A stretch of 58,193 bases of DNA, the filler included, from Basidiobolus ranarum (lineage: Eukaryota), in NCBI GenBank assembly GCA_040143965.1. It is 4 parts of 4 records of this genome, joined end to end, with 100 filler letters (N's around TTAATTAATTAA, not from the genome) between each part and the next. Parts side by side here need not be neighbours in the genome. Positions count along the whole stretch, not along the records: positions 29,190 to 43,646 come from JASJQH010007299.1; 3 more parts are not named here. One strand, written 5' to 3'. Every line of letters starts with the position of its first letter. Positions within the stretch are counted from its first letter, which is position 1. The position numbers and the translations under genes were made by a program. Below the pieces are notes generated by a model. That model did no database searches, was not told the origin of the DNA, and saw only the letters and a list, made by a program, of their open reading frames with translations. Positions 1 to 58,193 of this stretch are shown here, one piece after another.

Positions 1-450
1 TTCTTCTTCATTTCATCTTTTGCTATCTTTATTCGTTCATTCTTCTTTAAGAGTATGTTTAAGAACACACGTAGCTTGTTTCCGAATTGTAAGGAGATGC
101 CATTCAAGTACGCTGTGTTTATTTTCGTTACTTCATACGAGGCTATTTGATGTGCATACTTTAAGTTAATTGGCTCATATAAACTATGTTGATAGTATAA
201 GTCTCGATGATTGTTGATAAGCTCTTGATAGGTTCTTGACTTTGACGATGCTGTTTGTTTATTTGGTTTGTAAAAATCAACGTTGGAAAAATTTTCTAGG
301 GCAAAGGCAGGGTCATTTTCCAATTCTTGAATAAAAATGTACTTCAAAAAGGTGAACGTGTGCATTACAAGGATATGGACATTAGCCACGAGTGATTTGA
401 GAAGCAGAAGGTACCGTGGCTTCCACCCAATACCAGCGATTGAGCTTTTG

Positions 451-838
451 ACTGCTATAATCTTTAATGGTGGTTCCATAAAGAGAAGAAGAAGAGAAAA
501 AGCAAATTGACCTCTTTTTTAGTTTACAGATAGAGAAGTTTGTTAAGCATATACTCTCAAAAACACCTGATGAGTTACAGCAATGAATTGCACAATTTGT
601 CTACAATTGTTTTGTTCATTTATCTCATAGTCATCTTATTATGTTTGCTTAAGTAGTTGCTTATTTCAGCTGGATTTGGTGGATTTGACTGATTCATTTG
701 TGACAAGGTGCAAGATTGGTAGCTTAGGCACAAGAATGAATGCCAACATGAGAGTGTGAATACAAACAAAAGTGCCCACTGCTCTATAATCTTTAAAGGT
801 GGTTCCATAAAGAAAAGGAAGAGAAAAACGAACTGACG
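451..838. repeat. Imperfect ~60-bp direct repeat (451-512 and 778-838)
   Basis: Both copies share actgct(ct)ataatctttaa(t/a)ggtggttccataaaga...gaagagaaaaa...tgac. Confidence 0.7.
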
Positions 839-989
839 CCATTTCTTTTATTATAACTTTTTCTTAAATACATCACTGATAGCAGATCCAATCGTCTCAT
901 TTTAGAGTAAAACACTGTATAATACATTAAATTTCTCGCATTCGCTAGTGTCATTGAAACCCAAAATCAATCACATCTTGATAATAGTT

Positions 990-3598
990 TTAATACGCTA
1001 GGGGATCGGTGAAGTACCCAGTAGCTCTAGAGACGTATCCTTTGGGAAGCCATAAATAAGGTAACTCACCGACTAAAGCTGGGTGATAGTATGTGGTATC
1101 TTCCATATCTAGTACACCTCCTACGCGTGTAATGGATTGCCATGTTTCCATTCTAGTTGTGGGATCAAATACAGAAGGTGAAATTGGTGTAGATTCTCTA
1201 GGATAGTAAGGGTCTCGTGTTTCTTCCGAATCTGAAGTCACTGTAGCATCTAAATCACTGGCAACATCTAATGATAATACACTAGCATACTCAGCAAAGT
1301 TTTGTTCACAAAAATATCCAAACGCACCAGTAATCAGCACCAAGGGAAAGGTAAAACCAGAAAGCCATTCAACACCTGGGCTAAGCGTAAATATAGCAGT
1401 CATAGTAAGCTGGAATAAGACTAACCCCCAAAGCAAACGCCGGAAGACACAAGGCCAAATACTTCCACCAGAATCGTACCGAGTACGATAGACATAAAGT
1501 AGGTGATGGCGATAAATGGTATATCCTACTAAAAAGTATAAAGTTCCGAAAATACTAACTAAGGGCGCTATCACGGAATAGGTAAGAACAACAATAAAAA
1601 GGAGCATTGGCATTGAATACAGAACCCCATAGTTCACAAACACAGGTGAGAAATATTCCGAGCGATCGCGGGGAGTTTGCCAGGTTAACTTACTAATCCA
1701 CCCGAATATTAAGCAATCGATACGAGTCAACTCCACTAACGGTAAAACCACAAAACCATGAAGGATAACGTAATTAATGAAGAAAGACGAAACCTAAGCG
1801 GTTTGGTATGAAAACGGTTAGTAATTGTTTACACAAAGATAGTGGAGTTCACATAAGAAAAAATACGTACCTTTGGCAATTCTTCACCTAGTGTTGTTAA
1901 TAATTCACGAGGGTGTTCAAGTAAATCAGGTATCCTTGTTTTAAAGGCCGTACCAGCAACGATAAATACTAGAAGAATGTTTACAAAAATAAAGAGGAAA
2001 TATCTAAAGCAAAGATTAATGTTACTACCAATTGAAATATAACGCATGGGAATATGCTTACTTGCTCATCTGAGCATTCTGAATGCTGCTATATGTTCGC
2101 AATCCTTGAAACCTAGAGAGTGCAGACATAATTCGGGGAACTAAACTGGCAAGCCCAGCAACTGCTATGGTAGGCAGGGAACCTTGTATGAGACCCTTAG
2201 TCCAGGGAGAGAGTGATAGATTTGCTAAGCCAGGGATAATTTCTTCGAGTCTTTCCCAAGTTCCAAGTAAACTAGAGATCAGCACAGAGGGTACTGTCCA
2301 GAAGAGTACTATTAGAGCTACAGCAATATGGACAAACAACGTATGGAAATTTTTCTCCATAGGTTGTATAGTAGCGTTTGGCCAATACATATCTCGAGGC
2401 TCCCGTGCCATCCGAGTAATGAATTGGAATGGCTTGTGGCTATTTAACGTTTGAGCGGCAATATTCGCAGCATTTTGCGTAGTGAAAGTTACAAAAGCTG
2501 AAGAAGCGGGCGGATAATATTGATTTCTTTTTTCTGTTACTTTTTGGTCATAAAATTGGAATTTAGAATAATAGTAGTCAATAGCGTCAACTCGCTTGCC
2601 AAAAAGACCAAATAAACCGAGTTTAATTGTTGGGCGTTTAGTAACAATTTGGTCAAGGTCAAAGGCAGTCCTTAGTTGCGGCAAAAGTGGTTGTGCAAGT
2701 GTGGAATCGACCTCAGACGCAATTTCGGAGTTAGAGCGATTCGATGAACGACGAATTAGCTTCATGTAAGTACGCTCCAATTTATCCAAATATTCGAAGC
2801 GCTTGGTGAGTACTGCTTCAAGTTCACTTACTTCTCTATTCATGACCACATGATCAACCGTACCAACACTTAGCCCGCTGAAATAAGTTGTCAAATTCTC
2901 CTCAGTTCGATAACGGGATGGGATTCCAGTAACTAGAACAGTCCGAGAACGTATGTCAGTTGCAGATTCTCTAAGGAATTTTTGCCGCAGCCTGATGAAT
3001 CTTCGATAATTGCGGTAAAGCAAGTAATATGTGAAAAAGGAGAAAACCCAAGTGAAAACCAGATGGACCTTAAAGTATGCAGATTGATGAGATGATTTGC
3101 TTCTAGTAAAAAGGTCAAATGGGAGGAGAATCAATAGGGACCATAGCATAAAAAAAGCAAAGAGCACTAGTCCCATCTTCCAAAAACGAAGATACTTAAA
3201 GTACAATATATTAGTTATGGTGATTTTTCTACTAAACTATAGTTGCCGTGCTATATATTTACCATGACTGCATCTAATCCAGCTGAGCTCATGATCTCAC
3301 TTTCTTTGATGCGATATAAAGCAGGTATCCAAGTGAATGTGGTGCGCGGCAATGGCGGAAGTGGATTTTGTGGTCTGATGATGACAAAGGAAAAATAGTT
3401 AGAAATGGCATAATCCTTGCTTGCATGATACTAGACAATAACTAACCCTCTCCAGTTGGTTTTGGGTGAGTAAAATTCCTTCCATCTATTTCGTAGTAAG
3501 CAAAAAAATAGCACACAAAGCACAAAAAGAGGTGTTGCGAGTGATAGCTGAGTGATCAGAGGTGTGGCATCTGGTTTTTTAGGTTCTTCGTCCTCCAT
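990..3598 (-). CDS. CSC1/OSCA1-like calcium-permeable stress-gated cation channel (RSN1_TM + PHM7_cyt + RSN1_7TM), multi-exon
   Basis: ORFs 2058-3206, 1829-2047 and 990-1751 join through GT-AG introns. Motifs include RTVLVTGIP, SAFVTF, AREPRDMYWPN and LLYVY..YDSGGSIWP. The ATG at 3598 gives MEDEEPKK...FCLLRNRWKEFYSPK. Confidence 0.93.
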
Positions 3599-4509
3599 TT
3601 CGCACCTTTCACTTTATAAATGTATTTTGAGATATTATTGTTTTGCCTATGCTAATCTAGACTATGGCTGAAAAGCTATGAAGTGTATAAAGGGGAGATA
3701 AATAGTATCCGTAACGAATTGAAGGTTTCAAACTCGGAACTAAAGTGGTCAAGAATTCGAATGCGTGGGTAACGAAATAGATGTGTAAATTTCACAAAAG
3801 CCGTCAAACTACTTAAGTATTCTCCTTAAGAGCAATTTATATTTACTGCATCGAATCAACACTTGACATGTTCATCGTGCCATCAAATTTCTATTTAAGA
3901 TGTTTGTATGATAACATCTGTCATACATTTTTATGCAACGTGTACCTCCATTGTTTGATCCACTTGATGACTAGTTCAGTAGATTTGTATTTTTCATCTC
4001 GGGTTTGATGCCTTTACAGCACAGTTCTTCTTTTGGTTGGCGCAGTATTTGCAATAATAACTGACCTCCACTATGACATGATCTGAAGTCCCGTCATAGC
4101 TTGGGGTCCGTTATCTATGTCACTAAAATCAAGAAACTTCCTGGGATTAATTAAAGCTAATTGATATATTAACTTACTATGATAGATATTGGTAACATAT
4201 GCACACGCACATTCCTTTTGTAAGAGGTGAATACTCGATTGGTTATAACTTGCAGGATGACGATTAAATAAGAAATATTGGCAGGTCCCTTTTCACATCA
4301 CAGCCCCACTGAGCATGTTCACATGTTTGTGTTATGGCCGTACTGTTGTATCCATAAACTATGATTGCTGATCACTGAGGAATGCTCGATTTTATTTCAA
4401 TCCTGTAAGGTATGTAAGGTATTGCTACTCTCAAGTGTAACCAGAGGTATACATCTAGTAAGGTTCGCTTGCTGAGCTAAATTTGGTATATGGATGTCAA
4501 GGGTCTTTT

Positions 4510-5991
4510 CTAGTAGGATAGGGCAATCATGACAAGGGAAGTAAGAATCAAAAGAGAGCTTGCAAACTCATAAGGTGTTAGAGAGATGGCAGAAGAAGTA
4601 GAAGCAATATGGATTGTGTCTAATGAAGTGAACAAATGGAAAGGTTGGAAGAGCCTGGTGATATTGTAGGATGGTCTATAAGCATTTAGAATTTCTTTAC
4701 TAGCTTCCAAATATCTTGGATCGTTGTAGATCACGTAAGCGTTCTGTAGGGTACGTACATATTGAAGAGTAGCACCAAAGCCTTCTACATTCGGGTAAGG
4801 CCAAACAGATTGATTTAAGGAGTATGGCAAGAGGTAGTCTAGAGCTCGTTTTATGCTTTGCCCTTTGCTACCTTTGTAGTGATATAGATCAACACCAACT
4901 TTAGTGCTTAGTGCAGCTAGGTGAAACAGCCCATTTAGATTGAATATGGAGTAGAACCAGGAGGTAGCACGCAAAGTTTCATGCGGCTGTGAACCATCGG
5001 GACTAATTTGAGTGTCAATTCGGCTACTAGTAGCATTCAGAGCTACCTTTGAAGCTAGGTCATCTCGGCCAAGAAACAGAGCAATGGCCATGTATTGAAC
5101 GTCAAAGTAGGTGGCTAATTAAGAATGATTAGTAAACTATAGCAATAGCGCTGATCTTCCTGACACTTACCGTGGTTATTGTGAGAAGTGCGTTCGAGGA
5201 AACCGAGTTCGCTTTTGTCCAGCCATGCCATATACTCCGTAAACCATTCTCGCAGACCGTTGGAAATATCTTCGGTCCAGTTTGATGATTCCTGCAAGTA
5301 TGGGATGACATTAAATAAGTCAGGCAACACGTTTAAATCGATGATCCCTTGTCGGCGTCCAAGATCCTCCCCACGTATATATGAGGCGTATCTCAAATGT
5401 GGGTTCATACGAGTCGAATTATCAACGAACCAAACTTTAAGGTGTTCAATAGCCTTTGACGCATAACTGTCGTTCTCCAGAAAATAGTAGGCTAAGCCTA
5501 GCGACTGAACATCTCGCACCTAAATTATTGAATTATCGGTATCTTATTTCAATTAGGGTAGATATATGAATACTTACCAGGGCACGGAATAACTGATAAT
5601 CCGAAACTGTGTTTATCTCTGGGTTGGAATGACCATCTCGACGTTTATAAGGCAGACCGTTCGGAGACTTCTCATTGGGCCAATAGTATCTGGCAAGTGA
5701 TAGGTAGTCTTGGCGGTTATTACTCGGAGGAAGTTGCGACTTAGTGGTAATGCTATATAACGTGTTGTTACCACAAGCTCTATCTGCCTTCTTTTTTAGC
5801 GTGTAGAATGCATCTTGAAGGTTTGCGTCATACGAGTTCAATTGTCGCTTGTTCTCAGCGAGTATCGAGGGATCTAGGCTGACAAAAGAGAACTTTTCTT
5901 CGACTTTGGCGCTACTAGCCATCCCTACATTCTCCAACAATCCTGTGGTAATCAATAGGATTAATAAGCTACTTCTAGATTTTCCCACCAT
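4510..5991 (-). CDS. Secreted alginate lyase family (PF05426-type) polysaccharide lyase, 3 exons, hydrophobic C-terminus (GPI-like)
   Basis: Motifs DYLSLARYYWPN...GLPYKRRDGHSNPE, WFVD..TRMNPHLRYA, NNH|ATY (across an intron), QISPDGSQPHETLR and FNLNGL. N-terminal hydrophobic leader; Ser/Thr-rich stretch and hydrophobic tail at the C-terminus. Confidence 0.85.
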
Positions 5992-7436
5992 AGCGATTTC
6001 TAATTCTGTCAAAGGGTAGAGCTTGTATCAGGTGTTGGGTGTTCTATGTAATATCGCTCTACAAATACCAAGGAGATTGAGAACAAGGGTGTATAGTATG
6101 CAATAGTAAACGCCTCTGTATGATGTATTCCAATGATTATACTGGAAGCGGTATGTTTATCTTTTATAATATCTCGAAAACTAGGCAGTGTTGGTTTATG
6201 GAATATGAAATTCATTTCGAATATTTCCGATACTGAGTTCCAAGAAATTGAGAATAATTGATGTAAACCTGATAGCTATGCTTATGACAATACCAAGATC
6301 GCTAAGGATATTCAAAGGAAATTACTTGTGATCCTCTCGGCATGTAGTTCTGAATTTTGCAGCGTTATTCAGAGCACAGGCTAATTAAAAGTATCCATAC
6401 AATATCATTGTTGGATGCATGAGGTTACGAATACTCGCATGGTTTTCAAGTAATGGCTGTTTTCAATTGAACCTAGTAATTTCTCTATTGAACTGCGACA
6501 ATGAGATTTAATGCCAATACACCCATCGGCCTATTCGCTGTTGCTGTTCGGTATATGGTACTGAAATTCACAAACCATTACTAATCGGCAAAGAACATAC
6601 CAGATACAAACCTAAGGAGTGACTGAATTAAGTTGATCAGTAAGATCTCGCCTCGTCAATGGTGCTATTAGTTGCATTATATATTGATGTTATCCCTACG
6701 TAAACTCCGAACTTTGGGGTCGGATAATAAAGAATAACCATCAAATCATATTGACATGCCATGATGTTTTGTTGGATACAGCGATTTTTGACTTTAATTA
6801 TTACGGTTGTTATCTAGACTTTGACTAGCTGGTTGCGTTCAGATGACCGCTGGATTAACTTTTACTCTGCTTAACAAGGAATTATTAAAGTAATCTGTCA
6901 CTAAGGAACTTCTGATATCTGTATAGATGTGATAGCCATTCAGTTGACCGTCTAATGCATGCTGTTCTACTATCGCCGATCTAGTTGAAAATAAGAACCT
7001 TCTTTGAAAACCTCTAGAGTTTATATGCTAGTATCAGTGAGATTTTCTTGGTAACTTTTTATCAGAACCTAAACCTCTAGAAGCGGCTGGATATCTGTAA
7101 GATAGATTGGAATGCTAGAATTAGGTATCGTATCTAGATGTCACTTATCTATGTATGCACTGTTCAATACCACAACTATCATTAGCATATAGATAATTCA
7201 TTTAATGACATATTTGATTCAAATAAAAGGTACTAATGTTAAGGCTCGCATTTTCATTACAAGGCTTTATATCAATACTGCATTTATATATTGTGCGCTA
7301 AAGAATTAGGTCTTCGTTTACCCATTCCATTGGAACAATAGGGGGCTTACTCTCAATAAATTTGTCAGTGTTTTTCCATTGGCAGTGTTGTCAAGTTAAT
7401 AATTCTACTGCGTCTTAAAGTACTTACATATCAAAC

Positions 7437-8945
7437 ATGAAATTTATCCGCATGGAGCACGAAGATAGTGACAATAGACTATCAAGAGCTTCGCTAAACC
7501 TACCAAACTTTAACGCTGTTCTTGCGGCACATATTTCATGCATGATAGTTAGCCACGGCTTTGTTACCCCTATCTGGTTTGTTCCTTCAAGTCAAGTATT
7601 GAACCAACCTTTTTTAACACATTCGTTTGCGTTAATATGTCTTGTATTTGGACTGATTCGCTCACGTTGGCATGTTTCGACTCAAGTGTTTGGTACTATT
7701 TTGGCCTGTATTGGTTTCTTTCTAGGAGTCATACACGAAGTGGCCACTGATCATCATCAGGAACACAGTCATCGTAATCCTCAGTCATCTTTTGCTTGGG
7801 TCATGTTCTTCGCCTTGGTGTTACAAGGATCTTGTGGCCGTTACTTGAAATGCCATAAACAGCCTATTTCGGATCTACGTAAAAGCGTCAAAAAAATTCA
7901 CAAGTACCTTGGTACCTCTACGAGTATCTCGGCGTACATTCAAATGGAATTAGGTGCTATTGTTTACTATGATATGTGTAAAGAAGACCATTTGGGACAA
8001 TGCTTAGCACATTTCATTATGGGCTCCTCTTTCGTTGCCTATGGCATAGTTCTTTTAATCGTTGCCAGAGCTGGTAACAAATACATGTAGAATTTAGGTA
8101 AGTCACAGGAATTCTGGGATGGATGAATCATGACACTATGGGGAATAGTCAACACTTTTACTGAACATCGGTATACATTTTGTATAAAAAAATTGAACTT
8201 TTAATTATTTTTAATAATTTAATTACTAAACTTTAGATGGAATGAAGGTTGGAGCCATGGTGATTTGTAGAACACTTCCCTTGGTTTATTATGGTGGTTT
8301 GGTGGTATGCTGGGCCTCTTCATGACTTATCCCAATGGCCAAAGTCGCAACGTTATCCCAGTTTTAGTTTTCATTTTTACTGGTATATCTATGGAAATGC
8401 ACGCACAATTAAATTCTACTTCTGGTGTTATCTATTCATTCTTTGGATACTCACTTGCCATCAGCGGAATCGCACATATGTCCACGAGATTCTGGATGTT
8501 GTACTACGGCAAATTCCCAAGACACTCCTTGCAATCTATAAGTGCATTTTGTAAATATTGACCTTTTTTACTAACTTCCATATTTTATGATGAACAAACT
8601 GATTCTAAACTATTCGTTCTATGTTCTAGTTTATGATTCTCTCGGGATGTCTCTTTATAAGCGCTACAGAAGAGATGATTGCATTTTTGAATTGGATCAT
8701 GATTGATGGAACTTCTTACACCAATATGATAATTGGAATTACTCTTTCTAACCATCTATACTCTAATATTAATTACAGTTTACATGGGCAAGAAAGAGGA
8801 TATTAGAAATACTATCGGCTACCAAAATTTTCCTACACAAAACTATAATTCAGACTTAGAGGCAGATGAGGAATCATTTGAAAACTATATCACTACAGGA
8901 CTGGATGATATGGAGATGCATAACATATCTCATGGATTCTCATGA
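7437..8945 (+). pseudogene. YTP1: YTP1-like membrane protein, disrupted
   Basis: Motifs HLGQCLAHFIMGSSFVAYG, NTFTEHR|W and WSHGDL*NTSLGLLWW. In-frame stops TAG 8088-8090, TGA 8124-8126 and TAG 8268-8270, plus an apparent frameshift near 8740. Confidence 0.8.
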
Positions 8946-9727
8946 TAAGAATGATCCAAATGACTGATATCGTACTCGCGTATATATAGCTGAGTTGATT
9001 TGTTGGATGAGCTCATACAAATCTCCTTGTTAATTTATAAACTAGGCTATATTTTCGACAGCAACAGTGTGTACTACACTGGAGACCCTCAATTCTATCT
9101 GTTACTAGTCAAAAAAGCCTTACAATATTCCTCGGGGAGATCATTATAAAAGGGCACTAGTTCTCTGGTCATGACCAAGAAACCCATTATGGTATTGCTT
9201 TATTTGGTAGAACCAGTGTGACAAGCCGATGATGGATCTTCTGGTCGATTTGAGCAGTCCCACTCAAAATATTGCTTTAAATGGCACCTGGGATTAATCA
9301 CTTGCAATATTAAATGCATCAATGCAGACGAGATACTAAAATAAGGCCTGCAGCTAAGAACTGTAACATAGCACTAATCTACAGATGCTTTTCAACAACT
9401 TGTACATCCATTCTATCAACAATTCACCAGAGAAGTATCAATGTCCATCTTTACATTCACTCAAGATGAATCCATGCAAACAAGGGTCGATTGAGAATTG
9501 GTGGTTTGGGTTCGTATTCATTCTGACTTGAATCTGGTTCAAACTCCCAATTTTTATATAGATGAAGTAACAAAAAGTAATCACAAGATGACAACCAAAA
9601 CCAACGCTATAATATATTGAATGAAGAAAATCTCGCATTAAATACCTCCAAATTTAAATGTTATACTGTACAATAAGAAGTAAAGAAAATGGGAATATCT
9701 AGTTCAACAGAATGAATCTCCGATGTC

Positions 9728-10644
9728 TTAACGAAATTCAAATGATGAGGAATGGCGTTGTGGAATGTGTTGTAAAGACAATTGTTGAAACCATTCGGAG
9801 TTCTAGTAAACATATGAACAATGTGCGTTAATCTCTCTGGTCAAACACTTATTCACAAAGCATCAGACATTCTCTATACCTGATGATAATAGAACCCGGT
9901 TATAGTCCCGGTCGATCGTTGAAAACAGACGTAATAGAATCCGGCAAAGCTGGCACCGTGAATGGACCGAACATGATGATCTGGAACTAGGAAATGCTCT
10001 TTCCAGCGCATAAAGATGAAATCATTGTTCATGAAATTGTACTGGAATCCATCTTGATTAAATACTTTGGAAAACTCCCGAAACGCAGGAAATTTAAGCT
10101 GTGGAATACACAAGTTGGTTCGCAAAAGTCGATTAGTATTTGCAATAATCCCAACATGGTGATTTGTGAGTAGATTTACCCAATGCTGTTTATCGATTAA
10201 CTCGTCCGCCTCCCACTTTCTAGTTAAAAATGGATGCTTTGGGCCAATAATTTCCGCGTCAAAAAATGTGGTAAGTTCAGGGAGATCGTCAGTCAGACCT
10301 TTGATGTGTAAATAGCCACATAGATAAGAGTCACTCAAGTCAACATACTGCAAAGGAGAGGAAAGAGAATTAGTAATAAGAATGGTGGTCAACGGTAAAT
10401 TAACACAAAGTACCTGTAGATGCACCTGGACTTCATAGCTGCTTCTGCCACTTCGCTGCTGCCCTATAAAGCTGCTTCCCGAATACAAGGAGCAAGTTCC
10501 GCTGGATGTGAGTCTTATTGAAGAAATGTCAGTAATGATGCGCTTTTTTGATACGTGCTCATCGTTACTCTTCTCCTCAGCGGGAATTGGTTTCCGACCT
10601 GAACCAAAACCAGTTTTCGAAATGAATCCTGAACTAACTGGCAT
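9728..10644 (-). CDS. GID4: GID complex substrate receptor Gid4/Vid24
   Basis: Motifs [52 protein letters not shown] and C-terminal [10 protein letters not shown]...SSSFEFR*. Two introns are read through in the ORF track and a third precedes the last exon. Confidence 0.93.
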
Positions 10645-12805
10645 TTTTGGAGACTCGGAATTCAGGATGAGAGGATAATTTTTTTTGTAAGTGTTTGAGA
10701 ACGAAAATGGTACTGTGCTTTGAGCAAGACTCGGAGATGATTCTGAAATATAGTATGCAAGTCACGCACAGTCTTGCAAAAAAAATTGGACCATTCGAAA
10801 AAAAACCACCTAACAAGTAAAACTAACTCACCTGATCATATTTTCGCACTCTCTTCATAGCACTTTAAGTGGGCGGTTGATTTTCGACAGACCAATGAAT
10901 GGTCACGTCAATCACAGAATAATCGATCGATCATCATTTACCATGCTATCAAGATGGCTTGTGACTTGGGTAGTCCACGCTCGGGAGAATTCCTAGGTTC
11001 ATTTATTTCCTGACCATCCGATGAACATAAATGAAATATCGATATATATATTTGCACTTCCAAAATTAGCCATGTGGATCCCAATTCTTCAGTCATGATC
11101 AGTTCGGGAATACCGTTTGGGATTACTCCAGCTCTATCCATAGAAGCTTTAACCGGTGGGGTCAATGTTTCACTGTAAGCGTTCGTGTCTGGCTGCCAAA
11201 TGGCTAATACACCGTAAACCTTTGGACGTGAGAACCGCCCAAGCAGCCTCTGGAAACATAAGAGTGTACCACTGACTTGGTCTAAGATCTTGGGCTACCA
11301 TTTGGTGAAATGATTTAGCCCCGGATCCATATATATGTATATGGTTGATATAATTTTACACGCGTTCCGGGTGCCTGGAAGCACACATCGATTCCCAATG
11401 TGAGGACCCTGAATCTATTACAGATGTCCTGGCACAGTTGAAAGTAGCAAAGCAACTGGAAATCCAATCTTCGTTTCACTAACTAGCCCAAGCTTCAAGG
11501 TTTAGCGTTACCTAAAAAGCATTTTACTAGCAAGCGTTTGACGTCAACATATGGGCCGATACTATGTAAACAATCATTAGGCCACTTGTACAAATGAACA
11601 AACCAAGATTACTGACTATTCGCTCTACTTCAAGGTGTCACGCGACTCCAATGGAATGAGAGACTACTCGACTATTGGTACTTCAACCAAGGCTTAACTA
11701 TGGGAAGAGATGTGATATGCAGTTACTTTCTATGCCACTTTAATATTGTCGAGTCTGGCGCGAAAATGTGAATCGTAGATGGGGTACCATCTCCTTTTTT
11801 GATCACTCAAGTCACTTGCCCTCAACCGAGCAGCCTCCATATGGTTACTTGGATAGGAGATTGTGATTGGATATGCTTGCCCCTCATTCTAGAAGTATCC
11901 CCAACCGATGGTTGCCTGTATTTGCATCACTACTTTGGCATTCAGCAATCACTAAACAACTATCTAAACATATGGCCAATTTGGTTTAGTCGACTTTCTC
12001 CGTTTATTGATGTCACTGTAAAATTGGGGTGTTTGACACTCAACAGAATACCATAACTGCCAGCAGGTAGTCAGAAATTTACGGCTAACTTGAAGCTTAC
12101 TATTTATATTAGTGATAAGATGCAGAGTGAGTTGAGAATGCTGACCAACGAAAACTCATATATGTAAATATATTTTTACATGTTATCAATGTGTATGGCA
12201 TGCCATAATGATTTGAGATTGCACAATTTACAATGTGTAAATGGGTTTTTGGTTCCAATAAAATAGCTGATTGATGTCTAAGTTGGTTGGATGAAGGTGG
12301 CGACTACTTCCATGAAATCTCAATCTCAGCTAATAAAGATCTAATTTTCCACGTTAAAATTACTAGGTAGGTCACATTGAGTGAGCTTCCCTGTGCCCGT
12401 TTTCTAAGTGGGTTATCACGTAAACCTGAACAAGAACATGGTGGCAGATTCGTACAATTCTCTGCAGTAGTCAAATCTATGCACGCTCTTAAATGAAGAT
12501 CAATATCATAAATAACATCAACATCGATACTTTTCTAAATCCACTTTGGTTCAAATCTAATCGAAGTAAATATTCAATTACGAGCGTACATAGCATAAGG
12601 GGACTCACATCATCGGGAAGTTCATCCCAAATATGCGAGATGTGGGGAATTGGTGTAAATCTCCGGGTCTTGCGCAGTTTACATACAAAATAACTAAAAT
12701 AAAATGAATCCTCAGTAATGGTTGGGAAATGTTATCTCTATCATTTCACAGTCATTTTCGAACTTGACAAGGGTTTCAACATCAGGTCAAGAAGCTAAGA
12801 TAAAC

Positions 12806-13491
12806 ATGAGCCGATCAGCACCAAATCTTCTTGTGAGCTCGGAACGTATCGACGAAGAACCAGAACAACTAGAAGCTGGAACACAACCTAACAATACCCA
12901 AACCGATAAATGGGAAACTGAAGCGGAGCTACCACGGCCGTTTCGTTGGTCATTTGACTCGGTAGCTGAAGAAGAATATCGATCATGGTATATAGGAAGA
13001 GGATTAATTCCATCTTGGAAAAATCCTCATCTAATTCTGGTAGTAGTAACCGCACTCTGTGTTATTTTACTACAATTGTTCATGAACACTGTATTTGAAG
13101 ATTTTCGTATCCACTCAATGAGTGTACCTTCTTATGGTCAAGGGGAGGCTACTTACTATGAACCAGGGTTGGGTGCATGCGAAGTAGTTTCAAGAGCTGA
13201 TGAAATGGTTGCAGCTTTGGTAAGTGCCCAAGTCAATCTTTAGTATGATACACTTCTAACATTTTTACTACACAGAATCCAATTCAGTTTGGGCTCTATC
13301 CTAGGCCAAGAGACAGTCCATCTTGCGGTGTTTGTTTAAATTTAAATGGACCCAAAGGCGTCGTTCAAGTTATAGTAGTTGACTTATGCCCGAGATGCAA
13401 AGAGGGTGATCTTGATATAAGCCCAGCAGCTTTTAGCCAGATTGCTGATCAGCGTGATGGACGCGTTCCAATCACTTGGTCAGTATGTTAG
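12806..13491 (+). CDS. RlpA-like double-psi beta-barrel (expansin-related) protein with N-terminal extension and TM helix
   Basis: GEATYYEPGLGAC...MVAAL | intron 13220-13275 | NP...CGVC...VVDLCPRCKEGDLDISPAAFSQIA...GRVPITW. Confidence 0.85.
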
Positions 13492-14417
13492 TTCCAAATA
13501 GCTTAAAGTAACTATATTTAATAAACATCATGTGAATATTTTGAATTCTTTGTCAAAGTCATTTCAAATCATTTCCTACACAATTTCTCAGCGTACTTGA
13601 AAATCGGAATTGCAACATTGGTTTCGCCATCAGGAATTACAAGGTAAGGCAAACATTGCTGGCATACCTCAGCGAATTCTCGGAAATCGCCTGAATACCA
13701 TGAGCTCATATCGATGTAGACATATCTGATAGATACAGTAAAATGGTAGTAAAAGCTGAACTCTTGGTCAAAGTATTATTATATGACCAAAAACAGTGCT
13801 AAGTCTAGTGCTATATATATCCATATTTCTAGTAATGTGAATATTATTGGTTCTAGCATCATTTCAACTCTAAATTATCCCTAGGCACTAGAACATGGTG
13901 TACAGCTCTGCATTAACTCCTCTGATTTATTAATATCGCTCACAGTTATAATTCTATTCAAAATATAGAGAAGTTCATTTTCTATAATAACGGCTAGTAG
14001 AGATATATTTGCCTGCCTGTAACACTTTCGAGAAAAGTTTGTTAAAATAATAGTCTTGACATTGGTGCATCAACTTAATTCATATATGGTAAATCTGTCG
14101 TAAATATCTTTATAACTTGGATCACTTTGAGGGAAATAATGTAGTTTCATCCAGGTGAATCAATATCTGAATATCCTCTTCACACTCGCATATCTTCTGA
14201 TAAAAAGTGAAACTTCTTTTGACCACCTAGTTTTAGCGTGTGTGGCCATCAATACTAATGGTATTTATACATGAATCAGCATTCCAACTTATTCTATTAA
14301 TATTCAAGCTCTGACTTATGTACTTACCACTAGCCTAGGATATAAGTCCATCGAGGCCTAGCACAGCCAAATAGCCAGTATACCAAGGCAATGCCCTTTT
14401 CTATTTGAGGCTCATAG

Positions 14418-14509
14418 ATCTTGACCAAACTATAAATGTCAACTGAATACTCAATAAATTACTAAGTAAAAACCACTAATTTCTCTACTTCTCCAAAGCC
14501 ACTTCCAAA
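14418..14509 (+). mobile_element. Fragment of the ~330-bp MITE-like repeat, truncated by an assembly gap
   Basis: aaactataaatgtcaact...tcaataaat...aaaaccac..atttctcta..tctccaaa..cacttccaa matches 26645-26730 and 27835-27920. Confidence 0.7.
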
Positions 14510-14609
14510 NNNNNNNNNNNNNNNNNNNNNNNNNNNNNNNNNNNNNNNNNNNNTTAATTAATTAANNNNNNNNNNNNNNNNNNNNNNNNNNNNNNNNNNN
14601 NNNNNNNNN
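14510..14609. other. Assembly gap with TTAATTAATTAA linker
   Basis: 100-nt N block containing an all-frame stop linker. Confidence 0.97.
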
Positions 14610-14939
14610 AGTCATCTAATATCTTGGGACTGACTAATTCACTTTGCTATCAAAAAGTATAAATAAAGCTAACTGAACCTTTTGGTTTAGTGTGTGTCTC
14701 AACAAATATAGGATCACAATACTTCTCAGTGTTTCTCAACAAATTCAATATTCTCTCTCATTTCTATCCAAGCCTAGTATCTACTAGCACCTACATAACA
14801 CCAAGCCTAGCTGCCTAGCTAACCTACTCTGTACCATAACATAGCAACCCACTGCTATTCCCAAGACATATATTAGTTAGATCTGCTCTGCTGATATATT
14901 CTACTTAAACAGTTCTCAGATTCTGCACTTAACTGTTTC

Positions 14940-15420
14940 TTTGGTTCTGTAAAGTTCAAGACTTTTTATCCACTTTTCTCTTGGACACAACAGTTCCCTT
15001 CAGAAAATAAGGATGTGGTCTAATGTTTTATTAACCTTAGCAGACCAAAGTTTTCTGCAACCATATCTAGACTATTTGTGGCAAATCTGTACAGATATTT
15101 CACTCTGAATCCCAAAACAGATGTAACAAATACTTTTTTACACAGAGCTCTCCTCTGTGCTATGAATTATTTTGTTGACCTATGTTGATTAGACTGTAGT
15201 TGTTGCATTTTGCATCAAGTCCCATTGTAGCACATACTTATTTCTTCCTTCAATATGTCTCATATAAAAGATCAGATCCTGTCCTATATAATTTGAATTT
15301 GGATCACCCAGTTTTGTCCTAAAAGTAGTATCTCATTGTTACATCCCCCTAAATCTCAGGTTCTACATAGCCATCTTACGCTGATGACCTTTCTCAGAAA
15401 TATTCTGATCTCCTTTATCA
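14940..15420 (-). mobile_element. Possible highly degenerate non-LTR retrotransposon C-terminal relic
   Basis: Minus-strand reading C-RKLWSAKVNKTLDHILIF*RELL..REKW resembles the CxxC...ETxxHxLxxC zinc knuckle of LINE ORF2. Many stops; lies next to a gap. Confidence 0.2.
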
Positions 15421-15971
15421 GTTTGAGATGTTTTAATAGACTATAATGGTTGACACACAGCAGTAACTTTGTTTTACTTCTCTCTGAACCACGTATCAAG
15501 TTCTACTTGGATTTGTTTGATGACTGTAGTTTCCATCTTATACGAATCTAATATATGGAACGGCAATAGGTCCTCCTCAACCCTCCGAATATCGATGTAT
15601 CTACACTCCCTTCTGAGCCTAAGTGCTTCTATATAACGGGAAACACACAGTCATCATCTCAATGTCCAGGATGCAAATCATCTCTCAAGATGGACAATGC
15701 TGTATGCATGAAGGTATTGGTAATTACTCTCAAGGCTCAGCCAACAACAGGAATGTATCAGTGTATTGTGTATGCTACATGTGCAGATGCGACAGCACAT
15801 GCTTCCAACATATGGGAGCCAAAGCCGCATGGATGAAATAAGAATCAAATGGTAATTATGTCTCAACTTGACACGATTGGGACAAGGAGTGTCAGAATAA
15901 CCCAAGCCTCATTCTTCATTAAGAAATATTATGGTATAGCATATGATTAGTGAATAAGTGCCGTACTCCAG

Positions 15972-15979
15972 TATAAATA
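15972..15979 (+). promoter_or_regulatory. TATA box of the small secreted protein gene
   Basis: TATAAATA about 55 nt upstream of the ATG at 16028. Confidence 0.5.
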
Positions 15980-16027
15980 CGGCCAAAATTGAATAACTAC
16001 ATCACATCTGTTCGCAACTCCTTCAAC

Positions 16028-16369
16028 ATGAGACTTTCCGTTTTACTTCTATTGGTACTGGTAGTGATTTCCTTCGTAGCAGCCTCTCCGGCAAAAAAGA
16101 CCAAAGGAAAGAATCCAGGTAAAAAGAATCCCGGTGGAAAAAAACCTGATAATGCCCCGAAAGTCGAGAAATGTTCAGAAGGTAGGTTGGCGACCATGGC
16201 AGATGTCAAAGAGAAATTGGTTGGAGAATGTGGCGCGAATTTAAAGAGCAAGAAGATTCTTCGAAACAAGAGTGCTCACAATTGCAAAGGTAAACTTTAC
16301 CAGTGCAACAACAGGTGCGGCAAACCAGGCGATTTCCCAAATGTAGAAACAGGCGTCTGTATCATTTAG
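16028..16369 (+). CDS. Small secreted, Lys-rich, 6-Cys protein
   Basis: Signal peptide MRLSVLLLLVLVVISFVAA, GK(K)NPG-like repeats and six Cys. Intronless, with an upstream TATA and a downstream AATAAA. Confidence 0.8.
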   Translation: MRLSVLLLLVLVVISFVAASPAKKTKGKNPGKKNPGGKKPDNAPKVEKCSEGRLATMADVKEKLVGECGANLKSKKILRNKSAHNCKGKLYQCNNRCGKPGDFPNVETGVCII

Positions 16370-17049
16370 TTACTCCTACAAGATATACTAGCCTTTCTAC
16401 TATTGGACTCAACGGAATCATTTTTTTTTTGCTGAGATTGGTTGCGTGGCGTATATTTCAGAATAAAATGGTTTTGTTACAAGACTCATCGAATCCTTCT
16501 TCTAGATAGATTGTACTTATGTCTTGTAAATATTCAATGAGTGTGTTACTATCATTCCACAAAGAACTATTTTAGATTGAATCCAGACTGGCAGTCATAA
16601 ACGGTTTAGAATGGAATACAAATTTACAGGAAATTATTGGGACTGGTACAGGTAAGTTACAAATCATAGGAGTAACAGTCATCTGTCTTCTCCCATCCTC
16701 CCAGTGACATACTGGGAATATAGTGGTTGAATTGTTGCAGGTAGTTGTTAGCAAGTAAGCTCATTATGGCTCATACTCAAACTGCTACCCAATGTTTGGA
16801 GCATTTTCCACAAGCTAGTCACAGCCAGCATCGACGGTGTATATAGAATTATAGATAATGATCGCCATTTCCAAGAGTATCGCTTTGGCCAATAAAACCA
16901 TGACAACAAGTAGCATTGGTATTTTGCTACAATTTCGAAATAGTCAGATTGCTGGGTTTATGAGTGATGAAACATTCGGATCTTAGAGACTGTGGGAGCT
17001 GGGCACCATAGAAAGCATGACGAATGAAGCATCTATATGATATACAATG

Positions 17050-17600
17050 AGATCCCCAATAAACTAAGCATTTCAATCAAAGATTGAAAATCTTAATTGC
17101 ATACTGGGCGGTCATGAATGCCGGGCATTTAAAATAAAACTCATTAGCGATACGAAAAAGGCATACTGCAAGATTTGTAGCCAGTTGTAGCTCAATACAG
17201 AAATATTTAGGGTAAAAATGGAAAATATGCAACTGCACCACAAGCGTTAAACTCTTACAAGTAGCCATGTTCACCTAGGAATGACATAGCATGCACAAGT
17301 GCAGGTATAGGCCAAGGTTTAGTAAAGTAAATATTCTAACGTAACTTTGCTTCCTTGGCAACGTTTCTTTATAGGTGTATCGAAGCGGTGCCAGTATCTT
17401 GCTGACTGTGAGCACTGGATTAATTTGATATTGGTTGTATTGCTCCCTCAGATATGTATCCAAAAGAAACACAATTAGTCTACTATTCAGGAACAGAGCA
17501 AGTTCCCAAAGCAATTTACATTGGATCCTGAATGGAAAGCCTAAAATAGTATGCAAGCTGTGGATAAACCTTGATATACGCATAAGACATGGTTAAGTAG
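17050..17600 (-). pseudogene. Possible degenerate pepsin-like aspartic protease relic
   Basis: DTGTASIHL* begins at 17398 on the minus strand and is followed by LTL..F.F.P..F, C and FIL(N)A-PAFM..QY..IFN-like segments spread over shifted frames. Confidence 0.25.
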
Positions 17601-19175
17601 TCGTATTAGTAATAATCTGATGGCCTCACTCCAGAGACATCCACATATGTTTAAATGACATTACCCGCTTGTTTGAAATATAATACCCGAAAATCCATAC
17701 TCAATCTAATCAGTACCCCTTAAATGGTGCACCAACTATGCTTGATTTATTGTATGGGCACTATAGCTAGTACTGCGTCAATATGCTTACTTTCGGTATA
17801 GACCACTTCTATAGCAGTAATATGTGAGAGATGCGCTATATTGCTCTGTTCTGCACCAGTTTGCCTGCGAGCATAGCAATCACTGCAATCATCCATCATA
17901 TATCTTGTTCAAGGAGAGGCTTGATTATTTGCGAAGAGCTAGAAATCACTAAGCACACAGTTTCTAAATTCTAGGAGCCCCGTAGTCTGGATAGACAGGC
18001 CCATATACTACTACAAAATAAAGGCATATATACGCATGGACTTGAAACCCCTCCTACTATACGAGCATTGGTCTGATGACTTTTCCAAATGGGGTCATTA
18101 AAAGAGAATGAAGTAATATAGCCTCACCAGACATCTCCAATACCAACTTAGTGGAATTGCAGTAAGTTCACTAATGTCAGATCACACGTATTTTGTGTTA
18201 CGAGGATCAGCTACTTACATTCTACGGCTGAGCCCTGTGTTGGGTAGTGTCCTCCTCAGTCATATAACACACTTGGATTAACTCTGTCTTCGATTTGCCC
18301 CTTGAAATCCATGTTTCAAGATACACATCAAAGGATAAACTAGTGTGAGTTGTAGATCTAAATGTGATTTCATTTAACTAGATGTGGGTCACGTTTCCTT
18401 TCCTTCGCCTGAACTATAGTGGTACGAATAAAGTCATACCTGGCTAAATATCGTACGAACTCGGGACAGGGCAACTGGGTAGAAGTGCTGATGGCTACCC
18501 AGGGATTTTTATACCTAGTACTGATAATGAAAATCACACAGCTGACAAGCATGCGACGAAGGCCCAACCATTGGCTCGTAGATCTGCAAAAGAAAAATCT
18601 CTATTAGGAAAATGTTTTATTAATGCCGAACACAAGACAAATTGCAACTATATTTTTAGAACGTCTCGCACAGTGTGACAAGCAACCAGGTATGTGCAAT
18701 GCACATAGAGTCCTTAAAAATGAACTCGGTCGACTCTCTGTTGCCTATTGCATCTAGGTTCTGAAAATTCAATTAATTTTCGTGATACTTGTGAAAAAAT
18801 TGAAGTTCAGCAATGATGTACATAAGGAGTACAGAAGTTTTCAAACTGGTCTTATTATACGCGTGCCTTACACTCTTGCGATTTTGCCTACTTCTTCAAC
18901 CCTTACCCCCTTTTTCCATCCCCTTCTTTTTCCTTTATTTACCATACTTCTCGAAATCAAGTCACTCTTTATTTTTCTATCCATTTCCTTTCGAGGAGAT
19001 TTATTTATTCTTTAGCTGCTGATTCTGTATTTGGCATTTGACGGAGCCTAGCATCCTTTCCTCCAGTTGCCATTGCTATTTATCAACATTACTCCGTGCT
19101 CGAATTGTTTGAAATTTTAACTCTAGTCACTCCAAGATTTACATAGACACTGTCGTTTCTAAAGCATAGTTCAAA

Positions 19176-19703
19176 ATGTCTCCTAACGTACATATGATCA
19201 ACAAAGCCAACAGCACACCTGGTGAATCTGATAAGGACTTTAGCAATAAGGTTAAAGTCCCCTCGGCATTGGGTCGCAGTCTAACAAAAACCTCCGTACA
19301 TACTGGTACGCCAGATGAAGATTTGACCTCGTTGTTGCGTAAAACAATGCGCATGAGTACGCTACTAGACAAAACCAACAAGCCCGAAAGAGTTTTCAGC
19401 TATCATGAATACAATGACAAGGTTAGAAGGGAAAATCTATACAAGCAAGCGGTTGGCAGTGAAAATTTCCTCACTTTGGACAACTCTAATCGCACTAGCA
19501 AACTTATTTCGGACTTCACTTTGGCTAAAATTAATGAGAAACCGGTTCCCCCTCAGACTGATGTTGACCTGGAGTTGGGGAACGTAGATGTCGAAGTAAG
19601 AACTTCCAAATGGTACAAATCCCGGCGTTTTTTCTACGCCCTCCTAGTAATACTGGCGCTTTGTATTATGATTGTTCCAGTGGTTCTCTTGGCTGTAAGT
19701 TAA
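19176..19703 (+). CDS. Hypothetical protein with C-terminal TM helix (3' exon structure uncertain)
   Basis: 175-aa ORF with an AAAATGTC start context, a basic KWYKSRR stretch before a hydrophobic helix, and a GTAAGT donor at 19695. Confidence 0.65.
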   Translation: MSPNVHMINKANSTPGESDKDFSNKVKVPSALGRSLTKTSVHTGTPDEDLTSLLRKTMRMSTLLDKTNKPERVFSYHEYNDKVRRENLYKQAVGSENFLTLDNSNRTSKLISDFTLAKINEKPVPPQTDVDLELGNVDVEVRTSKWYKSRRFFYALLVILALCIMIVPVVLLAVS

Positions 19704-20799
19704 TATCTTCTTGTTCTGTTGAATGTCATATCGATTTTGACATGGTTGTTTTTAAAGTGAATACCAATAATACTGGGGTATGCTCAGTTTCTTTGTTCCA
19801 TAACCTATATAAGAGGTAGTCTTTCCGCATATTATTTGTAATTTCTAAGCGAGGTAGTGTTGTTATTTTTTGATGCAGACACGAGGTTTCGTTCAAGGGA
19901 GGATGCTAACCAAGTGTCAAGAACGATCCCCTTGAACTGATTCCTATTCGTGAGGTACACACAGAAATAGTGAAGAGAAAAGGAGACAAGGAGAACGAAA
20001 AAGTTTTGTTTTTACCTTTTTTTTTATATATCCCCAAGGTTCTTTTACATAGTGATGTCTCTTACCGTTTCTTTGGATTGTGCTAGTAGAGGCAACCCAA
20101 TCATCATTTGTTTTTCATTTTTTCATATAATTCTTTATTTATTATGAGTAGTGTATAACTTAATGAGTATATCTATGTTCTTATATAAACTTATCAAATA
20201 ATGAAGATGTGACCAATTAAATTAGCCAACTGCTGTTGTGATATATTGCGTTGATTTTGCCACCATCTATTCTAGATTCCGCCACAACAGATATTACCAT
20301 ACTAAATAAGCGAATATTACTAGTCAGTAAGAATAAACCATCATTTCGAGGTCCGTCATCCAGTTGATTTGTGTGTTTATACTAATAAATGGATCTCATC
20401 GATTATTCCGTGTTACTTATACCAACCTTTTACTACTAAAAATTACCACTCCAAATATGAGAATTCGGAAATGTTTCATAGATAACCACTGTTAATTTTC
20501 AAACCAAAGACCAAACTTCACTGATGGATTTAACTATCATTTACAGATAAGCTCACAACCAAGGCGAGGAATAATGTGTGGAATTTAGTCTCAATGGGCT
20601 ATTTTAATTGAAGGTAGAAGAAAGTTACGAAAAAAGTGAATGATTAACGACTGAAAACTCTCCCTCCTGCAATAAAAAACAGTAGGAATGCTCTACTATA
20701 GTATCCAATTCAAAAAATCAACAAACGTCGTTTTGGTGAAAGGATGGTTCAAACACTTTTAAACTTCTCATAGAAAATAGGAAAATAAAGCATCTTTTC

Positions 20800-22988
20800 A
20801 TGGATTTTTCGTTTGTACTTTCGGAAATATGTGGGAGTCCAGCAGCTTTTGTACAAGCTAATTTAGTACCACGATTTTAACGTTTTTCATTTCAGATTGA
20901 TCAATTGGTTGAATCAAATGAGTTCGAAGAAGCTTTGAGTTTGTTGGATCAAATCGAAAAGATTCTGCCTGAAGAGAAGGCATGCCATTGACATTTATAC
21001 TTTGTGTTTTCGACTTTTCTAACTCTTCAGATTTCTCTTAGACCGCTCAACTCATACGTATTCGTAACTTGTATGCTCATTTCTTATTCCGCAACGGAGG
21101 GTATGAGCAAGCGTTGAATATATTCCAAGAACTAGATGCTGATCCAGTGGAAGTTATTTCGTTGTATCCTTCCATCATCGCTGGAAATTTGAGTAAAGCG
21201 GAGGATCAGGATGGAGGCTCAAAGCTTGGTATGCTCTATTTGTAGGTTATTGTTGGCATTTGATTCTCGTTTCTGATCGTATTTATTATCTTAACCCTAA
21301 ATAGAAGGTGGAAACTTGAAAGATGCCATTGAAGCATTAGTTGGTTTCTTAACTGACTGGAGACGTAAAGTATCGAAAACCCTAAATACTAATGGCGACA
21401 CGCAGTCTATCAAACGAGTTGGATCCTCTACTACTCTGTCTTCTCTATCAACCAATGTGGACAGCGTTATCGCAAAGTCTTCCATCGGGCTTCCCTTATT
21501 GGCTCAGTTGATCGATACTACTCTTCTTAAGGCTTACTTGAATAGCAACGATGCCCTAGTGGGACCTTTATTGCGAGTTAGCAATCATTGTAATGTTGCA
21601 GAGAGTGAAACCTTATTGCTTCAGCACAAAGTAAGGAGCATTTCTTTGAATATATTAATTAACATCTATTGAAATTTCTTCGACTTCCAGAAATACAGAG
21701 AGCTGGTCGATCTTTACAGAGGAAAAGGATTACATCGAAAGTCACTTCAACTCCTTGCAAAGTAGCACTCCTTGACACACTCTGATTCTTTTCCACTAAG
21801 CTAATACTTATTTCACTTAGATTAGGCCGTTCTTCTGGAAGTCCACTTTCCGGTTGTTCATCTACTGTGATGTACCTTCAAAAGCTTGGTGTGGATGACT
21901 TTGACTTGGTTTTAGAGTTTTCTCCCTGGGTTTTGCAAACAGATCCAGAGCAGGGTCTTAGTGTATGTTTTCGCATTTAGATTCAAACGATTGATGTGTT
22001 AACATATATTCATATATTACCAGATCTTTACAGAGGATATGTCAGAGGTCGTTGCACAACCAAGAGCAAGAGTGATCGAACACCTTCATCATTATGCTCC
22101 TGAGATGTGCATCCCTTACCTAGAACATATCATTCATGAACTTGACGATAAAAATTCGGAGTTCCATAATTCCCTTATCATACTTTATTTAAACAAGATA
22201 ATGGAGGATGAACATGATCACATTATCGGGTCAGTCACAGAAGGTAAGAAAATGAATTCTTGCAATGGAAAACGCAGATAGTTACTCAAAAGGCCCATTC
22301 GTTTTGTTAAATTTTAGATGATAACTCCACTCGTCAAAAACTGATCAAGTTCCTAAACGAGTCCACCTCCTACAAGGCAGAGAAGATTCTGGGACAATTG
22401 ACTACGGATGGCTTATATGAGGAGAGAGCAATATTGTTGAGTCGAATGGGACTGCATGAGCAGGCATTAAATATATACGTTCATAAACTTGGAAACTATG
22501 CCCGAGCCGAGAGCTATTGCAAAGAACACTGGACACCCGAGCTTTTCGTGACTCTATTGAGAATCTATTTGAAGCCATCTAATCCGGAAGATACACCACT
22601 GATTGAGCCAGCAATCTCGCTCTTGGCCACCTATGGGTCATCCATTGACGTGTCCGAAGTACTCAGCATGCTACCCGAAGAAACTAAATTGGAAAATCTG
22701 AACAAGTACTTTGAGAAATATTTGAGAGAACTTCATAAAAACTCCAGAATGAATCATGTCGTCAGCAACCTGCTGAGGGCGGAAGGTGTGCAGGTTCAAG
22801 AGAAACTCGTTTATTATCGGTCCAGATATGTAAACATAACCGAGGATCGAATGTGCCCCCATTGCTTGAAGCGTATAGGTAATAGTGTGTTTGCGGTATT
22901 CCCCAACGGAGTAGTTGTTCATTATTCATGTAAAGAAAAAATGAGTAAGGGACCTTTGAAAAATGGGAAACGTTATGGAAACATGTGA
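20800..22988 (+). CDS. VPS39: Vps39/Vam6 (HOPS subunit) homolog, apparently lacking the N-terminal CNH domain
   Basis: Motifs IDQLV..NEFEEALSL, DPVEVISLYP, LIDTTLLKAYL, GPLLRVSNHC, KGLHRKSLQLL, LYEERAILLSRMGLHEQAL and C-terminal CPHCLKRIGNSVFAVFPNGVVVHYSC. The first clear exon starts at 20896; the start at 20800 is tentative. Confidence 0.85.
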
Positions 22989-23868
22989 AGTAATTATTAA
23001 ATATACACCTATACATACAAACTCACATACCCATTTTAATACTGTGATAGGTTCACTCATTTCTTTTAGTTAGTGTCTTTTGTTTCTCTCTTTAGTGATA
23101 TCCCTCTCTGCATTGTATCTTGAATTTATTCTTTCTCCGTCTCTCCCCGAAATTTATCCTTGTCTTACTCATACATTTTTATTGCGAACTATACCACAAT
23201 ATCCAGCATCGAGTGCCATCTATTTGTTTAATAAATGCATTCGTCATTGATGTCAGTAAAGTACCCAACTTTTATGCTTAATACCATACCAGTGAGTAAC
23301 TTGGGCGGATTAATGAATTTTAATCCCCGTAGCCATGGCTAACATCGCGTTGAAGATTCTCCTAACCCTAATCCAATCATGAGTAAGTTGTGATTTTACC
23401 ATTTTAAGTAAATGTCTCCACCCTAACCCTAAAGCCTAGAAGTTCTCTTATATGATTAGTAATGCACTTGAATGTAAATTTGAATTCCCTCCTATTGTTT
23501 GTGTTCTTGTACAACTCGACAAATGCTACTAATTTAAGGGAGTAGGATAAGGGAGTAGGACTGAAACCCATCTGATTGATTCATTCTAATTTGTCTTGGA
23601 CTGTGTGGAGATGTCCGACTCAAGTGGATATTACCCTCAAATGACTCAACTGGTATACGTTTTAGTTTCAGCAGTGGTCATCAGAGGAGTAGGAACAATG
23701 GTTATTTTCATTTCTTAAAACGGAGGATGGACCACGAAATCGACCTTTATTAAACCTAAGTTGCTACGGAATATTCAAGAAAAAGAAAGTAATATACAAA
23801 TTGAAGGGTATTCTAAAATGAGACCAGGGTAAAACCAATGATATCCAGAGTAGTGGGGGAATTAAGGA

Positions 23869-24863
23869 TTACTCTGCTCTAGAATCATCCCGAGAAACTA
23901 CCCTAACGGTGAACTCGGTATCTTTCTTGGGTGGTTCGAGGAGGGAGTATTCTGGGTTGGTAGATTGGTTACCTTCGGTAGATGTGGTGCCAGTGTTGTT
24001 GGTACGTTTAGTGTCAGATTTTTCATTGGTCACACCATCTCGCTTCAATTTGTGGGTATGCTTTAGTTGTTCAACAATTAATTTTGATGCAACCGCCCCT
24101 AAAAGTCATTCGGTTAGAGATGTTATCAAGAGGTAAATGATTCAGTGGAGGAAATCAAATTAATAAACTTACAGCTGATGTTGAATAGAATAGGGGAATT
24201 ATCTCCAAGCACTTTCAAACTGGCTAGAACAATCATGGTGATACTGACAATGGCAGTGGCAAGTGAATAGATGGTACCATCCTTGAGTAGAGCAGCGTAT
24301 AAACGAGTCTTGACAAATTTCCATTGTCGATACATGGAACTCAAAAATATCACCGAAAAGTAGGCGTTTAGAATCAATTCAAAGATAACCACTAGCATTC
24401 CAGTCAACATATTGATTTTTCCTTCACAAGCGCGAAGTGGGGTCACCATGCTAGAAGTAAAGAAAATATTCACTGCCCCTACAGATATCCTGGCAACTTG
24501 TAATACCGCACCAATGCTAAATATCAGCTTGGACCGGTCAGAGCCATAGTAAGCTTTCAACAGTAAAATGCTTTCAATACAGGTAGTCGAGCAAAGATTG
24601 AGGGTTGCCGCGAGATAAACGCGAGGACCACATAGAAGATCAAAGTAAAAGAAGAATATCACGGCAATAACGTTGGTAACCGCGCCGAATAATGATTGAA
24701 TGAAACAAAGATAGTAAATCAACTTTGGATTTTTTGGAAGCAATCGAGTTGAGTGAAAGAGATTATTGACGAAGATGACCGTGCACATCGCCGTGAGAGA
24801 CATGGTGATGTTGGATTCAAACAACAGATGTAGTGGTGCTGTGATGGACTCTGGAGCTCCCAT
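23869..24863 (-). CDS. Orphan seven-transmembrane (GPCR-like) protein, 2 exons
   Basis: Seven hydrophobic segments, Cys before TM3 and in the TM4-TM5 loop, and LLKDGTIY before TM6. An intron at about 24099-24172 precedes a polar C-tail ending ...DDSRAE*. Confidence 0.75.
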
Positions 24864-26061
24864 ATTGTCATACAGTATTAAAATAGAAGAGTAGGCCTAC
24901 CAAGAAGAGCGGACCCATTGGTGATTTTTATATTAGATCAATCTGAGGGGCACCTTACTCTAACCCCAAGTTTACCTAACAGGCATTGCATACAATGCTA
25001 AAGCTTTACTTCGAACCCCTGGAAATAGACATTGTATATCCCTTACCCAAACTCGCTGAGTCACCTAGTTAGGAAATGCTCATCAGGAGAGACACATGTC
25101 TGGTATGTGTGAGCCCCTATATGTTATTCTGACCTAAGAGAGAAATAACTCTAGTCATATAAACTCGTCTTGAACCAGTTGTGCGGACGATCGAGGCATC
25201 TTGAAATCGCAGCCTGCATCTAGAAATTTTAACGATATACTTCAACTCAATCTGCTTGCATAGCAAACATAGCCACTGCATCTCACATACTGTAGTGATT
25301 GTTTCCTAACTATTATAGGCATATAGAGTTAGACACTGCTAATAGACAGACATGATGATCTCCACAAGAACTCTTTCGCACCTCACCTAGCGTTCCATAC
25401 CTTTGTATAACAATCAGGTAATCAGCGGTAATCAGCAGTAATCACTCTGTAGGTACAAGAATCCCTGCCTTGATAGATCGATTGTGTGCTCAACTAGTCG
25501 ATTAAAGGATGCATGCAATCCCGTTTTAGACTCAATTTCCGATGCTTTCTAATTAAGGAAGTGTAATATCTAATTTCGGGACCCATTCCAGATTAGAAGG
25601 CAATATATGCTGAATATAACCTAGCCCTAGTCCTAATATCCACTCGCATATCCTTATTACATACCCAAACGTTACTTACCATCTCCACAGGGTACAAGGA
25701 AATCTTGACAAGCCAAGGAGGTGTAGGAGTCAACGCTTTGGATATACGTTTGGGTGATGGGGCGCACGGGGATTCCACTTTGTTCTAACGCTTAAACTCT
25801 GGGGCTGAGGAATAGGCTGTCAAAATGTCAGTGATTGCCACCAGTAGTGACCGAATATGCAGTGGTAAGCTGAGAAGGTACCAAGATTAGATACTTTTGG
25901 GCGAAATCAATGAGCTTGTGTATGATATGTAGAATATTCACATCTATAATGGTGGCTTGGCGTTGAGAGTCTTTGTACAGACATTCTGAACTTCATCTAA
26001 ATCTCACCCTTAACTTGGATCACTTAGGGTTATGATCACATGCATCCAAATATTAATATCA

Positions 26062-26175
26062 TGACCGGTAGTCAGAAAGATCATTTATACCATTGTATGT
26101 GACCGGTAATTAGCAAGATCATTTATATCAATGTATGTGACCGGTAGTCAGTAAGAGCATTTATACCAGGGTATG
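26062..26175 (+). repeat. 38-bp tandem repeat x3
   Basis: Unit tgaccggtagtcagaaagatcatttataccattgtatg with few mismatches and no spacers. Confidence 0.9.
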
Positions 26176-26409
26176 ATATGGCATAAAACTGTGATCATGA
26201 ATTGGGTGTTCCGGTGCTATCTAACCCACATGAACTGACATTTTCGAACATATTGTGAATAAGCACTCAATAGATTGTGTCATAGTGTTAATTTTAGGTT
26301 ACTATGTTGTAATCTTCAACTAGACATTGTCAAAAGTGTAGAAGTGTCTTGGTGGTGTATTGGAAGTGGTTGGGAGATCTAGAAAGAATGGATGGTTTTC
26401 ACTTGTTGA

Positions 26410-27032
26410 TGTTGAAATTAGCATTGCCTAAACACCTATATAGTCATATATAGCTTAGTACTTAGTTATCTTATATTGCACTAAGATATTACCCATCATT
26501 CTCATAAGGAACTTAGAATATTGACATCAACTTAGATATTCTCAGAAATATACATTTTTCAAACTTGTGCTAGAAGCCCCAAACTTAGCACACATGTTTT
26601 TAGGACTTTTCTAAACACATTTTACAAGCTAGTTTGCTTACATCTGGACAAAACTATAAATGTCAACTTTCAACTCAATAAATCAATATGTGAAAACCAC
26701 CAACTTCTCTAATTCACCAAACTACTTCCAACAGGCTCCCAAATACTTTAACAGTTGATTGGTTGAGTAGAAAGTTAACAATTATAGTTTTGTCATGAGG
26801 TAGACAAATTCAGGTGCGGAATGTGTTAAGGAAGGTCTCCAAAACATGTGTGCAAAGTTCAAGGCTTCCAGGTTTAGTTTGAAAAATCTATATATCTGAG
26901 AACTTTAAAGTTGGTTAGAACAATCTAAGGAAATCCCAATTGAGATTAGTGAGTGACAGCAAAATATAGAATAACTAAGTACCAAGCTATATATGATTAC
27001 ATAGATCTTGAGGTTATGCTAGCTTCAACAGG
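26410..27032. mobile_element. Composite fold-back MITE-like element, copy A
   Basis: The left arm tgttgaaattagcattgcc... is an imperfect reverse complement of the right arm ...atgctagcttcaacagg. An internal ttccaacagg ends at 26735. Homologous to 27593-28204. Confidence 0.75.
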
Positions 27033-27592
27033 TATTAGAAATCATTTGGAAAAATGGATCAGTGGGCTCTTTATATCAATGAAGACTATATTCCAGAGTC
27101 CTCAATTGTAATAAGAATATATATGCCAGTAGAATCAACTACCTGGGGACAAACCTAATACTTAAGCTCTTCAATAGAGTTGCTATGGCAAGTCAAGAGC
27201 CATAGAGTGTACTTCCCACCAGACATGCAATATCTTTTGTCTTATTTAGGTATATAACTGTTGCAAGATCTGGACATAATGGGGGTAGACTTTGTATATT
27301 AGAAGCAAGTTATGATAGTGTGTTTTTAGTTACTTTATTCTTAAGAGTATATGGTTACTTATATAGTAGAAAAGTAAATCAATTGTTTGAGATATTCAGG
27401 AGTTTGTGTAACAAGGAATAATAGATAAGTGGGGGTAATAAGACATACTTGTTATATAGACATAGAGATGTTCATATTTAGAATATAGGGGCTATAGATA
27501 CATTGCTTTCAGTTTCTGATATATGTATCATAACTAAAGTTAACTAAGATGTTGAATAAAGATTAATAATCCAAGAGTTAGATATACAGGTA

Positions 27593-28204
27593 CCTGTTGA
27601 AATTAGTATTGCCTAAACACCTATATAGTCATATATAGCTTAGTACTTAGTTATCTTATACTTCACTATGATACTATCCATTATTCTCAATTGGAATCTA
27701 CTTAGAATATTGACACCAACTTAGAAGTTCTCAGATATATTGTTTTTTCAAACTTGAGCTAGAAGCCCCAAACTTTGCATTCATATTCCTGGGATCTTCC
27801 TTGACACATTCTAAATGCTAAACTATTTACATCTTGACAAAACTATAAATGTCAACTTTCCATTCAATAAATCAATAAGTGAAAACCACCAATTTCTCTA
27901 ATTCTCCAAATCACTCCCAACAGGTTCCCAAATATTATAACATTATTGAGTCAAAATTGATACCAATAGTTCTGTGAGGTGGTAAACAAATATATGTCCA
28001 GGATGAGTTAAGGAAGATCCCAGGAGCATGTGGGCAAAGTTTGGGCCTCTTGGCAAGTTTTCAAAGTCTTTTAAATAAGCTTTGATCTTGAGTAGTAGAT
28101 GATATGAGAATTATGAGATATATCTTAGATCAATATAGAACAATTAAATACTAAGTTATATATAGCGCTATAGATGTTTATTCTATGTTAATATCAACAA
28201 CAGG
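27593..28204. mobile_element. Composite fold-back MITE-like element, copy B
   Basis: Starts ta|cctgttgaaattagtattgcctaaacacc, has an internal cccaacagg ending at 27924 and ends caacagg. Same architecture as copy A. Confidence 0.75.
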
Positions 28205-29089
28205 CCTATGAATAATGTAAGATCTGGTAATTATGTATAGATATCATTTTTATGTTGACACAATCTACAATGGGAGTATCTCAACCAAAAAGCTTGATCT
28301 AAAAGTTCATTTTTAGAACTCAATTTCAAAGATCTCTCTGATATCCATTTCTATTTCATATATTACACCTTTTAGTGAGGTAATATACTGAAGTATTTCC
28401 AGAATTGAAATGCTTTACTAGTGATTTGCTTTGCATCGTATGAGTCTGCTCATTGATGTCAGCAATAAAGCCATATTAGATGCATAAACAGAGCTTTGCT
28501 TACACAATGAGCAAACTTGCTCCATATGAAATTTTTTAATCACTCTTATCCTTAAATGCGTAAATCAATTGTTATACCTCAAACTCAGCATAATTTCCTT
28601 TCCACAGATCTCTGATGCATTCATAATGCCAAATATACGCAATAGCTTTGACTTGTACCATAGTGGGTACATAAGCATCTAGTATGTTAAACAGGATAGA
28701 AGAATATTAGGTGATTAACATGAGTAGTTCAACACAGCCCCTTTTACTATTACCTCTGAAGCCATGAAACCGAAATAACGCTCATGAAACAACAAAGTAT
28801 AACCAATGACTGCGAAGTTAATTACCAGAGGAACAAGCATCCTTCAAAGAATATCTACCAATTGCTCCATTAGACCTTTCATTGCAGATGGCCTGCACAA
28901 ACTCAATGACACGAGAGAACAAGCACTTATTTGCACTAACCTTCTATACTGCCAAGGAGACAAATAAAGTTAGGGCGAGTGTTGCAGAGTTGACACTTAT
29001 TGGCACTGTTTATGAATGGACTACTACAGGTATGTGTCGGTACAATGAAAAAATCTAGATCCCTCCGATCTCTTCATTATCGGGTGGTG

Positions 29090-29189
29090 NNNNNNNNNNN
29101 NNNNNNNNNNNNNNNNNNNNNNNNNNNNNNNNNTTAATTAATTAANNNNNNNNNNNNNNNNNNNNNNNNNNNNNNNNNNNNNNNNNNNN
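29090..29189. other. Assembly gap with TTAATTAATTAA linker
   Basis: 100-nt N block with linker. Confidence 0.97.
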
Positions 29190-32100
29190 CGCTCAAGCGG
29201 CATAAACTATGGCTCCTTGTATGTACCTCCAAATGACCCAGATACGTGGATGCAGCATCATCCTACTCGACTATTCATCGTTCGGATAGACATATAAGTT
29301 TAATGGATGCGGTTGTTAGGGCTACTGTCGGAATGGTCGATGACGATTATGGGGATGACAGAGCAGATGAATTTTTAGATGAGCCGTATGCGCATGCCTC
29401 TAATATAGACCCTGAAAGACTGTCTTTACTTATCAAAGGATACAGCACGCTTGCTAATTCCTTTATACCAGCAGACGAAGATCCAGCAGATGATGCAGCT
29501 TCCGGAAAGTGGTCCAGACGCAAAAGCATCGCTAGATCCATCTATTCTGCCCATTATGCCAAAGAGGTTCCCGTTGAAAATGTTAAAGAAGTTATCCCAA
29601 AGAATCCTATTGAATTCATGAAATACTCGGTACAATTTTTACCGGCTGTTGCTCTTGGCGTTATACTGAATCTACTGAACGCAGTATCTTACGGCTTCAT
29701 TTGTTTTCCAACTGCACACCCTATCTTCTCTAGCTTTGGTCCTGATGGTATTTCCATGTACCTTGTGAGGTGTATCATAGGCCAGATCGTATTCTCAGCT
29801 GGTGGAAGTGCCTTTAAAGGTGCCAATGCTGGTATGATGTTGGAAGGTAAGAAGCATTAACTAAATTAGTCGACCAAGTCACGGTGTCTAATTCTTCTTA
29901 TCCTTATTTAGTAATTCCTTTTCTGTACACCATGTAAGTAAACCATTCATCATTCTCTAAATATTGTGAAGTTTTACTTAAATGCTGTTTAGTTGTGATA
30001 TTGTCATCCGCGACGTCGGAGAAGAAAACCCCAAAGCAGTGATTGCCACTGTTATGGTTGGTTACGCAGCAGCTACTATATTCACTGGATTGACTTTTAT
30101 GCTCTTGGGTGTTTTCAAGCTTGGCTCGCTAGTGGGATTCTTTCCTCGTCATATCCTCGTAGGATGCATCGGTAATTGAGTGATTCATCTTTGTAGTGTT
30201 GGATATGTTCTCACCTCTATGTTGAATAGGTGGAGTTGGTTGGTTTTTATTCCAAACCGCCATAGAAGTATCCTCTAGACTCCCTTCCTTCTCGTTTGCT
30301 CCTGATGTTCTTAAAAACTACTTCGAGCCTTCAGTGTTAGCTTTATGGGCTAGTAGTCTTGGGGCCGCGTTGCTTATGAGAATCTTGCAGAAAAGGATTC
30401 AACATCCAATGTTTGTCCCCTGCTTCTTTCTCTCTATCCCCATCTTCTTCTACTCCATAGTGTACTTCGGAGGATGGAGTATGGACGAGCTACGTACCTC
30501 TGGCTGGGTCTTCCCATTACCAGAGTCCAAACCTTTCTATGATTATTGGACTCATTTTGGTAAGACTCTATACTAACCCGATCCTTTTACCAAAACGATA
30601 CCTGGTTCTAACATGGATGTTTTTCGTTAGATTTCTCTCAAACTAGCTGGTCAACCCTACCATCACTTATTCCTGTTATCTCTGCATTAACATTCTTTGG
30701 TAAGTAATATCTCGACCTATTGAGCAAAGATCGTCAAGTCTTTTAGAGATCAAGCATGATATAGAGTATGAGGTTCAATTTCTCTAAACATGGTTCTTAA
30801 TAGGTATCTTGCATGTGCCCATCAACGTCCCTGCTTTGGCCGTAACCAATAATCAAGATAGTGTAGATGTTAACAAGGAGTTGGTTGCTCATGGTTATTC
30901 CAACCTTGGATCAGGTCTCCTCGGCTCTTTCCAAAGTATAAACAAACATTCTATTAATTTTCTACGTCAATGCACTAAACAGTACTTTGTTAGATTACTT
31001 GATGTACTCAACAAGCACCCTCTTCATTAAGTGTGGCGGTGACTCCAGAGTGGCAGGGATGATGTTGGCCTTTGGTACTACAATCATCTTTCTGATTGGA
31101 CCTACTATGGTTGGTTTTATCCCAACGATGGTAGTTGGCGGGTTAATTTTCCACATTGGTATGGAATTAATGAAGGAAGGAATATGGGATCCAATTGGCC
31201 ATGTGGATACATTGGAGTACACTACGATCTTGACTATCGTTATATCGATGGCGATTTTCGGATTCATTGAGGGAATGTTTATTGGAGTGGTATTGGCGTG
31301 TATCTTCTTTGTTTACCTGTGTAGTACCCGTAGAGCTATTCGAGCATCATTGACTGGTCTTACCGCCAAGAGTACCGTTCGCAGACCACGCTTACAACAA
31401 CGATTCCTGAATGAAGTTGGTTCAATGGTCCAAGTACTACGTCTGCAAGGGTTTATGTTCTTTGGATCAATCAACGGCGTAGAAAACAATATTCGAGAGA
31501 TCCTAGACGCTAGACAGTGGGTGATGAATCCGATTCGGTTCTTGGTTTTGGATTTCCAATAAGTACAAGGTCTTGATTTCAGTGCAGCTGAAGCTTTCGT
31601 TCGTGTTAAACGTTTGTTAAAGAGCAATGATGTTTACATGGTTGTATCTGGAGTCAGCGCAGATTCGGACATCGGAGTAGCACTTCGTGCTTTTCACATA
31701 TGGGGTGGTTTCGATGATGCTTATGTTCAAAACTTCCAGGATTTAAATGCTGCCCTGGAATGGTGTGAGAATGTGTTACTCCAAGCTGATTATCTCATTC
31801 GTGCCGCACTCCTAGCCTCGCCAAATAATATTGACATACCAGAATCCAGACAAGATGCTCGCTCGGAGATTTCTTTCGCACCTGCCTCACCGCGTCAACG
31901 TTTGTTGAAAGATGCTGCACGTGCCGCTCTTGACGATGAACCTCATACGCGTAAATCAATGGGTCAAGTCAATCAACCACTAGCACTTTTATTACAAATC
32001 TTCCAAGAAACTTCCTTTGATAGCTATGAAGATATTCTTCGTAGAATTAGCGTACACTTTCAGAGAATTGAAGTACAAGCTGACACCGTTCTTTGGGAGC

Positions 32101-32420
32101 AAGATGATGAGCCAGACGCGTTATATCTGGTTGAACAGGGTCTTTTGCATTTCTCAGTAGAGATGAACCAGCATAGTAAGGTAATTGAAACCGTAATCCC
32201 CGGAGTTATGATCGGAGAAATGAGTGTCTTCACTGATCAAATACGTCGTGACACGTTGGTCGCTGAGATTGACAGTGTTCTATGGAAATTAGACAAAGAA
32301 ACCTATGATAAGCTGTCTAATAACGAAGCAGACCTCATCCTTGGATTTGTCAAAATTGGACTTGGTTTCACAGCCCAAAGCTTTGTTACCATGAAGAGGT
32401 TAGCATTTGCACTCCAATGA
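29190..32420 (+). pseudogene. Vsb1/YGR125W-like SulP (SLC26) transporter with STAS and cNMP-binding domains; one in-frame TAA; 5' end in gap
   Basis: Motifs LPAVALGVILNLLNAVSYG, FFPRHILVGCIGGVG, LHVPINVPAL, ELVAHGYSN, LQGFMFFGSI, DFQ*VQGLDFSAAEAF (TAA 31560-31562), DLNAALEWCEN and a cNMP fold (LYLVEQG...GEMSVF). Confidence 0.75.
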
Positions 32421-33785
32421 TAGCGCAAAATAAGACGCCGATATGAAGACATGACTTGATGTTGGCGTTTCATTCACCATATACCACACAAATTCCAAAT
32501 ATCCCTTTATTTTATTTTTCTTTCTCGCTATGAACATATATAGAATATTTGCTACTTGTAAAATTCTAAGCTATCGGATTGGGAAATATTTGCGCTCAAT
32601 CTTCTCGTATCCCGACCTTTATAACTTATGAACAACTTCATCTTGAAGCTGGGTGTCTTATGTAGCATGTCCCTTGACCAAAATCCCAAGCTCAATAAAT
32701 GATTAACTAAACAAATTAGATAGGCATCCTACACTGTGGTCTCAATATAGCACCCGATTCCCTAACCCTTGATTAATTGCATTCACTAGGTAGAAAATAC
32801 CAAGCTATCGAACACACACCTAAGCCACTGGCGAGAGATACAGTCAACACGTCGCTAGTCCGTAGGCTATCATCCACATGTAAAAAATGTAAATGCCAAA
32901 GTGAGTTTAGGTGAACAAGGGTGACCATGTGATGTGACCATATATAGATACTATTCCTATTCTGTCCAGGTGACGGTACCAATCCATAGCCTAAAGTATC
33001 TTAACACCCAGTAGTATGGGGTAAGGCCGCCTAATGGTCGGCTCTCATTGAGCTGTTGTAACCATGGTAACAATTCTAACCCTTCTAATTCGTGTACGCC
33101 CTTATCTCTTGATTAATCCAGGGTGGTGGAAACAGTGCTGCCATTGACACCTTTCGCTGTGAGTCTCTATAGATATAACACAGATGAGCGAACCAACAGC
33201 TTGTTAGACGTGCAGTGCTTTGGGGAATCCTCATTCTCCTTCAGAATGAACATCATCTTGCTGGTTGGTCCAAATCATGAAAATTGTATAACTGTAGTAC
33301 GCTAAGCTATGTGGGACTAATCTAGAGACTTCGTGAGTATTCTCCTCACACAGAATGCTCATTCAGCTGCTAAATATTGATCTTCATTCTAAAAACGAGT
33401 ACGATTACAGTAGAATACTCCACTTCCGATCCAATCAGTGGGTGATGTCACCTCTTCACATGAAATGATTTCTGACCGTGAAGCACAGTCTTTGGTCTCA
33501 GAATCATGCATTGACAAACGCTTGAATTTCGAGTGAAATAAGCTAAATCAAGTTTTACTGCGCTATTCAATCATTTTTCAATTCATAGGTTTTCATTTTT
33601 CTGCCCTCTCCATTTCTGCTTTGGATAGTTTGTCTAGACGATTCGCACTGCTATCCTATTCACTTCTCAAAGTTCATATATTCCCGTCCCACAGTATTGA
33701 TCTGGTTCTTGTAGTCTTGATTCTACTACCTCTCAATCCTTAAAAGCCTTCTCCAAGGCCTCTTTGTTTCGAGGTAACAATTAAC

Positions 33786-36700
33786 ATGGGAAAGGACGGA
33801 CAGAAGTTGCCGCAGATTTCCGGAAGAAAAGGCTCTGTTGGATACGCTTCGTTACTATCGGAACCTATTGCTTTCAGCAAAAGTAACCCCAATGGCCAAC
33901 TCCTCAAACAAACTTTCGTACCTGAGGAAACTCGAGAAAACTTATTGAATACTTCAGTTGGCGTTTCCGCTTTGCTTCATAAATTTGCTAGTCTTGCATA
34001 TTTTTTTTGCTCTATAAGTTCTCTTGCAAGCCTCTCTATTAGAGCATTTAATGATATGGAATTTAACCTAAATACCTTGTTTACTTCACCTTTGTACTTT
34101 CTGTACATTATTCAACTTTGCTTTTGGAGCTATTCCTTTTTTGCCTTGATTCCCAACACCCCCGCCCTACGCAATAGTTTGTCGTTTTCTCTCCTTTTTT
34201 CGTTATTCCTTTCCACTCTTTACATTGTTGTGTTTGTATTTACTTTGGCCTTGACTTGTGCAACCTCGATAGAACCTTTTTGGGCTTACGGAAATATCTT
34301 CACTGCTGAGACTTCATTATTCGATAGTGTTCTTGTACTCTCTTCTCCTTTTTTAGCTTTGTTGCTTTCCCTACTGGCTGCTCATGATAGAGATCGTCGA
34401 GAATTCTTAACAATAGTCTCTAGTGAATTAAAGACACTCACCGACAAAGTTTCAAAAGTAATGACCGAGAGTACAAGCCACAGATGTCAATTTATTAAAA
34501 CCGTTGCTATGGAGTTTGAAGACACAACTTCTATGGCTGTTCAAATTGTAAAGCAACTATCACCACCGGAGCTCTTAATCAAACCTCAAGAGCACGTATC
34601 AGCGTGCTCCATTCCGATTCCCACTGCTTCCGTGACGGCGATACATACTTCCCTTCGTCATATCATCAATATATCTTCTCGCTTGAATGTAATCAGTCAG
34701 CTAATTACTAACGATGACCAAGCTAATGAAAATCTCCGACTTATCCTCTCAAATAAGAGTGAGTTCGAGATTGGAGGGTTGATACAAAGTATTGGTGATT
34801 TGCTTGCCGGAACTGCTGCCGAATCCAAAGTAGAATTAGTCTTGTGTCATGAAGATAGTGGTTTTCATCATATGCACGTGCTCGGAAACGAAAATGCCTT
34901 CCGTCATGCGTTAATTGCCGTAAGTAATGATATATTTATGTCTATAGACCAACTCTATCTCTTTGCTGATTGATATCTCTTTTTAGTTGGTAAAGGGAGT
35001 AATATCCTCTACGAAAGCTGGAACACCCATTGAGTTAGGACTCCATTTGGCATCTAACCAAGAGAGCTTTGGATCATCAGCCGCTAATCTAAGTGAGAGT
35101 AACACATGTCAATTTATGCTAGAGATCGTATATGCGCCGAATGAATTCAACTTGAACCTGCTCGCAGACAGCTCCCTTACTAGAAAATTGATCAAGGAGC
35201 TGGGTGGCGAACTCAAAGTCGAATCCAAGGACAAAGTACAGATGGTCAACTTGAGTTTCGTTCTTCCAATACCTCAATTAAATCTCGAAAATAAGAAAGA
35301 AATCAAACCCAGTACGGAAGATTGTAAACGTCATCTGAAAATCACAGATGAGCCCAGTGTCAGCGAATTAACTTTATTTGCAAATACACTGCGTGGTTTA
35401 AGAGTCGCACTACATGCCAAGAACCATTCCACTTTTGCCAAGCATTTGACATCATGCTTGACTATATGGGGCACTGATATAACCCATATCTCTATTGACG
35501 CGCCAATCGAACCACCGCAGCAATCTAATGTAAAAGATACCTCGTTCACAGAAAGCCTACAGGTACCAACTAAAGCTGGAGTTCATGCTGAGAAGGCTGG
35601 CTCACTTGATGCAAGTAATGGTACTTCCGAGGACGCTTCTAAATTCAACGTTCCTCCGTCATTTATTATCATTGATGATGATGTGAAGACTTTACGGGAT
35701 CAATTTGTGTCGCTTCGCAACAACCCAGCATTCAATTTCTCAAACCATCAGCATCGTAGGCACAAACGTATGGAGCTTCTGAGTAATCATATGATTACTT
35801 CGATCATCCATTTCACCTCTCTCTCAAACTATCAACATATTAAAGATGAAGTGTACTCTCTGCTGATGATGCCTCACCATCTTCTCCCCCCACAAGTGTT
35901 GGTTATCCCAAAGCCAGTCGGCCCTAAGAGGTTGCTAACGGCACTTTACACAGCAGTCGTGAAGCCCAAAGTTGACCCTTCATATGTTCCTATTGCCACC
36001 TCCCCTATGAGTCCTGGCCTCAGGTACTATCAAAACAAAGAAGAAGAGAGAAATCCGATGGATATGATTAACTTTGATTCATATAGACCACCCACCGATT
36101 CATCCCTCGACTCTATAACTGTCCCAACTCCTAGCAATGGCTTTGCAACACCTATTGCTGGCACTATCGTTTTTGATCCTAAACAATTTGCTACCAATGG
36201 ACAAATACCGACTGTTTCTGCCTTTCCTCGTGTTACTCCTTACCTTAATCGTAGAGTGTCCGACCAGAATAATCTTTCCAATCCACCAGTAGTTGGCCCA
36301 CTCGGAACAAATGGCCATACGATAGCATCGCCAATGATTAACGGAAAGCCAATAGCACTTCCACCCGTCCCGATTTCTCGACCAAAAGGCTCTCCATCAG
36401 GATTGATACCTGCCGTATCATCACCAATCCCACGAGTTTCCCCCATCCCTACTCCACTTTCAGCCCCACTCCCCGCTACTGCTCCTACGAGTACAACAAC
36501 AAAAACTAAATCGAAAACTAGTCTAAAGAAAAAAGCGACTAGACCATCTAGTGGGACATCCAAGTCTACTTCGGCTCTTCCCAACGTAGTCAGCCCCCCT
36601 ATCAATGTATTGATTGTAGAAGGTAGGAAAAAACTTGATGTCTATTCTACTGCTTGAGTATCAAACTAAATTTAACTTCTCTAGATAATCCAATCAATCA

Positions 36701-37548
36701 GACTATTTTATCAACGTTTATGAAAAAACGTAAGATTAAGTATTCAGTAGCGAACAACGGACTCGAAGCTGTCGAAAAGTGGAAAGAGGGAGGATTTCAT
36801 CTTGTTTTGGTACGTTTCACACGCGCTCTCTTGTGTAAACACTTACTGATGTTGTACATTTACATTATAGATGGATATTCAATTGCCTGTTATGGATGGT
36901 ATAGAGGCTACGAAAAAAATCCGATCAATAGAAAAGATGCAGAAGATAGGAATACTCAGTGCCTCAACGTTTGCTTCAAATGGCGGCTCTAACCCTAATT
37001 CACCAACATCACCATTTTGCTCCCCTGTTATTATTTTGGCTCTTACTGCCTCGTCTTTACAATCTGATCGACATGCTGCATTGGCTGCTGGATGTAACGA
37101 TTTCTTGACTAAGCCTGTATCATTAGTATGGTTGGAAAAGAAGATCATGGAGTGGGGTTGTATGCAAGCATTAATTGATTTCGAAGGTTGGAGAAAATGG
37201 AAGAGTCAAGACTCCAACTCACTCACTGGCTCACTGGGTAAGACGGCCAGCAATGTAAGCAAAGGAAAGGAGCCTTATGCTGGATTACGCGAATCTATTA
37301 TTCCTATAAACAGGAAAATTGAGTTCAACCAGAAAGCATCGCTGGAAACTTTGGAAAACCTGAAGTTGCCCACTCGGAAACTGTACCGAAAATCGAATAG
37401 CGTGACAAAGTCAAACGGGACAAACACTGATAATAAAGTTGAATCTGCCATAGTTGCGCCAATTTCGTCAGACGACAAGCCGGTAGCCACAGTCGATGGC
37501 AATACGCAAGCAACCGTCTCAGACATGTCGAGTGTGGAACGGAAATAA
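33786..37548 (+). CDS. SSK1: Ssk1/Mcs4-like two-component response regulator with N-terminal TM helices and degenerate histidine-kinase-like region
   Basis: C-terminal receiver domain PPINVLIVE|DNPINQTIL...GGFHLVL|MDIQLPVMDG...ALTASSLQSDRHAALAAGCNDFLTKPVSLVWLEKKIMEWGCMQALIDF. Upstream PKPVGPKRLLTALYTAV and PIATSPMSPG. Three introns. Confidence 0.9.
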
Positions 37549-38675
37549 TAAGAATTTCTTGTAACTGCTACCACCATGCACTCGATACATCTCAGACTAA
37601 CACGCAGGAAACCTGGTGACTTGTCGATTGAATTCTATAATTGATTTTCTTTTCATTAGATCAATTTCACTGCCTGCAACATAAGCGAATTTCTATGAAA
37701 TTGTGACTTCGGCACAGGCGTGTGTTGATATTCCTCCAACTAAAATTAAGTACATGTTTACATATATCCTACTCTACAGCCAACCCCTCATTCCCTTTGA
37801 GCTTATCCTAACTTTGGAAACTTCTTGTTTGATTTATCTCGATCGATTGCCTTCCTTTAAGTAGCCTGTTTTTTATTTTGTATAGTTACATTATCATCGT
37901 AATTGGGCAGTAAAGTAGAACTGTACATAAAATGTCAATCATACCTTTACAGGACCATTTTACACTCAAAATACATCCTACGCACCAGAAACAATAAACA
38001 AAGGGTATCTGAACCACAATTGTGATATAATAGAATTGGCCTCTTGGGCACCCTCCCCTCAGAGATTGCCTATTTACAACGCACACCCTAACAATATGGG
38101 TCCGATCATGTAACGGTCTTCAACAAGCAAGATTTATGCTTGGACGACCAAATACCCACACTCAAACAGGCGTAGACATATTAAGCTCGGTACGAAATCC
38201 AATATAATGGAACCTTCTTTATAGACTATTCATTCAATCAGCCATATCATTTGAACCTACTTCGCGTACTGGTCCAGACGACACACTGTGGATGGTAAAT
38301 CTATTTTTCGTCATAAAGTGCCCCTATTGGTTAGAGAGAATATACGTATCATTTACCTCCAGAAAGTGAAATGAAATCCCTATTTTACTCAATGAAACAC
38401 ATGCCATCAAAAAATACGGAAAGAAAAAAATCGATATCATGCTTACGTGATAGTTTCTCTGGCTATATCATACATTTGTTTACCAATTATCCAACTCGCG
38501 GTCCTTTTCCATCAATTTAATAATTCTCTTCGTTTCTCCGAGTAATTTCTTTACCAAGGAGAAAACAGAGAATATTATCATTGTGCCGAATTTAGTTTCA
38601 ACCACCCCTCATACTCATCTACTCCCGCACTTAATATCATAGTAGCTCTATTTCAGTCAGAAGAAATCAAGCAAC

Positions 38676-39861
38676 AGTAAGTGGTCCAAATAAATGCCTA
38701 CTCTCTACTTCTCTTGGTTACCAAATCTTCTTCTCTGTTGTAATTTTTTTTGCTTTTACTGTACTAAACTATATCACGTATCCTTGGCTTATTTTCCACT
38801 TCAACCATATCGGCTTGACTTGAATATTTTACTTCACTTTCAAAAGAAACACCACCATCTGTTTGCATTTTAATAACTTTTTACTCGCAATAGTGGATGA
38901 TATGAGCAGCAGTAACTCGGATAGTGACTACATGAAATACTGGATTGACTGGTTCTTGAGTACGAAAGGAAACGAGTACTTTTGTGAAGTAGATGAAGAA
39001 TATATTTTGGATAGATTCAACTTGACTGGTTTGAATACCGAAGTTCAACATTACGTCCAAGCTCTTGATCTTATAACCGACTCTTTAGGTATGGCCCAGT
39101 GAGATGTTATTTGGTTTTCATATGTGCATCTTACGTTGAGACTGAAACTGATGACTATATTGACTACCTGTAGATGAAGAGTTCGATGACGAGATGAGAC
39201 AGGCAGTCGAGAAGTCGGCTCGTCATCTCTACGGTCTTATTCATGCTAGATACGTTCTTACCAACCGTGGTCTCGCGAAAATGGTTAGTTAGCATTTATT
39301 TTCGATCTATGGAGGAGACACATTGAGTTATCTTTGTCGGCTTCTAACAATGATGATATCATATTTGATTAACGTGAGATATGGTAATTTTTAGGTAGAG
39401 AAGTATAAGAAAGCAGAGTTTGGTAGATGCCCTCGTGTACTATGTTACAATCACCCATTACTTCCCGTTGGCCTCTCCGATGTTCCTTTTACTAGATCAG
39501 TAAAGCTCTACTGTTGTAGATGTGAGGACATCTATAATCCTAAATCTTCTAGGCATGCAAATATCCTTTTATTTTTCTTCTTTTATGGTTGAGCAAGATT
39601 TCTAGAACCTTCATATAGTTATCCTTAACCCTATCTTTGTTTGATGCTTCACGTATCGACGGTGCTTACTATGGCTCCTCCTTCCCACACATGCTTTTCC
39701 AAGTTTATCCACATCTAGTACCTCCCAAGTCTACAGAGCGTTACGTACCCCGTATCTTTGGGTTCAAGGTCCATGAAATCAGCAAACAGCACAGATTCCA
39801 AGATTGCATCAGGGAAGAGCAGCAGAAGCGCTTGAATGGTGGAGAAATGGATGTTTCTTAA
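38676..39861 (+). CDS. CKB: Casein kinase II regulatory subunit beta
   Basis: Motifs [83 protein letters not shown] and [11 protein letters not shown]. The start codon is inferred to be split A|TG by intron 38677-38893. Confidence 0.96.
39561..39652 (+). other. U12-type (minor spliceosome) AT-AC intron
   Basis: 5' splice site ATATCCTTT, branch site TCCTTAAC at 39622-39629 and terminal AC. Removal restores HA-S-IDGAY in frame. Confidence 0.92.
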
Positions 39862-41373
39862 GAGAGCAACTTTTCGCGACATCTAACATTTTCATCCAGA
39901 AGGCGATATGTTAGTGATTGTATTCACCTAATTATTCAGCTTTGCAAATCCGTAAACGAACATTCCTCCTCCCCTCTCCTCTCTTCACATATCTGCTGGA
40001 TATAGTTGTCCAAACAAATCGTGATACTCTACCTTTCTTTTATTTTATGATCGACAGTTGATCTACCTTTTCTCTTTAGCTTCCTTTTTTACCATAAAAA
40101 GCAACTTCAGTATTTTCTCTCTTTATATTTCATTTCCTTTAGGGCTTTCCTATTCCCCTCTCCTTTTGTGCTTTTTTACTTACACATTTATCCAATGGTT
40201 TCAATTAGAATATAATATAGGCTCCGGTAGATCCCCCGGTAGCGATAAGTTTGTCAGTGTTTCCGAATCATTTTTATCTTGGAAGGGGGTAGGGGGATTG
40301 ATTTCTTCTCTTTAGTGATCATTTCAAACTCGTTAGATTAGCTCTGCCTTAACGCCATTTCAAATTCCTACTGATAGTGGCTGTCGTAGCCACCAATACC
40401 ATACATGCACGAGACTATAAGAATCTTTCTTGGAAAAGTAACCGTAGGTTGACCATAGCATGTACATGTTAGCATGATAAATCAAAGAAACAAACCATAG
40501 TCATATCCTATCATTACAAACATCTAGCTTACCTTTGTCTCAAACAAAAGGCATCCCCTACTAACATTAACGTGTTGGAATGCACTCGGGATTTCAGTAT
40601 CCTATTCCTCTCGTTCCCTACATATTGAACGGTGGTCTATAGAGTTGGAATCCAAACAGTCTTCCACATTAATTCTGACCCTAAGGGGTGTTTGCGATGA
40701 CCCCGAGTCCATTAAACCCTTCAGATAGCAACAAGGACATTCTGAAACCATAGTATGTAAAGGGGACGTCTGGAGTTCTTGCAATTCAGCTCAACGGGCT
40801 TGATTAAATTAAATCACCACGTGCTCCGCCTACTAGGAGACTTGATTAATTCTTTCCTGATATTGACATGACCACAGTTACAGCCGTGAATCAGATGACA
40901 TTTGCTCCTTTCTTTATTCACCTCCCATCTTCAAGCCTGTCACATGTGTGTAGGTGTGTATTTATAAGGGAGTTAGGGGAATTGACCCAAAAACGTAGGT
41001 GGATCGGCCCCATCCATCAATATCTAGAAGGACTTGTGGAATGTCATGTCATTTGGGATTTAGTAGAACTTGCTAATATTATTATTACAGTGGCAAAATA
41101 CTCGTCAGATAAAAAATTCTACCAAAAACTAGATCTCTACTCCCATTGTCATTAGCCAAATTTGACCCTGGCTAGGTGACGCATTATAAAAACACTCGTA
41201 AATTTGAGAATGAATATGATGTCACTAATTTAAAATAAAGATCCATAAGATATTGATTTTGGTCATTCTTTTTGTGAAAAAATGCATCTATCTAAGGGGT
41301 TTCATAAAATAAAGACATCCAGTTGAAATGTGGGTTTCTTTGTGCTCTTTTTCTATCCGTTATTCGCACCAAT

Positions 41374-42907
41374 ATGGCTCAGACTTACCCTCCCGTAAAC
41401 GTTTCTCGTCAAATTCCTCTTACCTGTTCCGGTCATACCCGACCTGTGGTTGACTTACAGTACTCTTCAGTCGCCACTGACGGAAGTTATTACCTGATTT
41501 CTGCTTGCAAAGGTGACCTCATTTCTCTAGAATTAAGGAAGATGGTTTTTCAAGGGTTTTATCAAGTTTTCTTTTCACACTTGTTAACGCTCTTTAGCTC
41601 GGTTTCCACTCATATATCGATTTTGTTACTTTATCTGATCTTTTTCTCTTTAAAATATTCCTAGATGGAAATCCGATACTTCGTGACGGTAAAACCGGGG
41701 ATTGGATCGGTACTTTTCTAGGTCATAAAGGAGCGGTATGGGGTGCTCGTTTGAGCAAAGATACTTCTAAAGCAGTTACCGGTTCGGCCGATTTTACTGC
41801 GTAGGTGGTTTTTAATATTTTATTTGAAAATATGTATACTAGTGAGTATACATAAGTTCAACATCTTCCTTTTATTTATCCTAACTTATTTTTCTATTTT
41901 ATTACTATTTCACTGGAATATAGTAAAGTTTGGGATACTTATAGTGGAGAAATTTTACACTCATTTACTCATGGTCATATCGTTCGTTGTGTGGATTTTT
42001 CTGCTGACGGTTCCAAGATCGTCACCGGTGGTCATGAAAAAAAACTTCGTATCTTCGACTTAAAACAACCCACTGAAGAGCCCATTGTTCTGGAAGGTCA
42101 TACCGCTACCATCAAAGCAGTACTTTGGGATCATATGAACGAAGTAATCATTAGTGCTAGTGATGACAAAACTGTCAAGTAAGTAAGAATCAACGATATT
42201 TCAAAGGATATGACTTTAACCAGAAATTTTTAAAGAATTTGGGATACCAAGGACTACCACGTTATCAAGGAAATAGTCACTGAACAACCCCCAACTAGTT
42301 TAGGTTTAACCACAGATGGTCAGAATATTACAGTTACATTCGGAAAAACCATCCAGTTTTGGGATAACACTAGGTAGGTGAATCGTAGAAAGAATCATTC
42401 GAGAGAGGCTTCTTAATGTATGATATTGATATACTTCACATTTCGTAGTTATGAGTTGAAGAAGTCTTTCAACATGGAATACGAAGTCTCTTCGGTTTCC
42501 CTTCATCCCGATCACTCACGTTTTGTAGTCGGTGGTACCTCTGATCTTTGGGTTCGTATTTACGATTATGAAAGCGGAAAAGAACTTGGTTAGTATACAA
42601 ATAACTTTATTCTGGATTTTCTTTGGATTACGTTGACATTTCGTTTGATTTCAGAGGTTTACAAAGGTCATCATGGCCCAGTTCACACAGTGAGCTACAG
42701 TCCCGACGGGGAGATTTATGCCACTGGTTCGGAAGATGGTACAATCAGACTATGGCTGGTAAGTGTTTTGATATACGCATACTGGAATGTCAATGCACAT
42801 AATCCCCAATGTTGAATGCTTATCTTTTACCATGTATCTAGACAATTCCTGGACGTAGTTTCGGTCTTTGGCAACCACGTAGAGAAGATAGTGATGCGGA
42901 AAATTAG
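41374..42907 (+). CDS. STRAP: STRAP/UNRIP WD40 repeat protein
   Basis: Motifs [77 protein letters not shown] and GRSFGLW. Multi-exon. Confidence 0.93.
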
Positions 42908-43646
42908 AACCCCTTTGTTCTAACTGGTTGCATTTCCTCTCTATTTTCGAAGATTCGTACTCCTGTCGTTTGTTTAATCGTTGGTAAATGTTGGATTAGA
43001 TACCGCGATGACTTTTATATCCATCCTAATTGAATATTTCTCTGATGTATAACCCTGAATTTCACCACTTTCCAGTAAGATCAGAATCAATTGGAGACTC
43101 CTATGTACCTTTCAACCTTACACTGGTTTTTCTTATATAAATATCTGAACCCAACGGTAGTGAGCCTAAAACTGCGTGAGCGTGAGAGTGCATTCTCATT
43201 TGTATTTGTTATTTATTGATCAATATACCACTTTTAAAATCATTACATTTTTACTCCTGCGAATCGAAGCTTTAATGAAATAAACGCTTCATATAGTCAG
43301 ATAGATGTGAGCATTGATTGCAGTAATAGGAAAGAGAGAAAAATAGATGACGGTCTGAAGCTCGGATCCCAGTCTAACGTACCCAAGCATTTGCGTATCG
43401 TAAGTATGGCTTCTCGTTTTGCTTAACTTGGCTCGCAAGTCGTTTGCTGTGGATAAATTTCGTTTGACTAGTTTTCTGGTCCTAATTTTACAATTCATAT
43501 AAAAATCAAAATCTTGCTTTGGTTAAATAGAATCCACAAATGAATACTTACTTGTGCTCGATTCTTCACCCTTCCTAACCCTTTCTCAAGGGTTTTCTCT
43601 AAAGATTGTTGAAGTTCAGATTATCTATTTCCTTTGGGATTCAACC

Positions 43647-43746
43647 NNNNNNNNNNNNNNNNNNNNNNNNNNNNNNNNNNNNNNNNNNNNTTAATTAATT
43701 AANNNNNNNNNNNNNNNNNNNNNNNNNNNNNNNNNNNNNNNNNNNN
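43647..43746. other. Assembly gap with TTAATTAATTAA linker
   Basis: 100-nt N block with linker. Confidence 0.97.
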
Positions 43747-45224
43747 GTATTTTAAGCATAGATCCACAGTACCTTTCAAATATCTGAAAATCCACTTAAC
43801 TGCTATGATTGGATCAGATCCATAATTTTGAAGATATTGGCACATAACTCCCACAGAGTATGCAAATAACTAAAGCAGTACCACAAGTTGTATTTGATTA
43901 TCTGAGTTGATCCTCATTATTGCTGAAACCTATTCTCTCATATATACCCAAAGTCAGCTATTAGAATCTGAGAGAAATTAGTTTGGACTTAGAGTTAACT
44001 TTGTATTCAATTTGTTCAGATTATTGACATTACAATTTCATGGAGGTGCTATAATATTCAACTGTTGACACGAAATTAATGATTCCAGTTGACATGGTAA
44101 TACCAGAAATTCTATGTCTTAATCTTCATTTACAGTTAGTACTGATGAAACCAGAATTGTAGAGATGAATGAATCATTGTCAAACCATTAATCAATGATC
44201 CAACTTATTTAGAGATTGCATCCTCAAGATTGAATAAAGCGTATATGATATGTAGCAGCATTATCAAATTTAGATTCGAATCAAGTGCCAAGACTAAAAT
44301 GTGAAGTACAAAAGGGAAATTTTGGAAATTGCAACCATTCTATAAATACCGTGTTATCAGCATGTAGGTGAAGTAGAAAATGCTCAGGTTAATCAAAAGA
44401 AATATTTGGTGTTCCCTTGTAAATATATTAAATTGAAAATATCTTTTGCTAACGAAGAAAAATAAGCCAGATCGTACTTTTAGGGTGCTAGAAAAGTTGG
44501 GGTAAACATGGGGGAATTACTGATGAGTTTGAAACATATGATTATTTTACTATTTCGGCAATACATCCTGAAAGGTTGCCATTCTGACTTGGTACATATT
44601 CAGTCAGTGAGCAAAAGAATTCCAATCCTTGCATATATGCGATTTCCCTATGGAACAAATGTAGGGAATGCCAAATCCCTTCAATCTGTGATTCACTGTA
44701 TATAGCTCCATGTACTTGCTTTGGGCTACTACATATGCTTGAAAAGGATGGGGAATTCTCAAGTTTTGCGAGTGGGGGTATTTACAGTAAGGAAATCCAT
44801 GTCAATCCGCAATTACTAATAGAAGATGGATTTCTGACACCATTGTGATCCGGTCACACCGTGCAGTTGCAACAGTTAAATATTACATCTATATAATATA
44901 AACAAAACCTATGAATGCTCTAGCATCTGCTGGGGCATGAGAGGACAATTAAAACGGCCCATCTGGAGTAAATATTGGCCGAGACGAGCTTTGTGTTCAC
45001 AGTTCTACTGCAAATGGAAATCTATCTAACTAAACATATATCAGAGACTGGTGGGTTCGCGCTATCCATATCTGGTGACGCAATGCTGACATAACGAAAA
45101 CTTGCCGGAAAGTCAATTACGCCATTTACAACTTAAGTGTCAATAGGTTTACCAAACTAGTATATATGCTTTGAAACAATCCCCACACCTCTTTAACTTT
45201 TTCGTCCAGCAAAAAGAATTAAAC

Positions 45225-46385
45225 ATGAAAGCGCTTTTCTTCGACAAATACACCACTTTCGATAATTATACCTTTGGTGACTTACCTAACCCTGAGATTC
45301 ACAACCCTACCGAGGTATTGATCAAAGTCCATGCAGCCAGGTTTGTAACACAATTTTTATAAAACTCAAGCCAATCTAGTACACACTTCCTTTCAGATAA
45401 TAACCAAAATATTCTTTCCGTTCTATTTAGTATCAACCCTATTGATTACAAGCGTGCCAATGGGCTATTGAAGATGGTGGAAACCATCGAATTCCCAGGA
45501 AAACTTGGCTATGACGTATCTGGAGAAGTGGTAGCGGTTGGCTCTGAAGTAGAGCGGTTTAAGATCGGTGATTTGGTCTATGGTAGAGTCCAATCACACC
45601 AAGTAGGTACACTTGCCGAATATTGCGTTGCCTCAGAATTTACTTTGTCCAAGAAGCTTGAGACCATGAGCCATGTAGAAGCTGCTTCGTATCCCTTGGT
45701 ATTTCTCACCGCACTTCAAGCCTTAATAACAGCTGGCTTAGATGCTGAGAATGTGGCAAATAACAAAGACAAAAAGGTGTTTATTACTTCGGGATTAGGC
45801 GGAGTTGGGTATCACGCTGTACTCCTAGCGAAGAATTTCTTCAAGGTAACCACTATAGCTACCACAGTATCTACAGGGAAACTTAAAAGAGCCAGAGAGA
45901 CATTTGGTGAAGATACGGTGCTCATTGACTATAAAACTCAGGAAATTACGAAGGAGCTTCATGACTATGACGTACTATTTGATACAGTAGGGACCGACCT
46001 CTTGAGCAACATGCATGTACTTAAAAGAGGTAGTGGTTGTGTCAGTATTGCTTCTACTCCAACAGGCACGGCGCTCATCAATGCATTCCAATCTCCGGAT
46101 GCTAGCAGTGGACTTGGTAGTTGGGCAGTTAAGAATTTGGTTAATCTGGTCGCTTCGCCTTACTGCCTTCAAGCGTGGCGCTTAGGTATCAATTACGAGT
46201 ACATCTTCATGAAGCCAAATGGCAGTCAGCTTGAGAACATCCTGAATCTCCTATTTAGCGAAGGAAATATGCCAGCCAACATAGATAAGGTGTATGGTTG
46301 GTCAGAGAAGGAATGTAAAGAAGCTTACAAACATCTAGTTGATGGCCACTCCTCAGGCAAAGTAGTCATTAAAGTCCGTGACTAA
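45225..46385 (+). CDS. Medium-chain dehydrogenase/reductase (NADPH:quinone reductase / RTN4IP1-like)
   Basis: Motifs EVLIKVHAA|SINPIDYK, LGYDVSGEVVAVG, GTLAEY, GLGGVG and GHSSGKVVI. One intron. Confidence 0.9.
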
Positions 46386-47856
46386 ATCGATGAGTATATT
46401 GTAGATTGTTGGTAATTAGAAGATAAATTAAATAGCGAAGATAACTGTTTCTTCTATGGATATTTGGCAGCGTAGTGAAGTATGAAATCAATAAACTCTG
46501 CTATGCAATATTCTTGACTCCTACTCATTACGAACGAGAACATAAAAAAGCCTTGAGCTAAGAACCTTACAATTTACTTGAACTGACTAATCTTGGACGC
46601 TGCAAAATATACTCCTAACTAGACTGTTGCGCTGTAACTGCCATTGTGTAAAACCCATACCAGTCTTGAGTCTATTTCAGATACACGTCAACATTACTGA
46701 CACCTTGGAGCTATTCCAAGAAGACCATTGGGTTGTAGAATGATGTAGCGATGCATCGAACAGATTCGCAGCAGATTGTTTCTAAAAAGGTTATGGAGAA
46801 TCGGCAACTGCCTCAACTCGGTACCAACGTGTAGAAAAAGCCGAGCTTCAACTCTGGCCAAATACGTGAAAGAACAACGGACACGGGTAGCTGTAGCTTT
46901 GTTCTTTCGTGTTAACTTGCCGTACTGTCAAAGCATGTGGGCTGTGTAGAAATATAGCATGCACAATGAATGAGATCCAAACCCCTTGAGGTCCTAAATA
47001 AATAATGATAGGTTTATCGAATATATATGCGGATCTCTCAAAAAAAGTGCCTTAGCTTTTGTGAGCCAACTCAAGGTTTTCTGGAAATGGAGATGTCAGG
47101 TGACACAGAAAATCTTCCATCTAAAATTCGGATCAAATGGAGCACTCAGGTTTTATATGAAAGCTTGCTGACCAACGAAAGTTTAAAGTCCATGCCACTG
47201 ACCCCAGTCGCCGTATTTGTGGATGTGTTTGAGCATTAGAGAGATTTAATAATATCCAGCACCCCAATCTGGTCAAACAGAAAGAAGGAATTGGGTTAGT
47301 TTTGATATTTCAAGAAACTACGCATTCCTGATTTGGTGGCTAAGACGGCTTTGCTCTAATCCACACTTTGTTGGCACCATGGGCACATACAAATTCGGTA
47401 CCCACTTGTGCCCCTGATTCCGTTATTTTAGGCTACTGACTAATGGAATAGGAAAACCCTGGTGAGATCAGTGATGCATGGGCTTATTTTATACGGATTG
47501 ATATTGATGGCCACTTTGAAGATGCCAATTTCCCACGTCCATTAAGCACTACCATTTTTTTCCTCTTTCTTAGGTCCCTTGTGATCAAGACTCGGTTTAT
47601 TTCTACCTTGCTGTTATACCTATTAATATCTCAAATTTAATCAATACACCAAGTTAGAACGATTACTTTGAATATCTGGCCTGTTGACAAAGCTTTTACT
47701 TTACAGTTTCTTGATAGATATCATACCGGCTAGAACAAGTGATTCTCATTACTGTGAAATAACTTGTTCATTATCTATAGATACAGTTAAATTTCAAGAC
47801 GAAGCACTCAACAATCGCAGAGTAAGACGATAGAGACTTGAGTAACTTCTATCACT

Positions 47857-50800
47857 ATGACAACAAATACTGCACCAACATACATACAGGTCAATACTCA
47901 ATCCTTAAATAGATCTAGTTCACTCTCACTTTCACCCTCACCGGTTGATAATCATATTTCACATGCTGGACGACCACGCAACGAATTATGGGATCATTTC
48001 ATCAAAGGTGAGAAGCGACCTACTACAAACAAATACGATGCGCGATGTCGTTATTGCGTTGAAAAAGGAGATATTAACACAATCCGACCTGTACGCGGTG
48101 AGAAGAAATTTATGGTTGCTCATCTCAAAAAGTGCCTGAATGCTCCAGAAAGTTTACGTACGCGCATTCGCGGCGAGTCAAATCACTCTACGGAGGCTCA
48201 AGGTAAAAATGACGATGAGATAGAAACCAAACGAGATTTAGAGGATAATCCCGCCAAAAAACGGAAGTCTAATGGTACTTCTGAATCGGAATGGATGTCT
48301 TCCGGTGTTACTCCCCAATCTCTCAATGAATTTCTACTTTACACTTCGGATGCAGAAAAAAAGTCTCAGGACGATAAATTTTATTTGGAAGATAGCTTTG
48401 TTTCCAAGTATAAAGAACGTTTGCCCTCTTTTGGTTTTAATGGGCTTGGTGAGATCATATACCGGCGTACATATAGCAGACTTGGGAAAGATGGAACTCG
48501 AGAGCAATGGTATGTACTCGCCTGGCAAAGAGCAATGCATATAAGTATACGTTAGCATTAATTGACTTTTCAATATGAATCCAGGTGGCAAACCGTTCGG
48601 AGAGTTGTTAATGCCACATTCAGCATGCAGAGGCGATGTATTGAAAAATCGAACTTGGGGTGGAATGAAGAAAAAGTGATATTCTTTCTTCCCAAGCATT
48701 CTCCAACACAAACTGACCTAGATCTTATGATTTTAACTTTAGGCGCAAAAATCTGCACAAAAAATGTTTGATCGCATATTCAGCATGAAGTTCTTACCAC
48801 CTGGAAGAGGTAATATGTATGCCAAGGACAAAGTCGGGATTTCTTCTCTATTTCTAATACTAGTCATATAGGTCTTTGGGCAATGGGTTCGCCGCTGACG
48901 GAAGAACGTGGAATCTACACAGCTCTTAACAATTGTGGCTTCGTTAGTACTGAGTGTATGTGGGAGCGGGGATTTACGCCAAGTAAGCCCTTTGCATTTC
49001 TGATGGATGCCTCGATGCTGGGGTATGTAACCAACCCAATCTATGTCGCAATGCTTGTAGAGTCAATAGTTAACTCTAGAAAATCTGATCAGAGTAGGGG
49101 TGGGGTTTGATACTAAAGGCGCAGCAATTGCCCGAGAACGAGGTATCATCGTAACAGGGCCGGATGCCACACTGTCTCCCAGCGTTTACACTATCCCTGA
49201 TTGTCGAGAAGGGTGGGTCAAGTCGATAGAATTGATTGTCGATTGCTATTTCAACGCAGATATGAGCATACAAGCAAGTGCATTTAGTTCGTGGATCACT
49301 TTTAACCATATTCTAATGAAGTTACATCTCTTAGGAATTCAAGTATCATTGCATTCGGCCTGCGGGGGCACCTATAAAAGGATTCGGTGGGCAGTCATCT
49401 GGACCCCAGCCTCTGATAGATCTCCACAATCGTATACGGGAGGTACTCAATAAAAACATCGGTGCACCGATATCTGTGACGACGATTGTCGATATCATGA
49501 ATCTGATTGGAAAATGTGTTGCCAGTGGAAATGTAGTTAATCTCCTTGCTTGTTCTATGTGCTACAAGTCGACTAACCACTCATCCAAATCAACATAGGT
49601 CAGACGTAGTGCGGAGATAGCTTTCGGAGACCCTTTTGATGATGAATACATCGATTTGAAGAATTATGAGGTGAATCCTCATCGGTGTGAATACGGGTGG
49701 ACAAGTAACAACTCTGTGCGTGCTTTCAGTCTATTTTCTTGGATACTATTTACTGACCGAGTATTGTACACATTCCCTTTCTAGGTATTTGCGAATCTCG
49801 GCATGGACTATCATAACATCTGTAAACGTGTCATTGCTAACGGTGAGCCTGGGTTTTCGTGGTTAGACAACGCACGGAACTATGGCAGAATGGGTGACCC
49901 TATGGTAATCTGTTTATGACGACACCATCACTTTACTTGTTTGCTGAATCCTTCTCTTCCACATTGTTGATAGGATAAGCGAGATTATCGAGCACAGGGA
50001 GGAAATCCATGTCTGGAACAAACCCTTGAATCCTTTGAGTTATGTTGTCTCGTTGAGGTGTTTCCCAATAACCATACGTCGCTGGATGATTTCTTGGAAA
50101 CACTTGAGTCCGCATTCCTCTACGCTAAAACGGTGACCTTGGGAACTACACATTGGCCAGAAAGCAATAGAGTAATGATGAGAAATCGTAGAATTGGAAC
50201 AGGGTTGAGTGGTATTGCCCAATTTATCAGTAAAAGAGGTGATTTCAAATGTAAAGTATGGATTCCCGACTGTGACACTCAATATCATGTTAATCTCTTA
50301 GGACTTGAAGAGCTTAAAACGTGGTGCGAAGAGGGATACAAGCATATCCTGGATATAGACAAAAAGTAAGATAATGGCACTCGCAATGGTATATACTTTA
50401 TCTATGCTTACAGGCATTTTAGGCTATGTGAATGGCTGTGCATTCCCCAATCCATCAAAACCACCACCGTTAAGCCCAGTGGTACGGTTTCGCTATTAGC
50501 TGGCGGTATGTAGCTGTACACCCTTCGATTAGATCGATGATATGCTAACCTGCCTTCCCCACCCAGCCACCCCTGGATTACACTATCCAGAAAGTAGATT
50601 CTGCATTCGCCGTGTGCGTTTATCTAAAATGTCGGAAATGGTTGAGCCTTTCCGAGAAGCCGGGTACAAAGTAGAACCTGATGTTGGTACGTTCCGTTTG
50701 ATGTATTTTTCACACTAGAAGATCATTCTCTCATCTAACCACCACTCCCTCTACCATACTGCAGTGGAGCCAAACACGTTGGTGGTTGAGATTCCTATTG

Positions 50801-51297
50801 ACCATGGTGAAGGGATAAGATCGCTAGCAGACGTGACGATGTGGGAGCAGTTGTCTTTGGCAGCCTTTATGCAGAAATACTGGTCTGACAATCAAGTCTC
50901 ATGCACCATAACGTTTGACCCGGAGACCGAAGGATCTCACCTTAAATACGCACTCAACTACTTCCAGTACCAGTTGAAGGGAGTTTCCTTCTTACCTAGA
51001 ATTCCGATGGGTGCGTACTCCCAGATGCCGTATGAAGCCATATCAGAGTTTAAATATCTTCAACTGACTGCGAGCATTACTAAACCTGGGCCCAAGAGTC
51101 CCAGTGTCTCCCACCTACTGTTAAATCCACAAGGGCTGACGGCACCCGACCTTCGGAATATCGAAGGAGATCCCACAGTGGATCCAGAGATTGAGCGATT
51201 CTGCGATTGGAGCCCTTACATGTTCGATAGCGCATGTGCCAATTCTGGTTTACCAGAGGAGGCTAACACGTGCCCCTCAAATATCATGAGATTTTAG
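47857..51297 (+). CDS. nrdJ: Class II adenosylcobalamin-dependent ribonucleoside-triphosphate reductase (monomeric NrdJ/RTPR type) with N-terminal BED-type zinc finger
   Basis: Splices by eye through 12 introns with no stops. Motifs [111 protein letters not shown] and YSQMPYE. Confidence 0.95.
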
Positions 51298-51449
51298 TAG
51301 CATAGGGCCGCTCTAGATGACCTTTAGAATCTCTAAAATGCAGCCATTTGCACGCATTCTGAGCGTGAAAGAGAACGAGAGGGTAGAGTGTTTCTGCTCA
51401 TGGGGCCGAAGAAGGCTGAAGACTGTTCACCTTATTATATTCATTGTAG

Positions 51450-52399
51450 AATCATGCACTTTTATCATATTTATCCCGAAATTTAATTGTACATTCCTGA
51501 TTTTGTCGACATCTTGCAAAGCTATGTCATTTTTAAGCAAATTGCAAGATTGAAACAACCATTGATTCATTTGATAGTAGACATCCTTGTACTTCTCTGC
51601 ATTTTCATCAAGACATACCCTGATTTTGGTACTTTTAAACAACGTTGATATTTTCCACTCATTTTTGATTTTTTTGATTTTTTGGAAAATCGAGACAATT
51701 TTTTTCTTGAGCGAAAAAGTATACCTTGTATATTTGATGAGCTAATGGCTGGTGTCCTAGATATAAACGCAGATAACCTAGTTTCTTGTCAAGTTATCTC
51801 AATATTAAGGTTCAACAGAGGATACCCTCTCCATTCACGATCTAAAAACTTGCTTGATTTATTACCTCGACCATATAAGGCTTTCTCCTCGAGATATCAT
51901 TCTAGACCATTTTTGTGCTATACCCGTCAAGACATCAAACATGACTTTGGATGATCGTACCAAAGCTTTACTCTCAACTTTCATGTTGTTATGGATGAAG
52001 AATAATGAGCTAAGTTGTAGTCAAACTTATGATGAGTCTTCAAGTGATTCAGATAGTGATCTTTCGGATGATTTCTCCGATTCCGATTTTGCCTTGGAGG
52101 AACTGTCTGATAACGAAGAAGCTCTATTTGAGGAATATCGGAGTTTACAAGAGCAGCAGCGAAAGATGCAAAGTGCCGCATATATGGAGTACGATTTAAA
52201 TTTACCTAATGAACATATCAAGATTGAGACTGAAGCTGAGGAACCACGTTTATTAGAAAAGTCTGAGGAGGATGTAAGTGAAGATCCTTCCGTTACTACT
52301 AGTGTACTTCAAAAACGCAACATGCTATTAGACGAGGAAGACTACGATGAACCTCTAGAAGCGGAGGAAGCTATGAACAAGAAGAGAAAGACTGAATGA
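51450..52399 (+). pseudogene. Hypothetical protein with acidic tract and C-terminal KKRK; 5' part possibly disrupted
   Basis: ORF 51854-52399 extends back to an acceptor at 51819. A putative upstream exon 51450-51628 reads MHFYHIYPEI*LYIPDF...TYPDF, with an in-frame TAA at 51484-51486. Confidence 0.4.
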
Positions 52400-53403
52400 G
52401 AACTTTCAAAGTGTTAAAATAGAACTAATATTCTTGCTGTCGATGTTTATTTTCCCATACACCAAGTCGTTGCAATTAGGAGAGTTCTTGTATGTATATT
52501 TTTTACCAAAGTGTGTTATTATTATTGTGAGTAAACTAGCGATATATCCATTTGATCTTGTAAAACTTGAAACCTATCTCACTTGCTTTCTTGCTTTTTT
52601 ACCTAATATTCCCTTTCTCTACTCGGATGAATATTTTCGAAGTTATCACTGTTAATTTTGTAAAATACAAATCTCTACCATTTACCTTGTTCTAATCGAG
52701 TACTTGGGTGTTCCATAATCTAGTGTTCATATCCAGTGGAATATATTTTTGAAATATTCCTCTATATTGGATGTCTCGGTAGGACATATGGTAAGGTATA
52801 TCAATAGAGAGGTGACTCGGTAACCAACAAGTGTTTTTGCCACGATCATCGCAGCTTGAATTCACTGCCTTACCACTTGCTCCAGTCACATGAAACACGT
52901 GGGGTATTCACTAGTTTGCAGGTTCAATCGAGTTCCAGATGGCAATGAGAAGAAATGCACTTCGATAAATCCCCTAGTCCGATGATGTGTGAAGAAATTG
53001 TTGTGCATCTCCAATCATGTGCTTATAGAGAGTCTCAAGCAAATATTATCCTATTCTACATGCATCCTCCGCACCTAAAATATGGCCAAGGTCTGATTTG
53101 AACATTCTATGTAGAAAGTGGCATTAACCTAAATACCAGCGTCCACAAAGATCTACTTGATGAGAATTCGCAAGTCAATGGCAGGGTTCAGGGGATTTCT
53201 GGTGATAAACACATAGTATCGATGATGGCGGTAATTTCACGGAATATTTTGATTCTTAAGGATTTTCAGATGTTGAAATTCCCAAAAAATTCCCGATTCT
53301 AGGAACTTGGTTGAACTTGTGAGACCATCGTTTCAATTTCACTTTACCATTTTCTTAGAAACGTTATTGCTCTATCCTATTGGAACCGCTATTTCTCTCC
53401 CTA

Positions 53404-54346
53404 ATGGAACTTCCACATCTCGGTAAAAATTGTACTCTGAATGACTGTAACCAACTAGGTAAGGATTCTTCTTACTAGAGGAGAAATTCAGTTGAATTTC
53501 ATAGCTACTACTAATGGAATCCCTTATTTTAACAGATTTCTTGCCATACAAATGTCACTTATGTAAACGTGATTTCTGGTAATGCTTTTCAACATGGTAC
53601 ACTTTTTCAAATCTCTATATAGTTTGTTGACCGTGAACTCTAGTCAAGATCACTGGAGGCCTGAACAGCACCAGTGTCCATACGAGCAGGAAGTTAGCGA
53701 TGTACGAGTTCCAGTATGTCCTTTGTGTGAGAAACCAGTACCGGTGAATAAAGGAGAAAACCCAAACCGACGGGTAAACCAATTTTATACCTTCTTTTCG
53801 GTTGGATAAAACGCGGTACTAAAACTAATGCTCAGATTGATGAACATATAAGAAAAGGATGTAAAGATCCTGGAACTACTACAGACAGTTCTCCTGCCTA
53901 TAGAAACGTATGTTCATATTCTACCTGTAAGACGAAAGTATTGGTTTCCGCCAAGTGTCCTGCTTGTCACAAGCAGTACTGTTTAAAGCACCGCTTTGAG
54001 GTGGATCATGACTGTCCCAAAGATGCCAAACCTGGAGGTAATCATTGTTATGATGGTATTTCTGGTTCTGTACACTCATTGATTGATTTCACACAGGCTC
54101 CAGTAAACCGTCCAGAACCCCCAAACTGTCGATGTTCAATGGGTATGAGAGCAGTTCAAATATCACTTGTCTCAACATTAGGTTAAACTTTTCAATGTAT
54201 TAATAGAACGAAGCCTCCTCCATCGAACGCACATAAAGAGGTACTCACTCCCAGATCCCACATATCTATGTTCCATTTTACTAACTTGACCCCTCTTATG
54301 TCAGAAGTCTGGTAAATCCAAATCCAAGCACTGCCTCATCAGTTAG
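53404..54346 (+). CDS. AN1-type zinc finger protein (ZFAND2/AIRAP-like) with C-terminal CaaX
   Basis: MELPHLGKNC...CNQL|DFLPYKC..C...FC|..H, VPVCPLCEKPVPV, C..CHKQYCLKHRFEVDHDC; ends HCLIS*. Confidence 0.9.
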
Positions 54347-55477
54347 AAATATCCTTGCCTTAGTAACTTATCACTATTTCCATTTAATATACTTTCCTCT
54401 CATATTCATTGTTTATTAATTTTGTTTAATCTATCGCGTGCATTCTGCTATAATAAACTTTACCAAGTATACGCCTGGGGTAGTCACCCGGCTGTCGAGG
54501 TCCTTTGCACTCGTGCAGTCTTGGACTTGCTGCCCGCACTCGTGTGTTTACCGAAAGCGGCCACGTAGCAAGAGTTTTCTATGAATAGTGCGTAAATGGA
54601 GATGTAGAGAGTAACGAGACTAGGTGCTATGATAGGTGATGAATCCCACTTAAAAATAAAGCATCAGGATATTGGTGAGAAAATGGTCATTTCTGAGCTG
54701 GTTCTTTACTGGAGATATAACGAGTTGGGCTCGTATGAAGGAAAAAATACCTTTTATTTCTTAAACATCCTTCATATTGGGGGAGTGTGACATCTATATT
54801 TAGCATTGTGGACTAGTCTAAATACTATGAGCGAGACAGTTTTAGTGTTGCACACTTGACTTGAAATTCTTCGACCGTTCTGATATTAATGAGCGCTGTA
54901 TGGCTTTCGCGTTCAATATCAATAGGGCTCATCAAAACCAGGTAGGATAATCATTTATCCGGATTTTTGGCCCGAAATCTAGAACCAATAATCAATTCAG
55001 ATTTACTACGCTTTTGGAATTCCAAGTCAATTTTGACTCAGTATCTCCGCATGCATAAACCCACCCAGCCCAATGTCAAACCGTCGGTTGGGTGGCTCTA
55101 ACCATGGTCACATGACTATACATCAATGTACTTCTTGAAATTGTCAAGATTGGTGTCAGAAAATACCTGTCGTTGACTTATTTGGAGAATGAATTAGAAT
55201 TCATCAAAGCAGACGTCATGTGGGTTGATTTAATTTGTCTCATACAGTAGAAATTGACGATGGCTTGGATCAAGATTGATGGTGCTTTTATTAGAGTGTC
55301 TTAGACGACCAATGTTGTGGGCTCGGTTTCAGCAGAGTATTCACCATCGTTTCTCCACATGCAGCACACTCCCCACCGACAAAATAACTGATCATTGGTT
55401 TCAAGGCATGCATCTCGGTGCTGTGCTTCCATGGTAAAATAGGACCCTAGACAATCTATCCTTACAAAGAGAAGCAC

Positions 55478-55535
55478 TAATTAACACCGCACATAATGGC
55501 TTACTATAATTAACACCGCACATAATGGCTTACTA
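55478..55535 (+). repeat. Perfect 29-bp tandem duplication
   Basis: taattaacaccgcacataatggcttacta x2. Confidence 0.9.
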
Positions 55536-55782
55536 TTGCGATGAATTCTCCAAATCCAATAACAATATCCTAGGAGCGATGATCGTATTTCCTTTTCTTA
55601 CAAGTGGATCGATTCACTATTCAGGAGGTTCATAATAGTCAGGCGAGTCTCCAAAAATAGTGATTTCCACTTAAAGTGTTCTATTCTAAGCTGAACACTG
55701 TGATAAAGAAATATAAAAAGGGCCACAGCAGTTGGATAGCTATCAGTTAAACCCATCAGATCATATCTTTAACCCTTTGAAC

Positions 55783-56338
55783 ATGAACTGGCTCATCAGA
55801 TACTTCCTTTTGGCTATCATTGCAGTTTCTGTGGTCCTAGGCCAAACCACTTCCGTCACCACGAGTTCGTCTGCAGCTGCTTGTAAGCCTCTTAATGAAT
55901 TCAAGGTGTCTATTGTCCTTCTTTAACCTATTCTTTATTTTGACAGCTGCCACACCCGAATCCCAGGTCGAGTCGTGCATTAAACAACAAAACTGTGCTC
56001 CAGCAGATGTTGCTTGCCGTGCTAAATGTGCACAGGTTCCTAACCCCGATGCAACCATGGTCAATAATACAAATAACTGTGTCGCTCAGTGCGACCAAAC
56101 CAATGCCACTGCATATGCTCAATGTAAGAGTAACTGTATAAACACTTACTACGGCCCTAACCCAAGTAACAGTACCAGTAGTAATGGAAATAATGGCTCT
56201 ACAACTGGCAGTGGAGGTGGCAATAGCACTTCTACCAATGGAAACGGTGGGTCTAACAAAACCAGCTCTGCCTCCAATCTTATTGCCTCCATTATAGTGT
56301 CTGGTTGTATCCTAGGTACCACCATAGCTATCCTATGA
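55783..56338 (+). CDS. Secreted Cys-rich, probably GPI-anchored surface protein
   Basis: Signal peptide, one intron (55883-55946), Cys-spaced domain (C..QNC....VACRAKC..VPNP...CVAQC...C..NC), Ser/Gly/Asn linker and hydrophobic tail. TATAAAA lies upstream. Confidence 0.85.
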
Positions 56339-57134
56339 TCCACTTATAATGAGGCGAATCCACACACTGTTGATTTCCTTTTATCTCCTGAGCACAATCT
56401 GTTACATATCCTGCTTAAATAGCAAGATCATTTTTTGTGAAATAAATGTCTATTACATCGAATTTGTATTCCTTTGAATTCGAATCTTGAGCTACACAGT
56501 GGACAAGTGAACCAGGGAAACATAACGTAAATTCTGAGTTTTCAATCGAAATACCTCCCTTCCCCAAAGACTGTCAAAAGGGTTTGAGGTCCAACGAGAA
56601 CAATAGGAGGTTGCACACTTTTGTTGTCATACAAATTCTCCCAGAGGATGAAGATCCAGATTAGTATATTAGGAACCAATCTAATGGTTTGGGACGAAGA
56701 TCGGCAACACAACAAGGTGGTGTTACGCTGGACTATCCAGACCATCAGATATGACTACCATACGATTTCGTTGATGACAGATTCACTTCACTTGAACCTC
56801 TACCTCGGCCTCTACCAGTACCGAACTATGGAAGCCGAGTAAATATGTCAAATTGGATTAGGCAGTATGATTTCTTGCAACTCTTTCTTGCTTGTTTATA
56901 TTGAATCATTCATTTATTCCTTAGATTATGAAGGCGCTCGATATCTCTGTCACACTGAGAAATGTGCATTGGTTGTCAGGGTAACCGTGTTGCATTCCCC
57001 AAATTACTTTCCCATTAGTAATCGAAAGTTCCCAGTGATGTCATTGGCGGAGTTTAGCCTGAGCGTTTGCACAGTGCGAATTCATATAAAATGACAGTTG
57101 AGTGAGATTCAAGAATAAACTCCTCCATTCCAGC

Positions 57135-58193
57135 ATGAGCTACCAGGAATACACATTCAAGCTGAATAACGGGGAACTTATGCCAGCGATTGGACTAGGT
57201 ACTTACGAGGCGAACAACACCGCCGATAAGGAAGAGGCCAAAGTTGCGGTAATGAAAGCGTTAGAGCATGGGTATAGACAGTTTGATTGCGCTCATGTCT
57301 ACCGTAATGAGAAGGAGATTGGTCAGGGATTTCAAAATACCAAAGTTTCAAGAGAGGATTATTTCGTAACTAGCAAATTGTAAGTAGAATGATCTCCAGT
57401 AGAGAATGATCAGGACGTTGGTTAATCATTCCTTCTCTTCATCCATAGATGGTGTAACTGTCATCGTGCTGAGGATGTTGAGAGTGCATTAGATGTGACG
57501 TTGTCTAATTTGAAGTTGGATTATCTGGATTTGTATCTGATGCACGTAAGCTACTTTGATACTTTTGCACGTTGAAGACAGGTGGAATTAAGTTTCCTTT
57601 ATCATAGTGGCCCTATGCCTTTAAATCCGGTAGTGATCCTTTTCCCCTAGATGATCAAGGCCGCATCATTATCGAAGATACCAGTATTATTGAAACATGG
57701 AAGGCTATGGAGAAATTGGTAGATATAGGAAAAGTGAAGTGTAAGTGAGGCCATGTCACGTGATATGCATGTTGATCACATACCAATAGTTAATACCGTG
57801 ACAGCAATTGGAGTTTCCAACTTTTCTGTCCCTCGACTTGAACAACTTCTGAGCAATTGTAAGATAGTTCCCGCCGTCAACCAAGTCGAGTTGCATCCAT
57901 ACCTCCCCCAGAATAGGCTCCTGGACTTCTGCAGCAAGCATCAAATCCATCTTACCGCTTATGCTCCATTAGGAGGCCCCAGATCTTCCTTAATGACGGA
58001 TGATGCTTTGGTGAGTTTCCTTTACAACGTATGCTATGTTCGAATCCATTCACTTACTTTCCCATTCGCTATACTCCATACTCCATAACCTAGATCCAAG
58101 ATATAGCCAAGAAACTGAACAAATCACCTGCGCAGGTGATCCTATCTTGGGGAATTCAGCGTGGAACATCTGTGGTACCCAAATCATCCAACG
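57135..58193 (+). CDS. Aldo-keto reductase (partial, runs off window)
   Basis: Motifs [48 protein letters not shown] and NQVELHPYL. Confidence 0.95.

Follow-up and report, generated by a model that had tools for sequence, protein, structure and literature searches.

A predicted AT-AC intron of the U12 type within CK2 beta of the fungus Basidiobolus

The CK2 beta gene

The stretch of DNA analyzed here, hereafter the window, is 58,193 nucleotides long, and all coordinates given below are positions in it. A gene for CK2 beta, located within the part derived from JASJQH010007299.1 (29,190-43,646), occupies positions 38902-39861 of the plus strand and is divided into four exons that, when joined, yield an open frame of 223 codons (Table 1). 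Each of the four exons, taken singly, exceeds the curated cut-off of the Pfam family PF01214 (CK_II_beta; 27 bits, profile length 182), and together they cover approximately the full profile. Comparison with proteins of known structure aligns exon 3 with residues 98-151 of the CK2 beta chain in PDB 1qf8_A (E=2.5e-20) and the exon 4 frame with residues 153-202 of 1jwh_C. Exon 3 contains two Cys pairs, both of which are matched to the Cys pairs of human CK2 beta in the structure-sequence alignment; we take this four-Cys motif to be zinc-binding, and the C-terminal segment encoded in exon 4 to be the contact to the catalytic alpha subunit.

Table 1. Features of the CK2 beta gene and of its third intron (positions in the window)
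Feature	Position	Strand	Description
CK2 beta exon 1	38902..39088	+	ATG at 38902; PF01214 positions 2-48, 60.7 bits
Intron 1	39089..39173	+	GT-AG, 85 nt, phase 1, GTATGG...TGTAG, U2-type appearance
CK2 beta exon 2	39174..39283	+	PF01214 positions 55-88, 36.7 bits
Intron 2	39284..39394	+	GT-AG, 111 nt, phase 0, GTTAGT...TTTAG
CK2 beta exon 3	39395..39560	+	PF01214 positions 90-142, 73.8 bits; Cys pairs of the presumed zinc-binding motif
Intron 3	39561..39652	+	AT-AC, 92 nt, phase 1, 30% G+C, predicted U12-type
5' splice site ATATCCTTT	39561..39569	+	9/9 against the U12 consensus /RTATCCTTT
Branch-site box TCCTTAAC	39622..39629	+	8/8 against the consensus UCCUUAAC
3' terminal AC	39651..39652	+	First AC or AG 3' of the branch box
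CK2 beta exon 4	39653..39861	+	PF01214 positions 145-182, 43.9 bits; stop TAA 39859-39861

Other genes in the window

Several further genes were recognized in the window. Upstream of the CK2 beta gene, a gene on the plus strand (29237-32420) encodes a sulfate permease (PF00916) with a C-terminal cyclic-nucleotide-binding domain (PF00027), that is, a fusion of a transporter with a sensor. Between this gene and CK2 beta, on the same strand (33744-37548), lie open reading frames of 409, 556 and 225 amino acids, for which the sole Pfam match is a terminal response-regulator receiver domain; this region may encode a divergent signaling protein similar to hybrid histidine kinases, with a long Ser/Pro-rich linker. 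On the minus strand, three adjacent pieces of open reading frame (4510-6027) span positions 1 to 275 of the Alginate_lyase profile PF05426 and represent an alginate lyase-like gene, for which an NCBIfam match was not found. An intron-split gene on the plus strand (47842-51297) resembles the family of class II adenosylcobalamin-dependent ribonucleoside-triphosphate reductases, as indicated by matches of two of its exons to TIGR02505 RTPR (E=3.8e-14 and 1.1e-9) and by a match to the Pfam domain RNR_Alpha. A class II, B12-dependent ribonucleotide reductase is unusual for a fungus, and the gene might derive from horizontal acquisition.

Signals of the third intron

Exon 3 of the CK2 beta gene ends with ...CATGCAA at position 39560, one base into a split codon, and exon 4 begins at 39653 with GTATCGACGG, the first two bases of which complete this codon as Ser. 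The intervening segment starts with ATATCCTTTT and ends with TTCAC. The consensus sequences of the U12-type donor and branch-site box with which its signals were compared are printed in both PMC2846911 and PMC8199999, and the classification of the intron as U12-type was made by consensus matching combined with exhaustive enumeration of boundaries. The preliminary description of this locus, which placed a 92-nt U12-type AT-AC intron in CK2 beta at 39561..39652, is exact in both sequence and coordinates.

Termini of the AT-AC kind do not, by themselves, define which spliceosome is used, and 'other AT-AC introns' are tabulated for fungi such as Phycomyces in PMC2846911; the segment could accordingly be spliced by the major, U2-dependent spliceosome, like the rare U2-type AT-AC class. 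Against this reading stands the complete agreement of the donor (9/9) and of the box (8/8) with the U12 consensus, which is unlike the GTRAGT-like or CTRAC-like patterns of U2-type introns, and we consider splicing by the major spliceosome highly improbable.

In the U12-type assignment that we prefer, the putative branch-point A is 39628 (or 39627), and the distance from A39628 to the last base of the intron, 39652, is 24 nt. This distance lies outside the range of 10-20 nt that is given as typical (11-13 nt being optimal) in the review PMC8199999 and inside the interval from -40 to -5 that published classifiers scan for the branch site, according to the methods outlined in PMC2846911. The phase of intron 3 agrees with the phase bias of minor introns stated in PMC10639083, where phase 1 is favored over phase 2 and phase 2 over phase 0. 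Downstream of the branch box, 17 of 23 nucleotides are pyrimidines. The usual description of minor introns is that they are without a polypyrimidine tract. The long branch distance and the pyrimidine-rich tail are atypical and speak against the assignment; they are regarded here as variations in typical, rather than defining, properties of the class.

The junction required by protein homology

Joining the exons across the AT-AC boundaries produces the junction codon A/GT, encoding Ser, and restores the conserved sequence RHASIDGAY. In PF01214, the gap between the segments matched by exons 3 and 4 amounts to two profile positions, which are taken by Ala55 and the split codon. In the numbering of human CK2 beta, the alignment of exon 3 stops at His151 and the exon 4 frame picks up at 153/154. 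Because the last residues of exon 3 are His151-Ala152, followed by one further base, and exon 4 opens with two bases and then Ile154-Asp155, exactly one split codon is required by homology. The spacing thus demanded is nearly invariant among the homologs: from the second Cys-pair motif to DGAY there are 8 residues in 204 of the 206 homologs fetched, the same as in the AT-AC model, and the other two have no upstream Cys-pair motif, so that no other spacing occurs in the set. With a stricter pattern, RH and DGA are separated by 3 residues in 198 of the 206; the remaining 8 are misses of the pattern, with the spacing unchanged. At the position of the split codon, the most frequent residue is Ser, with 96 of 198, and Asn accounts for only 3 of 198.

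Conventional splice sites around the gap were enumerated as 114 pairs of a GT or GC donor with an AG acceptor, none of which reproduces the conserved spacing. The frame is open for at least 190 codons in 12 of these combinations. Nine of the 12 lose the DGAY block, one being out of frame; the other three use the AG at 39617-39618, which keeps DGAY and adds 12 unmatched residues, and two of these three lose part of exon 3. When the 92-nt gap was slid by -6 to +6 nt (13 shifts), a known pair of terminal dinucleotides, AT-AC, appeared at shift 0 only. This is also the only shift that places Ser at the junction; when the gap is moved by +1 to +5, the residue becomes Asn and the termini are pairs such as TA-CG and AT-GT. 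The earlier statement that there is no GT-AG solution restoring HASIDGAY is confirmed, because all 114 pairs fail and only shift 0 of the 13 has recognized termini.

The sole conventional in-frame solution that keeps exons 1-3 whole, together with DGAY and the C-terminus (233 codons), is a short U2-type GC-AG intron of 62 nt at 39557-39618, the use of which would place 12 residues instead of two between RH and IDGAY. In our judgement, its donor, GCAAAT, is weak as a 5' splice site. The resulting spacing of 18 residues compares with 8 in 204 of the 206 homologs. Moreover, the inserted residues are unmatched in PDB and Pfam, the alignment of the exon 4 frame beginning only at residues 11-12 of the open reading frame that starts at 39619. 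We therefore assign this GC-AG alternative a very small probability. The U12-type motifs and the AT-AC boundaries are present in the sequence as described above, and the boundaries 39561/39652 are the only ones that restore the conserved protein.

A closely related CK2 beta sequence in Basidiobolus ranarum

The closest relative of the CK2 beta gene product is a protein of B. ranarum, denoted P0001, which is identical to the gene model in 215 of 223 residues, differs from it in the other 8, and has 3 extra residues at the N-terminus. By exon, the identity is 100% for exon 3 and 94% for exon 4. P0001 thus represents a copy with slight differences, be it a paralog, an allele or a strain variant. 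Elsewhere in the window, the product of the open reading frame 45363-46382 shows 100% identity to an enoyl reductase-domain protein of B. ranarum in an alignment spanning 94% of the query, the next match being at 39%. The 8 differences in 223 positions of P0001, set beside the complete identity in the aligned part of 45363-46382, suggest that the fungus has two copies or two alleles of CK2 beta.

P0001 contains the expected RHASIDGAY junction. It had been anticipated in the preliminary description that standard gene callers would probably mis-annotate the gene; judged from the protein, this one close public model carries the junction correctly, and the expectation does not hold for it.

Because a slightly different CK2 beta, P0001, exists in B. 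ranarum, the present locus could be a redundant copy, and one might envisage that 39561-39652 is not spliced at all, the locus being a decaying duplicate or encoding a truncated protein that would end, after 11 read-through codons, at the TGA at 39593-39595. The state of the locus argues against such decay: exon 4 is a clean open frame that is highly similar to the corresponding part of P0001 and scores well above the PF01214 cut-off (43.9 against 27 bits), all splice signals are perfect, and introns 1 and 2 are intact. The chance that the segment is left unspliced accordingly appears to be very slight. In our assessment, which is based on sequence comparison, it is very probable that 39561-39652 is a U12-type AT-AC spliceosomal intron, the third intron of the CK2 beta gene of a Basidiobolus that is either B. 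ranarum itself or a fungus very closely related to it.

Expectation by chance and other copies of the motifs

Taken alone, the motifs are not rare at the scale of the window. Counted on both strands, there are 11 copies of RTATCCTT, where 5.88 would be expected, a count of at least 11 being reached in 2 of 100 shuffles; for TCCTTAAC there are 3 copies, where 1.93 would be expected, with at least 3 in 33 of 100 shuffles. Of 1000 Markov-simulated windows, 33 contained a donor, a branch box and a YAC or YAG in the corresponding arrangement at some place. What goes beyond chance is the coincidence of both intron ends with the exact nucleotides that protein homology demands. The probability of both ends falling on these nucleotides by chance, obtained by arithmetic from the observed motif counts and before the terminal AC is required, is 9.5e-5 x (25 x 2.6e-5), or approximately 6e-8 (on the order of 1e-7).

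Donors and boxes were also paired across the window in a scan with a donor pattern slightly looser than RTATCCTT, in which ...CCTC was allowed as well. Among the donor sites of the window, only the one at 39561 is closely followed, at 61 nt, by a branch box that is perfect. A second minor intron was not seen in the window, the other donor sites having only degenerate boxes at distances of 173 to 1490 nt. The mild excess of RTATCCTT in the window is noted as such; apart from 39561, there is no convincing branch box near these sites. One further donor-like sequence, GTATCCTT at 38778-38785 on the plus strand, is located approximately 120 nt 5' of the CK2 beta ATG, likely in the 5' UTR, and is probably due to chance, because a matching branch box is missing between it and the ATG.

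Predicted splicing and the minor spliceosome in fungi

Removal of intron 3 is predicted to be carried out by the minor spliceosome, the machinery for which would be present in this genome. In the proposed course of events, which follows what is established for minor splicing in general, the U11/U12 di-snRNP would bind the intron, with U11 pairing to ATATCCTTT and U12 pairing to TCCTTAAC, leaving the A at 39627/39628 bulged. The U4atac/U6atac.U5 tri-snRNP would then enter, and U11 would be exchanged for U6atac at the 5' splice site. The branch A would attack the 5' junction at 39560/39561, and the freed exon 3 would be ligated to 39653, with the first AC 3' of the branch site serving as the acceptor. 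The predicted product of ligation contains the A/GT Ser codon within RHASIDGAY and encodes an intact CK2 beta of 223 residues.

The presence of the minor spliceosome in the Basidiobolus lineage is already part of published knowledge. For B. meristosporus, PMC10639083 gives 249 minor introns, or 0.554%, the highest value in fungi, and PMC11347168 gives 237; 205 are reported for Rhizophagus irregularis in PMC10639083. In the account given in the same survey, there are no convincing minor introns in Ascomycota and Basidiomycota, and the view taken in the preliminary description, that minor introns were lost in Dikarya and retained in some early-diverging fungi, is so stated in passages of both PMC10639083 and PMC11347168. 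With respect to the RNA components, U11, U12 and U6atac are described in PMC11347168 for several mucoromycote and zoopagomycote fungi, along with a putative divergent U4atac of B. meristosporus that emerged once the threshold was lowered. Because Basidiobolus is already known for hundreds of minor introns, intron 3 is regarded as a genuine and ordinary case. A working minor spliceosome in the present genome is plausible on this comparative evidence. The further suggestion of the preliminary description, that CK2 beta expression may be rate-limited in this way, is purely speculative.

Within the 58-kb window itself, the search for minor snRNA genes (U11, U12, U4atac and U6atac) gave 0 Rfam matches at the gathering thresholds, and no minor-spliceosome protein genes were recognizable among the window open reading frames scanned against Pfam. 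At E<=1, the only window matches were two to other Rfam families, one MIR9563-like and one TeloSII-like, which are weak, unrelated and far below the respective gathering scores, and were set aside.

In a literature search at the level of papers, none was found that links CK2 beta (CSNK2B) with a minor intron, and the terms 'CSNK2B' and 'casein kinase' are absent from one supplement file of PMC11347168. The literature that combines Basidiobolus with U12, beyond PMC10639083, PMC11347168 and their preprints, consists of single mentions in papers that, by title, address other topics. The CK2 beta intron may already be contained in public databases.

Implications

The immediate value of recognizing intron 3 lies in the correct annotation of the gene, and in a clean, easily assayed example of a fungal minor-class intron in the gene for an essential, highly conserved regulator. 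The intron could further serve as a reporter junction for the activity of the minor spliceosome in Basidiobolus, and as a data point on whether the unusually many minor introns of Basidiobolus were gained or retained. That this particular AT-AC intron is a lineage-specific gain of a minor intron in Basidiobolus, rather than an ancient retention, appears to us conceivable and rather unlikely. Should it be true, with CK2 beta lacking the intron at this position in animals, in plants and in the other fungi, the intron would constitute a concrete case of the recent creation of a minor intron. To our knowledge, such recent creation is rare outside Physarum. In the reconstruction presented in PMC10639083, the ancestor of Zoopagomycota had a low density of minor introns, and Basidiobolus has the highest density among fungi.

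Comparison with known introns

Intron 3 of CK2 beta resembles the U12-type AT-AC introns of animals and plants in its AT-AC termini, in the /ATATCCTTT donor, in the TCCTTAAC box near the 3' end, in its non-zero phase, and in that the gene it interrupts is an ancient, conserved housekeeping gene. It differs from them in that 24 nt separate the branch box from the 3' splice site, where 10-20 nt is usual, in that the tail is pyrimidine-rich, and in that the host is a fungus, for which removal by the minor spliceosome is predicted here. The minor introns catalogued for B. meristosporus and Rhizophagus irregularis are elements of the same kind, from the same genus or the same kingdom, respectively; in contrast to the B. 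meristosporus catalogue, the proteins encoded in the window match those of B. ranarum. With the U2-type AT-AC introns, intron 3 shares the AT-AC terminal dinucleotides. In introns of that type, the sequences at the branch and in the interior of the 5' splice site are U2-like, whereas the donor and the branch site of intron 3 both follow the U12 consensus.

Follow-up and report, generated by a model that had tools for sequence, protein, structure and literature searches.

Can a ribonucleotide reductase (RNR) be brought to DNA by a zinc finger carried on its own polypeptide chain? This question is raised by a gene in the window, by which we mean the whole analysed stretch of 58,193 nucleotides, filler included, from Basidiobolus ranarum. 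An earlier note on this DNA had read a BED-type zinc finger and a nuclear localization signal (NLS) in one frame with a B12-dependent class II RNR. The localization of RNR, and the local supply of dNTPs at sites of replication and repair, is a long-running question in eukaryotes, and all cases of RNR localization known to us concern multi-subunit class I enzymes together with shuttling or recruitment factors. If the reading is true, a one-polypeptide B12 enzyme, expected to yield polymerase-ready dNTPs and fused to a finger of the DNA-binding type and to an NLS-like patch, would amount to an experiment of nature in the tethered synthesis of dNTPs.

Gene structure

Splice-aware reconstruction together with colinear tblastn yields a 13-exon gene model with no frame breaks:

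47857..51297, + strand, BED-finger class II RNR gene, whole coding span (13 exons, coding sequence of 2643 nt, 880 amino acids, stop codon counted in)
47857..48509, + strand, exon 1, with leader, finger, KKRK-bearing linker and the first 41 RNR_Alpha residues; intron-free, GTATGT donor at 48510
48585-48675, 48743-48809, 48872-49022, 49093-49273, + strand, exons 2-5 (splice-aware reconstruction)
49335-49532, 49599-49715, 49785-49904, 49974-50238, + strand, exons 6-9 (splice-aware reconstruction)
50302-50365, 50423-50505, 50567-50686, 50765-51297, + strand, exons 10-13 (splice-aware reconstruction)

The donor at 48510 agrees with the end of exon 1 at 48509 that had been assumed before. The introns are 57-78 nt long, eleven of them of the GT-AG type and one (49274-49334) of the GC-AG type. 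The NCBI protein P0003 (B. ranarum K7432_008009) is found without a single difference in the gene model, at an offset of 255, which bears out the fungal origin claimed for this DNA. Comparison of the 880-aa window protein with its B. meristosporus orthologue P0002 displays 754/880 identical residues and one gap of a single amino acid. P0003 begins at M256 of the window protein and hence omits the finger. Because only positions 80-101 of the 101 in the RNR_Alpha profile are kept, P0003 is clearly truncated, and the 13-exon reconstruction corrects this public gene model. The upstream neighbour of the gene is an ADH-like ORF with its end at 46385.

The reductase core

48385..48509, + strand, start of the reductase proper, RNR_Alpha aa 177-218 in exon 1 (PF17975, E 2.7e-10, profile positions 1-42)
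50004..50018, + strand, N-P-C-L-E active-site motif (from P0002 aligned to Lactobacillus leichmannii RTPR, PDB 1L1L)

Domain and motif comparisons identify the predicted core as an RTPR-type (monomeric, adenosylcobalamin) class II RNR, encoded by an intact gene. Pfam finds RNR_Alpha, the RNR-II insertion domain and the barrel in P0002/P0003, with RNR_Alpha complete in P0002 at aa 176-276. The insertion domain (PF21995), which replaces the dimer interface in monomeric class II RNR, reaches 50.1 bits for P0002 and 52.3 for P0003, the window's own protein. The best NCBIfam model is TIGR02505 RTPR, a model trained on prokaryotes, on which P0002 scores 337.2 bits (cutoff 340.05); on NrdJ_Z, the model of the dimeric type, it reaches only 48.1 bits (cutoff 399.95). 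The TIGR02505 score and the presence of PF21995 sustain the B12-dependent, monomeric-type core proposed earlier. Residues N406, C408 and E410 of 1L1L fall on the N-P-C-L-E motif of P0002, which holds the Cys of the thiyl radical together with the Asn and Glu that go with it, and C119 and C419, the redox Cys pair, are conserved as well. At these catalytic motifs the window peptides are identical to P0002 (colinear tblastn).

The extension encoded by exon 1

47857..47964, + strand, leader, aa 1-36, Ser/Thr-rich (13/36 S+T); the stretch SLSPSP is conserved
47965..48156, + strand, divergent BED-type C2HC zinc finger, aa 37-100, with a GRP motif in front and K/R 15 vs D/E 8
48157..48384, + strand, linker, aa 101-176, acidic, Ser/Thr-rich and fast-evolving

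The 176-aa N-terminal extension is predicted from the reading frame to be translated as one chain with the reductase. Extension and reductase start both lie within exon 1 with no intron between them, in a stop-free frame that runs from stop to stop over 47842-48555 (714 nt) and covers the stretch from the finger through the reductase start; among 20000 shuffles of this ORF, none remained open. An in-frame stop lies five codons before the first ATG of this frame, which is at 47857. Translation reproduces the one-frame layout given in the earlier note, that is RNELWDHF (R41 at 47977), 15 residues, CRYC, 21 residues, and HLKKC ending at 48135; likewise, PAKKRK at 48250-48267 and the reductase start (11 protein letters, not shown) at 48376 share that stop-free frame, so that the KKRK patch is indeed in one frame with the RNR core. 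Log-odds of codon usage are highest in the annotated frame throughout, with 2.6 vs -21.1 and -23.7 in the other frames for aa 1-36, 9.7 vs -4.2 and -31.1 for aa 37-100, and 18.0 vs -10.1 and -53.0 for aa 101-176.

Identity between exon 1 and P0002 is 71% across all 218 residues, and it is distributed unevenly. The leader, which is disordered and Ser/Thr-rich, retains 21/36 residues (58%), the finger 60/64 (94%) and the linker 37/75 (49%), compared with 601/662 (91%) in the core; the linker keeps its frame with a single 1-aa indel. Between the two Basidiobolus species the finger is thus retained no less strictly than the catalytic core, and its identity relative to the flanks of 58% and 49% supports purifying selection on it. 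The only in-frame methionines ahead of the core are M1, M86 and M147. M86 falls inside the finger and M147 (ATG at 48295) is a His in P0002; on this comparison, a conserved downstream start appears to be absent before the core.

The zinc finger and its relatives

48046..48057, + strand, CRYC, with C64 and C67 as predicted ligands of zinc (from sequence; invariant in alignment A1)
48121..48135, + strand, HLKKC, with H89 and C93 as predicted ligands of zinc (from sequence; invariant in alignment A1)

Alignment A1 comprises 20 sequences of finger relatives. Seven positions are invariant in it (W45, F48, C64, C67, G81, H89, C93), including all six motif residues to which attention had been drawn before, and the ligand spacing is that of BED fingers (C64-x2-C67 ... 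H89-x3-C93). The two best PDB matches of the A1 profile are human ZBED2 (2djr, E 0.0046) and ZBED1 (E 0.14), in which W45 and F48 align with the W/F pair; the finger alone had no match at E<=10 in a phmmer search of PDB sequences. On the Pfam profile zf-BED (PF02892) the window finger scores 14.7-16.1 bits (E 0.032 at 14.7) and the P0002 finger 13.3 bits, compared with a gathering cutoff of 20.6.

A library search with the finger returned 38 matches at E<=1e-3, which leaves 36 credible relatives after setting aside two artefacts, P0122 and P0153, fn3 and PPC repeat proteins that were matched in 5-7 short stretches. The zf-BED cutoff is passed by 3/38 relatives (P0155 with 32.5, P0141 with 23.4 and P0150 with 21.2 bits) and by four of ten further ones (P0164 with 29.9, P0170 with 23.9, P0163 with 22.2 and P0175 with 21.2 bits). 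Within A1, 12/20 members match zf-BED at E<=1, and half of the matches to the A1-family profile (9/18) are named 'BED-type domain-containing protein' by their source. By way of its relatives and the family profile, the finger can be assigned to a divergent BED-type subfamily occurring mainly in oomycetes and early fungi. The designation as a BED-type finger in the earlier note is therefore upheld for the C2HC pattern and for the relatives that pass zf-BED, while the window finger itself stays below the gathering score.

In the AF2 model of the finger (pLDDT 75.7), the predicted strands span residues 19-24 and 31-35 of the model, and a predicted helix spans 54-63; a single-sequence AF2 model (pLDDT 61.3, all-helical) was set aside. 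With this 65-residue query, Foldseek returned no PDB match at E<=0.001, and the E values of ZBED1, ZBED2 and ZBED3, at ranks 1, 4 and 5, are no better than 3-4.3 (3.0 for ZBED1). VIA-align against 48161 chains gave, for the same 65 residues, no match at Z>=5 and a best Z<=3.3, with weak scores for ZBED1 (Z 3.1, rank 3) and ZBED2 (Z 2.3).

Distribution and origin

Sequence comparison identifies the gene as a probable Basidiobolus-specific paralogue of the eukaryotic RTPR-type class II RNR. In a quick tree, P0002, P0003 and P0004 form a clade with 100% SH-aLRT and a long stem (0.36), which groups with P0005 and P0009 at 85% support; the latter two are Basidiobolus NrdJ paralogues without the finger. 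Among the NrdJ homologues in the matches listed, the finger is shared by 1/120 (P0002), and 1/18 of the A1-family profile matches carries RNR domains, so the rarity that had been claimed for the BED and NrdJ architecture is supported within these sets. The N-termini of other fungal NrdJ proteins, 36 entries among the matches listed, are short or of low complexity and without the finger. A metagenome scan with P0001 gave 129 pattern stretches, none of them confirmed by tblastn.

The architecture had also been called undescribed, and in the literature searched we found no description of a BED-type finger fused to a class II RNR; Table S2 of PMC8085122, which gives accessions, may include the Basidiobolus proteins. 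The portions of Burnim et al. (10.1101/2022.04.23.489257) available to us do not describe a BED-NrdJ fusion, and Basidiobolus in combination with ribonucleotide reductase led to unrelated work only.

Fingers of the same subfamily stand at the head of a cytidine-deaminase-like protein in B. meristosporus (P0131) and of an alpha/beta hydrolase (P0129). The kinship with hAT transposases suggested earlier holds in part: some finger relatives are hAT-like (BED and DUF659), but only some of them. Pfam finds neither an RNase-H-like transposase core nor a C-terminal hAT dimerisation domain in P0002 or P0003. When 61 BED-family proteins were compared with the window by tblastn, the matches outside the finger were two marginal rows (P0135 and P0160, E 0.009, at ~57860-58067); a nearby transposon was rejected on this result and on the ADH-like ORF upstream. 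The gene structure does not show the capture of a separate BED exon, as the earlier note had imagined it for a transposon-derived one, and we rejected it, since exon 1 encodes the finger, the linker and the beginning of the reductase without an intron between them. The most likely source of the finger would be the BED-type family that heads early-fungal hAT-like proteins (BED and DUF659) and large uncharacterised oomycete proteins.

Possible function and alternative explanations

48256..48267, + strand, KKRK, aa 134-137, monopartite NLS-like patch (pattern match only)

KKRK is the only match to K[KR]x[KR] in the 880-aa protein, and P0002 retains it (TKKRKL), in a linker whose identity is otherwise ~49%. 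Based on this dataset, we hypothesize that the gene encodes an intact, finger-tagged RTPR paralogue that is placed in the nucleus near DNA by KKRK and finger, an explanation which we regard as the best overall and to which we give about an even chance. KKRK, judged by its pattern, may drive nuclear import of the reductase, and the zinc finger may bind nucleic acid or chromatin, by analogy with what BED fingers do in hAT transposases and in ZBED regulators. The single-chain enzyme, which is expected to reduce NTPs directly to dNTPs, would thereby sit in the nucleus close to DNA, and the fingerless paralogues P0005 and P0009 might serve other pools. An extension of this idea is tentative and rather doubtful. 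In it, Basidiobolus would possess a nuclear, DNA-tethered module for dNTP supply, in which finger and NLS bring the NTP-to-dNTP reductase to chromatin, a related finger brings a cytidine-deaminase-like enzyme there too, and three NrdJ paralogues are split between compartments by their N-termini.

The fold by itself does not imply DNA binding, since BED fingers are also able to mediate protein contacts. The finger could accordingly be a protein-interaction or regulatory module instead of a DNA tether, one that recruits a partner (for instance a reductant, a factor that handles B12, or a protein of replication or repair) or that controls the activity or stability of the reductase, import by KKRK being incidental or absent. 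We consider this unlikely. It would fit with the presence of the same finger subfamily on unrelated enzymes such as P0129, with a ZBED3 chain in a protein complex (9l4j_E) among the top Foldseek rows, and with the N-terminal add-ons that RNRs are known to gain for regulation or reduction, in the parts of the two reports available to us (10.1101/2022.04.23.489257; PMC6187632). However, the finger region is basic and has GRP in front and the conserved KKRK nearby, and hAT-like proteins are found among its relatives, although protein binding is still compatible with all of these observations. A different role is that of a moonlighting transcription regulator, with the finger on promoters (perhaps of nucleotide-metabolism genes) and the reductase as nucleotide sensor, as a eukaryotic functional analogue of a zinc-finger nrd regulator. 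BED fingers serve as DNA-binding domains of regulators, and the cytidine-deaminase-like domain of P0131 hints at a shared theme of nucleotide metabolism. Yet no catalytic residue has been lost, the insertion domain is present and the core has 91% identity between the species, which favours an active enzyme over a sensor and makes this role seem decidedly improbable to us.

Two further explanations concern the gene product itself. The main product might lack the finger and start downstream, for instance at the in-frame ATG at 48295, the finger-coding part being a little-used alternative 5' region; the NCBI model of the same gene, with its start at M256, points in this direction. However, that model is truncated, M147 is replaced in P0002, the finger is conserved far above its flanks (94% vs 49-58%), and the linker remains in frame with codon usage of the coding type, so we judge a fingerless main product to be improbable. 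Finally, the extension could be an artefact: a frame that is open by chance, the result of mis-assembly, or what is left of a dead transposon ahead of the reductase. The sub-threshold Pfam score is the sole point in its favour. Against it stand the shuffles, none of which stayed open, the orthologous N-terminus in a second species with an independent assembly (P0002, B. meristosporus), the lack of a meaningful match in the window to the remainder of the long BED proteins (two marginal tblastn rows at E 0.009) and the ADH-like ORF as the gene upstream; an artefact thus appears very improbable.

A finger-tagged B12 RNR could become a compact tool for tethered dNTP synthesis, and the gene suggests that metabolic enzymes, too, can acquire BED-type fingers, beyond transposases, regulators and plant immune receptors.

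Comparison with known systems

The closest known system is RTPR, represented by the enzyme of L. leichmannii (1L1L), with homologues in non-Dikarya fungi and oomycetes. The window gene resembles it in its domains, in having TIGR02505 as its best NCBIfam model and in C119, N406, C408, E410 and C419, and differs from RTPR and its eukaryotic homologues in the 176-aa extension with zinc finger and KKRK and in its long stem branch. The class II RNR of early-branching fungi as such has already been described, as far as the accessible part of that report goes (PMC8085122).

Other RNRs likewise carry an accessory domain N-terminal to an RNR subunit, such as the ATP-cone, or glutaredoxin and ATP-cone on NrdB of Facklamia ignava. 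In the sections of the literature available to us, ATP-cones and C-terminal zinc fingers are described for class II RNRs (10.1101/2022.04.23.489257), and glutaredoxin is described as fused to NrdB (PMC6187632). Those add-ons bind nucleotides or deliver electrons, whereas the gene in the window adds a zinc finger of the BED type and an NLS-like patch.

With the BED fingers (PF02892; ZBED1 2ct5, ZBED2 2djr; hAT transposases) the window finger shares the W..F pair, the CxxC and Hx3C spacing and, as predicted in its model, a strand-strand-helix layout. It differs from them in the longer loop from CxxC to His (21 residues) with a conserved RG, in the GRP motif in front, in its score below the Pfam cutoff, and in being joined to a metabolic enzyme, not to a transposase or regulator. 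The 'BED-type domain-containing proteins' of oomycetes and Glomeromycotina (P0124 of Pythium oligandrum; P0170 and P0175 of Diversispora epigaea, with DUF659) are of the same subfamily, with ~30-47% identity over ~65 residues. They are either proteins of 800-1100 aa without an enzyme domain or hAT-like BED and DUF659 proteins, and none has RNR domains, whereas in the Basidiobolus gene the same type of finger heads a class II reductase.

Gene model and conservation

Translation of 47857-48510 (+) yields 218 stop-free residues (P0001, the exon-1 product), which match exactly the string that the earlier note had read there, namely W45/F48/C64/C67/H89/C93, PAKKRK and the NrdJ start:

R41-NELWDHF (W45, F48); exon 1, + strand; by translation
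C64-RY-C67, 15 residues after R41-NELWDHF; exon 1, + strand; by translation
H89-LKK-C93, 21 residues after C64-RY-C67; exon 1, + strand; by translation
P132-AKKRK, then [11 protein letters not shown] starting at F174; exon 1, + strand; by translation

The stop-to-stop frame of exon 1 extends from 47842 to 48555, its earliest in-frame methionine is the ATG at 47857, five codons 3' of a stop, and Pfam places the beginning of RNR_Alpha (PF17975) at residue 177 of P0001. Over exon 1, the nearest database match is P0002, the orthologue from B. meristosporus CBS 931.73 (879 aa; 71% identity, 100% query coverage), which tblastn aligns colinearly with the window from 47857 to 51294. Splice-aware reconstruction gave a gene of 13 exons, whose 12 introns measure 57-78 nt (11 GT-AG; intron 5 at 49274-49334, GCAAGT...TAG, is GC-AG). 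Its coding sequence of 2643 nt specifies a protein of 880 residues, 754/880 being identical to P0002 in an alignment with a single gap of one residue. P0003 (K7432_008009, 625 aa), the protein publicly annotated for this gene in B. ranarum, lies letter for letter inside this model at an offset of 255 (residues 256-880; window 48743-51297). It is an N-terminally truncated annotation, since it begins at M256, an internal methionine in exon 3, lacks exons 1-2 and retains nothing of RNR_Alpha except positions 80-101 of the 101-position profile.

Identity of the 880-aa model to P0002 by region
Leader, aa 1-36: 21/36 identical (58%)
Finger, aa 37-100: 60/64 identical (94%)
Linker, aa 101-175: 37/75 identical (49%)
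Reductase start, aa 176-217: 36/42 identical (86%)
Core, aa 218-879: 601/662 identical (91%)

With 94% identity against 91%, the finger is therefore held as tightly as the catalytic core. Leader and linker diverge between B. ranarum and P0002 but keep the frame. KKRK is the sole K[KR]x[KR] match in 880 residues and is present in P0002 too. The Ser-rich leader (47857-47964) contains a SLSPSP run, kept in P0002, which could be a phosphorylation site.

The reductase core

RNR_Alpha, PF21995 (the insertion domain of B12 reductases) and the barrel are present in both P0002 and P0003. The top NCBIfam model is TIGR02505 (RTPR; 337.2 bits, cutoff 340.05); NrdJ_Z, the model of the dimeric type, reaches just 48.1 bits. 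Alignment to L. leichmannii RTPR (1L1L; E 2.3e-97) displays conservation of C119, N406, C408, E410 and C419, for which we assume the functional roles known from RTPR, and the window carries the same motifs, LNNCGF and GGNPCLEQ...ELCC. From these domains, model preference, residues and motifs we infer an active, NTP-reducing B12 enzyme of the monomeric type, in agreement with the B12-dependent core proposed before.

Many fungal class II reductases (P0008, P0010, P0012, P0013, P0015, P0021, P0024, P0025) have N-terminal extensions of 100-130 residues, which are hydrophobic, basic and Ser/Arg-rich and resemble organelle presequences by appearance.

Classification and origin of the finger

The earlier note had called the finger a BED finger. 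Its own Pfam zf-BED score stays below the cutoff of 20.6 bits, at 14.7 bits for P0001 (E 0.032; profile positions 2-25 of 44) and 16.1 bits for the isolated 81-aa piece, while its relatives, their profile and the names given by source databases point to BED. A phmmer search with residues 30-110 against 1.84 billion representatives returned 38 proteins at E<=1e-3 (best true relative 1.2e-8); two of them, P0122 and P0153, were dropped as repeat proteins. The remaining 36 share about 30-47% identity across essentially the entire finger. In an alignment of 20 finger sequences (A1) the residues W, F, C, C, G, H and C are invariant, with the consensus GRP..W.HF.RGEK...C.YC...RG...M..HL.KC..P. Matches to zf-BED were found at E<=0.01 in 9/38 of the library proteins, above cutoff in 3/38 (P0155, P0141, P0150) and in 4/10 further relatives (P0164, P0170, P0163, P0175), and at E<=1 in 12/20 members of A1. 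Against PDB sequences, the two best hits of the A1 profile are human BED fingers, ZBED2 (2djr, E 0.0046) and ZBED1 (2ct5, E 0.14), with W, F, CxxC and His lining up in both. Many relatives from Pythium, Phytophthora, Bremia, Lagenidium, Achlya, Thraustotheca and Diversispora are named 'BED-type domain-containing protein' by their sources, and a language-model look-alike search reached a BED-named cluster (score 0.95), which we regard as a lead only. An AF2 model built with A1 (pLDDT 75.7) is strand-strand-helix; Foldseek gave no match to it at E<=0.001, with ZBED1, ZBED2 and ZBED3 ranked 1, 4 and 5, and VIA-align gave Z<=3.3. We conclude that this is probably a C2HC finger of the BED type, divergent and belonging to a separate subfamily, and by score no textbook member of PF02892.

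Capture of a separate, transposon-derived BED exon, as suggested previously, finds no backing in the gene structure, since no intron separates finger and reductase start. No transposase remnant was seen near the gene, whose upstream neighbour is an ADH-like ORF that ends at 46385. Some relatives are hAT-like: P0170 and P0175 combine BED with DUF659 above cutoff, and P0152 displays weak DUF659 and weak hAT-dimerisation matches. Transposon-related ancestry of the domain is plausible.

P0129 joins a finger of the same subfamily to an alpha/beta hydrolase, and in P0134 such a finger heads a long protein ending in UFD1 domains; these unnamed or MetaClust records may reflect genuine fusions or gene models that were merged. 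In P0131 (B. meristosporus, 340 aa) the finger occupies residues 5-72 of a protein that resembles cytidine deaminases and has the motif PCGICRQ; its Pfam deaminase scores lie slightly below cutoff and its model may retain an intron. P0131 would be a second nucleotide-metabolism enzyme bearing this finger subfamily in Basidiobolus.

Distribution of the fusion

Among the 120 best NrdJ homologues listed, the finger pattern precedes the reductase start in one, P0002; four (P0003, P0004, P0017, P0064) could not be judged, their start motif being unrecognisable. The finger-family profile matched 18 proteins in a collection of 5.8 billion, P0002 alone having RNR domains, and none of the 38 library matches of the finger (0/38) has such domains. 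B. meristosporus has two further, fingerless paralogues (P0005, P0009). A quick maximum-likelihood tree of 45 sequences unites P0002, P0003 and the 5'-truncated model P0004 (SH-aLRT 100%, long stem of 0.36) and groups this clade with P0005 and P0009 at 85%. Because of these counts, the fingerless paralogues and the tree, the fusion looks like an innovation of the Basidiobolus lineage after gene duplication.

Possible function

The gene encodes a single chain in which the basic zinc-finger module and KKRK are both conserved and the RTPR-type core is intact. We hypothesize that KKRK would mediate nuclear import of the chain and that the finger would bind DNA or chromatin, and import and binding together would place the NTP-to-dNTP reaction in the nucleus, a proposal with roughly even chances. 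Less probably, the finger has a protein-interaction or regulatory role, or the protein is a moonlighting regulator.

Two further explanations concern the extension itself. The product might be mostly fingerless: the in-frame methionines 5' of the core are M1, M86 (within the finger) and M147, and M147 is His in P0002, therefore a fingerless start is not conserved. That the fusion is an artefact is very unlikely; when the 714-nt ORF was shuffled, 0/20000 versions stayed open, and codon usage, with the reductase core plus three further ORFs of the window as training set, gives log-odds in favour of the annotated frame for leader, finger and linker each on its own. The finger-reductase architecture is real, conserved and rare; the function proposed for it is hypothetical.

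Other features of the window

51809-52399 (+): very acidic, Ser-rich ORF downstream of the reductase gene, KKRK at its end, no Pfam match
4510-6027 (-): ORFs matching Alginate_lyase (PF05426; 106.7 and 32.0 bits), a family unusual for a fungus, which could be a horizontal acquisition
30942-32420 (+): sulfate-permease-family ORF and, immediately after it, a second ORF bearing a cyclic-nucleotide-binding domain; the two probably form a single multi-exon gene

Comparison with known systems

Class II reductases of non-Dikarya fungi and oomycetes have been published, and those of oomycetes and early-branching fungi were reported as sister clades (main text of PMC8085122). The finger subfamily is concentrated in the same two groups, which may be coincidence or shared history. 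That main text makes no mention of Basidiobolus, BED, zinc finger or domain architecture, and the searchable literature, supplements excluded, yielded no description of a BED finger-reductase fusion. P0002 is present in public databases under enzyme names. The enzyme class is already known in fungi; what is new is the domain architecture.
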